Under the pieces are notes generated by a model. It was not told where the DNA came from. It did no database searches and saw only the letters and a program-made list of their open reading frames with translations. From positions 310,001 through 374,000 of the forward strand of contig CBFFRP010000423.1 of assembly GCA_965644295.1 (NCBI GenBank): a stretch of 64,000 nucleotides of DNA, read 5' to 3'. Below are positions 1-64,000 of the stretch, piece after piece; position 1 is the stretch's first letter, and each line of letters opens with the position of its first letter. This DNA is from Paraphysomonas bandaiensis. Lineage: Eukaryota; Protista; Chrysophyceae. A program made the position numbers and the translations under genes.

Positions 1-585
1 TTATTCATTATTTTTTAGATCGAGGTTGCCGAGTAAATCTCGAGTTTGGCTAAAGTCGAGTTTTGCATTTCTCAAGTTTTGGCGTTGTATGAAGTGTGAA
101 GTGAGCCTTGCTATCTTCAGACGAAGATACTGGCATTTCGATGATGGCAGTGATTTTGAGGAGACGAATACCCCCGGTTTTACGAAAACAGGGGTTTGAG
201 TGGAACTAAAGTGCCAGTATCTTTGTCTGAAGATAATAAATAGGCTGCTTTTCCAGGGAACTTGAAAGATCCGATGATGTGTCCGGAGTTCTGTCAACTA
301 CTATTGTTTGTGATGAATACTATATTTGAAGACAGTATTTTATGAAATATTTCAGGTAAATTAAAATGTAATGACTGTATGAGTGACTGTATAGTGAATT
401 TAATTAAAGTCCCTCCAGAACCCTGAATGCTAACCATAATTCTGATATAAAATCATAGAACAATTTACTAGAAGTACTATAATTAACTATAAGTACTGTA
501 ATTATTTAGACGCTATTACTTAAAGTGAGCTATTAAACACATTGTATGCACTGCAGTTTGCTTCAGTTAGGATTGGATTTGGTTA

Positions 586-1541
586 ATGGTACGTGTAGAA
601 CGGAGAGGCCGAAAGAAGCGAACTCCACGAAGGCATCACATGAATAGTGCTCACAAGACGAAGCTACTCGCACTTCGACATGCCTGACTTAGTTTTCGTG
701 ATATTGGGAAGCGGATGAAGCTAAATTCCGGCAATTTATGCAGAGTTTACAACAACAAAATCTCGACAAAAAGTTTCAACTGTACTCGTGGCTCCGGTTG
801 AAAGAGAAAAACAACTGAAAGAGACGATGCCTTGATTGTCAGAGAGGTACGAAGGAATCGAATGGTAAGTGGCCCACAACTTAAAACTCTTTTGCCTTCA
901 GTTAAGGTATCAGAACGGACGTTTAGACGCCGTATTAACTGCTGCTCCGACTTCCAATCACAATGGGTGACAAGAAAGCCCTTTGTTAGCAAACACAACA
1001 GAATTAGGAGATTGAAGTGGGCGAGAGCTCTTTTGAACAGTGGAGGAAAGTTATTAGGTCGACGAGTCCCCTTTCGTTCTTCGCTATCACCGAAAGCAGC
1101 GTTGCGGGAGAGCTGTTGGCGAAAGATATGATCCGGTCTGTACTACAGCGACAGTGAAGCATGACGATAAAATAACGGTTAGGGAATGTTTCTGTGCTCA
1201 TGGCGTAGGAGATTTGAACCATTTGGAGGGAATTTTAAGGAAGGAACAGTAACCTATACATCGTTGAAAACCATTTCTATACTAGTGCGGAGCGACTATA
1301 CCCCGATTTCGACTGTATTTTCCAAGAAGATCTTATTCGTATGGATTGGCTCGCTCAATCTCCTGATTAGAACCCGATACTAGACCATCACATGACAGAC
1401 TGATCTTCCAACGACCTAAACGAGTTTTTTCAGCTGCTACTGAAGATATGGAATGAACTCCCAGTTAGCTTATTGTCTGATCTAGTAGATAGCATGCCTT
1501 GATGGTGTCAAGAAGCTGAAGGATATGCCACTAAGTATTAA
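586..1541 (+). pseudogene. Degenerate Tc1/mariner transposase
   Basis: ATG at 586. HTH-like region (KRKTTERDDALIVREVRRNR...KVSERTFRRR), RKPFVSKHNRIRRLKWA, remnant DESPF, DWLAQSPD*NPI and the typical GYATKY* end at 1541. Stops and frameshifts throughout. Confidence 0.9.
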
Positions 1542-1699
1542 GTGGGTTTTTTTATATAAGAAGCTTAAAAATCAAGGTTTTGACACATTAATTAAGAAAA
1601 TTTTCACCAATTTTAAAGCTGAATAGCTCATTAGAAAGCACTAAAAAACTACACATTTCCTATTATTAGAGTAATGATATCCAGTTTTTACATTAGCTT

Positions 1700-1749
1700 A
1701 AAAGTGCAATTCCCAAAAAACCGTTGTTTTTTTTCGACATACCCTGTAC
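1700..1749. mobile_element. Probable right terminal inverted repeat of the Tc1/mariner element
   Basis: Ends ...CGACATACCCTG|TA (reverse complement TA|CAGGGTATGTCG), a Tc1-like terminus with TA, followed by a (CATA)n microsatellite. No matching left TIR in the window. Confidence 0.5.
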
Positions 1750-1994
1750 ATACATACATATACATACATACATACCGCCGTGTGTCCAGTGGTCGGTATA
1801 TGAGGAGAGCCCTATGAGCGAGTCATGTCTGCGAACATTATCCACAGGACTCATAATTTACTCTTTCCAGACAATTTCAGTGTATACTGAAGGTGTGTCT
1901 GTGCAGATATTCGACTATGACTTCCCCTGACAGAGGTAGTTAACTGATCACTTGTCATATATATACACGTGTGCTTCTATATATTCCCGACCAT

Positions 1995-3461
1995 ATGAAA
2001 AAATCAGCCAAAGAAGCTGTCCAAAATAAGAGCAAAGCATCACCTCGAAAGCAACTATGTAGTTTTTCTACTATTGAGGATGTGATCAGTGCGATCAACT
2101 CATGTAACAATATTTTAGTCATCAGCGGGGCTGGTATATCAGTGTCGTGTGGTATTCCAGATTTTCGATCGAAGAATGGTATATACAATACTCTCTGCTG
2201 CCAAGATATTGGAATTCCAGCTGCTGAGCTGCTCTTTGATTTATCATACTTTTTGATGGAGCCAGGTAGGTAGTCGTTGTAATATACGTCGAATGTTTTA
2301 GTTATGTGCTTCGTATCAGAACCGTTTTACAAGTATGCTCATAATTTGATGCCTCAAGACGTCACCCCTTCACTGTCACATCACTTTGTTGCGATGCTTG
2401 AGTCCAGGAAGAAGCTTCTGCGTAATTACACACAAAATATCGACGGTCTTGAGAGGGTGGCTGGAGTGACACGGCTTGCTGAGTGCCACGGCTCAATGGG
2501 TCTCTTCAAGTGCGTTAAGTGTAAGAGAAAGATAAAACGAGAGGAAGTCGTCTCAGATGTGGTAGCTGGACGGGTGCCTCGGTGCTCTGTCTGTTCAGGC
2601 CTGATGGTGATAATCTGTTGTTGTAGGTTTCTAGTGTAATTTTTACTTGTATACCATAGAAACCAGCGATAACTTTTTTTGGGGAGGCATTAGATCCATC
2701 TATTTCCAGGTATTTAAAAGACGATATTAAGCGCTGTGACTTGGTACTTGTGATGGGCACCTCGCTTAAAGTCGGTGGCGCGGTGTTGTCATTATTGGGA
2801 GACATCAAATCGGATGTTCCCCAGATTCTGTTGAATCTTGAGGCAGTGTCGCCACCAAAAGGACTCAGCGATGGATTTGACGTCTCTTTACTCGGGAAGT
2901 GTGATGAGGTCATCGCCTGGTTATGTACAGCCTTAGGATGGGGTAAGTTTAACACGTAGCAGACGCTGATTGACCGAATTCATCTGTTGCTATGGAATTG
3001 TGTTTTTGATTGAGGTTAACTGTTCTACAGATATTAATTCCTCAAGTTTTGCACCTGCAAAGATCAACAAAAATCGCAAGCGGAAAGTTACTGAAGCAAC
3101 TGTATCGCACGAAGGGACTATTCGAGAGTCGACGAAGGAGTTGCCCTGCTGTCGCCGCAAAGGTGAAAGAGTGTATTGTTTCACGACTCCTGGCGAGGAC
3201 CTACACCCTGATCTTGAAGGGTGTCCTGTGGTATCTCCGTACGTCACAGATACTGAATACAATGATAGCTCAGAGCAGAATCGTAATAAACGTATTGACC
3301 TCCCTCTTCCCAGTGCCGATATGTCTATGGAGACAAAAGTTACGTATGACCCTCAGTCTGATGACGATAAAACTAGTATCTGCTTTGCGAAACGCAGCAC
3401 TGGAAGAAATTTGCGTCAATTACGGTGTACGTCGAAGAGTGATGATTTTGTGTACTTTTAG
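1995..3461 (+). CDS. NAD-dependent deacetylase, Sir2/sirtuin family (class I-like), 4 exons
   Basis: GAGISVSCGIPDFRS, YTQNIDGLE, ECHGS, Zn motifs CVKC/CSVC, KPAITFFGE, GTSLKV. Introns 2266-2319, 2607-2659 and 2943-3030 restore the frame. Confidence 0.93.
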
Positions 3462-3677
3462 TTTGCATGTTTTAGTGTTCTCGTCAGTGATATATAATTG
3501 TTGTATATTATAATTATTACTGAATAAGATACTGTTGAGTTTTGCTTAAAGTTGGGCAATGAAAATCAATCGCATTAAACAATGAGAGAATTCGAATGTC
3601 TGCTCTTTATTCCCATTGAAAAGTAAGAACGTAAGTCATATATATAGTCATGTGTATATCAAAGGTATAATGCTATA

Positions 3678-3834
3678 TAGTGTTACTAAGTTGTTACTAA
3701 GTGTGAACAGAAGTAAGTGTTACTAAGTGTCGAAAGGTTATGTAAGTAAAAGTTACGTTGTATCGAATGTTAGTTAATGGTAAAAATGGAACAAACTAAG
3801 ACTAAGGAACAGATAGCAAAAAATATTACTAAGT
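3678..3834 (+). repeat. Four copies of TRTTACTAAGT downstream of Rep
   Basis: TGTTACTAAGT at 3681, 3692 and 3718; TATTACTAAGT at 3824, overlapping the Rep stop codon. Confidence 0.8.
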
Positions 3835-5277
3835 AGAAACAAACGATGCAGGAAGAAGTGCTAAGTTAGCCGACGGAAATGAATTGGTTTCAGTGAGCTG
3901 GTCATGATTCCGTGATGTCTCCAGTTCGGCTGTTCTAGCTGCCACATGCTGCTGCTCGTTTAAAATATCCATCCTCTTGCGGCGAATATTAGTAACGATT
4001 TGAATCATTTCATCCAACGTATCTGGACAAGTAAGATCATGCAATGTCTGATATAAGGGATCAGGACGGCGGTCTTCCATGATCGAATACTCTGCAGGAT
4101 CTTCAGGCAAGGGAGTAAAATCTTCCTCCAAAGAACGAGGCTGAATGCGTGGACTTTTACTTGCGCTCTGGAGGATATTCTGGATACGATGTATAGGAGT
4201 TATATGAGCTATACTGGAGATACCTTTCTGTCTATCATCATTATGAGGAGTCCTAATAGAGGGTTCACGTATTCTGGGTGAAGAACCAAGGGGTCCTGAA
4301 ATGAAATATCTTTCTCCAGTCCTCAGGCTGTGCATGGAATCGAAGAAAATGCGATCGGTGTCCTCAATTGTTGTATTTTTTGGACTGAACACAACTTTCC
4401 AGAGTGCTTCTCCTTCGTGGGTGTTGATTTTTGAATATTTTCGAATCCACTCTGGCGAAGGAATGTATCCACCAGATTGCATGGCATACATTGCTGTGTA
4501 CCTAAGAGGAGTAATGCACGGAAAAAGCACACGCATGAGAAACTTATACATTTCAGCAGTAAAATTCCTTTGCGTAAGTTGAACTTTACCTTCGTCAATA
4601 GATGTTAACTGAGACATATGTTTTAGGCGACCTTGTTCAAGATGAGCCCGTGGAATGTTGTGACATCTAAATTGAAACCAGGTCTGCCCTTCGTCCTTGA
4701 GAATATATCCGCACATGGTCGTAAAATCTTGTGTTTTAGTGAGCGGTTTGCAAAGAACTCTATGACCTTTACCTTTGTCGGTAAGAAAACTTTTGATAAA
4801 AGGACCAAGAACTTTAACAGCTTGTGGGGTACACGGGAAAAGGCACGAAAAAACTCCTTGCAGGTGAAGATTGTGGGCTCTGCGGCCCACTTCTGTGGAT
4901 AGTCCTCCTTTGATGCAGAAAGTTTGAACGAATGAGAAAATTTCGTCCAATGCCGGCACCGCTATGTCTGACTTTACTTTTGTGACAGTCAGAGACCATT
5001 GTGTCAAAGGATATCTTTCCCATCCAGGTGGCAAAAACGTTTTTAGAATTCTTCGCTGATACGGTGCCAGCAATGCAGTATCAGCAGGGTTGGAATACGA
5101 CTCTTCAGGTGCGACTTCCAGTTGTTCTGAACTGTCTGACTCATCGTTGTTATCTATGAAGTCTAAATCTGATGGAGAAGCTTCGTCCTCTACAGACGAC
5201 GCAAACAGATCATCGGAATCAGAGTCGCATACAGCTTGATCGTCAATAAAACGAGAACAAAAGCGCCGTTTTTTCAT
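3829..5277 (-). CDS. HUH (Y1) Rep endonuclease/transposase without helicase, Replitron-like
   Basis: Uninterrupted ORF (ATG 5277, MKKRR). RCR motif I WSLT, motif II EVGRRAHNLHLQG, motif III MCGYILKD followed by FQFRCHNI..LEQG. No Walker A/B. Acidic N-terminus (FIDDQAVCDSD...DLDFIDN). Confidence 0.85.
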   Translation of the reverse strand: MKKRRFCSRFIDDQAVCDSDSDDLFASSVEDEASPSDLDFIDNNDESDSSEQLEVAPEESYSNPADTALLAPYQRRILKTFLPPGWERYPLTQWSLTVTKVKSDIAVPALDEIFSFVQTFCIKGGLSTEVGRRAHNLHLQGVFSCLFPCTPQAVKVLGPFIKSFLTDKGKGHRVLCKPLTKTQDFTTMCGYILKDEGQTWFQFRCHNIPRAHLEQGRLKHMSQLTSIDEGKVQLTQRNFTAEMYKFLMRVLFPCITPLRYTAMYAMQSGGYIPSPEWIRKYSKINTHEGEALWKVVFSPKNTTIEDTDRIFFDSMHSLRTGERYFISGPLGSSPRIREPSIRTPHNDDRQKGISSIAHITPIHRIQNILQSASKSPRIQPRSLEEDFTPLPEDPAEYSIMEDRRPDPLYQTLHDLTCPDTLDEMIQIVTNIRRKRMDILNEQQHVAARTAELETSRNHDQLTETNSFPSANLALLPASFVST

Positions 5278-5372
5278 CGTTTTGTCCAAAAAACACACCG
5301 CAGAAGAAGCCAATCAGAAATGGAGGTTGCCAATAAAAAAGTGTCACTCCGACGCACACTGTGAGGACAAGG

Positions 5373-5449
5373 ATCTTTGTCGTGGTAACTCTGACTTGAT
5401 TGCAGTGAAATCTTTGTAGTGATGATAACTCTGACTTGATTGCAGTGAA
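5373..5449. repeat. Tandem 37/40-bp direct repeat upstream of Rep (iteron-like)
   Basis: ATCTTTGT(c/a)GTG(-/atg)..TAACTCTGACTTGATTGCAGTGAA occurs twice, at 5373-5409 and 5410-5449. Confidence 0.9.
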
Positions 5450-5539
5450 ATTGTGATTGTATAGTAATCGCAAAGCTGACTAAAGTGTGACGTCGAACAG
5501 AACATTGAAGTATGGGCAGGTACTGGTATGTGACACCAT

Positions 5540-5704
5540 TTTGGAATTCCAAGAAGCAGATTTTGGGATGGTTTGAGGGAACAAGTTAACGTCATCCAGC
5601 TGAAATCTTGATGTCGTATTGCTCAGAATAAAAGAAACCGCAACTTCAATTTTGAAGTAGCGAATGCCACGTACTTAGTTAGTTATTTGGAATTCCAAGA
5701 AGCA
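5540..5704. repeat. 19-bp direct repeat containing the palindrome TTGGAATTCCAA
   Basis: TTTGGAATTCCAAGAAGCA at 5540-5558 and 5686-5704. A small hairpin ACTTCAA-TT-TTGAAGT lies between them at 5643-5658. Confidence 0.85.
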
Positions 5705-5794
5705 ATATGAGAGAGCGAAAACACTGTGAGTTGTGCTATTATGTCACTCTTCTCAAGTCAGTTTTGTTAGTGCCAAAAATACTCAGTATTGACT

Positions 5795-6535
5795 ATGTTA
5801 TCCACACCTTTGAGTTCAAACAGTAGGACTGACTCTCAGTCGTCGTCATCTTCGTGTTCAAGTTGCTACAGCAGCCCTTTCAAGAGACGACAATGTGAAA
5901 TGGTACAGCAACTACACGAAACCTGTCCAAACTACAACCGATGTGAAGGGCTTTTACAAGTATGGAAGAAAGAGAAAGATTTATATGACCCAGAAGTCTT
6001 TGTGATGTGCTCCTCTAGAAATAAAGAATGCAGATACATGGTTCGTATAGCAAGCTTCAATACTAGCTGTCTATGCGGGAGAGCTATTGTAAAGGTGTAT
6101 GCCTCATTATGTATATAATATGTAGCTAAAATAAGCTTTTTGTAGGGTAATTTAATCACTCGACACAGTGAGAGTGACAAATGGGTTCACATGACCTGTA
6201 GGAATGCGGAGAGTGTGGATGGAAGTGCACCAATTTGTGCTGTGTGTCTCGAGGTTATTGAAGATGACGCAAGCACTATGCCGGTTAACATTGGAGGGAA
6301 ACGTGGAGTAAAGCATTTGGAATGCGCAGTGAAAGCTCAGTCCGAGTACGTCGTTGATTTATGTGCTGATTTACAGCATGAAACCGTGTTTGAAGTGGAA
6401 AAAGAAGACCATGCAGATGAGGTAGTGGATAAGCTCGACTCACTGCGCAATGCTCTCAGTCGTGGTAAAAAGAGAAATGCATCAGAAATGACTTTAAGCT
6501 CCAGAGACCCCCGGCTAGTATCTGGTAATAAGTAG
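5795..6535 (+). CDS. Multi zinc-finger protein, 2 exons, divergent from Rep
   Basis: The GT-AG intron 6095-6145 joins ORFs 5789 and 6191 in frame. Motifs: CPNYNRC...FVMCSSRNKEC (topoisomerase C4-ribbon-like), CLCGRAIVKGNLI...KWVHMTC (PARP-type/treble-clef-like) and CAVC...KHLEC. Confidence 0.75.
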
Positions 6536-7078
6536 TGGTACTAGAGTAGTAGAGTGTGGAGCTGGAGTACTACTATAGGGCTGTTGGGTAATAATCAGTT
6601 TATTCATTGTATGTACAGTTATTGCTCTTTTGTTACAAGCGCAAGCAATAATGAGAACTAGATGGTACTGTCTGTAATAAACTATAAGATTAGGTGAAAT
6701 TTATATATGCTCAAGATTTGTCGTTAATTTGCAGCAAACGCATGCATGTGTATGTAGTGCTGTAGTTTTAGTTTAGCCACCGACCTCGTTGACCAACACG
6801 TCTTCCTCTGAGGACTGACTCAAAGAATCCAAAACTAATTAGATATATACTAAATTGCTTCAAGTGTCTTTTATAATCAGGCTTGCGTAACCATTAATGG
6901 CGACGCATTGCTTCCCCCATTTTTATGGCCTTTGATTACTATTGCTTCATCGCTTTAGAAAGAAGTAAATGGAAAGTGTTAATAATTAGACTAAGTACTA
7001 GCTATTTAACCGCAATGATGAGCAGTTCGTTCCATGTTACAGGTCAGATAGCTAATGCGAACAATATTCTTAAACATC

Positions 7079-7238
7079 AATCGCAACTTGAAAGGATTTG
7101 CAGTTTGCTTGATGGCACCAAAGCTGAAACATTCTGACTGTACAAGCCACTAATATTTCGGAGCAAGTAGCTTGCACAGTCAGAATGTTTCAGCTTTGAT
7201 GCCATCAAGCAAACTGCAAATCCTTTCAAGTTGCGATT
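7079..7238. repeat. Long near-perfect inverted repeat (foldback), 73-bp arms, 14-nt loop
   Basis: 7079-7151 is the reverse complement of 7166-7238 with about 3 mismatches. Confidence 0.95.
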
Positions 7239-7657
7239 TGGCTTCCAAACCAGTCGTTTTCAATATGTAGATTGGTGTGTAAGAGGTTGTAGTGTGTTGT
7301 TGTCATACTTGTGCCTTCTAAGTGATGACGATAGAACCCCACAGAACAAGATTTCATAGATGTTTTCAAAGGTAACTGTAGGACATGAAGCCTACTGCTA
7401 TATACCGTTCTTTAGCTTTGTTTTGACCTAATGTATGTTGCATTGGTTCTACTTCACCTGCTATGACATCATTCTTCTATAGCGCGTAGCTATATGCGAG
7501 TATATGTATGTATTTGATAGCTACCGGATTCCACTTGGTCAGATAAAATCATGGAATATTTATATCACCAAAGATGTGAGCCAAACATATTTTCATTTCT
7601 GTACTACTATGCCATTTTAACTACCTAAACTTAAAGTATCAAGGCTGCGATATCGGT

Positions 7658-8415
7658 TCAGAGCTTATGCTCTTTGACAACAGCTTTGACATTTTCAAGG
7701 AAAAAATCAACATCAAAGCTATCTTCGCTGTAGTGCAAGCCATCACAGCTTGCTTCAAATACATCTAATACTTCCTTGTCACCTTTTCTGGCGAGGGAAA
7801 GGAGGTTAGCGAGAAAATCTATAAATATAATACATAAGGCATCAGTGGCCCGTAGGAGAATATACATACCTGATCCCGCTTCGAGCTTGTTGGACCGTAC
7901 CATATGTTTTATTGCCTTCAGCAAAGTTGTTGTACTGGGAACTTGATGTGTAAGCTCATAGTTTTCCGAAAACTGTTCCGCCTTTTCTTTCTCTTCGCAC
8001 TCTATACGTAGTTTCTCTATATAGCTGAGGTAGTCATCTCTATTGTTAGCGACAACAACAATGTCAGTTCCGACGGGAACAACTCTTTCATCCGAAACTA
8101 GAATATCAGCAATAATGCCAGGGTCGTCGACATCCATACCAATAGTGACTCCTCCTACAGTTACCTCGCATATAGTTTCGTCTCTATTAAAAGCCTCACC
8201 AGCGCGCTTAAACCACTTATCAACTGAACCCATTTCAGCATTCTATAAACATATGAATTCAAACATCATCATATATTTATCATACATACATTCATTTGAG
8301 GCATTTTTAAAGTTTTATGGCTGCTAGCAGAGGAACAAAACGAACACAACATAACTTCTAGTTTATTCATATGGTAAAGACGTATGCCACTGCTAGCTCG
8401 TAGTAGATTTATCAT
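7658..8415 (-). CDS. Lipoyl/biotinyl-domain protein, probably mitochondrial, 2 exons
   Basis: Intron 8243-8289 gives a presequence-like N-terminus followed by LKMPQMNNAEMGSVDKWFKRAGE..DETICEV..VDDPGIIADILV..VPVGT (PDH E2-type lipoyl fold) and a helical C-terminus. Confidence 0.75.
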
Positions 8416-8918
8416 TGTTCTTGTTATTCTATGTTGAACTCGAATTAAATATTTTCTATGGCATAACGGGAGTGTGTTAGATGTATAGATGAATTCTGAG
8501 AGATAACTAAGTCCTTTGCCACGCATATTACATACCACACATACACAGTGCAGAAGTACATATATACATATACACACAGTTCTGTGTAGAGCAGTACACC
8601 CTGCATATACAGCAGTACAACATTTATAGCAGTACATACACACGTATATTCCATCAAAAACCCTCATTTTATCATCTGTGTATCTAACCACAGCGTACCC
8701 ATCGAGTAAAAACTACTGATATCTATAGTATATATACTGCTGTACTGTACGTACGCGTAGTAGAGGTAGGAACTACACGGTGCATTTCTGGTGCGGTTCC
8801 TAGCTACGTGTGTATCATGATCATGATCACGTACACACACATATATATATATATATACTCTACGTGTGGTGCTAATAACTAAAAGTATAAATTACAGTCA
8901 TTCATTGAGACTAATTCC

Positions 8919-9395
8919 ATGCAAGAACCATTCGTAGATGATATCGAATCAGGGGGTCCATACAACGACACCCCTGCGTCCTCCTCTCAATACTTCTGGA
9001 CTAAGAAGAAACTGTACGAGGGGGAGTGGCGAACATATCTGGTTCCAGTCCCTCTGTGGAGAGCTATCGCTACTCTCATACTCATATACACTTTTGCATA
9101 TTCATGTGATTTTATAGACAGTTTATGTACACAAGCTTCAAAGTTTACATGCGCTGTAACGCTCTTGGCCTGTACGGGTTATTTCGGGTGGGCAATATGG
9201 TGGGATGTGCCATATGCTGTACCGCCTACTTGGACCTTTATAAAACGACAAGGCTTTAACGCGTGCTGGGTATTAACATGGCTAATTTATAATGCGGTGT
9301 TGATTGGACTTGCAGTATTCGTATGCGTTTTAACTGTTGTTATAAATTATGGTGATTTAGAAGAAATTTTTAAGTGGGAATGCTTTCGCCGTTAG
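8919..9395 (+). CDS. Small multi-pass membrane protein, unknown function
   Basis: 158-aa ORF with an ATG start and about 3 hydrophobic segments. Confidence 0.65.
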   Translation: MQEPFVDDIESGGPYNDTPASSSQYFWTKKKLYEGEWRTYLVPVPLWRAIATLILIYTFAYSCDFIDSLCTQASKFTCAVTLLACTGYFGWAIWWDVPYAVPPTWTFIKRQGFNACWVLTWLIYNAVLIGLAVFVCVLTVVINYGDLEEIFKWECFRR

Positions 9396-9720
9396 TTACC
9401 ACGGATGTAGCACTAAATGAATTGAGTTTTCAACCCTTTAACACCTATTCATGTATGTATGAAATTGTAAGGGCTCATTTTAAGTATTACTGTTGAGTTC
9501 AAGCTAACAAACTGATTTTGAGACTTCTGTATGGTTTAAGCGGTTATATGCAACTACACAACTATTGCAAAAAACGTATGGTCTTTGCAGGAGAAAGAAA
9601 AAAGGAAGGGTCAAAAACTATAGTAGCTAGTGTCTGTCGTAAACAGCATTATTATTCTCATCTCAACACTTTAGGAGTAGAGAGTATGATGTAAAAGAAT
9701 TAAAGCTATCACACACGAAA

Positions 9721-13869
<4,149 letters not shown>

Positions 13870-14473
13870 TTAAGGTGTTGGCATAATGTGTGGGGTGAGG
13901 TAGGTCTAGGATATTTATATCGGCTTTAATTATAGTAAATATACGTACATTGTATATATGGAGGCATCCGTACCATACATGTCCATATTGATACCCACAC
14001 TCTGCCTGCAGGCTGGCATACATACCCATATAAAAAATAGATCTCTATACGTACAGTGTATAGGGATAGGTATACAGACACCCAATTTCTAGATCACAAT
14101 AAAATATACTGTGGGAAATACAGATAGACAACTTCAGAAATTGTCAAAAAAAGAATTATATACTGAAACAATGTCCTAGAAATCCCCATTATGGCTGAAT
14201 TTTATAGGTGGAAAACATGAAAATGATGTCTATACAAGATACTTCGTTGATGAATAAAAATGTGGGGTATTGGACGTATCTAATCATAACGCTGTATTAT
14301 AGAATAAGCATAGATCATTGGGTGAGAGGTATTTTTAGAATAGCAGGCAGTATGGTGTGAGAGGTGCGTCTTATTAGCAGATTCCCTCAGGGATTTAGGG
14401 ATTCAGGGATAGAGACATTAAATACGGCTTAAGCACATAGTTATATTGTGTTATATCGCTGGATGTGCCTGTC

Positions 14474-16053
14474 ATGAAGCTTGCAGATAACATTAATTTT
14501 GGAAATGCCGTGTTGGGGGGTGTCATTATCGGGTTTTCGGCTACAATGTTCTTATTGTTAACGGGAAAGTTGACAGGTGCTGTTGCACACAATACTACTT
14601 CTGTGAACTCTATACTAACGTATTAATTTAAGGAATTTCTGGTATTTTGGAAGACTCCATACTTCCTGTTCCCGGTAAAACGAAGGTGGTGTATTCTCTT
14701 AATGTAAGCTTGTTTTTCTGATTTGATTGTAGAAATGGACATTTGCTTATCTTGGCGGTATGATTTGTGCTGGAATTGTTGCATATCATGCGGACAAAGG
14801 ACTTGGAGATCAGAGCCATGCAGCAGTGGATACTCTAATTGCGGGAATCTTAGTGGGATTTGGAACTAGAATGGGTTCCGGTTGTACCTCCGGGCATGGA
14901 ATTTGCGGTTAGTTAGTTATAACACTTAGCTGGAGTATTTACTCTTGACATTTACTACTACTTGCAATATTCTGTGATTTGACTCATTAGGGTAGGTTTA
15001 TCGCGTCTATCGCCTCGATCCGCTGTTGCTGTATGTAGCTTTATGGGTTCTGGACTTGTATCCTCGTATGTTGGTAGAGTGTATCGAAACAAGGACGAGT
15101 TCCCATCCCTGAACCCAGATTTGTCGCTCTCATCTCCCTATGCTGTATGGATCCCCGTATCTTTGGCGATGGTTGGCTTCTATGTACTCTTTTACTTTCT
15201 CAATCACACAGTTTTTGCGCCTTGTATCCCACCTGCCACTCCTAAAGTAGCATATCAAGTCATGTTTCTCGAGTTAGCCTCATCGTTTCTCTGCGCCTTT
15301 GTTTTTGGAATCGGTCTTGCAATCAGTGGAATGTGCAATCCGCAGCGCGTAATTAAATTTTTAGATTTTTCTGGGCCTGATGGTTGGGATCCTTCTCTTG
15401 CTGGCGTTATGGCAGGGGGTGTACTTGTGAATGTCGTGTCGTTCTACATACTCCGTAAAATGAAGGTTGCCCCCGCACTGCATCAAGTAAAGCAGCGATT
15501 TTCTCCCCCGAATTCTGAGGTATTGTATTGTACTTCACATTACATCAACCGAATATAGATTGTAGCCTATACGGTGATACGCTGGCCATATGTTGTAGTA
15601 TATCCATCATTATTGTCTAGACCTTGTCCGCATATTTGCTGAATCCTGATATTTATTCGGCAGTCATCAGTTACAACAATGGACACTCTATTAAAGTACT
15701 ACCTTCATCCTGCCAACATGGTTATTGATGCGAAACTAGTAATCGGAAGTCTTGTGTTTGGTCTTGGATGGGGATTTGCTGGTATTTGTCCTGGGCCTGC
15801 GTTTGTCAATATTGGCGCTCTTTCTGATCTCTCAGGAGTATTTATCCCAGGCTTGTTAATTGGTATGGCTCTTCATGAAGGATATAAAATGTTTACATCG
15901 GATGCGTACGTTCCTGCCTCTAATTGTGCATGTACTAGTCCTGGTGATGTTGAGGAAAATGAAATTTCAGGCCGTGAAAGATCAAGTGAAAGGCGACCCA
16001 CGATTGAAAATGCACTTCTGGAAAGCGGTAATGACGGCGAGCCGTCACGTTGA
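14474..16053 (+). CDS. YeeE/YedE family (sulfur/thiosulfate transport) fused two-domain membrane protein, multi-exon
   Basis: GGVIIG..TGKLTGISG, GFGTRMGSGCTSGHGICG, LSRLSPRS, FGIGLAISGM..FLDF..WDPSL, GWGFAGICPGP. Confidence 0.9.
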
Positions 16054-16637
16054 TAGTATACGTGCAATTCACGTATATTTGAAATGTTCTATAAACGAAA
16101 TGTTTAGATTCTTACTATCTTAGCATAGTATGTATGTCACGCTACGGTATGTGTTTCGTACGTTGATACACATTTCAAATTTATAGTGTTTTCATGTACG
16201 CTGTGTAAGTTTATAATTTTATTCGCTGAACAGCTTTCAATAGCACTTTGCAATAATTTTACTGTGGTATGATAGAAAAAAGTCTAAAGAATGGTAAAAG
16301 TCTAAAGAATGACAAGCCATCAGATTTCATCTCATTAAAATCGAGGAGGAGAGTTGACAAGTAAGAAGGCTGACCTCCCTCCTCTTTTATACCTACTTTT
16401 CATGAAAAATGCCTCAATCCTCCAACTAATTTTTTTAAGATCTACTGTTTAGAGTTTAAAATATAAAGGCTCGGTAGAGTCATAATACTCGAAGTTATGA
16501 AAAGCATACCACAACGACTACAATGAAATCAATATCTTATATTAAAAGCAACAAAGTAACGATTTCGACTAACTCGCTTATAGTTGGACAACTCAATGAC
16601 AATTATTTAAGTACACGGAACGAAACAGGAGACTGCT

Positions 16638-16750
16638 TAGTAGTGAATGTCCTATTATTAGCAATTGTCGTGTAAGAGTCAGAACTAATGTAGCAAAATA
16701 ATTTAACTAACTAGTACTTAACTCACATATCCTACTATTTGGCGCAACGG
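16638..16750 (-). mobile_element. 3' end fragment of the non-LTR retroelement family
   Basis: The reverse complement reads AAATAGTAGGATA...ATTGCTAATAATAGGACATTCACTACTA, matching the 3' ends near 48.2 and 49.9 kb. Confidence 0.8.
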
Positions 16751-17335
16751 TAGACAGGTACAGTACACACTTGACGTCAACAAAAACTAGTCTACCAATG
16801 CCACTTCCACATGTGGAGATGATGTTTACCTCTTGTAGTCACTTATTCCTCTTAAGCAGTGGAAGTTTTACATGAAAGATCAGCCTTCGGTGGCAGGGTA
16901 ACCGATTTAGTTCATGGTCGGACAGTCATACTCACGCTACCATCGCAATGCGGATGTAGAATTCTGCTATGTTTGAACAGACATTGTCACAATGTTCTTT
17001 CCAGGGCTTAAAATATTGTTTTCAGTTTCTTTATGATTCTCTAAATCAGACCCTCTCTCACTAATCGTTTCAAAGGACGTGTTGAATTTATTGAAACAGC
17101 AGCGAATAATGCCTCTCAGTTAGGTGCTCTGCTTTTGAAAATTTCAGTGTATGCAGTGCTAAGCCATCATCATCTATTTCGATTGAACCAAGTCGTATAT
17201 AAGATTGTTGAGTATTCTAGATAGTGTGGACATTCTTCCAATACATTCCTTTCCTTTTGCTCTTGACTTATGAGGTATAATGCAGCTGGGTCTATTTGTC
17301 TAGGAAATACTATAAATAGACCCAGCTGCCTCTTA

Positions 17336-17893
17336 GGCCACTAATTATAGTGAGACAAAAGACAAAAAGACAGAAGACATTTTTCTGGAAAAATGTCTTC
17401 TGAGCATGAAAAGCTGAAGTTATAGGAGGACAAAAGACAGAAATCCGTCGAAAGACAAAATGTCTTTCTGTCTTCGGCAGACAGGAGTCCCCATGGTGTG
17501 TTATCGTAGCCAATCCGTTCGTAGACATTTCTTATTGCAAAGATACGATCCTAACTGGACGCTGGAGATTGCTTCATGAGCTGTTTGATCAAGGATGTCC
17601 TGCACAGACAACTTTCGGGACAATGCACCCACACATGAAATATCATGCTATCAACTTTACACAGTCACTTGTGACTTATGTCAGTCTTAATGCTTTGCTT
17701 CGCAGTATATTCAGTGAGATCTAGCGAGCAGAGAATGAGCAGAATTCAAAATTCTAAAAAAAATCGCTGCTTTGTCTTCTGTCTTTCTGTGTGCACTATA
17801 ACTTCAGCTCCATTTGCACCCGACAAAAACAATTTTGATGAAAAAAAATGTCTTTTGTCGTTTTGTCTTTTGTCTCCACTATAATTAGTGGCC
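17336..17893. mobile_element. PIF/Harbinger-type (Tourist-like) MITE
   Basis: TIRs GGCCACTAATTATAGTG(G)AGACAAAAGACAAAA with extended subterminal similarity. 3-bp TTA duplication at 17333-17335 and 17894-17896. Confidence 0.9.
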
Positions 17894-18219
17894 TTAGATA
17901 TACACACACGATCATACTGTGTTTATGACAAAAATATAAACCCCACTTTTATGAATTGGGAGCTGGTTAAAACTCAGTTTAGTTCTGCGTAATATTTTTA
18001 CCCTCACCTTTATTAGGCTGTTTTTTCCTAAAATCCTGCTATTTGAAAACTGTAACACAGTCGAAAAACCTCAAAATCACTGCTTTTATGGGTGATGTTT
18101 TCCTCCTCTGGTATTCAAATACACGCACACCTTTGGTGGGTGTGGATGTGTGATCTGTATGTGTGTTGTGCATATATTTGAACACGACATCTTTAAGAAT
18201 CCCTCAGTATAATGAATGT

Positions 18220-20172
18220 ATGAATATGATCGAAGAAAAATCTGAAATTGAATTGGATTTTAGTGTAAAAACATTGCCATACCTTGTGCAGCACGCATGT
18301 ATTTGTGGAAAAGGTGAATATATCGATGACTGCCCCCCCTTTGAGAAGTACTATGAGTCAGTCTTGTATTTCGACAAATCCAGAATGGATTTTGTGAATG
18401 AAATTTGTCCACGGCTGCGGAAACTGACTCAAAATCGACTCAGTGGACAAAAAAACTGTTTTCTTGTGAATGGAATTCCAGGGATCGGCAAATCACAACT
18501 TTTAATGTCGTTGGGTCATTGGGTAACGGTGATGGGTGGGTCTAAAACCGGATTCTATTTCTTAAACATAGGTGCAAGAGGACTGCGTGATCCACTTAGT
18601 CCTGGTATAATTAATATTCGATACATTATTCACGATATGTCCACTCGACTGGGTTGGAATCCGCCTGCTAAATGTTGGGAAACTATGCAAGATGCTTGGG
18701 ACTGGATGGTATCGGCTGGATATGTTGCATTGATAGTATTAGACGAATTTCACAAACAATACAATGAAGAAAACACATGCGGGTTATTTTTTGATCTGTA
18801 TTCGATAGGTAACAATTCAGGCCCCAGGCCTATCGTTGTTATTTTGAATGGATCTTCGGCATTGATGCGACCACTTGTATTTCGCCTTCTGGAAAATGGG
18901 TCTGGGATTGCCAAGCAGTACCCCGGTTATGCAAAATCAGAGAGTTTAAACGTTACTAAGTTTATCCCTTTTACACTGTTACCACTGTGCAACACGAATG
19001 ACATGAAGGAAGCAGTGGCAACACTGCAAGATAAAGATACGTTTTTAGTGGATGTGGCCAGTGACGATGCTGATTTTTTGTATCGTACATTGTGCTTCAA
19101 CACAAGGGGAACTATTCGACATTTCGAAAAATCATGTGATAGAATCAAATACTCAGACACATGTATCAGTTACAAAACAGCTTGCTTCACGTCGGAACTA
19201 TCTCCGTTGTACACAATACTTTGGAATAACGTCGTTCTAAATCTTTCCAGTGCTTTAATTGCTCAATGTCTTAGTGGGGAAGCCAACATAGGAGACATTC
19301 CAGAAGTTCCAGTCCGTTGTTTTTTGGACAAAGGTTATACTGTCAGAGATCTCTATGGCTTAGCAGACAATGGAATTATTCGATTTTGTGGTGGGGTCTC
19401 AGTTGGCTATGTACACCCAGTTGACATCTTGATATGTGTCTCTTTTTATGGAGCTGACACCTTAAACCCACAGCCCAACATATTGTCTGCTGCCGAGGAG
19501 GTGTCGCTATTGTACCCCCATCATGCCAGCGCAATTTGTGAAGTGAACGAGAAATTGGTGTGTGAAAGCCTATGCGAGAAAGGGTTAATGGTGGCGCCGT
19601 ATGGCCGCTTGACTTTTTCCTTCACACACAGTTTTTGCTACACTGGCGTTGTCAGAACAACACCACACGTCATCAGTCTATACCGTTTAGGGTTAGAAGA
19701 ATCATCTCTCAGCTCTTCCAGTGGTCGTGGCAACGTGAAAAAGAGCTTATTAACGACCCATCATATTTCTGCTGAGCTGAAGAAAGAGTGGCCGGATGAA
19801 ACTGGAGGTAACTTGATTGCTGTGTTCGCTGTCCATGGCTTCAGTCGCGTTCGAAGGGGCATCAAATACATTGTAGTGCGAGTGCAAGTGAAATTAGGTT
19901 ATTCATCCAGTCAGATTGGAGACCCTGCCCAAAAAATGAAGGATAGTGAGGAGATCATTGCAAAGTCACTGGGCGCGCAAAAAAATGAGGTGGATTTTAT
20001 TCGTGTTATTTGGACTTCTAGAAACGTTTCAACTCGTGCACACGCTCTCGGAGTCAACGGGCAAACCATTGTCATCAACTCTGAGAACATGCTGACCCAT
20101 TGGAGCGCACGATGTTCTAACTTTGTGAAGAAGAACCAACTCTCAAGTTATGGATATATATGTAAGTATTAA
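18220..20172 (+). CDS. Intronless P-loop NTPase plus C-terminal restriction-endonuclease-like domain (Crinkler/CR-effector-like)
   Basis: Walker A GIPGIGKS and Walker B LIVLDEFH. The C-terminal DETGGNLIAV...RVQVKLG resembles a PD-(D/E)xK core. Confidence 0.6.
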   Translation: MNMIEEKSEIELDFSVKTLPYLVQHACICGKGEYIDDCPPFEKYYESVLYFDKSRMDFVNEICPRLRKLTQNRLSGQKNCFLVNGIPGIGKSQLLMSLGHWVTVMGGSKTGFYFLNIGARGLRDPLSPGIINIRYIIHDMSTRLGWNPPAKCWETMQDAWDWMVSAGYVALIVLDEFHKQYNEENTCGLFFDLYSIGNNSGPRPIVVILNGSSALMRPLVFRLLENGSGIAKQYPGYAKSESLNVTKFIPFTLLPLCNTNDMKEAVATLQDKDTFLVDVASDDADFLYRTLCFNTRGTIRHFEKSCDRIKYSDTCISYKTACFTSELSPLYTILWNNVVLNLSSALIAQCLSGEANIGDIPEVPVRCFLDKGYTVRDLYGLADNGIIRFCGGVSVGYVHPVDILICVSFYGADTLNPQPNILSAAEEVSLLYPHHASAICEVNEKLVCESLCEKGLMVAPYGRLTFSFTHSFCYTGVVRTTPHVISLYRLGLEESSLSSSSGRGNVKKSLLTTHHISAELKKEWPDETGGNLIAVFAVHGFSRVRRGIKYIVVRVQVKLGYSSSQIGDPAQKMKDSEEIIAKSLGAQKNEVDFIRVIWTSRNVSTRAHALGVNGQTIVINSENMLTHWSARCSNFVKKNQLSSYGYICKY

Positions 20173-20386
20173 ATATTATGTAAAATGAGTTGGTATAAAC
20201 TGTCGAAACTGTCGATTGTAAGATCAATGAAAATGATATTGGATCTGAAATTGACAGCAAAAAACGTATCATGTTTATAAAAGAAGCTGAATCGGCCACC
20301 TTCATTATCCTTTTCAAATATGGAAGATCAGTTTATAAAAGTTGAAACCACTGTACCTGTGTTGTTATATGGTCCCTACTAAAGAG

Positions 20387-21110
20387 CAGGGCCAGGTAAA
20401 AATATATTGAACTGCAATATTTTAGTTTTGCTTTTGCTACAATATATTTATTATTGTTTTAGCAAGATTTGGTCTTTGATATATATTGCTCATGCATGTG
20501 TGTATCTTTGAAAATAGATTTGATTAATCATAAATTACTACTCTAATATCGAACAATTCTGATAATTTCCTGCAACGAAGAGCGCTTGTCATGTTCGATA
20601 TAGAATTCGTACTGTCTCTGTCAAGCTATTCATTAAACTCCAAGCTGTTCAAAGTAAGGTGTCTTCCTCGTACAACTAAAACTAAATATATTTTTCTTTT
20701 GATCTGCAATCTGCAATAAACAAGATGCCAGTAAAATGATCGCCATATGTCATATCCGCCAAAACTATTCGACCACCATCTCTTTCAGTAGAGCCAAAAT
20801 AATTCTCATGACACACTTGCGACAAGGAATGACCCCACGACGCCTCGAACTGCTTCTCTTTCTTCGCTTCAACAAGTCAGTATAACAGGTCATCTATGAT
20901 GGACCGTTTGATTATGACATTTTGACGACAGTGACGAAGAGTTGGAATACTTTTAGAGTACTAGTTGCTGCATTATTTTCGGGTTTTCATTATCATGTTG
21001 TTCTTAGTGCCCAGCGCCCAGTATATTAATATACTGCAATATATTTATTATAAACATTGGGTTTTTTATTTTTGCTGGCAATATATTGTAATATATTGTT
21101 ACCGCCCCTG
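20387..21110. mobile_element. Degenerate hAT-type non-autonomous element
   Basis: Imperfect TIRs CAGGGCCAGGTAAAAATATATT and AATATATTGTTACCGCCCCTG, with CAATATATTG subterminal motifs like the 56.7 kb element. TSD eroded. Confidence 0.65.
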
Positions 21111-21173
21111 CTTAATATAAAGTGTATACCAGTTGGTGGTACATTTTATATATTTCCGCCCAACACCTGAAAG

Positions 21174-21908
21174 CAGGGCTGCGTGTATCAATTAATTGTC
21201 AATTATTGAAATTGCGATAATTAAAATTTGGGCATCGAATCATAATTGCAATAATAATTACTCCACTTTCCTTCAATCGACATAAAAATACCACCTTTTT
21301 ATACTGAAAAGTTGATTTTTTATTGCGAAAATCCAATTTTTAGGATAAAAATCGAAGATTGATTAGATACTATAATATCCATAGGATAATTTTGCATATA
21401 ATAATTCATTAAAAAAACTGGTGATATGAGCGATAAACTGATACCTGAAGTCAATGCACGAGTGGTCTTTGAGAAAATAAATGATAATAACGAAGAAGAG
21501 GTTGCAATGCTTTCAATGCATTTCGGTTAGATTGTAGATGTAGATGGGTGGACGTGCAGCAAGGAACTTTAAAATTAAAATATTTTTTCTCGACGAGGAT
21601 GAAGAAGAAGATGACAGTGAGAGTCTAGTTCAGAATGACGAATGACGGCGTAGCGCAAAGTTAGATTATTGATGGTAACAGGCAACACAGAAGCAAGCAC
21701 GTCTTAATCAGCAAACTCGTTACCGCAGCATGAAGCCCATGCATACCACAACCAATAGAGTTGAAAGGTTGTTCAGCGCTACAAAATCTGCTTGTGCGTC
21801 AACGCAAGTACCAAGGTGCAACGTAGCTATATACGTACGTCGTTTATTAAGTCTATTAGCAAGTAATAATTACAAACATAATTGTTGACTACAACCTTCA
21901 CAGCCCTG
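21174..21908 (+). mobile_element. hAT-derived internally deleted element
   Basis: TIRs CAGGGCTG and CAGCCCTG. The internal remnant TTNRVERLFSA (about 21745-21785) is a hAT dimerization motif. No clear TSD. Confidence 0.7.
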
Positions 21909-22280
21909 GAGAATAGGGCAATTGTGCGTCTGGTATCACAGGCAGTACGGTTCCAACGTTGAGGCTAAAATAGACTTCACATACAAAACAATCTACACAT
22001 ATGAATCGCAGGGCTAGGTAAAAATTACATTGTATTCTTGTGATACGTATTCGCACGATTAATCATTAGACAGTAGAGATATCTCTAAAACATCAATAAT
22101 TCATTCAAAGGTAAGTCCTCTTACCCATTATTCATTCCTTTGAATTTATAAAATGTACAAATGGGTCACAAAAACATCATGAGGGCCAAGTTCACTTGAA
22201 AAGTTTAGTTGCTACAGACTGATGGGCACATCTACAACTACAAAACCAGGACTAGCTAACTATAGTGCATAATGCTGAGA

Positions 22281-23750
22281 CTATGGTTGACCAGTATCTC
22301 CAGTGACGCCTTCCGGTTCAGGAACAGCTGCTCCTAAAAATGTGGTATATCCGCATTGCTCAGGGTCAATCTCGATGTAACCATTATCATATACCAAATC
22401 CCATCCAGAGACATGCTCCTCATCACCAGAAAGAACCTTTTCCATATCAATAATATCAAGCATTCCATGAAGCATCTCTGTTTTCATGGCATAATCTTCA
22501 TTCGTATTTGCACTCAATGAGGGCGACGCATTAACTTCCAGCAGCCATGGGCGCAAGTCAGCATCAATGATAAGATCATATCCGTATAGCTCGAAGCAGT
22601 GCTTATCATGAATCATTATCTGCGACACCATTTAGAGCACACGTACTGAATGGCTTGGTTCAAACTACCAGCAGACACATAATTTTAAAAAATTAGTATA
22701 CATACAGCTACCCATTTTTCCTTTCTAATTCTTTAAACACACATTTACCTGCTGTACAGCGAGCAGTGCTCGAATCATTATCATTTGCATCTCCCAAAAT
22801 AATGCATCTGTACGTTCCATGCCGTATTTGGACATAATATGCAGTTTAAGAGCTTGTAGCTCCATCTTCCCTCCTGTCCTTTCGTCATAATTTTCCGCAG
22901 TCTTTTGGATGGCCACATTAGTCAAATGCATGAAATCGTCGTATATATCCTCCATCCTGGAGGAATATCGTGCATTGGTGAAGCGGGCAAATCCACGACG
23001 GTATATGTAAACTTTTAAAGGAGAAAAAGATGTGACTAATGCATACATGCGAAGATCAAATTTCTTTCCTCCTATGACCAACGGGTACTGCAGATACCGC
23101 TGCACGACATAAGCTTCCACTTCTTTCTCTTCTTTCCCTCCGGAGGGCTTATACTTAAACCCAGTTTTCCACTCTGATATCTCGCTAAGGCGAGTGAACA
23201 AAAATATTCCCTTTCCCTGGGCACTACCAATCGGTTTCATTATCCAAATGCCTCCAACTTTTTTGAACTCCTCCACGAACATAGCATACTCTCTTGGAAG
23301 TAGAAAGGTTGTTGGCATGATGTCGAATTGACTAGCTTCTTCGTGACGACCCTCTTTTTCGAGGGCGCGGCGTTGTCTTTTGACGTTCTTTGCAATTAAG
23401 TCCTTTCGACATAATTCTCTCCCATTACGGTAATGATTCAGTCGTTGCCATTGCTCAAGATGCATTCGATCAAAAGCAGAATACACCCATTCTCTATCAG
23501 CCCACACAAAGTCCCACTGCACATCACATATGAAACACATTAAAATACAAACTATGGCAGAAAAACGTACATCTTCGTCTCCATCCACCTCCTGCCACCC
23601 TCTGGATGCTAGCACATCATATATAGTGTTTGAAAATGATGTAAAGAACTTGATGACACTTCCAGCGCCCCTATAGACGAGCTGTGAGGACACGTACAGT
23701 CTGTTTATAAGGGGTGATGTACCTACGCGCGGTGGGTCGATCGCTTCCAT
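22281..23750 (-). CDS. TTLL9: Tubulin polyglutamylase TTLL9-like, multi-exon
   Basis: WDFVWAD, NHYRNGRELCRKD, WIMKPIGSAQGKGIFLF, KFDLRMY, HLTNVAIQK, CFELYGYD, WLLEVNASPS. Confidence 0.88.
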
Positions 23751-24168
23751 GTCCACGACGTTGTCGTTCTTTCATTGTTATATAATAACTCTATTGAAAT
23801 GACACGAGGGTGTGGATTATATTTCAGCACTGGGGATGTGGGCTGGCTGTTATATGCAGCCACTCTCTGTATGCTGTGTGTACAAACTGATGCTAAGTGT
23901 ACAGCTCTACATGTACTTGTATATCTGTGTATAGGTATATATATGTACACTGTGTGTATATCCATCTTCCTGTCTATATATACGTACATGTATATAGAGA
24001 GTATGTGTGTGTAGTGTTTACATATGGCATAAGAGTCAAATCAATCCTATTCACAACAAAATCATCACACACGATCTGATCAAATATGAATTAACATATT
24101 CAGTGACACTTGTGGTGGGGGCTGTTGCGTATCGGAGGGATATAGTTGTGCCTTGTCTGTGTATTCAG

Positions 24169-27100
24169 GATGTCTCAGTCGGTTGATTTACAGGAAGATT
24201 CTGACATGTCAGATTTTTTCATTAATCGGCTACTAGAGCTCAAAACAACATCGAATAAATTAAAGATGGAGAGTGTTAATGAATGCTGTGAAGAGGCTAT
24301 GTCTGCCCTGAAGGAGAGAGGAAGTAGCCGGGTTCAGTTAGGAAGAAATAAACCCACAAGCTTCAGTATGCTTTCAGCGGGACTCTCCAAACAAGACGTA
24401 AACTTTAATATTCGCTTTAGTAGAGCTTGGAACCCAAATGAAAAGGTAAAACGAGGTACCACGTCAATGTTTGGTGTTGGAGCACTGAGTCCTCATGACT
24501 ATGAGAATGTTACATCTGAGAGTATATTGAATGCACCTATCACTGATATATGTCTGATCCAAAGGAGTGAAATTGTTCCTGAGGGCTACTACCGCCTTGC
24601 CCGAACACCTTCCAACAAGAAGGCTGACCTTAACACTGGTTCCGGTGGTACACATCTTTATATATGTATCAAGAAGTCTGTGAAAGATGACATACCTCCT
24701 ATATCTTCCGTTATTGTCATATACCCAGATAAGAAGGAATACGTTCCTCCGGGATTCTCCGTCGTGAAGCGAGGGGGAAAGCCGTGTAACATAAATTCCG
24801 GTACAAGCGCCGAGAGAATATTCATGTGCTACAAACGTGATGCTTCATGTAATCCTATAGTAGATTTACAAATATACTTTCCTACAAAGAATGAATCCCC
24901 CCCAACATCCTTCACCCGTCTGTCGCGATCGGTAAGGAACTATCCAGTGGACCTTAACATGGGTACTGGGGCTCCCACGATTGGTGTGTGTTATCGCCTA
25001 GATTTGTCTGGATTAGATTGTTTAATTCCTCGAGATTTATCCAGAGGGTCCTATATGAACCTGCTGGGAGTGAACACTGTCATCGACGGTGCTATGGATG
25101 TCGCATCAAGTGACGATGAATCTCATCCTAGCCATCCATCCAGCTGTAGTTCCGCATTGCGGGATGCTCGACGCAAAGATGTCATGGAGCGACGGATATC
25201 GAATCAATCCAGTGTAGACCTGACCGAGGACTGGGACTATGAGAAGGAGGTGAGCCGCATGAGTGGACTTGAGGAGGAAGTGTGCTGTTCAGGATCGGCA
25301 TCACCCAGTCCTCCCAGTGAAGAGGGTAGCCCCCCTTCCCCACCAGTAACAGCAGTGGATGGAAGGGATGAGACAGCGTCATCATTGTCTGGTGAGGATG
25401 AGGTAGCTGCTGTTAGGGTTGCCAAAAGGGAGAGGGATCGCCGCCACATGAGTACTGGAACCATCGGCGAGAGTGAATTTGACTCACCAAATGGAGATGA
25501 GAGTGGTAATGTCAGGCGAAATTCACTGCAGGGGCCAGTTGAGCAAGGCGACCCTAATAAAGACGACGACAGTATTGGTGGACAATCGATTACAGCGTCC
25601 GTCATCGACCCGAATGAACATCGGGACACGATGATGGGCCTTGGGAGCCAGAACGACCTCGTAGTAACGGTGCAAGATCGACCGATACCTCGAGCGCAAG
25701 GATACTTCTTACGTGCAGTGTTATTTGGTATATTTGGCACAGGCGAATTGTTGGATACCAGTCTTTCGGTTCTTAAGGCAGTCATCGAAGAGGGATCACT
25801 CTTCGAAGATTGTTTCTCCGGCAGATCGCCATCCGAGAGCATGACAATGCTGGATGTGACCGTGTGTGCTCTATGTGAGAGGTTGGATGGGTGTGTAGAA
25901 GTGACAAATAACAAAGTCCTTGAGGTCATCCACCTAATTATCAAACGTTCAAAAGGTTTACTGACGAAGTTCTGCACCCAGAGCCTCTTCCGTGCGGTAT
26001 CCTTTGTTTGCGCAGCTTGCTCGACGAGATCTAATTGGGTGGCGGCTGGATACCCAACTCCAGTGCAGGATGATGGGCAGGAAATATATGCGTTTTCTAT
26101 CTTGAGAGACCTGATCAAGAATGTGACTTCTCGTGCTGAGCATTGTGAACTTGACCAGTCCCTTCCGAACGTTTACGAATCTTGTGGTGATATTGTAGAG
26201 GTCCAAGAAGATGCCTCGCTGTATAATTATAATATTGAACACCTCTTATCTCTCGGTGAATCACATGTCATCGTATGTGACCTGGTAACCGAATTCTTTG
26301 ATGAGGTAATGGATTCTGTGGAAACTTCACGAGTGACTGAAGTTGCACTCTTAGCGACCGCAAAGAAGACTTCATCAACTCTGTCCCCTTCTTTCTGGAT
26401 CCATATGAATTCGATATCTAAGTCGCTATTTCGCAATTATGAAGTTCAGAACGCATTTATTTTGTTAGCTGCCTTGTGCAAATGGTCTTGGTTAGGTATT
26501 AAATCAGGGGATTCTGGTGAGGCTGCTCCTCGTCATTTGGGAAACAAACTTCTTGCAATTGAAGCTTTACGAGAGTACTGTCGCGTCGCGGGCCCGAACC
26601 TGCGATTATCTAAGATCATGGGATATCAAGTACGACGACTTGTAGTTTCCTCCATGTTTCTGAATATTCAGTACTCCCTCTCGGAGCCGAGAATATTCTC
26701 GAAACTCCTCAAGCTACTAAGTGTTTTATGGGAGAATTGGAGGGAGCATATCAGGCTCGAATTTCCTGTTTTGTGTGAACAGCTGGTAATTAAAATACTG
26801 CAGGCTCCGACTATAAAGATGCCCCCACTCTTTCACATCATTGCTTTGAGGGAGGTGATGAAGTGGTTCGAGCAACCACATATGCTTGTGGAGATGTTTG
26901 TTAATTTTGACATGGATGGAGTGGTAGTTTCTGATTGGAATATATTTGCGCACCTCATTCGGGCGGTTTGTATATTTGCGGAGAAGTCGTCGCGGCCAGT
27001 AGTACCTGGTAGTGGAACGGGGCCATTTCCTTCTGAAGCGTCGTCGGTTGGGTCCTCGGCGACTATGTTCGGTGCTAATTGTTTACAGGTGAGCCCACGA

Positions 27101-30100
27101 GATGTGAAAATAAGAGCACTGGAGGTGGCGGCGCATATTACCCGGGCCATAATGGATGCTACTGGTCATGCAAATCTAATATATATGGATATCATTGCGA
27201 ACGATGACAATGCTGAGGGACTTGGAGGTGGATGGATGGCCAGGGGACAGGACGAAGAAGATGATGGGGACGATGATAGCAGTGTATCATCTGTGAAGAA
27301 TGCAGTACGACGAAAGTCGTATAGCATAAAGAACCGTCGAGCGGTGAATATACAGGGGGCGGAGCTTTTGCAACAAGCAATCAAGATATATCAGGAAAAG
27401 GAATCTATTGCTAAGGCTGTCAAATTTCTTATATCGAAGAACTTTATGTCAGATACTCCTCATGAAATCGCAAGTTTTGTGAGGATATACAAGGATAACT
27501 TTGACCCAACCGCAATTGGCGATTTTCTTGGTGAGGGTGGACGCAATGAAAAGGAAGAGGAGTATTGGAACTTAATTCGATACAGATATACCCGAGCAGT
27601 TAGTTTTGTAGACATGGAGGTAGAGACTGCGCTGAGGCTTTACCTGACTGGGTGCGGATTCCGTATGCCCGGAGAGGCTCAAAAAATAGACCGATTTATC
27701 TCCGCTTTTGTGAAGGTATTTTGGCAAGATAATAGAAATACCGAGTACTGTCCTTTTGCTCATGAAGATACTGTGCATCTTCTCTCGTATGCGACGATCA
27801 TGCTGAACACTGATTTACACAGAGCTAATCTCGATAAGAAGAAGAGTGCGAAAAAAATGACTAAGGTGGACTTCATAAAGAACCTTCGTGGTTGTGACCA
27901 AGGCAACGATATTGACCCCGAGTACTTAGGGAGGGTGTATGATGACATCGCTGCCAATCGCATTGAGATGGCCGTAGATAAACCTGGAGATGATGCTACG
28001 AAAGCTCTCAAAGAAGTAGCAGATAAGGAATCGACAGTGACAGACCCTGAGACTCATAAACTGTATGTAACTGAACTTTTGCGCAATCTGCGCAATTACG
28101 AAGATCTTCTTCGTTCCCTTTCTCCTTACACACACAAATTTTATATCATGGGGGTGGATATTAGCATAAGCATGGAGCTGGTGTCGTTCATGTTTGAAAG
28201 TGTGTGGCATCACTTCCATGCCATTGTGGATGGACTGCTAACTAAGATAAGCAACGAGGAGAACGTAATTTTTTCTGCCTTGGATGTTCTATGCAATGCG
28301 TTGACGTCGTGTATATTCCTTGATCTTAAGGTGGAGAAGCTGGCATTTGCCACTCAGTTGGCACGGTTCCGTCATATATGTGAGATGGCAGAAGCGTCAG
28401 ATGGTCCTTCAGCAGGTAAAAGCCTTCAGACAGGCGCTAGCTTCGCAAGCGGGGCATTTCGGAAGGAAAAGTGGTTCATGAGTGTCGAGCAGTCAACTGC
28501 AGAGACAGCCATTACCGCGATTGCTGAGGTTCATGGCATCATTGTACTTCTCAAGGACGTTGTTCGCCTCTGCGCTAGGCGTGAGGCAACGAAGCTGGTT
28601 TTCGCTAGAATCGAAAAGAAGGCCAATTTAAAAGATTCTAACCGTTTTTTTATCATGGAAGGAGACCTGCGGAAGAAAAGTAGAACTGGAAAGTATTCCC
28701 TATATCGTTTTTTTTTATTTTCGGATATGCTAGTCTATGCGCACCAGGGGTTTTCAGAGTATAAAGTACATGGCCAGTTGGACCTGGAAAACACGACGCT
28801 GGACGGGTATGTGAAGGATGATGCTTCTAACTGCTCATTTTACGTTAACAACCCAAAGAAAAGTTTTGTGGTAATGGCTGAATCACATGCTGAAAAGCAG
28901 ATGTGGTTTAGATCAATAAATGATGCTATCTCGACGTTCACGCATCGTCGACAGGGCAGACGACTTTCTATTCTTGACCGTATGGAATCTCAAGAAAAGG
29001 AAGTTTCCAGCCGCCAAATGTTGCATGAAAGTATATCCGCCAAGTCTTCCAGGAACCTTCTTGGCCGGGCTGCGTCTTCCACGTCGATACCCGCCATTGA
29101 TGGAGCAAAGAGTGAGTCTGGTGAAGTTCAGTGCACACCCGACAATGAAAATGAGGTCCCTGCTTCTTCTGTAGAATCTGAGAGTCCCGGCAAGATCATA
29201 CAGATGAGTCCTTTTTCTGAGGTTGAGAGTACTGGTACGTGCATCTGTAGGAGCCTATTCGACTGGGGTTAATGTATGATATATTCGATTTTGGTATTTG
29301 ACGTGTTGTAGCTGTAAATTATTGTGTCAGGTGAAATAATGCTTTTTATGTATAGGTGCCAAAGCAGACGAAAATATAGCAGCTACAAGCACTGATTTTG
29401 GTCATGGGAGCGTGCAAGTGGATAAAACTAGCACTGATTTTAGCCATGTGAACGTGCAAGTTAATAAAACACCTGTATCTATGGGGTATACCAGTGAACA
29501 TAATATGAATGGGCTGGAAATAGATAGTTTTGATGAGAGCACGAATGAATTACTGCAAATTGAAGGACGAGCTTTGTCCCGACGGGATTCGAAGTCTACC
29601 CCGGATAGAAATGACCCTTTCGTCTCATACTCAGAAGTGCGTGGGCCGTTTAAAGACAGTGGAAGTGGAGCGGACCATAGTTGTCGGTCTGTTGGATCTT
29701 CGCCATCACCGGAGCACGGTAATGCCAGCACATCACGTGAAGGGTCCCTGAATGGGGACCATGATCCGGATACTCCGATTAACAGAGAAGCCCGTTCTTT
29801 ATCCGCCTTATCCTCAGATACAAGTCACCAAGAGAGTGATATATCGGAGACTGGCGATGATCCACTCCATGATTGCTCAGTATACGTCTCGCAGCTCAAT
29901 GCGAAGAGACTATCAAGGCTATTTATAAAAGTTAGTAGTTGAGAATATATATTATGTGCTATTGTGGCGTTAGTTGACAATTTGAGGCGCACATTCTATA
30001 GCGATCTAATCTTCTTGTTCACAACAGGGGCTGAAGCAGTGGAAGGATCTTTTGGATTCGAAAGCTCCAATGGCCGATCCTATAAAATTCAAGGTATTTT

Positions 30101-30343
30101 TCATATTTGGTATATTAATACGATAAATCTTAGCTGGTATGACAGCTCTATGGGTTATATAAGTTAGCTAAAGATGGGCCAGCGCCGAAGGTAGATTCCA
30201 CAGAGGAGAATATGGAGTGCATTCAATACAGGCAAATGAAAGCCTGGAAAGAGTCAGGCTGTCTTTCAACTGTGGATGCGCAGAGATGTTTCATTGTTAC
30301 ACTATTTTCGATTGTCCCAGATTGGGATTACACCGTGAATTAG
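24169..30343 (+). CDS. Large ARF-GEF: MABP, DCB/HUS-like ARM, Sec7, PH and C-terminal acyl-CoA-binding (ACB) domain
   Basis: MABP repeats (PITDICLI..VPEGY..ADLNTGS..YICIKK), EMFVNFD (HUS-box-like), Sec7 GFRMPGEAQKIDR and IMLNTDLH, PH (EGDLRKK..FFLFSDMLVY..EKQMW). Introns 29235-29355, 29931-30027 and 30094-30145 keep the frame to TAG 30343. Confidence 0.88.
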
Positions 30344-32590
30344 GTTGCTATTGGCCTATCTATATTATGGTTTTCGTTCGTAATTACAACTGCATGGTCA
30401 TATATATTGATAATATAATAATGATACTAGAGTGGAATTATTTCCATGATTAGGAAAGTTAGTCCGGGGAGATAAGACTTGCTCCGGAGAAGATAAGCGA
30501 GCGATCTATGAAACGACTTTAAATTTCGTAATGAAAACGATAATATAATAGATCTTTGACAGTTAATGACCCCGCGACATCTGGAAACGCTCTTATATCT
30601 TCGAGTCAACAGAAACCTTTGTTGTCTATATCTACTCCGACATCACCCTTCCAATTCAATATATTGTTTCCTAGCCCCTGGTATAATGTATAATCAACTG
30701 TGGATGCTTGTTAGGATTCAGATATTAGGGTTTTACTCTGCTTAAATGAGATAGTTCATTAATAAATGTCGAGACCTCGCATAATTTGGACGGTTTAATC
30801 TTATTAACTGAACATAATATGCACTCAAAGCGTAACCTATACATTAATTTAATTACTATCAATCTCACTTACCGATCATTAGCATTTACTGATACTGATC
30901 GAGAAAATCAATCTCTTTGGCAAATTTTAGTGTGTGTTTTGGAGATTTTAGAGTGATATATAATGATATCTTGACTTTATTGAAATGCATTTATTTAACG
31001 ACATATATTTTTATAGTAATATAGATTGCGGGCACGTAGTTTGCATTTTTTTTCACTAAAGGAAGTTTTATTCACCCTTGTCAAATTGGTTGAATTTCCT
31101 AGAGGTTGAGTTTCAAAAAATCTAGTAATTAATTTTGATGGCTAGAGGTAAATTCGTTAATCACCGAGCCATCCCAATCATATTGTGAAAAGTGAAAATA
31201 TGAATATTTAAGAACTGGATTTTCAACCCCTGTGACTAGTAAATTACACCCAATTGATTACAGGTCCTTATAGTAGATCCCGTGAGTAAAACGCATAATA
31301 GTATAATATTCTTATTTATCAGAAGAAATTACGAATAATATTATGATATTTTGTACCTCTGAGGCATTTCCGGAGCTGCTTTCTGTTTTAGGCACTTCAG
31401 ATGCTGGAGTGTGACTCAGAGAGGGGACATATATAAGGTGAAACTTTCACAAATCATTTTTGTGTGTGAACTTAAGTTTAGGTTTATTATGCAAAAAAAA
31501 AACTCGCAAAAGTAACTTTTGTTACACTACAACCGAACAGGTAAATCCACTGTAGGAACTGAGTTTTTTGGGGGCAAGCTTCACACAAGCCATAAACAGA
31601 ACGCAATTACTAAAAATCCTTTTGAATTATCTGCAAAATTACTTGACTTCGTGGCAAGAGATACTTCTTATAGTTATTATAGTGTTTCTTGGTTGATTGA
31701 GGTATGGAGTTGCATCTGTGGTGATGCAATGATGAGCAGCAGTTTGCCCAGATCATCGAGCGCTTTGATAAGATCAATCAAAGATCGGCGTTTAACTCAA
31801 TTGGAGTAGAAAGTCTCTACGGTAGAGAAAACCAATTCGAGAAAAGCCATACCTGCTTCTTCAGTAAAAACTTCCTCCAAAAGAAGATATATTATTTTAT
31901 TTTAACTAGAGGTACTATATATATCATGTCGATGATCAATAAATAAGTGGTCTAATAAGTATAATACTTATCCAGTATGCGTCTATCCAGTATTTAAATT
32001 ATCATTGACTTGGATTTGATGTATTGGAATGCTATATATAGAAGTCTAGTTGCATTGGGGGCGTTGATATAGCAGTACTGATTATATATATCAGACCTTG
32101 CAACAATACATTAGCCTAGTGTTGCGAGACACTCACTGAGATTGCGGTTTGTGAGAAGAGACAGATAAATATAAGCGTTAGATTAAGATTATCGTCTTCT
32201 TGAAAAGAGGATAAAAAGCTTTAAGGGTTAGGGTCTGCAGGATTGACGCATTACCTTAGCTGAATAAATGAATAAATAGCCCGACTTCCTGATGTAGTAC
32301 TACCATATTTGGTCAGAATATGTAAAACATTTGCTTATTTTATTAAAACGTCAATTATGCTGTCCTCAGAAGTAGAGTGCCCCGTCAAAGAAAAACACAA
32401 TTGACAGTTATTTTGAGTACATTGACATGCATTACACAGAACTAGAGTATGCAAATCCACAAAGAAGGTCCGCCTGGTAAATACTTGGAACTATTCGATT
32501 AGGGTTTGGGATTATTAGAAATAATACTTTCTCACCACAAACTGGGGCGTGGTAATAGTCCTACGACATTGAGTGGAAGTTCTGTTTATA

Positions 32591-34759
32591 TCATTGCTCC
32601 CACAGATTAATATCCTCAATGTTTCCCATATACAGACGTATCAACGCTTCTTCCACCATCGCTTCGTAGCTATCATAATTGTCCCTACAATATACACAGT
32701 CCTCCCCAGCCCTGATACTGCATTCTGCAATTTCATTGGCCACCTTTAATTCCTCCGTGGACATGAGGCGACACGGCATCTCATCTAGCCCACAAAACTT
32801 TGGACTGGTCGTTTCTTGTTTGTTAAACATGTTTTGCTCACACTGGGCAGCAATATATCCTATAATGCGTCTGTTGATGTCGAAGGCGGGGCAGCCGATC
32901 GGCATTGTCAAATTTCTGGAGTTGAAACGCTTAACTACAATATAATGGGTGTTGGTGCCTCTCCCTTCCTGAAACATGAGCACTTGTTAAAAATTCCCAC
33001 GAATACTATACATACGATATAATATCATTTCTCGAGAGCGTGCATGCACCTGTGGGGTTGGAGGGCCGAGGCTATAGCTCAGAGTCTCGAATATATCCGC
33101 AGTAGTAGCTCTATTCATACTTGGTATCGAAACAGAACTTACATCTCGATCTCTTGGGGGGATAGAGAGGTTATAATATCCGCCAGCAGACTCATCCCCA
33201 GTAGCCATATTGGAACTCTCCCTGTCACGAGCTGACATTGAGAGGTTTAGTAGTAACGCTGATCCCGTCCGAAAGCTCTCACTATCAGAGCGTTCCCTTG
33301 AGAGACCTCCAGAAATACTACGTTGTGGACCGTTAGTTACGTTCTTCTGGTTGTTTGCAATTTGAGGTCGGTTTCCTGTGGATGGTGCAGAAGCCCCAGC
33401 TGCCACAGAAGTGGTAGAAACGCTTGTCTCAGGTACATGCAATGCATGGTAGAGATAGTTGGCACTAGGAACAGCTGCATCATTAAACCGCTGCACCAAT
33501 TCATCAATTACAGAGTTTGGGTTTGTCATTTCATATAGCGGCCTAGTGCTTCCATCTGGTTGGCGCTCGTTACCATATTGACGCCATTTCATTACCAGCA
33601 TACTCTCAATGGCAGTATACATCCAATCAATCATCGCGGTGACGGCAGATGACGGTGAAAGTGCAGCGTTTCCTGGTATAGTAGTGCTATTTGCTGGAAG
33701 TGATAGAGATGAAGGCAGCACAGAGCTCGCAGAAGACTTCACATCTGCATACGGAAATTAGACACTGCACAGAAATGTGTCCCATCGAACTAACCTGTTC
33801 GTTGCGTACTACTCGGTGGAAGTAACGCATGAGAGTTTGACATAGCCAAATCCCTTGTCCTCTTTTGTCGAGTAGAAGCATTTATTTTGGACCGGACTTC
33901 AATAGGTATGCTGGCTGCAGGAGATATGTCGCTATTGAGAGGATGTTTCCCGGTGTCTGGAGACACTTGTATAATGAATGATTGCTTCTGGTGATTCTTA
34001 GAAACATCCTCGATACGTAAGCGAAGGAGGGCTTTACCAGTTTCATCGATGAGCAGCTTGTTATCCGGATTTATTTTCAAAATTTCCTGCCTAAGTACTT
34101 TCATGCCACTCTCGTACAAAAGGGAAACCCGAAGGGGCACTTTTCGTGCAACAATGAGCTCGTTGTTAGAATCTCGCAAGCCCAGATGTAAATCAATACA
34201 CTTGTCCTTCCCTCCCTCATCCTTATACCAAGTACCACGAATGTTGTGTTCTTCAATCGTGAGGCGATAACGTATGGCAAGCATGGGCTCCGATACTGCT
34301 GGTGTGATGTAAGAGCCATCGCCTCCTTCACAAGAGGCGTGAAGAACGAACTTTCTATTTTCATAATGCATCGAGAGGTTAGCAATTTGCATTTGAACCG
34401 TTGCTGTTCCTGTTTTGGCAATAGTGAGGGGTTGACCACCATTCTCAATCACCTGAATATACACACTGAAAATATTCATAAACCAAAGCGATAAATATCA
34501 CCAGAATATTATCTTCACAATCTTTCGGCGGTTTCTCATCAAAACACAGCTTTAGGTACAAGGGGTACTCCTCACTATGAGTTATATATCACAATATCGT
34601 GATCGAAGAGAGGAGGTATAGAGGCAAATATACTCACCCACATTTCAGTTGATTGGAATCATCTAATAAATGAATAGCGACACCAAACGAATTGTTGACG
34701 AACGGAAACTTCGGAACATCCCCAATCTTCAGTCGGAGAGAAGGCTTGTCCCTCGACAT
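32591..34759 (-). CDS. Multi-exon protein of unknown function with beta-rich (Ig-like) domain(s)
   Basis: Colinear ORFs 33790-34479, 32987-33742 and 32591-32983 are separated by GT-AG introns. ATG at 34759 (MSRDKPSLRLKIG). Motif WYKDEGGKDK. Confidence 0.7.
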
Positions 34760-35137
34760 GGTTTGCAACCCCTCTAGAGATAGCCACAAAGATCACGTGG
34801 ATATATGCGTAAAAGGATGGGAGAAAATTGTCGGAAATTCTGCCACTATTTCTGTGTCTGTGAGACTCAAAAAAGAATACGGCTAATTTGAATCTAGACT
34901 GTACGTACTGCGGAAGTTATAATAGAGCTGAAATCTTTAATCGTCAGAAACTGAAAAGCAAGTATCGCCAGAAAGGAAGGGTGTGTGGGAAGATCCATAT
35001 GGCTGTGAATCCAGGAGTGTGAGTGGATGTGTATCCGCCTCTTGTGTTCACATCATATCTCTTTGTTCACTCGTAACATCTAAGCTGTAAACACATCAAC
35101 CTCTTCCCTTTATTGATTGAAATTACAGTGTATAGAG

Positions 35138-36070
35138 ATGGGTTGTGGATCAAGTAGCTCAGCTGAGGGAGCTGAGTTGGCGAAAAAACAGGAAGACGAG
35201 AGATTTGAGCGAGAGGAGAAGAGGAGGCTAGAAAAGGAGCGATTGCAGAAAGAGAAAGAAGATGAAGAGCGAAAGTCTTCAACTGAGAATAGGGCTGCTG
35301 AGTTGGATAAACAAGCGAACGAGGCAGTTGCTGAAGGAATCGCGAATCGAATCGCTGAAGATCTCGCACAGAAGAAGATCGACGAATCACGAGAAGCCGA
35401 ACAGGCTGCTAAAGAACAACAGGAAACTCAAGTAATGGAAAGTTTTAAAGGCATGGGGGCCAAATTAAGATTTCGAGAGGCTTTGGCGCATGGAAATATG
35501 GATATGGCACGTGATGCTGGCGCCAACATGTTACAGGGAGCATGGCGTGCCAAGATCGCTCGAAGGAAAATGGAAGCTAAGCGTGCTGAAAAGCAACGAC
35601 TGTTAGAGGAAGGATATGTGCGTAAAATACAATGTAGATATCGGGCTCGACTAGCCCATAAACGGGTGGAAGAATTGCGAGCTGAACGCCTACGGGTATT
35701 GCAAGCCGCTACCAAACCTGTGCAGATTGAAGAAGTTAATGTGCAGTCAAGTGGGGTGCCGGCTATGAAGGTTGGATATTTGCAGAAGGAGGGCCATGTA
35801 AGAAAGAACTGGAAAATTCGGTATTTTGTTCTTATGGCTGATGATTCGGGTGGCTCTACGTTAAAATACTATGTTAAGGAGAAATCAACCCCTCCATATG
35901 GTGAGAGCGAGAAAGGGTCCCTCAATCTTAAGGGATGCACTGTCAACGTGGAAAACGTATACGCGGTGCTAACAACTGACGGGAAGAGTTTAAAAGTGAA
36001 GTTTTCTGGTGCCGAGGACAGACATTCTTGGATGAGTGCTATAGAACAGCACATTCAGTATGCCTCTTAG
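35138..36070 (+). CDS. N-acylated coiled-coil/IQ/PH-domain protein
   Basis: MGCGSS myristoylation/palmitoylation signal. IQ motifs LQGAWRAKIAR and IQCRYRARLAH. PH domain KVGYLQKEGHVRKNWKIRYFVL...SWMSAI. Confidence 0.85.
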   Translation: MGCGSSSSAEGAELAKKQEDERFEREEKRRLEKERLQKEKEDEERKSSTENRAAELDKQANEAVAEGIANRIAEDLAQKKIDESREAEQAAKEQQETQVMESFKGMGAKLRFREALAHGNMDMARDAGANMLQGAWRAKIARRKMEAKRAEKQRLLEEGYVRKIQCRYRARLAHKRVEELRAERLRVLQAATKPVQIEEVNVQSSGVPAMKVGYLQKEGHVRKNWKIRYFVLMADDSGGSTLKYYVKEKSTPPYGESEKGSLNLKGCTVNVENVYAVLTTDGKSLKVKFSGAEDRHSWMSAIEQHIQYAS

Positions 36071-36122
36071 ACAGACGTTCTTGGATGAGTGCTATAGAAG
36101 AGCACATTCAGTATGCCTCTTA
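36017..36122 (+). repeat. 53-bp tandem duplication of the last codons of the PH gene
   Basis: GACAGAC(a/g)TTCTTGGATGAGTGCTATAGAA(c/g)AGCACATTCAGTATGCCTCTTA occurs twice. Confidence 0.95.
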
Positions 36123-36899
36123 ACTTAAGGAATCATGATATTGATATGGATTTTATTTCACTGTGCCATACTATTTGTGTCGTTTACCCTATAATGTTAT
36201 TTTCACCGTGGTTATGTTCAATTAGCTCTTGGTACTTGTCCGTTACTCTACCCACGGATTTTTTTAATATAATATTATTACACTTTAGAGTGAAAAAATG
36301 TATTGGAGATGATTAAAGTAGTGCTACTGTCATACAACTACAATCGCTGCCGAACTCTAGAACTCTAGTACCAAAGTAATGTACTATTGTATAACATATA
36401 ATATCGTCAGGAAACTAGATATAGTACAAGTATGTACAATATCGTCTAATAGGCCACATTTGTTGCTGTTGTCAGCAGTGAAACCAAGGTGTTATGTGTA
36501 TCAAATAGTAGTCACAATATTTTAATTTTACCCTACTTCTTTAACATGAACTTGCGCGTTACCGTCAACTCTAATTCTGTATATAGTATTAAAGGCTGCA
36601 GCAAGTGCAAGTATCATTAAGGTTGGGAGTTGGATATCTGCAATAAAGGCAATCAACGAAAATGAGAATATGCTACATAATTCGAATATTATAATATCAA
36701 CTTAACTCAGGCAACAAGGCATTCAGAACGTCGATGTAAATTAAACGCCCGTGTGCACATTCCCACGGAAAGTCTTGTCTCCTAGCACATGCATTTCAAT
36801 TTTCAATGTTTCAATGTACCATTACGCGACCGATTTTTTTGCTATCGCGTCAAAAACGTGGCAACACAGGACTGAAATGTAGCAACACCCAGCAGAAAC

Positions 36900-37417
36900 C
36901 GCGGGTTCTATGCTTACTACGTGTAAAGCGGAGACATCAGCTCGTCTTCCTCTTCCACTACCCCAGCCTCAGAGGATATGTTACGATGCCAACTCCGTCA
37001 GCTACTCCTCTGCCCCAGGCCCAACTCGCGGCCCAAGCCATTCCAAGACACGTTGGAGTCCCAATCTACCCCCTCACCCATGTATCTCAGGCTAGGAACA
37101 CTCGACTCACTGATACAGAATCCTCCTCCACAAAGTCCTGCGGTATCCTACCCCCAGGGGCGTTCCCCTGACTAACCACTTCTGTACTTCAGGAACTCAC
37201 GTCCACAGAGAGCTTCTCCCTCACATACAAGAGCGAAAGTGGTCGCACCTTGGTACTTGCGACGACGCACAAGCAGCTTCAGTACCGTTACATAGTAGAA
37301 TAGGAGAATTTGTACCTGTTAGATGCAGGTAAAAGTCGATCTAGTTGGACTAGTCTTCATCTAACAACTTATCTGGTGATGGCTGTTGACGCCTACTGCT
37401 AATAATAAGACTGTCAT
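36900..37417 (+). mobile_element. Diverged 5'-truncated non-LTR retrotransposon fragment
   Basis: The ORF end LGTLDSLIQNPPPQSPAVSYPQGRSPD* is homologous to LGALRTLIQNAEPPPKPMETHPKGRPPD at 49.7 kb. It is followed by the shared 3' UTR (GAAAGTGGTCGCACCTTGG...GCTAATAATAAGAC). The 5' boundary is approximate. Confidence 0.8.
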
Positions 37418-38378
37418 ATGCACTTCTCCTGCATTGTGCAACATTATCACTTTCGGGTGGATGATGATCTCACTTCTTTTTTTGTAGAGCTTTTGCACTA
37501 AAGGTAAAAATCCCTATTTTCACGGGATCAACAGTCATTCACAACAATGCGACGCTATGGTAATAGCTTCGAATCTAATAGACTACTAAAGATAGAGAAC
37601 ACGACCTTACAACCTTACTTGAGCAAGGTCGTCATATATAGCATCGTCCAACTAAAGAAGGAGAATGCTCGGTACTAAGGTCAAAGGAGTACTCTGCGAA
37701 GAGATGCGTTGAGAATCGCACCGCACCACGTAGACATTCCCAGGGGTAGAACTATCCGCAGAGAGGATGCCAAGGCTTCGATACAAAAGTAAAATGTCCA
37801 CTTGTTTCAGTAATAACAGCTACTTCTGTTTGTTCTCTGGCATGTATTCTTGCTTGTCAGGAGTGTTTCCTCACAAAACAATGTCGCAATGAAATGCTTT
37901 CACTGCAGAACTTCCTCTGTGCACGAGAAACACCACTCTAGAGTAGCACTGGAGCCATCAAATATGAGGAGTGTCGTAGTGCATCATCCACACAGATATT
38001 CATATATATAGTCCTCATGATTTCTACATTTCTAATTCACTGATTCAGATCGGAATGTGTGTATTACGAATCCGCAGAGTAAAGCCATATTTCATCGATC
38101 TACTACATCGCCATGCATTAATACATGAGCCCGACGATCCAGCCATGTCAAGGCAGAAATACCAGTGACAGCCAATCCAATGATAAGCAAATGCATGCAG
38201 GATAATATCCGGTTCGTGGGGTTTCTTGCCATCTCCTGTCCGATATCTTTATATTTTGGGCTCTTGAAGTCCAAATATCCAGATTTTTGATTTCTAGATT
38301 TCAAAAAATGAAAAAGCTGGAGATGAACATCATCATTGTGAAAAGGGATGAATGTGACATGGACCTGGACACAAAGCA

Positions 38379-39617
38379 ATGAGGCTAGCTCTGTGGATAA
38401 TTTTGGGATGTTTGGTGTTAACCAGAGCCTTCCCACAGTATCCAGTCTATCTTCCGTTCAGGAGAACTGGATCTGGGTCTGTCACACAGTTTTTAGCCAG
38501 CCAGTACCATAGTCGACTCATGTGGTGGAATAGCGAACCCTTAGAATGCTCTCGAGGTCCGTTTGACTATCGTAGTACATGGAATCTGTACATGAATAAT
38601 GTTATAAGCCATTGTCTGACCTGTCGAGATTGCTCTCCTGCTCTGGTACTTCTCGTTCGTAACCCGGTGGATAGATTTATATCGCAGATATTCTTCCACT
38701 ACTCTGATGTATATCGCTATTTTAAAAATTCTGATTCCGCAATAGCGCTTGGAGTAATGCGAAAACTTTTGTTCTCGTCGAAGACAGTAACACCAGATGA
38801 CATGATAACACTGTTTTATTCTATGCGCAATGTATCGAATCTAAACCTGTATTTGTATCCGTATGAGCAGCGCCTATCAAGATCTATAAATGAGATCTAC
38901 TATCCATCGAAAAAAGGTTTAAAAGCCGCTTTGTCAGCAATTGACTCTGAGTTTGCTGTTGTGGGCACAACGGAGCGGATGTCGTCATTTTTGGTCCTTC
39001 TGTCGCGCACATTTCGCACCAAACTTTCTCGTTACTATGTTCGAGATAGAAAAGACCATGGACATAACGGGGGTACTAATTTTTCTACTTCTAAAGGTAC
39101 TTTCGTTGGAGGTAACGATTCATCTACTGAAAATAGTGACAGTTCTGCGCAACGAACTCACAATATCCAACTATTCGATGGTGATGATGACTTCTATAAC
39201 GAAGACTGGCGACAACTAAATCTGAGGCAGGCCTGTCGTTATCATCTCATCCATGGAATGGGAAATGGATATCCACTTTTACGTCGCACCCATCTTCCGT
39301 CGAAGACAAAGTTATTTACGGAAGACGCCATTGCGGCGCTACAAAAGGAACTCCTGCAGGAGTGGCAGATATGGAGGTATACCAATAGAAAGCACAAGGA
39401 ACAACTTCGATACCAACAGTTAAGTAATGAAGACGCTAGTGATATATGGAATCGTACATGTAGTGGAGTTAAGCGAATAACATTTCTCTCTGACTTGAAA
39501 CAAAAAGTAAATAGAGGTCCTAAGCCTCCTGCTAAAAGGACTGGAAAAGATGTGAGAAAGGGACGCCGTGGAGGGAATAAGGGAGGTTTTGTGCATACAA
39601 GAAAACCAAAATTATAG
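38379..39617 (+). CDS. Secretory-pathway sulfotransferase-like protein
   Basis: Signal peptide/anchor, 5'PSB-like YLPFRRTGSGSV, 3'PB-like LVRNPVDRFISQIF, FAVVGTTER. Confidence 0.6.
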   Translation: MRLALWIILGCLVLTRAFPQYPVYLPFRRTGSGSVTQFLASQYHSRLMWWNSEPLECSRGPFDYRSTWNLYMNNVISHCLTCRDCSPALVLLVRNPVDRFISQIFFHYSDVYRYFKNSDSAIALGVMRKLLFSSKTVTPDDMITLFYSMRNVSNLNLYLYPYEQRLSRSINEIYYPSKKGLKAALSAIDSEFAVVGTTERMSSFLVLLSRTFRTKLSRYYVRDRKDHGHNGGTNFSTSKGTFVGGNDSSTENSDSSAQRTHNIQLFDGDDDFYNEDWRQLNLRQACRYHLIHGMGNGYPLLRRTHLPSKTKLFTEDAIAALQKELLQEWQIWRYTNRKHKEQLRYQQLSNEDASDIWNRTCSGVKRITFLSDLKQKVNRGPKPPAKRTGKDVRKGRRGGNKGGFVHTRKPKL

Positions 39618-40165
39618 TTTTAGTATTAGCACATTGCATAGCACCCGTGCTATGGAATATTATTGTTCTGGACATGTATTAGTGATTCATGGACGAAGTA
39701 CTTTTTCCACATTATTTTGTGTTATAAATCTATTAAATGGATCATTGCATTACAATCATCATCTGCTAAATTTGTTCGAAGCCCACAATTATATATTGCT
39801 TGCAGTTGCAAATACTTCCTCTTGTCCGAATACATGATGAAGTTACTACTCTGAGCATATTCGTCAAGGCCAGATACTTTGTGTTGATATCGAACTGCGG
39901 CAGCCACAGAGTTATAATAGAAATATTTGGTAGTAGTTCTTATTGAAGTATATACTGGAGTAATGTTTGTCCAGTGGCATTGACTCCTCTACAGAATATA
40001 ATAGTATGAATATTTAAACTCACATATATGTGTCTCACAATTAATCAATACTATATATATTATATTCATTAATGCCCGAGAATCAAATTCCATGTATAAA
40101 TAACATTTCAGTTCCAGTATTTGTACCTCCTCGTTCGAGAAGACGCAACTGATCGAATCTCATAT

Positions 40166-41111
40166 CTACGTATCCTTTTTGAAGAACTGGTCATCTATAT
40201 ACTTCCACAGCACTGAAAACATGAGACCTTGCATGCCGTTGGCCATAATTTTGGTCTTGAGCCCTCTGCCCATGAGTCCCATTATACCATCCTCTGCAAT
40301 TACTCTCTTGAGAGCCTGAGGGTAAGTGATAGCTTCTTCGTTCGCCTGCTTGTATACTTTTATCACACGAATTGAGTTACTACAGGTATCAGAGACAGCT
40401 GAGGAGCAGAATCCAATGAATGCACTTCGTCCAAGTGTTTTTAGCTTATCGTCATACTTGGGAAGTTTTTCATTGAGGAAGTTATATGTGAAGAACCAGG
40501 GATAGTGACCTACGAATGTCGCCGAGGCCGATGCGAGCGAACCGTACCAGAACACTGAGGGCCCCTTTACCTTAACCTTCGCAAATAGATTCTTGAGTCC
40601 GTCTTTGCCGCCGACCTGCATGCTAGTCTTAAATGTGTCAACAGGCATCAAGAATATACGGAAAAGAGCGGCGGCAGTGGATGCGGCAACGGTCTTAACA
40701 CCCACTGGTAGGTCCTTTGTCAGGTCCATGCTGTCCAACGCCGCAATTGTCCCGGCGTTGGCAGCAGTATCACCAAACCGTGAAAGGGGCCCTTGAACTA
40801 GGGCTGGAACAATTCCTCTGTAGAATCTGGGAATTCCACCCTCTTTGTACAGTGCCTTGAAAGCATCAGTGGTAGATATACCATAACGATACTGATAATT
40901 TATGGTGGTGCGCATCCACATCAAGCTACATACATTAATTGCCATTGCGGCTGCACCTGGTATATATACTTATATTAGTCTATGTAGTCGTAATGTCATA
41001 TTAGAAACCTGCTAATCCACCCTCACCGGCTCTTCGAAGGGCTTTCTTAAGTACGGCTGAAGCATCCAATTGATCATCGGAACTAGCCACTAGCTTGCAA
41101 GTAGGCGCCAT
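40166..41111 (-). CDS. Mitochondrial carrier family protein, 2 exons
   Basis: YKEGGIPRFYRG, MPVDTFKT, AEDGIMGLMGRG. First exon MAPTCK...GGLAG. Confidence 0.9.
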
Positions 41112-41598
41112 ATTAATTGATTTGTAGAGAAGATGTCTAACTCAAAGCGTATAAGGCAGACTTTCTGGAGGGATATATTCGACATTCCCCACCTTCAAAG
41201 TGTAGATAGATACACATCAAGATCAAGATCTCCACAGCACACATGGCTGCGGGTCGATCTGCTCCTCCTGATGTCGAAAATAAAGGTGATGTAACCCGTA
41301 TAACGTGCACAGTGTAATCCGTGTAGTGCGTTACATTCTGCTCGTCATATCGTAGTGGGTTGTGGAGATGGCTGGGAGGAATTTACATTTCCAGAAACTT
41401 TCACACTTGTGATAGGCTCTCTTCAATACACAATACTCCAGCGTGATTTTGTATTGTGTGCCGTAGATCCGATTTGAATAAGTTGACGGAGAATCCATCC
41501 GATGGTCGCGTGCTGTTGCATTATACTGCGGCGATTTCACATAAGTATAGATCAATTGCTCTCAATGTGAACAATTGCACAATTGTGCTGAGCGCATT

Positions 41599-42264
41599 AT
41601 GCCAAGAAAACCGAAAAATTCGAATTCCAAGAAAGCAAGCGAAAACCCTAAAAGACTTACTCATGAGACAACTCCTGTGTTGGATTTTATTCAAGATGAG
41701 CCAGATATTAATGCTGAATATATTGAGAAAGAGCCCGATGTAATACGGTATGATGATTACAAAGATGATATTGAGGTCGGAGTTGTGTATAACAATATCG
41801 ACTCTCGGATGCTAGAGCTAAGTGATCATGAGGGCTTTATGCTAAAACGTGTTGCTGTTGGCCTTGCGGCAATACTTAGTTGTCTTCTAGGTATTTTTCT
41901 TGTATTACTTGGGCGAGCTGAAACAGATGTTTTCCAAAGTCAACCTAAAATAATTGCATTAGAAGTTTTCGGTTACTTGCTGTGCATTCCATTCATTGTC
42001 TGGTTTGTATTTGCAGTATGTCCCTCAAAACAAGAGTATCTCCTTCGCCGGAGGATGCAGATTAAGCGTCGAAATAGGCTTCAGCCATATGAAACTAAAC
42101 AAATTACACAAGTAGGTGAAACTGCTCAGCAACGCGAGGCTAGAATATTGGCCGAGAAGCGACAGGCATATCTTGATGAGGAAGCAAGAATACAAAAGAT
42201 GAAATCAAATAAAGCCAGAGGCATATCCAATGGTAGAGAAGTGGATAGATTTTTCGTGAATTAA
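41599..42264 (+). CDS. Two-TM membrane protein, unknown function
   Basis: ATG at 41599, two hydrophobic helices and a charged coiled-coil C-terminus. Confidence 0.7.
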   Translation: MPRKPKNSNSKKASENPKRLTHETTPVLDFIQDEPDINAEYIEKEPDVIRYDDYKDDIEVGVVYNNIDSRMLELSDHEGFMLKRVAVGLAAILSCLLGIFLVLLGRAETDVFQSQPKIIALEVFGYLLCIPFIVWFVFAVCPSKQEYLLRRRMQIKRRNRLQPYETKQITQVGETAQQREARILAEKRQAYLDEEARIQKMKSNKARGISNGREVDRFFVN

Positions 42265-43659
42265 ATGAAATATTGCTTGTTGTGTCTGTTAATATTATGG
42301 ATGTTAGAGCTGGCTATACGTTGGTGGCGTGAGTTGTACAACCTTACCTGTGTTGTACAATTGTGTTTTCTCTCAGCCAAGAGCAGTGTGTATTTTCTAA
42401 TAATACTATGTGTGAGAGTATAGAATGTCGCTAGTTTGGCTTGCTCACTTATCACTTACAAATGTGAGGATATTGTGTATGACTTAATGGACGGATAACT
42501 GTCTTAGAGATATATGTCTATTGTCTATAAACCTGATGTTAACGTGGAGATTATTATCTGTCTATTTGACTACTGTTTCACATACTTCCGCCACCTAAAG
42601 TTGCAGTTGTAGGCCTTAGTGATAGAACAATGTGTATATCGTACGAGCAATAGAATGCACTACACTACCTATGATCCAGTAGATAATCAAATAGTGTAGA
42701 GAACCGTTGCGGAAATATATAGGTGAACAAAATTTGCAACCTCACTATGAATGTGGTTTGTTGGATTCTTCAAACAGCTGCAGAAGTGATATGCTCAATT
42801 AAGGGCACCTTTTACATCTGCCGCAAGCCTGCAACAATGCAATGAATAACAAATGAAATTGATTACCTATATTAGTTAGCGATAGGATCGAAATCAGAAT
42901 TTAAAATATCAAAACTACTATAGTAATATAAGGAAAAAGATAAGAGGCGATATTCTCAGGTGTTTGGTTACTAGTTTCTCTCGTTCCGCTTGGCTAGATT
43001 CTGTTGTTGTGCACAACAACACAGCATCAACACGACGATATAGATAGTACGTAGCATCCAAGCGACCACAAATTTCAATAACAACACTGAGGAGCTGGAA
43101 TACGAACTAAATAATGGGGAGTAATAAACATGTATTTACATATCTAAAAGTATGCAGTGATGCAAAAGCAGCAGGTAGAAGATTGAATGGAATGCTCCAA
43201 TCACACAACTGCATTGACGGAAGGCAGAAATACAGTATTTAACCAATCAATTAATCGAAAAAATGATACAAGAACTATGATTCGTAGATATTTCCTCACG
43301 GTAACAAATCAAATAGAAATATGTGTGCAGAAGTTGCTCCATACACCAACACCAGGATAGTCGTACGTATCGGCATCCTTTGTATATTTTTGTTCAAAGA
43401 TGCCTCTAATACTGAGACAACAATTATATGTATTCTAGCCGTAGTTGTATTACAGTAATATGGAAGATTTATGATTCAATTTGTTTCCGAAAAATAAGAT
43501 GCTGACTGCCGATACGTACGATAGTATGACTGGAATACGGGGGAATCTTGCTATATTATGGTCATAGTTTAAGCGCACTTATAGAAGCACCAATAGTCTA
43601 CTATACTACATACCGCTGATATACTAGGGGACGGCGTGACGAATATATCTGTGTGGGGA

Positions 43660-46651
43660 ATGAGTGAGAATCCATCAGATTCAACAGATAGCACGAGGAA
43701 GAGTGATAAGAACACTGAAAATAGTGAAGCTAAAAATAAGCGGAGACAGTCTCGTTACTCCAGAAACAAAAACCATAAATTGAAGACAGAGAAGAGAAAT
43801 GACCCTCATAGTAGACAAAATCGTAAGAAATTAAACCCCAAAGCTGCAAGTTGGCAACCAAAAAATATAGAGACGAGTCCCTCTGTCGGCTATACTTGCA
43901 TCATATGTGCGGACACGACAAAGTATGTTGCAGTGGGTCAATGTGATCACCTCGTTTGTTCAGTATGTGCAATTCGGATGCGATTGAAGAATTCTGAAAT
44001 GAATTGTGCAGTATGTAAGAGCCATTTAGAGCATATGGTTGTCTACGAACAGTCATGTGATGATGATCTTCGGCATTTTGCTTCCTTTGGCCTGATCTAT
44101 GATGAACCTACTCCAGGGGTACAAGTGGAACATAGATCAAGAATGTTGTTCCATGACTGTCGTTCCCATTTTACTCAGATTCAGAATCTGATATCGTTGT
44201 CATGTCCAAAGTGCGGCGAGCGACACGGTACCGAAAAAGCTTTGTTCAAACATGTGTCCACAGTTCACCACCTGCAGTTTTGTGAGTTATGTTTTGTGCA
44301 TCGACCGCTCTTTCCCAAGGAGCAAAGGCTTATGACAGCAGCTGAGATTAAGGCTCACGTCTCTGCCCCACCTGGTGCTTTGGTAGATAGTTCAGGGGAC
44401 AAGACAGGCGGACATCCATTGTGCAGATTCTGTGGATCTCGACATTATGATGCCCAAGCATTGTATGTGCACATGCGTGACCAACACTTAACTTGTCATC
44501 TGTGTCCAGCACGCCTTCAACAGCGTTTTTATAGAGGTTTACCAGAGCTTACTAAACATCTCAATATCTCTCACTATGTTTGCTCCATCTGCATGAATCC
44601 TCGCAGGCCAGTGGGTGACGTTGTCGCATTTTCTCGTCGTGCGGAGTATACGGAACACATGCGATGTTCGCACGGGATAATCTCAGCGAGCTCCACAGGG
44701 GGGCGAGACGGAGCGCTCTCCGAGGCTCTAACAGCGGCGTTTTCGTCTTCCCGACCTCGTTCTGGAGGTGAACAAGATGTTGAATACTTGGACCTAAATA
44801 TGGCATCGGCAGACCCTTATTTACCACAGAATACACAGACTGGGGGGCAACTGGAGGAGAGGGTGGTGGAGAATGCGCATAGGTTTATAGAATCAGAGCG
44901 AAGCTTAGTCCGGGATGAAGGCCATAGAGGGAGAGGAGGTAGGACACATAGTGCTAGGAGAGAAACATCATCTTCTACTCCATCGGCTGCACGTAGGACC
45001 ACCCCCTCTACTTCCTCCTCTGACTTTCCTGCCCTATCCTCAAGCCAACCTTCGAACAGTTCTACCGGTAGCGCTGGAAACAGCACTACTTCCCCTCATC
45101 CACTGTCTCTAGTGCCCACTCTTGTTCACCGTGGCAGAGAAGCTAAAGAGAGACAGAAAACTGAAGAGGCCGCTAAGGCGAGGGAAAGGGAGCTTGCTGT
45201 TCGAAGAGGTCAGAGAAATCTGGTAAGTTGGATTATTGTGTATTATGAGTTATTCGCTACCACCATTCTCATTACCTATGCATCTTTTAAAGCAGTGGTA
45301 TAATGTGTCATTACTTGTGCAGGCTTTAGCAGCAGCACTTGGTTTAGATACAATGGCGCTTTCAGATGTTGTTCGGGTTTCAGGGGGCTCACACAACGAA
45401 TTAGACGCCAGTGTGCTGCGTGTTCTTGCATCTCATCCCCTGTTCGCTTCCGTGTCAATGAAGGAGGTGGCGAAATCATCTGGGGGTGGAGGGGTTACAC
45501 TAAGACGCCCACTCTTTCCTGTTGACTTGGTTGAATGGGGCCGAGAGCATAAGTCAGATCTTCTTAAGACAGAGAAACGTATATATGATATGATTGCTGA
45601 CGCCCCTGTACAGAGCTGTCAGCTAAAGCCTATGAGAAGTTGGTCACGAAATTGTGTACAAATGTTGGCTAAGTATTACTATTTAAATGCCACCGAATTC
45701 AACCAGCATGAAAAGCGATATGTATCTTTGGTAAAAACAGCTGATAGTGCAATACCTGCCACCATTTTGTCTGCCGCTGCTTCAGGCCCTCCTTTGCAGC
45801 ATCCAATTGAGTACAAAGTACTTGACAGTGTAGCCGAGAATGTCGCTGATGGGTTAGTGTTTCCTTTTGTGTATTTCTTAGTTACGACTGGAGGGGTAGG
45901 ATCGACGCTTGGAGACTTCTTAAAGGACGTTAAGGTGTGTGTAGATGGGTCGTTCTTGTATATCACTGGGGCTGCTGGGGAGGATGATCGAATCATACAT
46001 ATTGAGTGTATTGGTTACGCTTTAGTAAAGGTGGCCCTGTCCTCATTAGCGGCAGCGAAGCGGCTGTTCCGATGTGTCACGAATTCATCCGAGCTCGCCT
46101 CCAAATTTCTCATTCGGGCACATTTCTTGCAGGAGGACGATGAGGAAATCTCACAACAAGAAAATTATGGCAATTACGGACGAGTAGACGAAAATGTAGT
46201 AGGAGAGCTTCCACCACCACCTGGCATGACTTCAAACGCATTGACTCAGGACACCGTGATACCTAATCCTGCTGGAGAATGTAGTGAACAAGGAGAAGAT
46301 GAATGGGATCAGTATCCGCCAGAGTATATGGAGCACATGGGAAGGGCTAGAGATAAATGGGATATTGCATTTCAGACAGCTGTTGGAGCTGTAGCTGATG
46401 CGGGTGTAAGACGGGTAAATATCAACCAGCGCACTGAAACAACTGACTCCACTTCATCTCCTCACGCGAGACGTGGCGTGGTGACTGAAGGCAAGCCACT
46501 TCCGGCTTCCTTAGTTAAAAACACTTCTTCAGCACATGCAGAAATGAAGCACTCTCGTGTCTCATTCCAGAATGCGGAGCAGAAAAGGCGTGAAGTGAAT
46601 AAGTTTATAGCTTTAGGTTTTGATGACGATTCTTCTGGTGAAGATACCTAG
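43660..46651 (+). CDS. ZNF598/Hel2-like RING plus C2H2 E3 ligase with an R3H-like domain, 2 exons
   Basis: RING CIIC..CDHLVCSVC..CAVC, tandem C2H2 fingers including GHPLCRFC, PAM2-like KLNPKAASWQP, DFPALS motif. Intron about 45223-45322. R3H-like LKPMRSWSRNCVQMLAKYYYL. Confidence 0.82.
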
Positions 46652-47070
46652 GTTTTGTTGCAGTTGTGGTTACTACTAACCGCAATGAATTATGATCCAC
46701 ATATTCGTTATGTACCTGTTTTTACATTATCACATGTGTTAATTGGCAGGTCATATAGGTTTCGGGTGATATCACGTAGTTCTTGAAAGAAAACTCGTAG
46801 TCTCGTAAGCCAGGTAGATACAGGCGGCTACTCAATTAAAAATAACGGGGTTGTTATACTACTTTTCTTTCTTGATATTTTGTCAAACTAATGTCAGTCA
46901 GAACTTCATTTTGAACACCTGGTAGATATCTGCTACAATGCTGTATTATACACGAATATTCTATACTATGTAAAATAAAAGGCTCATGTATAGTAACGTA
47001 TGAATGTAGCTACAAAACAAGACTACAATCTATACCAATATGACTGTATAAAACTGAAATTCAAGAAACC

Positions 47071-47558
47071 CTAGTCGTAGTGAATGTCTTATTAGCAATA
47101 GGCGTTTAAGAGTCTATGATTAACTCTGATATCCTACTATTTAACGCTACGAAAGCTGCTTGCGTGTCACTGCAAGCACCAAGATGCAACCACTTTCGCT
47201 CTTCAGAGCAAGCAGAATATTGATATGCCTGACATCTTCTGACTTCAGGAATTTTGAGTTAATAAGAAGATAAACAGCCCGGACGCTTGACTTCAGCAGG
47301 CAGCCCAATACCCCGCATGTCCTTTGAGGTGGGCCCATTCCCGGATGCCTGTTTATTCGTCAGGGCCCAAGGACGTTTACACAAGTGCCACTAAGTAGTG
47401 TCCCTTGTACCACACAAGCATTAGGCTATGAGTGGGCAGAAAATTATCGGCTGACTATAATTGCTGCTCAAGTTATATAGTTTCCCGGAGAAATATCTCA
47501 GGTACTTATTCCCCATAACACCATGAAACGGTGTGAGTCCGACTTTATTGAGAGGGGG
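47071..47558 (-). mobile_element. Short non-coding retroelement, near full-length copy
   Basis: Reverse-complement homolog of 58716-59204 (5' part) and 47841-48215 (3' part). Ends GACATTCACTACGACTAG. Confidence 0.85.
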
Positions 47559-47840
47559 TAGCAATATATCTCCAACGTCCAGATGAAATATACGGAGGGT
47601 GTATCAGTACATATTGTAGGTGCTTTATATGTCTCTGGCAGGTATAAACAAAACTCGTCAACTACAGCGTTCAAAGTAACATATGGTATAGAGAGATTAT
47701 AAACAAATGTTAAATATCACAACAAATTCTCGGATTACATGAGCTAATTGTGTTTAGCCATATCTTGTTGTATCTTGTGGTGTCATCCCCATTTTATAAT
47801 TTTTCTTTTGAACTGTAGTAAGTTCAATATATAACCACCC

Positions 47841-48215
47841 CATAGCCTAATGCTTGTGTGGTACAAGGGACACTAATTAGTGGCACTTGTGTAAACGTCC
47901 TTGGGCCCTGACGAATAAACAGGCATCCGGGAATGGGCCCACCTCAAAGGACATGCGGGGTATTGGGCTGCCTGCTGAAGTCAAGCGTCCGGGCTGTTTA
48001 TCTTATTAACTCAAAATTCCTGAAGTCAGAAGATGTCAGGTATATCAATATTCTGCTTGCTCGCTACGTTTGCTTTGAGTGATAGAGCGAAAGTGGTTGC
48101 ATCTTGGTGCTTGCAGTGACACGCAAGCAGCTTTCGTAGCGTTAAATAGTAGGATATCAGAGTTAATCATAGACTCTTAAACGCCTATTGCTAATAATAA
48201 GACATTCACTACTAT
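47841..48215 (+). mobile_element. Short non-coding retroelement, 5'-truncated copy
   Basis: Near-identical inverted copy of about 47078-47430. Ends AATAATAAGACATTCACTACTA. Confidence 0.85.
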
Positions 48216-48444
48216 ATGGTGCTATCGTGCTATCACCATCGCTAAAACTCAAGTTATGGGTAAGGGTAATGTGTATTCTCCCTCGTTTAGAATTTAGAAT
48301 AGTACACTTATACGCACAATAAAACCTATACAACTACCCAAAAAAACTCGTACACCTCGAGTGAATATTCAAATTCTACTTTTGAGTTTAAGGTGGTTCT
48401 AGGAATAAAAGCTTTAAGGTTGAAGCTTTGGACTATCTAAGAGA

Positions 48445-49952
48445 AATTCTCTGCCCTACGATGGCAAATACAGTCCAACATAAAGTTTCACTCTATTAAC
48501 CAGCTCCAAGCCCAATGTCTCTATTGAGACTGTGGCTGAGTCACATCAGTGTGCCCAGGGCCTTTTACACTCCCTTACTGCTGCATTTTGTTGACCACCA
48601 CGCTTCCGACAAATTACCTGTCACACCATGTTGTACACGCTCCAAGCCCCCCTGCCTGGCCTTGCAACCTTCACCCTACTCAACTACTTCAGTTAAACCA
48701 CGTGCCTGCACCAATGCAGCGCTGACCGCACCTACGTGCTATCCCCTCAGCAGACAACTTCGTCTCACCCATCGCTTTCTACGGCTACAACCTCTCAGAA
48801 CATGGCTCGTGCGAGCAGGCTCACGAAAACGACCCCCATGGACCCCCTATGCAATCACTGAATACTCTCGATCCCTCTCAACTGTGCAACAGGGCTGCCT
48901 TCTGCCGCCCACTCAGCCCAACCCAACATGGTTTGTCTGTGGTCCATCCACCCAGCAGGCTACCCCCTCACCCTGTTCACCTATCACCCCCACAGCCCAT
49001 CCATCTCATTGGATAGACACTGTATTCCGCATACGGTTTACTCGACTACTGTACTACTGTGTCCTACAGGATGTATACCATTCCGTGTATACCTCTACTG
49101 CTGTTGGACACATCACCATGTCCATGTACCTGTATACCTGTACTGTTGGACACATCACCATGTCCATGTACCTGTATACCGGTACTGTTGGACACATCAC
49201 CAGCTCTCTCTCTCTGTCCAACACACTCATAACACCACTGCAGTGTCATACACACACACAGTACACTCTACCTCCTCCTAGAAAACCCCCGGACAAACTA
49301 TCGCCTCTCCCTTACTGGGCGTACTGGTCCACCCACCATTCCTCCTTCCTTCCACAAACTCAATTCCTTCCATCTTATGATGTGTTTTGCTCCAACGATC
49401 ACTTCTTCCTGGACACCAAATACCCGGTGGAGTTGGAACTACACGCGCTACTCGAGAGAATTCCTGACCTTGTCATCATGCGTCTCCAAAATGTGTTGCA
49501 ATGTCATTCCAAGGGAATGCAAGGAGTCCACCGTGCCAGGTCTATCAACCATCCCTCCCACGCCCTTCAGGGGAAGGAATTCTCCTCCGATAACAGCGGT
49601 GACGGACCCAGCAAATCGGACCTAGGTGCACTCAGGACCCTAATTCAGAATGCTGAGCCCCCTCCAAAACCAATGGAGACCCATCCCAAAGGGAGACCCC
49701 CAGATCAAAAGCGCCGGTGAGTCCACGGACACACGATAAAGGCGAATTTCATATCACACAAAAAGAACGGAAGTGGTTGCACCTTGGTGCTTGCGGCGAC
49801 GCACAAGCAGCTTTCGTAGCGTTAAATAGTAGGATAAAAGAGTTTGTATTGATTAGTTACGGGTAGTGGTCTAACTAGTATGACTAGCATTCTTCTAGCC
49901 ACTAATTGATGCAAGGTCTCAACGCCTATTGCTAAATAATCAGACATTCACT
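48445..49952 (+). mobile_element. 5'-truncated non-LTR retrotransposon with 13-bp TSD
   Basis: TSD ACTATCTAAGAGA at 48432-48444 and 49953-49965. Degenerate ORF ending GRPPDQKRR* at 49720. Shared 3' UTR with a short CTA tail. Confidence 0.85.
49101..49202 (+). repeat. 42-bp minisatellite (about 2.4 copies) inside the retroelement
   Basis: CTGTTGGACACATCACCATGTCCATGTACCTGTATACC(t/g)GTA is repeated. Confidence 0.9.
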
Positions 49953-50184
49953 ACTATCTAAGAGATATATAATAGCTGAAATTTCATTCTAGCTTCATGA
50001 AATAGGCAGTTAACAGTTGACAGTAGTCATTTTCTATATAGTAACGCAAAATTTCAGTGACATGCATTTGTCCAGCAGGTAGCTGACACAATATCCTCTA
50101 TTTCATTATTCTGTTGACTACAAATAATACACTATGAAAGTCAATACTGTAGAGAAAAGCATACAGAACTACCACTGCAACATA

Positions 50185-53100
50185 TTACTTCCAAGTTGGG
50201 CGCCTTTCATTCGGAACACCTTTGAACGGCTGCGGAGGTGGGACAGGAACGTTTGATAGAGGTTTTAAGTTAGGGGTATGTGGCACAGTGGCGGGGGGTG
50301 CGGGAAAACTGGGTGGAGGACGAAAGAGTGGTGGTGGTGCTATATATGTGCTAGGAAAACGGTCGTGGCATACTTTTTGCGCTTTGAGTTCACCTCCTGG
50401 GCCGTAACTAACCGACGAGCTCATTGCCCGTTTCGTACCCGACAAATTAGTGGGCGGAGGACCAGGAGGAAGTGGAGGAACAGCCGGAGACGGAGGTGCT
50501 GAAAGACCAGGACAAACACCGGAAAATTTCGTGTCTGAGGGTATCATCAAGTCTACACCCACACATGACGTGACAGCAAGATTGATCATCCAATCAAGCA
50601 GCATGTGAGATATTTTAACACGGCGTGTTCTGACATGGGGACACAAGGACTTGAACCAGTGGGAAAAACTACTATCCCCAAGAGGTATACACTGGGAGGG
50701 ACTCTCAGTAGTTAAAGCAAGCGGGCTATGAGAGTTGGTCATGTTGGAGCTGTAAATACGCACCCCACGCTCAAGCAGAACAATAAGATGCCGTAGCGTC
50801 CCCAAAACTAGAGTATGAACCATATCAGATTCTAGCGGCTCTGAAGAATGAGAGGTAACTACATCCGTGAACTTTTTGTAGGAAGAAAGATACGACCTCA
50901 AATAACGAGACATTATTTTTTTCGGATCACCATATGTATTAGCTCGAAGCAGCCGCGAAAGTAGTGAGAACGTAATAGTTCCCGATTCAGCTAAGGTTAA
51001 TACAACATATACGAAGGACCGAAGTCCACAGACTGCTGCCCCTAGAAGTTTACGGTGGCATAAACACTTACATATTACATCAGCTTGGACGTCTGATGTC
51101 TGTAAGCATAGGTTTTGAGCCTCCAGTAAAAGTTGGGAGGAGTTCTCAATATGCAACCATAGTTGTTGTGAGATAGTCATTAAGAGTTCGTCTCGCTTAC
51201 TTGAAAGCTCGCTGACTATAGTGTCGTAGTAAATTGAAGGCAGCCTGACAGACATCGCAAATAACTGTCCGGCTACATAGGGGTTACTGGAGTACTGAAT
51301 GAGAAGTCCTGGAACTAAAGAACTTACCACTTTGGCACCATAGGTTAAGATACTAGTCATCTCACTCGCGTGCATGTCACTAAAATCATTTCCACTACTA
51401 TCAGATCTAGAGCAATACAATAAACAGTCCAAAATTTGCTCCGTACATTGCAGAGCTATAATTACAAGCCCCTCTGGCTGACTTTTTCCAAGAATCCCAA
51501 CCATAACATCAACAACGCCACACACTATTAGCGCCAAAGTGATACGGCTAGAACCCATGGAGTCCCTAAGAAACACCAGAACTCGACAGAGAGTAATGTC
51601 ACCACAATATTCCTCCCTGGAATTAGAAGTGCTCTCGCATTGCTCCAACAACGTACAACTTTTTATCAACGACAACACACACTTGCTAAATGAAACAGTC
51701 ACTTCCTTGCCAACGTCACAACATAAATGATAAAGCCTCAGGGCAATATCAAAGCATTTTCTAGATTGGGATATAAGCAAACGCTTGATAAGAATATAAA
51801 AATCCGAAAAAGTATAATCTTGGCTTGATAACCAGACTTTAATCTCACCCCATTTTTCCTCCCTAGTTTTCCCCTCATACGTTTCACGCGATGACTCAAA
51901 TACTGGTGTTACATCCACAAAATTGTGACTGTATAAGCCACAGTCTAATATCATCAATTTTTCACACATACTACAAAAAAGAGTAGCACATGACCCTCGA
52001 GTAAATTGATCTACGAGTGCGAGTTGGGTAATATAGGGTAGGATGTCCTGAGCTGGACTTTCACACCACCCGATCAGACAATCGAATATACTCGAACACA
52101 GAGCCATACACATTTCAACATTATGAGAGATTCGACTCACTGGTGCCCCTCCTGAGGAAAGAAGGGTACTCAAGAGGGCGTGTGTACCGATACACATATC
52201 ACTGATGGAGTGCATGGAGTAAGCCTTACATCCCCGTCGCATCAATGTCTCAATTTCCCACTTGACCTCTTTAAGAATTAGACAAAGTAGTTGCACACAC
52301 GACGATATTATTACTAACTTGCCACCCACTTTACCATTGACACTGCCATTACTTATCTTCATTGGTTTCAGGTATTGCAACACACCACTATTGTGAGCAC
52401 AAGAGACACAATCGTCGCGATATATTTCATAGGATAGTCCTCCGCATAGCCGAGCAACGGTTTCCAATAATGCAGGTAGCATATTTACTTTGAGAGGCCA
52501 ATATCCTCTCTCTTTACACAGCCCAGCATTCAGGATAGCTACAAAACTACTTGTAAGTGTGGAAACACTAATTTCACCACGGATACAGCGAAGAGTGGAT
52601 AAAACTTCTTCCTGGTGCTTGAGCTGAGACGTGAAGCTGTTATTCATTGAGGTTTTTAGATTTCCAGCATATGGGCTACAAGGACTAAATTTCCTTAAGA
52701 ATAACTGCATAAGTTCCACAGTATTACGTCTTATGAAGAAACTATTCGAGCACAAAAGACGACAAAAGAGCTTTGAAACGAAATCAACCTGCCATGACTC
52801 CGTGCTATCGACCTCTGCAATAAGCGCATTGACAACTTGCGTACTCGAGAATGCCAGAGCAACCCCAGCTAGATCTGCACCTGAATCCGATACCATTCTC
52901 CAAAGTGTGCACATGACTTCCGAACTATCATTAATACTGGTGCTGCTTCGCAACCTGTTAACCCAAGCAACTGTTGCTCCCGCTGTTCCGATGCCCCATA
53001 ATACTGTGATAACATCGCGGCATACATCGCTAAGTATAGATTCGCAATTGCATGTGCTTCCTCCTCCAGTTGCTACGTGATCAACGCTCACGATAGGCGG

Positions 53101-55022
53101 GAATTTTAACCAGGAAAAAAGCATCTGGAACACGATATCTACTGAGGCAAAGTCTTTTACAAATACATGGATGCCATTCTCTATATTGAGTACACTCAAG
53201 AGAAGATGGTTGATGAAAATCATGGCATCTTTTGTGGAAGAGTACAGCTCTCCGAAGTCCCACGTAGTATCTGATATGAACAGCACTTCATGCAAAACAA
53301 GAACAAAATGTACAGAAACTACTATATTTCTTGTGATGGGGGTGCCCATTAGAAAAGATATAATCATTTCATCTCTACAAAATTCCGATGCCAGCAATTG
53401 AGTAACATAACCAGATAAGGCCTTCAACGAGGAACAGAGAACTTCCAACGTCGTCTTTACTTCTATCCTTAACGGAATATCATCACTGTCAGTGTTTTTG
53501 AATTGCTCGTATGGAGAAAATGCACCAATATTTTCTGCATGCGTTACCAGTCTGGGCAGGAGTTTCGATGTTATCCGGTCAGAGGTACTCGATAACTCGT
53601 GTAACGAATAAGCGAGGCTGGAGGCACATATGGTCGTATATAAATGTTCCGAAATCGCAATCAGATTTGGTTTCTGCTTCATATCGGTGTCCCTATAGGC
53701 ATTCATACTAATTAGGGTATCTACAAGCACGCCGCATGCTGTCATACGGTGCTGTCCGTTCTCTGCTCCATTCTTCACAGGATAGACCACAGTTTCGGTG
53801 CATAGTGCAAGAGCGGCATTAAAGTTACTGCAAACATTCTCTAAAAGAACTCTAGTAAGGCCCGCAGAAATACTCCAGCGCTCCGATTTGCAGAGTTTGT
53901 GTATCTGTCCCACTACCATTTCCATCCCACCAGTATCCAGGAAATACTCAAGAATGTGTCCAGACCCCTATTCGTGAATATAAGAACCGTACATAAGAAC
54001 GAAATGTACAATACCGCACCATGATGAGGCGGAGAAATTGAAAATAATCTGAGATCTTCTGTTTTTCATTCGTATGTTCTGCTTCCAACTTTTGTAGACA
54101 ATCTGTCGCCGCAGTGCATAGTGCCAAGCACGTATCGGGATGCACAACCTCGGATAGTACAGCATTCGCTTCTCCAGCTTCACATCTCTGCACAAGAAAT
54201 GTAACAAGAAATATAAGGCAAATCGAGAGCCATATGAATGTAATGGTACTGTACCTGCAAGCATTGCCGGAGCGCCTCGACCACATCGTGGGAAACCTGA
54301 CCAGACTTAACGGACTCTGCCTTAAGATTTAGTCTAGCAGCAGCAGATGCCGATACTAATCTATTAGGAGACCAGGAACAGATGTAGTTTCGCACATCAT
54401 AGAAAAGGTTTTTCTTAATAGACGTGTGAGAACTAGTCGATTCCGTCCACCATGGTGAAAGACATGAGTCGATCGTGGGATACACATAGGGGTCGTCAAT
54501 AACCCTCGTGTGGTGCAAACTTCTTGTTGACAATGCCCCAGCCTTCGTATACAGGCCTTCGAGACACGTTCGGGGAGAGCGGTGCAATAACGACGAAATA
54601 TCGTCGGAGACTGTGTCGTCGTCAACACCCTGGCCATGTACTGCAACAGAGAGTACATCAAAGGAACCGCTGAATGCTATGTAGTTTACAGGGTGAAGTT
54701 CGATTCCAGAAATTACAGGCACCCATTCTACACCACCCGATACATACTCCAAATCAATTGCAGGTATAAATTTCATTTTCTGTGGAGAAAACACATACAT
54801 CTTGCACGAGAAGTGGCCCGTGTTTCTACTGGGCCAAGTTCTGCCTCTAATATTCATTTCTGGACGAAACACATCGTGCGGAATGATATGAATCCCTTTT
54901 AACACAGCGGCATTCGCGAGTTGGATAATATAAACCTGATCCGTGTGTGTTGCTGTCACATGACCACAAAACACTGTGCTCTCCTGTATGCGACGGAATG
55001 CACCGCCTGATTGATGATGCAT
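50185..55022 (-). CDS. Large virilizer (VIRMA)-like protein: N-terminal VIR_N-like beta domain, helical solenoid and Pro-rich tail, multi-exon
   Basis: The N-terminus VFCGHV..QVYIIQL..IHIIP..GRTWPS..LEYV..NYIAFSGSFDVLSVAVHG follows the pattern of the virilizer N-terminal domain. A 1246-aa helical exon follows. Confidence 0.6.
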
Positions 55023-55379
55023 CACTCTCACAATTTTAGTTTAATAAAGGGTGGATAGTGCTACTGCAAGAACATGACTAAAACAGAACATTGTTGTGAT
55101 AAGTGAGTGCTGTCTCTCCTGCTGCTGCACTTGTACCTTCCAGTGTATGTGTACCTATATATATATATATGTATGTGCTGTGTTTGACTGCATTACCCGA
55201 CAGATATTCACACAGCAGTACATATTATACAGCACTATACGGCGGTATACCATAGAAGTGCAGTGAAGTCAGAGTCCCACGCACAGTGGTGACTATAGTC
55301 ATGCTATCGTAGTCACTCACTCTTGCCCCGGACCTCACTATGAGAGGGAGTCGTGAATACGACGCGCTGAATTCCACAT

Positions 55380-56369
55380 ATGGAAACCCCATCCATAAAA
55401 ACTAATGAGGGATCGTGTGTCGTGTATAACACATGCAGTAAGTCTCCGAGCAATGTCTCTGGTGTGATATCTGAGGAAGAGCACCTCGCTGATCTATTCT
55501 TTACCCTAGCTAACTCCCCATATGTGGGTTATGAATTAAACGACAGTCTTGTACGTGTGCGCCAGAACATAAATGCGAACAATACTACAGGAGGAATAGT
55601 GTGGGAGAGTGCCTATCTGCTGGTAGATTATATAGCTCAGTTACCCCGTGTGGAGGGCAGAAGTGTCATAGATCTTGGAGGTGGGGTAGGTTTTCTAGGA
55701 TTAGTTCTGTCCAAACTGAAGTACAGTGTTACGATTACAGAGTTCGATGAGCGTTCACGATGTAGTAGTCCAGCGTCCGGTGTTTATGAACTGCTCGAAA
55801 AGAATGTCTTAGAATTTAATTCTGGATTAAATAATTTAAAAGAGGCTGTGCGTGTCTGCCGGCTTGACTGGACTCGCTCTCGACAGGATATTACAGAGTG
55901 GGTAAATGCTGGAATATTTAGTCAGAATGAGCTGCAGAGTGGTTTCGAATTGGTTGTTGGTACAGATGTTTTGTTTAGTCCAGCACTAGTGCGGCCCCTT
56001 CTCTCTACTGCATCTCAACTTACACGAGAGGTATCGGGTGAATGCATGTTTTGCATGCAGATCAGATGTGAAGATAGCCATAAGTTGTTCTTAGAAGCAG
56101 CTCATGAGTACTTCGATTGTGTGCGTGATATTTCCGAGGAGGTGTACACCACTCCTGGTTGTGAGTGGGGCAAAGCGATGGAGTGCCTTGTCTTTAGAAT
56201 GACAGGTGGGAAAATGAAATTGGTATTACAGTCAGAAGAAAATCATACTCTTAAGCCGAACACAAATAATAAAAGATCGCGGCTGTCGTCATGTACTGCA
56301 GCGGCTAGTGATTCAAGTAGCGGTATGAAAACGAAATTGAGAAAACATAAGAAGCATAAAATTTCTTAA
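55380..56369 (+). CDS. Protein lysine methyltransferase, Methyltransf_16/METTL21-like
   Basis: TTGGIVWESAYLL, VIDLGGGVG, RLDW, VVGTDVLF. Basic NLS-like C-terminus. Confidence 0.85.
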   Translation: METPSIKTNEGSCVVYNTCSKSPSNVSGVISEEEHLADLFFTLANSPYVGYELNDSLVRVRQNINANNTTGGIVWESAYLLVDYIAQLPRVEGRSVIDLGGGVGFLGLVLSKLKYSVTITEFDERSRCSSPASGVYELLEKNVLEFNSGLNNLKEAVRVCRLDWTRSRQDITEWVNAGIFSQNELQSGFELVVGTDVLFSPALVRPLLSTASQLTREVSGECMFCMQIRCEDSHKLFLEAAHEYFDCVRDISEEVYTTPGCEWGKAMECLVFRMTGGKMKLVLQSEENHTLKPNTNNKRSRLSSCTAAASDSSSGMKTKLRKHKKHKIS

Positions 56370-56676
56370 TAAGAGGTACTCTTTTATTTTCGTTAAGGGG
56401 TGTTAAAAAGATTTTGCAACGTATGTACTTTCATATGTGATTATAGTTTTTTTTGCCGTCACCCTTCAATTTGCAATACTTTTATTAAAAGGTCGATGTG
56501 TGTTGAGATGAACTTATGAGTGGGGGTGTCCGCCTAGCACTATGTGCTATATGTACTTAACAGTTTTTTTAGTAAAGTAGTAATAATTTTGTAGTAATGT
56601 GCTTATAAGTGTGAAAGTGCCAATGACTTCAACTGTACTAAATAATTGGACCTAGTCATTTCGGTGTAATTCCTAG

Positions 56677-57424
56677 CAGGGATAGGGAACAATATATTGC
56701 AATATTATTGTTAGATAGCGTTCCATCAATAGTATTGATGGATTTTTCAAACCGGTCCTACAATACAATTACAATATATTGCAATATATTGTCAATGTAT
56801 TGCGATATATTAGTTTGACTAATCAGTAGGTAAACACATCCGTAGATTTCATTTTTAGTATTAGTCATTAAGATCACATGACAACCAAACCAACTGCTGC
56901 TTATAGCTACTAAAAATCCACCTCGTCCTCATCCTCTGAGCCATCATCGGTGAGGTCAACATCACCATATTCATCCACAGAATTAATTGAAATATGTTAG
57001 TATCCGGCCATAACTGTCGAAGAGCTTTCTAAAACAACAGCATATTAAGTAGGATGGATACTTTTGCGCAACACTGATATAATATGTTTAGCTGTGCTGA
57101 ACAGACGTTCCCATGTATTGGAAGTACATACCAAGGCCAGGCAACCGTTAATGACTCGTGGATCTGTACGTTTCTTAATTTTTTGAGCTGACTGAAGATT
57201 ATTATCTCGGTTATTTATATCCATTTTGCACCCTACAGTTGAGAATCTTCTCTTATATGACTATCATAATATTGATTGCAATATATTGCAATAGTATTGT
57301 GAGCTCTTTTAGCAGAAACACTATTGATGGAATATTTGACCAGTCCACCAATCAATATATTTTACAATATATTGCAATATATTGTACAATGTATTGCAAT
57401 ACAATATATTGTTCCCTATCCCTG
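56677..57424 (-). mobile_element. hAT non-autonomous element with perfect TIRs and 8-bp TSD
   Basis: TIR CAGGGATAGGGAACAATATATTG. TSD ATTCCTAG at 56669-56676 and 57425-57432. Minus-strand remnant CTSNTWERLFSTAK (hAT dimerization motif). Confidence 0.93.
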
Positions 57425-58394
57425 ATTCCTAGTCACACCGAACAGTGTAAAAACCTTTGTCCAGGTGTTAAAAATCTCGTCATTAAATATTTCATATTTT
57501 CAGTTTACAATGACTTAGTCGATTATGCACTTAGTCATCAATTAATTAATAAATGCAGATATAGTATATTTATTACTTTGATTAGGTTTTTATACCAAAA
57601 TCAGTGTGACCAGAGGTAAGACAACCTATTTGACCAGGTTGAATAATATTTTCCTAAATAATTATTATTATAGTACTAAAGGAACACTATATATATAACC
57701 GCGTATATCGTATTCAATTATACTGTTTAAACTTCACTACTAAAATATTTCTAAATAGTGAGGTTTGAGTACTGAATAATGACCATTATAATAAGATGAA
57801 TTTCCTAGTCGCACCAGTATTACTTATTGTCATATTGTCATTGTAGTTATATTTAACCACCGGTAATAAGGAGGCAATATCGTACCGAGTTTTAAATAAG
57901 TATTGGACTAGGGGAGATACTCCTTATTCCTAGGTTATTATATTGTAGCTTATTCTCATAATGTTGAAAACCGAATATATACATCTAGAATGTACAACTA
58001 TTTGTATCTTGCTTCCTGTTTTAAATAGAAAATAGATTCCTCTCTCTGATTAACATCGAGAAAAGTATTCTTTCAAATATTGGTATCTAAACATCAGCTT
58101 TAGAGAATGTCAATTGCGCTAGATTAATTCAAATTTTAAAATTTACTACAACAACTATGTACCTAACACAGGAGTATACAGATGGAATATCAACAACGAG
58201 GTATTGAAATTCTTACATAAACGCGATGATGAATAATGTAAAAAATTGTAGTCGCATGAGGCTTCATGTCGTCGTTGGCATATCACATCGAATTTATGTA
58301 CAACATCACGCTTTGTGTATGATATCCGGCACATAATCTTGATAAGCGTGACGTGACCAAACCTGAAAGGACTTCAAAGCATACGCAGCAGTGT

Positions 58395-58676
58395 GCAAGC
58401 AGAATATTGATATACCTGACATCTGCTGACTTTTGAGTCCTTAAGATGAATAGCCCAGATGTTTGACTTTAGCAGACAGCCGAATACCCTGGATGTCAGT
58501 TTATTCGTCAGAGCCCAAAGACAGCTACACAAGTGTCACTTATATTGGTGTCCCTTGTACCCAACAAGAATTCGTTTCTGCTGTCTATGTTAGCGGCTCA
58601 CGTTAGTTTCCCCGAGAAAGCCCTCCGGTACTTATCCCCAGAACACTAAAAGGTGCGAGTCCGACTTTGTTGAGGG
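58395..58676 (-). mobile_element. Short non-coding retroelement, diverged copy lacking the 3' end
   Basis: The reverse complement begins CCCTCAACAAAGTCGGACTCGCACC and shares the internal blocks with the 47 kb and 58.7 kb copies. Confidence 0.8.
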
Positions 58677-58715
58677 CATAACACTGTAATAATAATTTAT
58701 AATATATATATGTCA

Positions 58716-59204
58716 CCTCAACAAAGTCGGACTCGCACCTTTTCGTGGTGTTCTGGGGGGTAAGTACCTGAGATATTTCTCCGGGAAACTAAGGTGAGCC
58801 GCAAACATAGACAGCCGATAATTTTCTGCCCATTCATATAGCCAAATGCTTGTGTGGTACAAGGGACACCAATAAGTGTCACTTGTGTAGACGTCTTTGG
58901 GCCCTGACGAATAAACAGGCATCCGGGAATAGGCCCACCTCAAGGGCATTCGGGACAGGGCCCACCTGAAGGGTAACCGGGGTATTGGGTTGCCTGCTGA
59001 AGTCAAGCATCCGGGATGTTCACCATAAGAACGCAGAGCGGAAGTGGTCGCACCTTGGTGCTTCCGTAGCGTTAAGCAGTAGGATAAAAAAAGTGTGTAC
59101 TGATTAGTTACAGGTAGAGGTCTAACTAGTTTGACTAGTATTCATCTAGCTACTAATTTGGTGCAGGTTTTTAACGCCTATTGCTAATAATAAGACTTTC
59201 AATA
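58716..59204 (+). mobile_element. Full-length short (about 490 bp) non-coding retroelement with TSD
   Basis: Flanked by ATATATATGTCA at 58704-58715 and 59209-59220. 5' end CCTCAACAAAGTCGG. The 3' part matches the LINE 3' UTR at 49.77-49.95 kb. Confidence 0.88.
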
Positions 59205-59260
59205 TAATATATATATGTCATTTTAATCCGTTAATATTTTGTGTTGAGTGTTGAGGAGCA

Positions 59261-59340
59261 CGTTAAATGGTAGGACATCAGAGTTAATCACAGACACTTA
59301 AACGCCTATTGCTAATAATAAGACATTCACTACGACTAGG
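59261..59340 (+). mobile_element. 3' end fragment of the retroelement family
   Basis: CGTTAAATGGTAGGACATCAGAGTTAATC...GACATTCACTACGACTAGG, the same terminus as the 47071 copy. Confidence 0.8.
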
Positions 59341-59718
59341 TTGAAAGATACATATATAGACTTTTATATCGATTTCATCACATTTATAATATATAATAAC
59401 TAAACGTGACGCAGTTATACGCTACAGCAATTGTCGTGAGGCTACATCATAACTCTTCATAGAATCCAATTATACTACTTTATATGCTTCAATAGGAATT
59501 GATTAATATCACAAATAAGTTCATGGCTGCTCACTTTTGTCACCAAATCTGCCATTGTAAGCGTTAAAATGAATCTAAAAATAATAATACTAATGCAGAC
59601 ACTTCACCGTGTCGTACTCATTTGCGGGTCTCAATATACACTGATTCAATCGTAAAAATAACAACTGCAGTAATAATCATGCATCTGAAATAGAAAGGTC
59701 GAATATCTGAATTGGCAC

Positions 59719-62700
59719 TTAACGAAATTTACTGCCTTTTCGATAGTCCTTGTGATTCGGCTCTATCCATTCTGGTCTATCGTCACCAATGAAGGGTGCC
59801 ACTGTAGAATATCCCTTACTGCCATGTTTCTTTGAGCCCCCCTTGAACATTCCTTTTCCCGGGAACGAAAACTTCCTACGCTTCTTAACGGGAACCTTCC
59901 TGTCATACACACCAGATTCCGATGATGTATGCAGGACCTCACCACTCCTGTGATTGAGGCCCATAATATCATCATTCGGTTTTACAACGCGCTTTGATTG
60001 AGAAGGTCTGCGAGATTCGCGTACTGGGCGCGACGTTGTCTCAGGACTTAGTACAAGACCGTTGTAGAAGTCCTCCTCATCCTGGCACCTACCGTTTTCG
60101 TGATTCTCTCGTGCTTCAGGTGTGCGAGGATCCGGACGTTGGCATATATCGGCGCTGCTGTCAACTAGTACTTGATCATGCAAAAGGTCAATCTCTTTGT
60201 TAAGTTTACGCTGAAAATACTGAGCCTGTTTAATTGCATCTTGAGCTGCCGTTTTAGCGATGAGTGCAAACTTCGATTCATTTTCTGCTATTTCTTTCGC
60301 ACGTTGCAGATCAGCCTCGAGCTTGGCACGATTATTCACTTCCTGTAGAACCTCTTCCTTTAGTTTCGATAAGTCATCTTTCGTGTTATTTAAACGCTTC
60401 TCTACTTCCGCTCTTGCTCGACACTCAAGAAAGAGACGGGAGGAGAGAATGTCGAAACTGTTTCTGATATTCAAAAGGGCTGCTTTTGCCTCTGCCACAC
60501 TCTGTTCAGACATATGTGGGCCCAGAACATTCATGACTTGCGCCCATTCTTGTTTTATATCCTTCTGGTTGGAGGGTTCCAAAACACTCGACCCTTCTCC
60601 ACGGGACATTAGCTGAGAAGAGAGTGTTACTAATTCCTCGGTGGCATTTCGACAGATAATCCTATCAGACATGTCTTTGCGTACTATCTCTATAATACGA
60701 TCCAACTCCGTCTGCAGTCTGTCAACCTTAGAATTGGCAATAGCGGCACTCTGTTTCTCCCTGTCCAGAAGCGCCAGAGCCTCTGCATATTGACGGGAAA
60801 GCTGTTCGTGTCGAAGTAAATAGTCTGCAAGATTCTCGCGCAGTTTATTCGCTTCGTTTCTATATAATATTAAGTCAGGCCTTTGCTCCAGAAATTTCAT
60901 TCCAGTCACATTTGAGCAACAAAACATAGGTCCCATTCATGCAATTACATACCTTGTCTTGTTGAAATCGGTAGAAAGAGCCGTGTATTTCTCACGGATC
61001 TCATTCTCTGTCATGATGCGAGCCTTTTCTTGTTTCAGTCTCTCCAACAGGGCATTCGTGTCCGCAGAATACCTCTGCAGCACTCCACTATGATCTTTGT
61101 ACCGTTTAACAGCCTCTTCAAGCTGCCTGGAGAGATCTTTCTGTATAATACGTAACTCCTCTGAAGTAAGACCCACCCTAGAGCATATTTGGTTCAGGCT
61201 ACCCAATGACTGCATGACACCACGCCAGTTGGAGACATAATTACATAACACACGCCCCTAGACACCAGCAAATTTAGAAGTAGGACCGCAGAAAAAGTAA
61301 GAATATGTTAGCAAAGGACTATACCTGCTCGGAAAATAAAGTAGAAAATTCGGAGTTTGTGCGAGAAAGGGATGCTGTTGAGAGTGCAGTTGCTAATATT
61401 CCATTAACGATGACACCACTGGTAGATTTTATTAATCCAACCCTCGGCATAAGAGACAAGGTAACTTCTCCTACTCCTCTACCATCCAATCCCTGAATCC
61501 CAAGATTTATGGTAATCAAATTACCTGGAAAATTTCCTTCAAAAATAGTATCAGATAGTGGTGCCTTCCCCTCTCCGACAAGTACGGGTGCTTGGAGTGT
61601 AAAGTCGTCCCAAACATGAACAATTAGAGGTTCCGATGGATCAGACAATATCAATTCACCATCTACTTCCTTCCATGAGGCATCTCCACCTCCTCTCGGT
61701 ATAGCTTTTGTTTTCACTGAGGACCCACCCAATGATACTTCCACATAGGGGTCCAGTTTCTCGCCGTGCTGATTCCCAGATACACCACTTAGTGTGATAC
61801 TTTGTATTCCAAGACGCAGACAACCATTACCGTGTAGATCCGAATTTACCGTACCCAACGAACGCTGAGCCTCTGCTACCACGCCTTCAAGACTATTATT
61901 GACGCTGCCCATTGATCGATGAAGCCCATTCACCTCTTGAAATATCGCCCCAAGGGATTTATCCAACCACTGTCCAAGTCTCTCGCTGTCCTCGATATGG
62001 GCATCCAGCTGATTTTCTAGTTCCATCATTTCACCCCTAAGTCTTAACACCAGCTCCTCACGACGTGTAAGTTCATCCTGATATGTTTGCTCTCGTTCTT
62101 CTAGTTCTATAATACGAGCCTTTTGTTCCTCCACAATATCCTTTAGGCTCGCCATGAGCGGAGTTTGACCAATGGGGTTCACTTCCTGCATATCAGGCCT
62201 GTACATACATATATAACATACAAATCTACAAAACAAAAATAATATTACTTTTCAGAAGCTATATTAACCGGAGCTGAGCTTCGTAGAATCGAGCGATTGT
62301 CATAGCAGCGTCCGAAATGCAACCATGTCTCCTACAAAACTTTCAGATCGGAAAATACAACAGTATAGCCTTACAATATTTCTAGTTACAGTATCCAGAG
62401 CTTCTGTCACATTATTACGGCCCTCACATTCACTTCGCCATTGAGATACTATTATATCAGATAAATTGCTGTCGAACTTTCCGATGTCGTGTAAATTCTC
62501 AGCAGTCATAACGTCCATGTCAGTCTTCGACAAGCTCAGGCTCAATAAATGCGATCTTTGCTCATCAGATATACCAAAAAGGGAAAAAAAGTTAATAATA
62601 TCTGACTTCTCCCACATACCCAAAATACTCAAGATAGCACTATAATTCGAGAGCAGGCTGTCAAACAAGTAGCGGTTCGTGGAAATCGATGTCGCCGCAG

Positions 62701-62735
62701 TTACTTTATATACCAGGCAACATTGGTGAAGAGGA
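59719..62735 (-). CDS. C2-domain coiled-coil protein, multi-exon (start uncertain)
   Basis: C2 motif KLDPYVEVSLG..VKTK..ASW..LIVHVWDD..LVGEG, flanked by long heptad-rich exons. Confidence 0.75.
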
Positions 62736-63206
62736 ACTTATAGCGCTATGAATGAAACCATAATAACGTTAATGAGTACTAATATATAGGGAAGTATGGT
62801 TCATGACATGAATATGAGAGCAGAGCAGAGCAGTCATGTGACAGTTATTCTCATCGTCTTCTTCAGATACAGCAGTATATCCACCGTATACCACACTGAC
62901 TGCTATGGTCTGGAGTGGTATTGTATGCCGCAAGTAAGTTAGCTATCTTCACTCCAGCCGTACTAACGGCCAATCATCCGCTATTGAGCCGGTTGAATAT
63001 CTGATCTTTTCATGATAGTTTGTTCTTTGTGTTTTATGGAATATACATGCGTGTATATATAGCTGCAGCTGTATGGTGTACATGATATACTGTATGTGTC
63101 CTCCAGACCTGTTTCGTACAGCTGATACTCACCAAACGATAACAAAGTGTGATAGGCGGTGTATACAAACAAAACCAGTGTATGCACTTTGCATTAGTGG
63201 GTAAGT

Positions 63207-64000
63207 ATGGGAAGGTTAGTACGCAATCAATGCAGTTGTTACAGGGTGTTAATAGTACTTGTCATCGCCATCAATATTGTCTGGGTTCTTGTTGTGATGA
63301 GCAATTTATTGGAGAACTTGGATAGAATAGCATTTAAAGAGAGGCATTCACCATCGGTACATGTATTTGATCAGGCATCGAGCTTGAGAATTCTCCATCG
63401 TCGCCTTGGTGTCGATGTGCGTGAGCATGGCAACCTCGATTCTCGTCCTGTTGGTTTTATACCTTGTGGTGCTCTTGTGGTGGTGGATTATAAAATCCAG
63501 TTTCTACGTGAAGTTTCGCCGAATAGTAGCGAGCGTTCACTATCCTGGGTATATATATCATTCCCCCAACGTGGATGGGTGCCAATCGAGTTTCTAGGGT
63601 CATCTACACCTCCTATAGGAGGTGCAGCAGTTAGTCGAAATCACCCTATTGCGCAGTTGGAGGAACATATGGATATAGAATCCTTGAAAAGTACGAACGA
63701 CCGTTCATCGACAGTGTTGTCGTGGAATATGCGGACGCCTAACTCATCCAGACCCATGGATTCATCATCGTGGTTGGACCAGATTCCTGTGGGTTGGTAT
63801 AATTACGTTCCATACGGTTCGTATGTCAGTCACGTATGTAGGTAATGGACGAATTGGCGCTCTTGTTGGTGGAGGTATAGATGGTGAAGTAATTCCCATA
63901 TCTATGGCTGGTTTCTATGTAAGACAGAAGCGGAAGGGGCAATCGAGTGTTGTTGGTAGCTCCAATTTCTTTAGACAGAGCAGAGAACTACTGATGCAGG
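63207..64000 (+). CDS. Signal-anchored protein with an SH3b-like domain (runs off the window)
   Basis: N-terminal TM, then GVDVREHGNLDSRPVGFIPCGALV...WVYISFPQRGWV. Confidence 0.5.

Follow-up and report, generated by a model that had tools for sequence, protein, structure and literature searches.

In the window, which is the whole 64-kb stretch of DNA that was analysed, a Rep gene and a gene for a Cys-rich zinc-finger protein lie head-to-head. The pair is flanked by SIR2 on the left and by a biotin/lipoyl-domain protein and then a USP47-like protein on the right, in agreement with the initial annotation, which had placed it between ordinary host genes. The accompanying description of the surroundings as repeat-rich DNA was wrong: no part of 3401-7400 occurs a second time within the window, only a few short arrays were detected (TRF), and the single large repeat is an inverted repeat with 73-nt arms at 7079-7238. 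The stramenopile host that had been proposed is supported by the best TTLL9 matches, which were to the chrysophytes Mallomonas, Chlorochromonas and Epipyxis. No Rfam matches were obtained in the window, and a scan for sigma-70 promoters and terminators was set aside as irrelevant to a eukaryote. The locus comprises the following features:

3649..3657, plus strand: tentative candidate right boundary, CATGTGTAT, one of the only two copies in the window
3679..3834, minus strand: subterminal array of four ACTTAGTAA(C/T) copies, located downstream of Rep and read on the Rep strand
3832..5277, minus strand: coding sequence of the Rep transposase, a Y1 HUH endonuclease of the Replitron type; intact ORF of 482 aa, stop at 3829-3831
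4342..4566, minus strand: Replitron domain 2 (Replitron_C, putative oligomerisation domain), Pfam match below the cut-off
4693..4710, minus strand: Rep motif III, GYILKD (GYxxK), with the single catalytic Tyr191 (alignment A3)
4855..4875, minus strand: Rep motif II, HNLHLQG, the HUQ variant of HUH (alignment A3)
4987..4998, minus strand: Rep motif I, WSLT (SUTU signature), invariant in alignment A3
5278..5794, no strand: 5'-5' intergenic region, 517 nt between the Rep ATG and the zinc-finger ATG (5795)
5795..6094, plus strand: exon 1 of the zinc-finger gene, 100 aa; family HMM E 2.3e-14
6095..6145, plus strand: intron of the zinc-finger gene, 51 nt, phase 0; donor GT 6095, acceptor AG 6144-6145
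6146..6535, plus strand: exon 2 of the zinc-finger gene, 129 aa plus stop (6533-6535); HMM E 1.9e-26
6716..6734, plus strand: weak match (17/19) to a left-end block conserved in L001, L006, L009 and L010
6745..6753, plus strand: tentative candidate left boundary, the other CATGTGTAT copy, oriented like the first, just after the 6716-6734 block

Rep and its classification

The Rep frame (3829..5313, minus strand) is open for 494 aa if a TTG is taken as the start; starting at the ATG at 5277 gives 482 aa. ORF analysis and Pfam confirmed the intact 482-aa protein that had been annotated with three rolling-circle motifs, a single Tyr and no SF1 or SF3 helicase. Replitron_HUH matched residues 99-217 with 47.2 bits (cut-off 28.5 bits; E 3.6e-12), and Replitron_C was covered over its full profile (1-77 of 77) at 25.8 bits, 1.2 below its cut-off of 27 (E 1.4e-5); PF21860 is present in the Rep relatives P0003 and P0004. 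A conserved Glu was identified as E129, located in STEVG just upstream of motif II, and WSLT, HLQ, GYILK and E129 are all invariant in alignment A3.

When Rep was compared with HUH models, Replitron_HUH passed, and Viral_Rep and the helicase families were without a match at E<=10. A Walker-A motif was not found either, and no Pfam family other than Replitron_HUH and Replitron_C matched at E<=10. Replitrons are characterized by motif I SUTU, the HUQ variant of motif II, GYxxK and a conserved Glu (PMC10288648). Based on the curated Pfam Replitron_HUH model and all three motif signatures, the Replitron-like identity suggested initially could be upheld.

Window Rep had no record in an exact look-up, a PDB sequence search was also empty and a PHROGs search returned nothing of note. 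It is 45-48% identical to P0001-P0004 across 84-98% of its length, and a metagenome scan with the Rep alignment yielded a single short, uninformative contig (L011). The AF2 model of Rep, calculated from a five-sequence alignment, was poor (mean pLDDT 44.6), and the weak Foldseek matches of this poor model to circovirus, smacovirus and vientovirus Rep proteins are suggestive only.

The zinc-finger gene and its protein

The divergent, intron-containing Cys-rich gene was found as annotated, with its ATG at 5795, 517 bp upstream of Rep, and an in-phase intron of 51 nt. The two exons of the window copy were analysed separately, and natural intronless homologues were used as proxies for the joined protein. 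These homologues bridge the predicted 6094/6146 splice junction without a break, and an intron is present at the same site in L006, L009 and L010, with a length of ~58 and ~61 nt in L009 and L010, respectively. The N-terminus MLSTP.. agrees with the starts of the relatives.

The protein starts with a Ser-rich stretch, and exon 1 further encodes zinc module 1 (C-x5-C ... C-x6-C) and one half (C-x-C) of module 2, which is completed in exon 2 (WVHMTC). Exon 2 also encodes module 3 (C-x2-C ... H-x2-C), after which come an acidic tail, a patch of basic residues (KKR) and, at the C-terminus, the conserved motif RDPR(L/V). Proteins of this lineage have a length of ~230-250 aa and contain three zinc modules, and all 12 of the 12 predicted zinc ligands are retained in the window copy. 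The zinc-finger core was modelled by AF2 with a pLDDT of 90-98.

Only 53 of 1.84 billion cluster representatives belong to this small family, and none of its matches was fused to another domain. No Pfam family was matched at gathering score (best PHD, E 0.019, in 1/21 members), a PDB profile search gave nothing significant (best E 0.014), and neither did Foldseek of the model against PDB and BFVD (best E 0.26). Sub-threshold hints to PHD, LIM, RING and DUF2175 were obtained in the PDB profile search and with Pfam for the 21 members. The serial C4/C2HC modules with W-x-H-x2-C resemble PZP/extended PHD, RING and LIM proteins, which were the top matches but not significant ones; membership of the PHD, PZP, RING or LIM families was rejected, as no significant profile or fold match was found. 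Judged from these comparisons of sequence and predicted fold, the zinc-finger family is previously unclassified and defines a new family. The assignment of a zinc-finger protein to the position that a capsid gene would take was also sustained, with three Cys/His modules and no capsid-like match in Foldseek searches against PDB and BFVD.

Conservation of the gene pair and candidate cis elements

A Replitron Rep and a zinc-finger homologue were found head-to-head at 9/9 independent loci at which both sides are visible, namely the window, L001/2, L003, L004, L006, L007/8, L009, L010 and L013/14. All Rep relatives with a visible upstream side carry the zinc-finger gene and the reciprocal is also true; no free-standing family member, or one in a host context, was found among the loci inspected. 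The linkage to Rep spans zinc-finger proteins that are only ~22-35% identical. This Rep lineage is thus constantly accompanied by the zinc-finger gene, which suggests that Replitrons can need a helper protein. The initial annotation had raised, as a conditional claim, that the gene is a conserved accessory, and its pairing with Rep at all nine loci, in unrelated contexts, bears this out over a chance neighbour. The claim also withstood the refutation test set with it, as no Rep relative with a visible upstream side was without the zinc-finger gene.

The host neighbours vary by locus and include JmjC/PARG, TCTP/PhoPQ-related, GRIP, MMS19/EF-hand and SIR2/lipoyl. An unrelated 76-nt repeat is common to L006, L007 and L010; therefore, these loci are probably from one genome, which would carry at least 3 copies. 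Rep of L006, L007 and L010 contains stops, frameshifts and deletions, and the zinc-finger gene is also damaged in L006 and L007. Judged by these lesions, the zinc-finger gene was shown to decay together with Rep in dead copies. Comparison of L001 with L004 gave a dN/dS of 0.09 across 533 codons of Rep and of 0.044 across 85 codons of the zinc-finger core; at the codon level, purifying selection thus acts on the zinc-finger gene in live lineages. The differing flanks, the decayed copies and the three or more copies that probably share one genome speak for mobility of the lineage. With a single copy in the window, the young age proposed initially for the element is not supported.

Regulatory sites or a bidirectional promoter are presumably located in the 517-nt intergenic region. 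Its repeats are a tandem pair of 29-nt units (5383-5411 and 5423-5451) and two exact 19-nt repeats (5540-5558 and 5686-5704), each with the palindrome TTGGAATTCCAA. A hairpin of the CRESS style was sought in the intergenic region and the right end of the window element, and no significant one was found (z -1.2 to +1.9). Palindromes with 16-32-nt arms are present at the equivalent intergenic place in relatives; the long palindrome was found in five relatives and is absent from the window copy, and no loop motif is shared among the palindromes of the relatives. In L007, a dNK ORF is located between Rep and the zinc-finger gene.

Downstream of Rep, three of the array copies are exact 10-mers inside 47 bp and the remaining copy shares bases with the Rep stop. 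Clusters of the same motif are located 100-330 nt past the Rep stop in L003 and L005. Local alignment of the right ends of the window element and L003 scored 34, compared to 20.7+/-2.4 for shuffled sequences (0/300 as high), and the array is kept between elements whose Reps are only ~45% identical. This conservation indicates that the array is likely a right-end cis element or a set of Rep-binding iterons.

Tentatively, the element spans ~3649-6753 (~3.1 kb); the CATGTGTAT pair at its boundaries was picked after the fact, and two copies per 64 kb are not unusual. The match at 6716-6734 to the left-end block of relatives is marginal, because 11/200 shuffles reach its score. The left end is ambiguous, with a second candidate near 7253-7275. 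A left end at the inverted repeat 7079-7238 was rejected, as the 11-12-mers that it has in common with the left ends of relatives are at chance level. In L001, a 17-nt subterminal direct repeat was identified (E 0.002).

A probable two-gene Replitron and alternative explanations

The 2023 description of Replitrons was of elements with a single gene (PMC10288648), and in the text of that paper Rep is the only recognised domain and a second gene is unmentioned (Craig 2023, PNAS, PMC10288648). Autonomous Replitrons are normally low-copy (PMC10288648). Chrysophytes were already reported as carriers, from transcriptomes only, and their Reps are the only Replitron Reps linked to CRESS Reps by clustering (PMC10288648). 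Taken together, the region of ~3.65-6.75 kb is probably an apparently intact Replitron copy of a lineage with a second, divergent zinc-finger gene. The initial annotation knew of no description of an organisation with a conserved accessory gene and, indeed, a two-gene Replitron is not found in the literature searched; the role of the zinc-finger protein is a proposal.

Like Replitrons (PF21859, PF21860), the window element has a Y1 Rep with SUTU, HUQ and GYxxK, the conserved Glu and no helicase, and a full-length but sub-threshold match to domain 2. Replitrons are low-copy elements of ~2-4 kb with stramenopile hosts including chrysophytes; they have short direct repeats at or near their ends, for which the CATGTGTAT pair would be a tentative counterpart. 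The window lineage differs by the conserved divergent triple zinc-finger gene, by the multi-copy motif array downstream of Rep and, in most of the relatives analysed here, by the intergenic palindrome. The conserved second gene makes the window element a Replitron variant and does not exclude it from the Replitrons.

As eukaryotic DNA transposons of the copy-and-paste type, Replitrons owe their mobility to a Y1 HUH (HUQ) Rep without a helicase. Rep would nick and rejoin single-stranded DNA at signals near the element ends, the ACTTAGTAAC array downstream of Rep being the best candidate for a right-end signal, and, as proposed for Replitrons generally, host replication or a host helicase may serve Rep. 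The zinc-finger protein may be a nuclear nucleic-acid-binding cofactor supplied in trans. It would either assist Rep by recognising cis repeats (ends or iterons) or regulate the bidirectional promoter that the two genes share. By analogy, its part could be similar to that of the fused zinc-finger-like modules in Helitron/IS91 transposases.

Helitrons and IS91 are rolling-circle HUH transposons that also use such modules, but there the zinc module is fused to the transposase N-terminus, whereas it is encoded by a separate gene in the window element. They have a Rep of the Y2 type, with an additional SF1B helicase in Helitrons; the single Tyr and the lack of a helicase in window Rep led to rejection of Helitron membership. 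In IS200/IS605 (TnpA and TnpB), a helicase-less Y1 HUH transposase also lies beside a second gene and transposition is single-stranded and host-replication-dependent, but these elements are prokaryotic, TnpA gave no sequence match, and TnpB, an RNA-guided nuclease of the RuvC type, has no relationship to the zinc-finger protein. Membership was rejected, as neither Rep nor the zinc-finger protein matched the Y1_Tnp or TnpB families.

The two genes could instead be a domesticated single-copy host locus with a cellular function. One copy with both ORFs intact in the window, purifying selection on both genes in relatives and the lack of the relatives' intergenic palindrome in the window are compatible with such exaptation, but the relatives lie in unrelated contexts and are decaying, the right-end array conserved with L003 would be needless for a domesticated gene, and a low copy number is normal for autonomous Replitrons (PMC10288648), so that this explanation is improbable. 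An endogenised CRESS-like virus or plasmid, in which the zinc-finger protein would be the structural or regulatory second gene of a small circular Rep replicon, is rather more improbable. CRESS-DNA viruses and pCRESS plasmids are also small, with two genes in ambisense layout, iterons, hairpins and a Rep of similar fold that is of the Y1 type (often HUQ), and the ~3-kb layout, the iteron-like repeats, the palindromes of the relatives and the clustering link of chrysophyte Replitron Reps (PMC10288648) fit this. The window element nevertheless lacks an SF3 helicase, a Viral_Rep match, a capsid and a nonanucleotide stem-loop, its second protein being a zinc-finger protein; IMG/VR contained no relatives of Rep or of the zinc-finger protein, no circular overlap was found in contigs, and the copies are chromosomal, decaying in place and opened on the 3'-3' side, away from the intergenic palindrome, for which there is no common loop motif. 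The resemblance to a CRESS virus that had been noted initially is confined to the ambisense layout. CRESS-DNA virus membership was rejected, with no SF3 helicase, capsid match, intergenic ori stem-loop or IMG/VR relatives.

Host-gene capture is known for other DNA transposons, e.g. Helitrons, and the zinc-finger gene might likewise be a passenger that was captured once from the host and has no role in transposition. The role of its protein is only proposed, and the dNK ORF in L007 would agree with such capture, but the inspected loci include no free-standing or host-context member, the family is tiny and without fusions among its matches, the link to Rep persists across highly diverged proteins, and the zinc-finger core (dN/dS 0.04) is constrained as much as Rep; a passenger is therefore very unlikely. 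That an ordinary host gene happens to lie beside a single-gene Replitron is extremely unlikely: nothing beyond the window locus itself speaks for it, and the identical orientation of the pair at all informative loci contradicts it.

For the preferred two-gene Replitron, a further-reaching version is that the zinc-finger protein is an obligate trans partner of Rep and that the ambisense and palindrome layout is a relic of a CRESS-like circular ancestor of Replitrons. This version is doubtful. If true, the element with its obligate partner would be the first eukaryotic HUH transposon with two components, and a CRESS-like circular origin would put the chrysophyte elements close to the group's root. 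The conserved and selected zinc-finger partner is a concrete candidate for the missing DNA-recognition or regulatory function of a helicase-less Y1 Rep. The loci also show for the first time how chrysophyte-type Replitrons, through which the group is linked to CRESS-DNA Reps, are structured in the genome, and the zinc-finger gene offers annotators a second marker that keeps such loci from being called as host genes.

The Rep gene and its Replitron signatures

The two genes, their cis elements and their neighbours were located as follows.

Features of the two-gene element and its surroundings
one side of the element: SIR2, ordinary host gene
3679-3834: tight array of four copies of ACTTAGTAA(C/T), downstream of Rep
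3829-5313, minus strand: Rep open reading frame, 494 codons from TTG, 482 from the ATG at 5277
4693-4710, minus strand: rolling-circle motif GYILKD
4855-4875, minus strand: rolling-circle motif HNLHLQG
4987-4998, minus strand: rolling-circle motif WSLT
5795, plus strand: start of the zinc-finger partner gene, 517 nt from the Rep ATG
5795-6094, plus strand: partner exon 1
between 6094 and 6146, plus strand: partner intron, 51 nt, GT..AG
from 6146, plus strand: partner exon 2, stop at 6533-6535
6716-6734: marginal match to the left-end block of relatives
7079-7238: large inverted repeat in the stretch from the element to the lipoyl-domain gene; arms of 73 nt with 96% complementarity, spacer of 14 nt
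other side of the element: biotin/lipoyl-domain protein and USP47-like hydrolase, ordinary host genes

All three rolling-circle motifs of Rep were found at the positions assigned in the initial annotation, which had also described a single Tyr and no helicase; indeed, one Tyr is present and a Walker-A motif is absent. In Pfam, Rep matched Replitron_HUH with 47.2 bits (cut-off 28.5) and aligned to the entire Replitron_C domain with 25.8 bits (cut-off 27), and no other family was matched up to an E-value of 10. Rep also carries SUTU, HUQ in place of HUH, GYxxK and a conserved Glu preceding motif II, the signatures defined for Replitrons (Craig, 2023; PMC10288648). The Replitron-like identity proposed earlier is thus upheld by the Replitron_HUH score and these signatures, and the element is a two-gene variant of a Replitron. 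Four full-length relatives of Rep (45-48% identity) were identified, all on short metagenome contigs, and conservation reaches as far as the C-terminal helix. The AF2 model of Rep, weak overall with an input alignment of five sequences only, gave sub-significant fold matches, among them the Rep domains of circovirus, smacovirus and vientovirus. Presumably, Rep acts on single-stranded DNA by nicking and rejoining it at end signals, assisted by host replication functions.

Linkage of Rep to a zinc-finger partner

The divergent spliced gene predicted next to Rep was confirmed. Its exons were searched separately, and natural intronless homologues served as proxies for the whole protein. On the contigs of the Rep relatives, the gene upstream on the opposite strand encodes a partner homologue of 251-254 aa, which covers both window exons and is uninterrupted over the predicted splice site. 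The intron is located at the identical site in the window and in the related loci L006, L009 and L010, with sizes, where determined, of 51-61 nt (window 51, L009 about 58, L010 61), and is lacking in L001, L003 and the metagenomic DNA contig L004.

Searches from the partner side yielded more homologues on eukaryotic contigs of 8-27 kb, and tblastn and HMM scans placed a Replitron Rep head-to-head with each of them. Even for P0057, a distant partner detected by profile search alone (E 1.7e-4), a divergent upstream ORF containing the N-terminus and motif I of Rep is present. Head-to-head pairs were observed in all nine independent loci with both sides visible (window, L001/2, L003, L004, L006, L007/8, L009, L010 and L013/14), which agrees with the possibility of a conserved accessory gene raised earlier; L005, L011 and L012 were left out because the contigs are too short to judge. 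Rep evidence in L015 is limited to an acidic Rep-like N-terminus.

At E<=1e-3, the partner family amounts to only 53 representatives in a set of 1.84 billion clusters, and fusion to a Rep was seen in none of them (0/53). Three modules are common to 21 members: C-x(2-5)-C ... C-x(4-8)-C, C-x2-C ... W-V-H-x2-C and C-x2-C ... H-x2-C, followed by a low-complexity tail with basic patches, which carries RDPR(L/V) in L001 and L003, relatives closer to the window. The window copy retains all predicted zinc ligands. The zinc-finger core is confidently modelled by AF2 in the homologue P0005 (pLDDT 90-98 at residues 50-140 and 83-85 at residues 150-180). No significant match to the partner protein was found in Pfam, PDB sequences, PDB folds or viral folds; the nearest, non-significant resemblances were PZP/PHD, RING and LIM fingers. 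P0044, a predicted 313-aa protein from the partner profile search, is made up of tandem copies resembling the partner stretch GNLIT.H...KWV.LP; exon 2 of a dead element copy probably gave rise to it as a satellite.

Mobility, constraint and alternative explanations

Across the lineage, Rep and the partner gene behave as a single mobile unit, and on longer contigs the host neighbours are unrelated from locus to locus. L006, L007 and L010, from one sample, probably represent one genome with at least three element copies, because they have in common a 76-79-nt repeat (92-96% identity; L006 12361-12439, L007 11706-11781, L010 913-991) that is unrelated to the element and may itself be a miniature element. 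Rep contains stops, frameshifts and deletions in all three copies, and the partner gene is also broken in L006 and L007. Between L001 and L004, both live, dN/dS was 0.09 for Rep, 0.044 for the zinc-finger core and 0.35 for the less constrained Ser-rich N-terminus of the partner.

A chance neighbourhood of partner and Rep is contradicted by the data. Also weighed were a partner that is a passenger gene, a domestication of the Rep-partner pair and an endogenised CRESS-like replicon. Within the two-gene Replitron, the partner would most plausibly be a nuclear protein that binds nucleic acids and is provided in trans as a cofactor or regulator, a role suggested by its constant linkage, strong constraint and zinc-finger nature. 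Neither the searchable Replitron literature nor the founding paper (PMC10288648) mentions a second gene.

Several decayed loci contain additional sequences. In L007, the decayed Rep is separated from the partner gene by an ORF for a deoxynucleoside kinase (8844-9389, equal to L008 3049-3594; Pfam dNK, E 1e-28), which occupies the expected place of the Rep N-terminus and may have been captured or inserted. Compared with L010, L006 carries a 2.2-kb insertion (2488-4687) between the two genes, whose ORFs of 82-212 aa have no Pfam match. In L013 (18-1586 and 1205-1939) and L014 (1-1567), a relic with an intact partner gene and a Rep truncated just ahead of motif II adjoins a 522-aa ORF with T4 gp36-like tail-fibre repeats. 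An assembly chimera was ruled out, because the junction was found in two separate sequencing runs with 99.9% identity; the setting may be viral or virus-derived.

Candidate element ends and genomic setting

In L003 and L005, too, arrays of the ACTTAGTAA(C/T) motif are located 100-330 nt past the Rep stop, and the alignment of the Rep flanks of the window and L003 scored above 300/300 shuffles. At the other end, L001, L006, L009 and L010 have a block in common about 215-260 nt past the partner stop, outside of which their sequences differ, often turning into (TATG)n-like sequence. The 9-mer CATGTGTAT occurs just twice in the window, at 3649 and 6745 in the same orientation; the pair encloses a 3.1-kb unit at the expected positions and is a candidate for the element boundary. 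An intergenic palindrome with 16-32-nt arms was found in five relatives, and the two that were folded gave z-scores of -4.9 (L001) and -9.0 (L003). The window intergenic region contains direct repeats instead, with no significant hairpin. The inverted repeat at 7079-7238 is single-copy within the window, and the 11-12-mers it has in common with the relatives' left ends are at chance level only.

In L001, at about 150-230, the left end passes into an extended (TATG)n array, after which the terminal motif GTCTACTATG is repeated in tandem. TGTA/TATG-like sequence is also present at the left end in L006, L009 and the window, and may reflect target preference or slippage of the terminus.

The element lies between ordinary host genes, as described before. 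The description of the DNA as repeat-rich did not hold: no part of 3401-7400 has a second copy within the window, and only a few short tandem repeats are present. A TTLL9 ORF of the window shares 92% identity with an MMETSP transcript, 73% with Mallomonas marina and Chlorochromonas danica and 67% with Epipyxis, and the remaining named matches are all stramenopiles. Judged from these matches, the host is a stramenopile nearest to chrysophytes, in line with the probable assignment made earlier. Chrysophytes have been listed as Replitron hosts from transcriptomes only (PMC10288648). P0067 is a fragment of TTLL9 recorded under Symbiodinium microadriaticum. Its identity to the chrysophyte-like TTLL9 of the window (81%) far exceeds that of true stramenopile outgroups, which suggests contamination in the Symbiodinium microadriaticum assembly.
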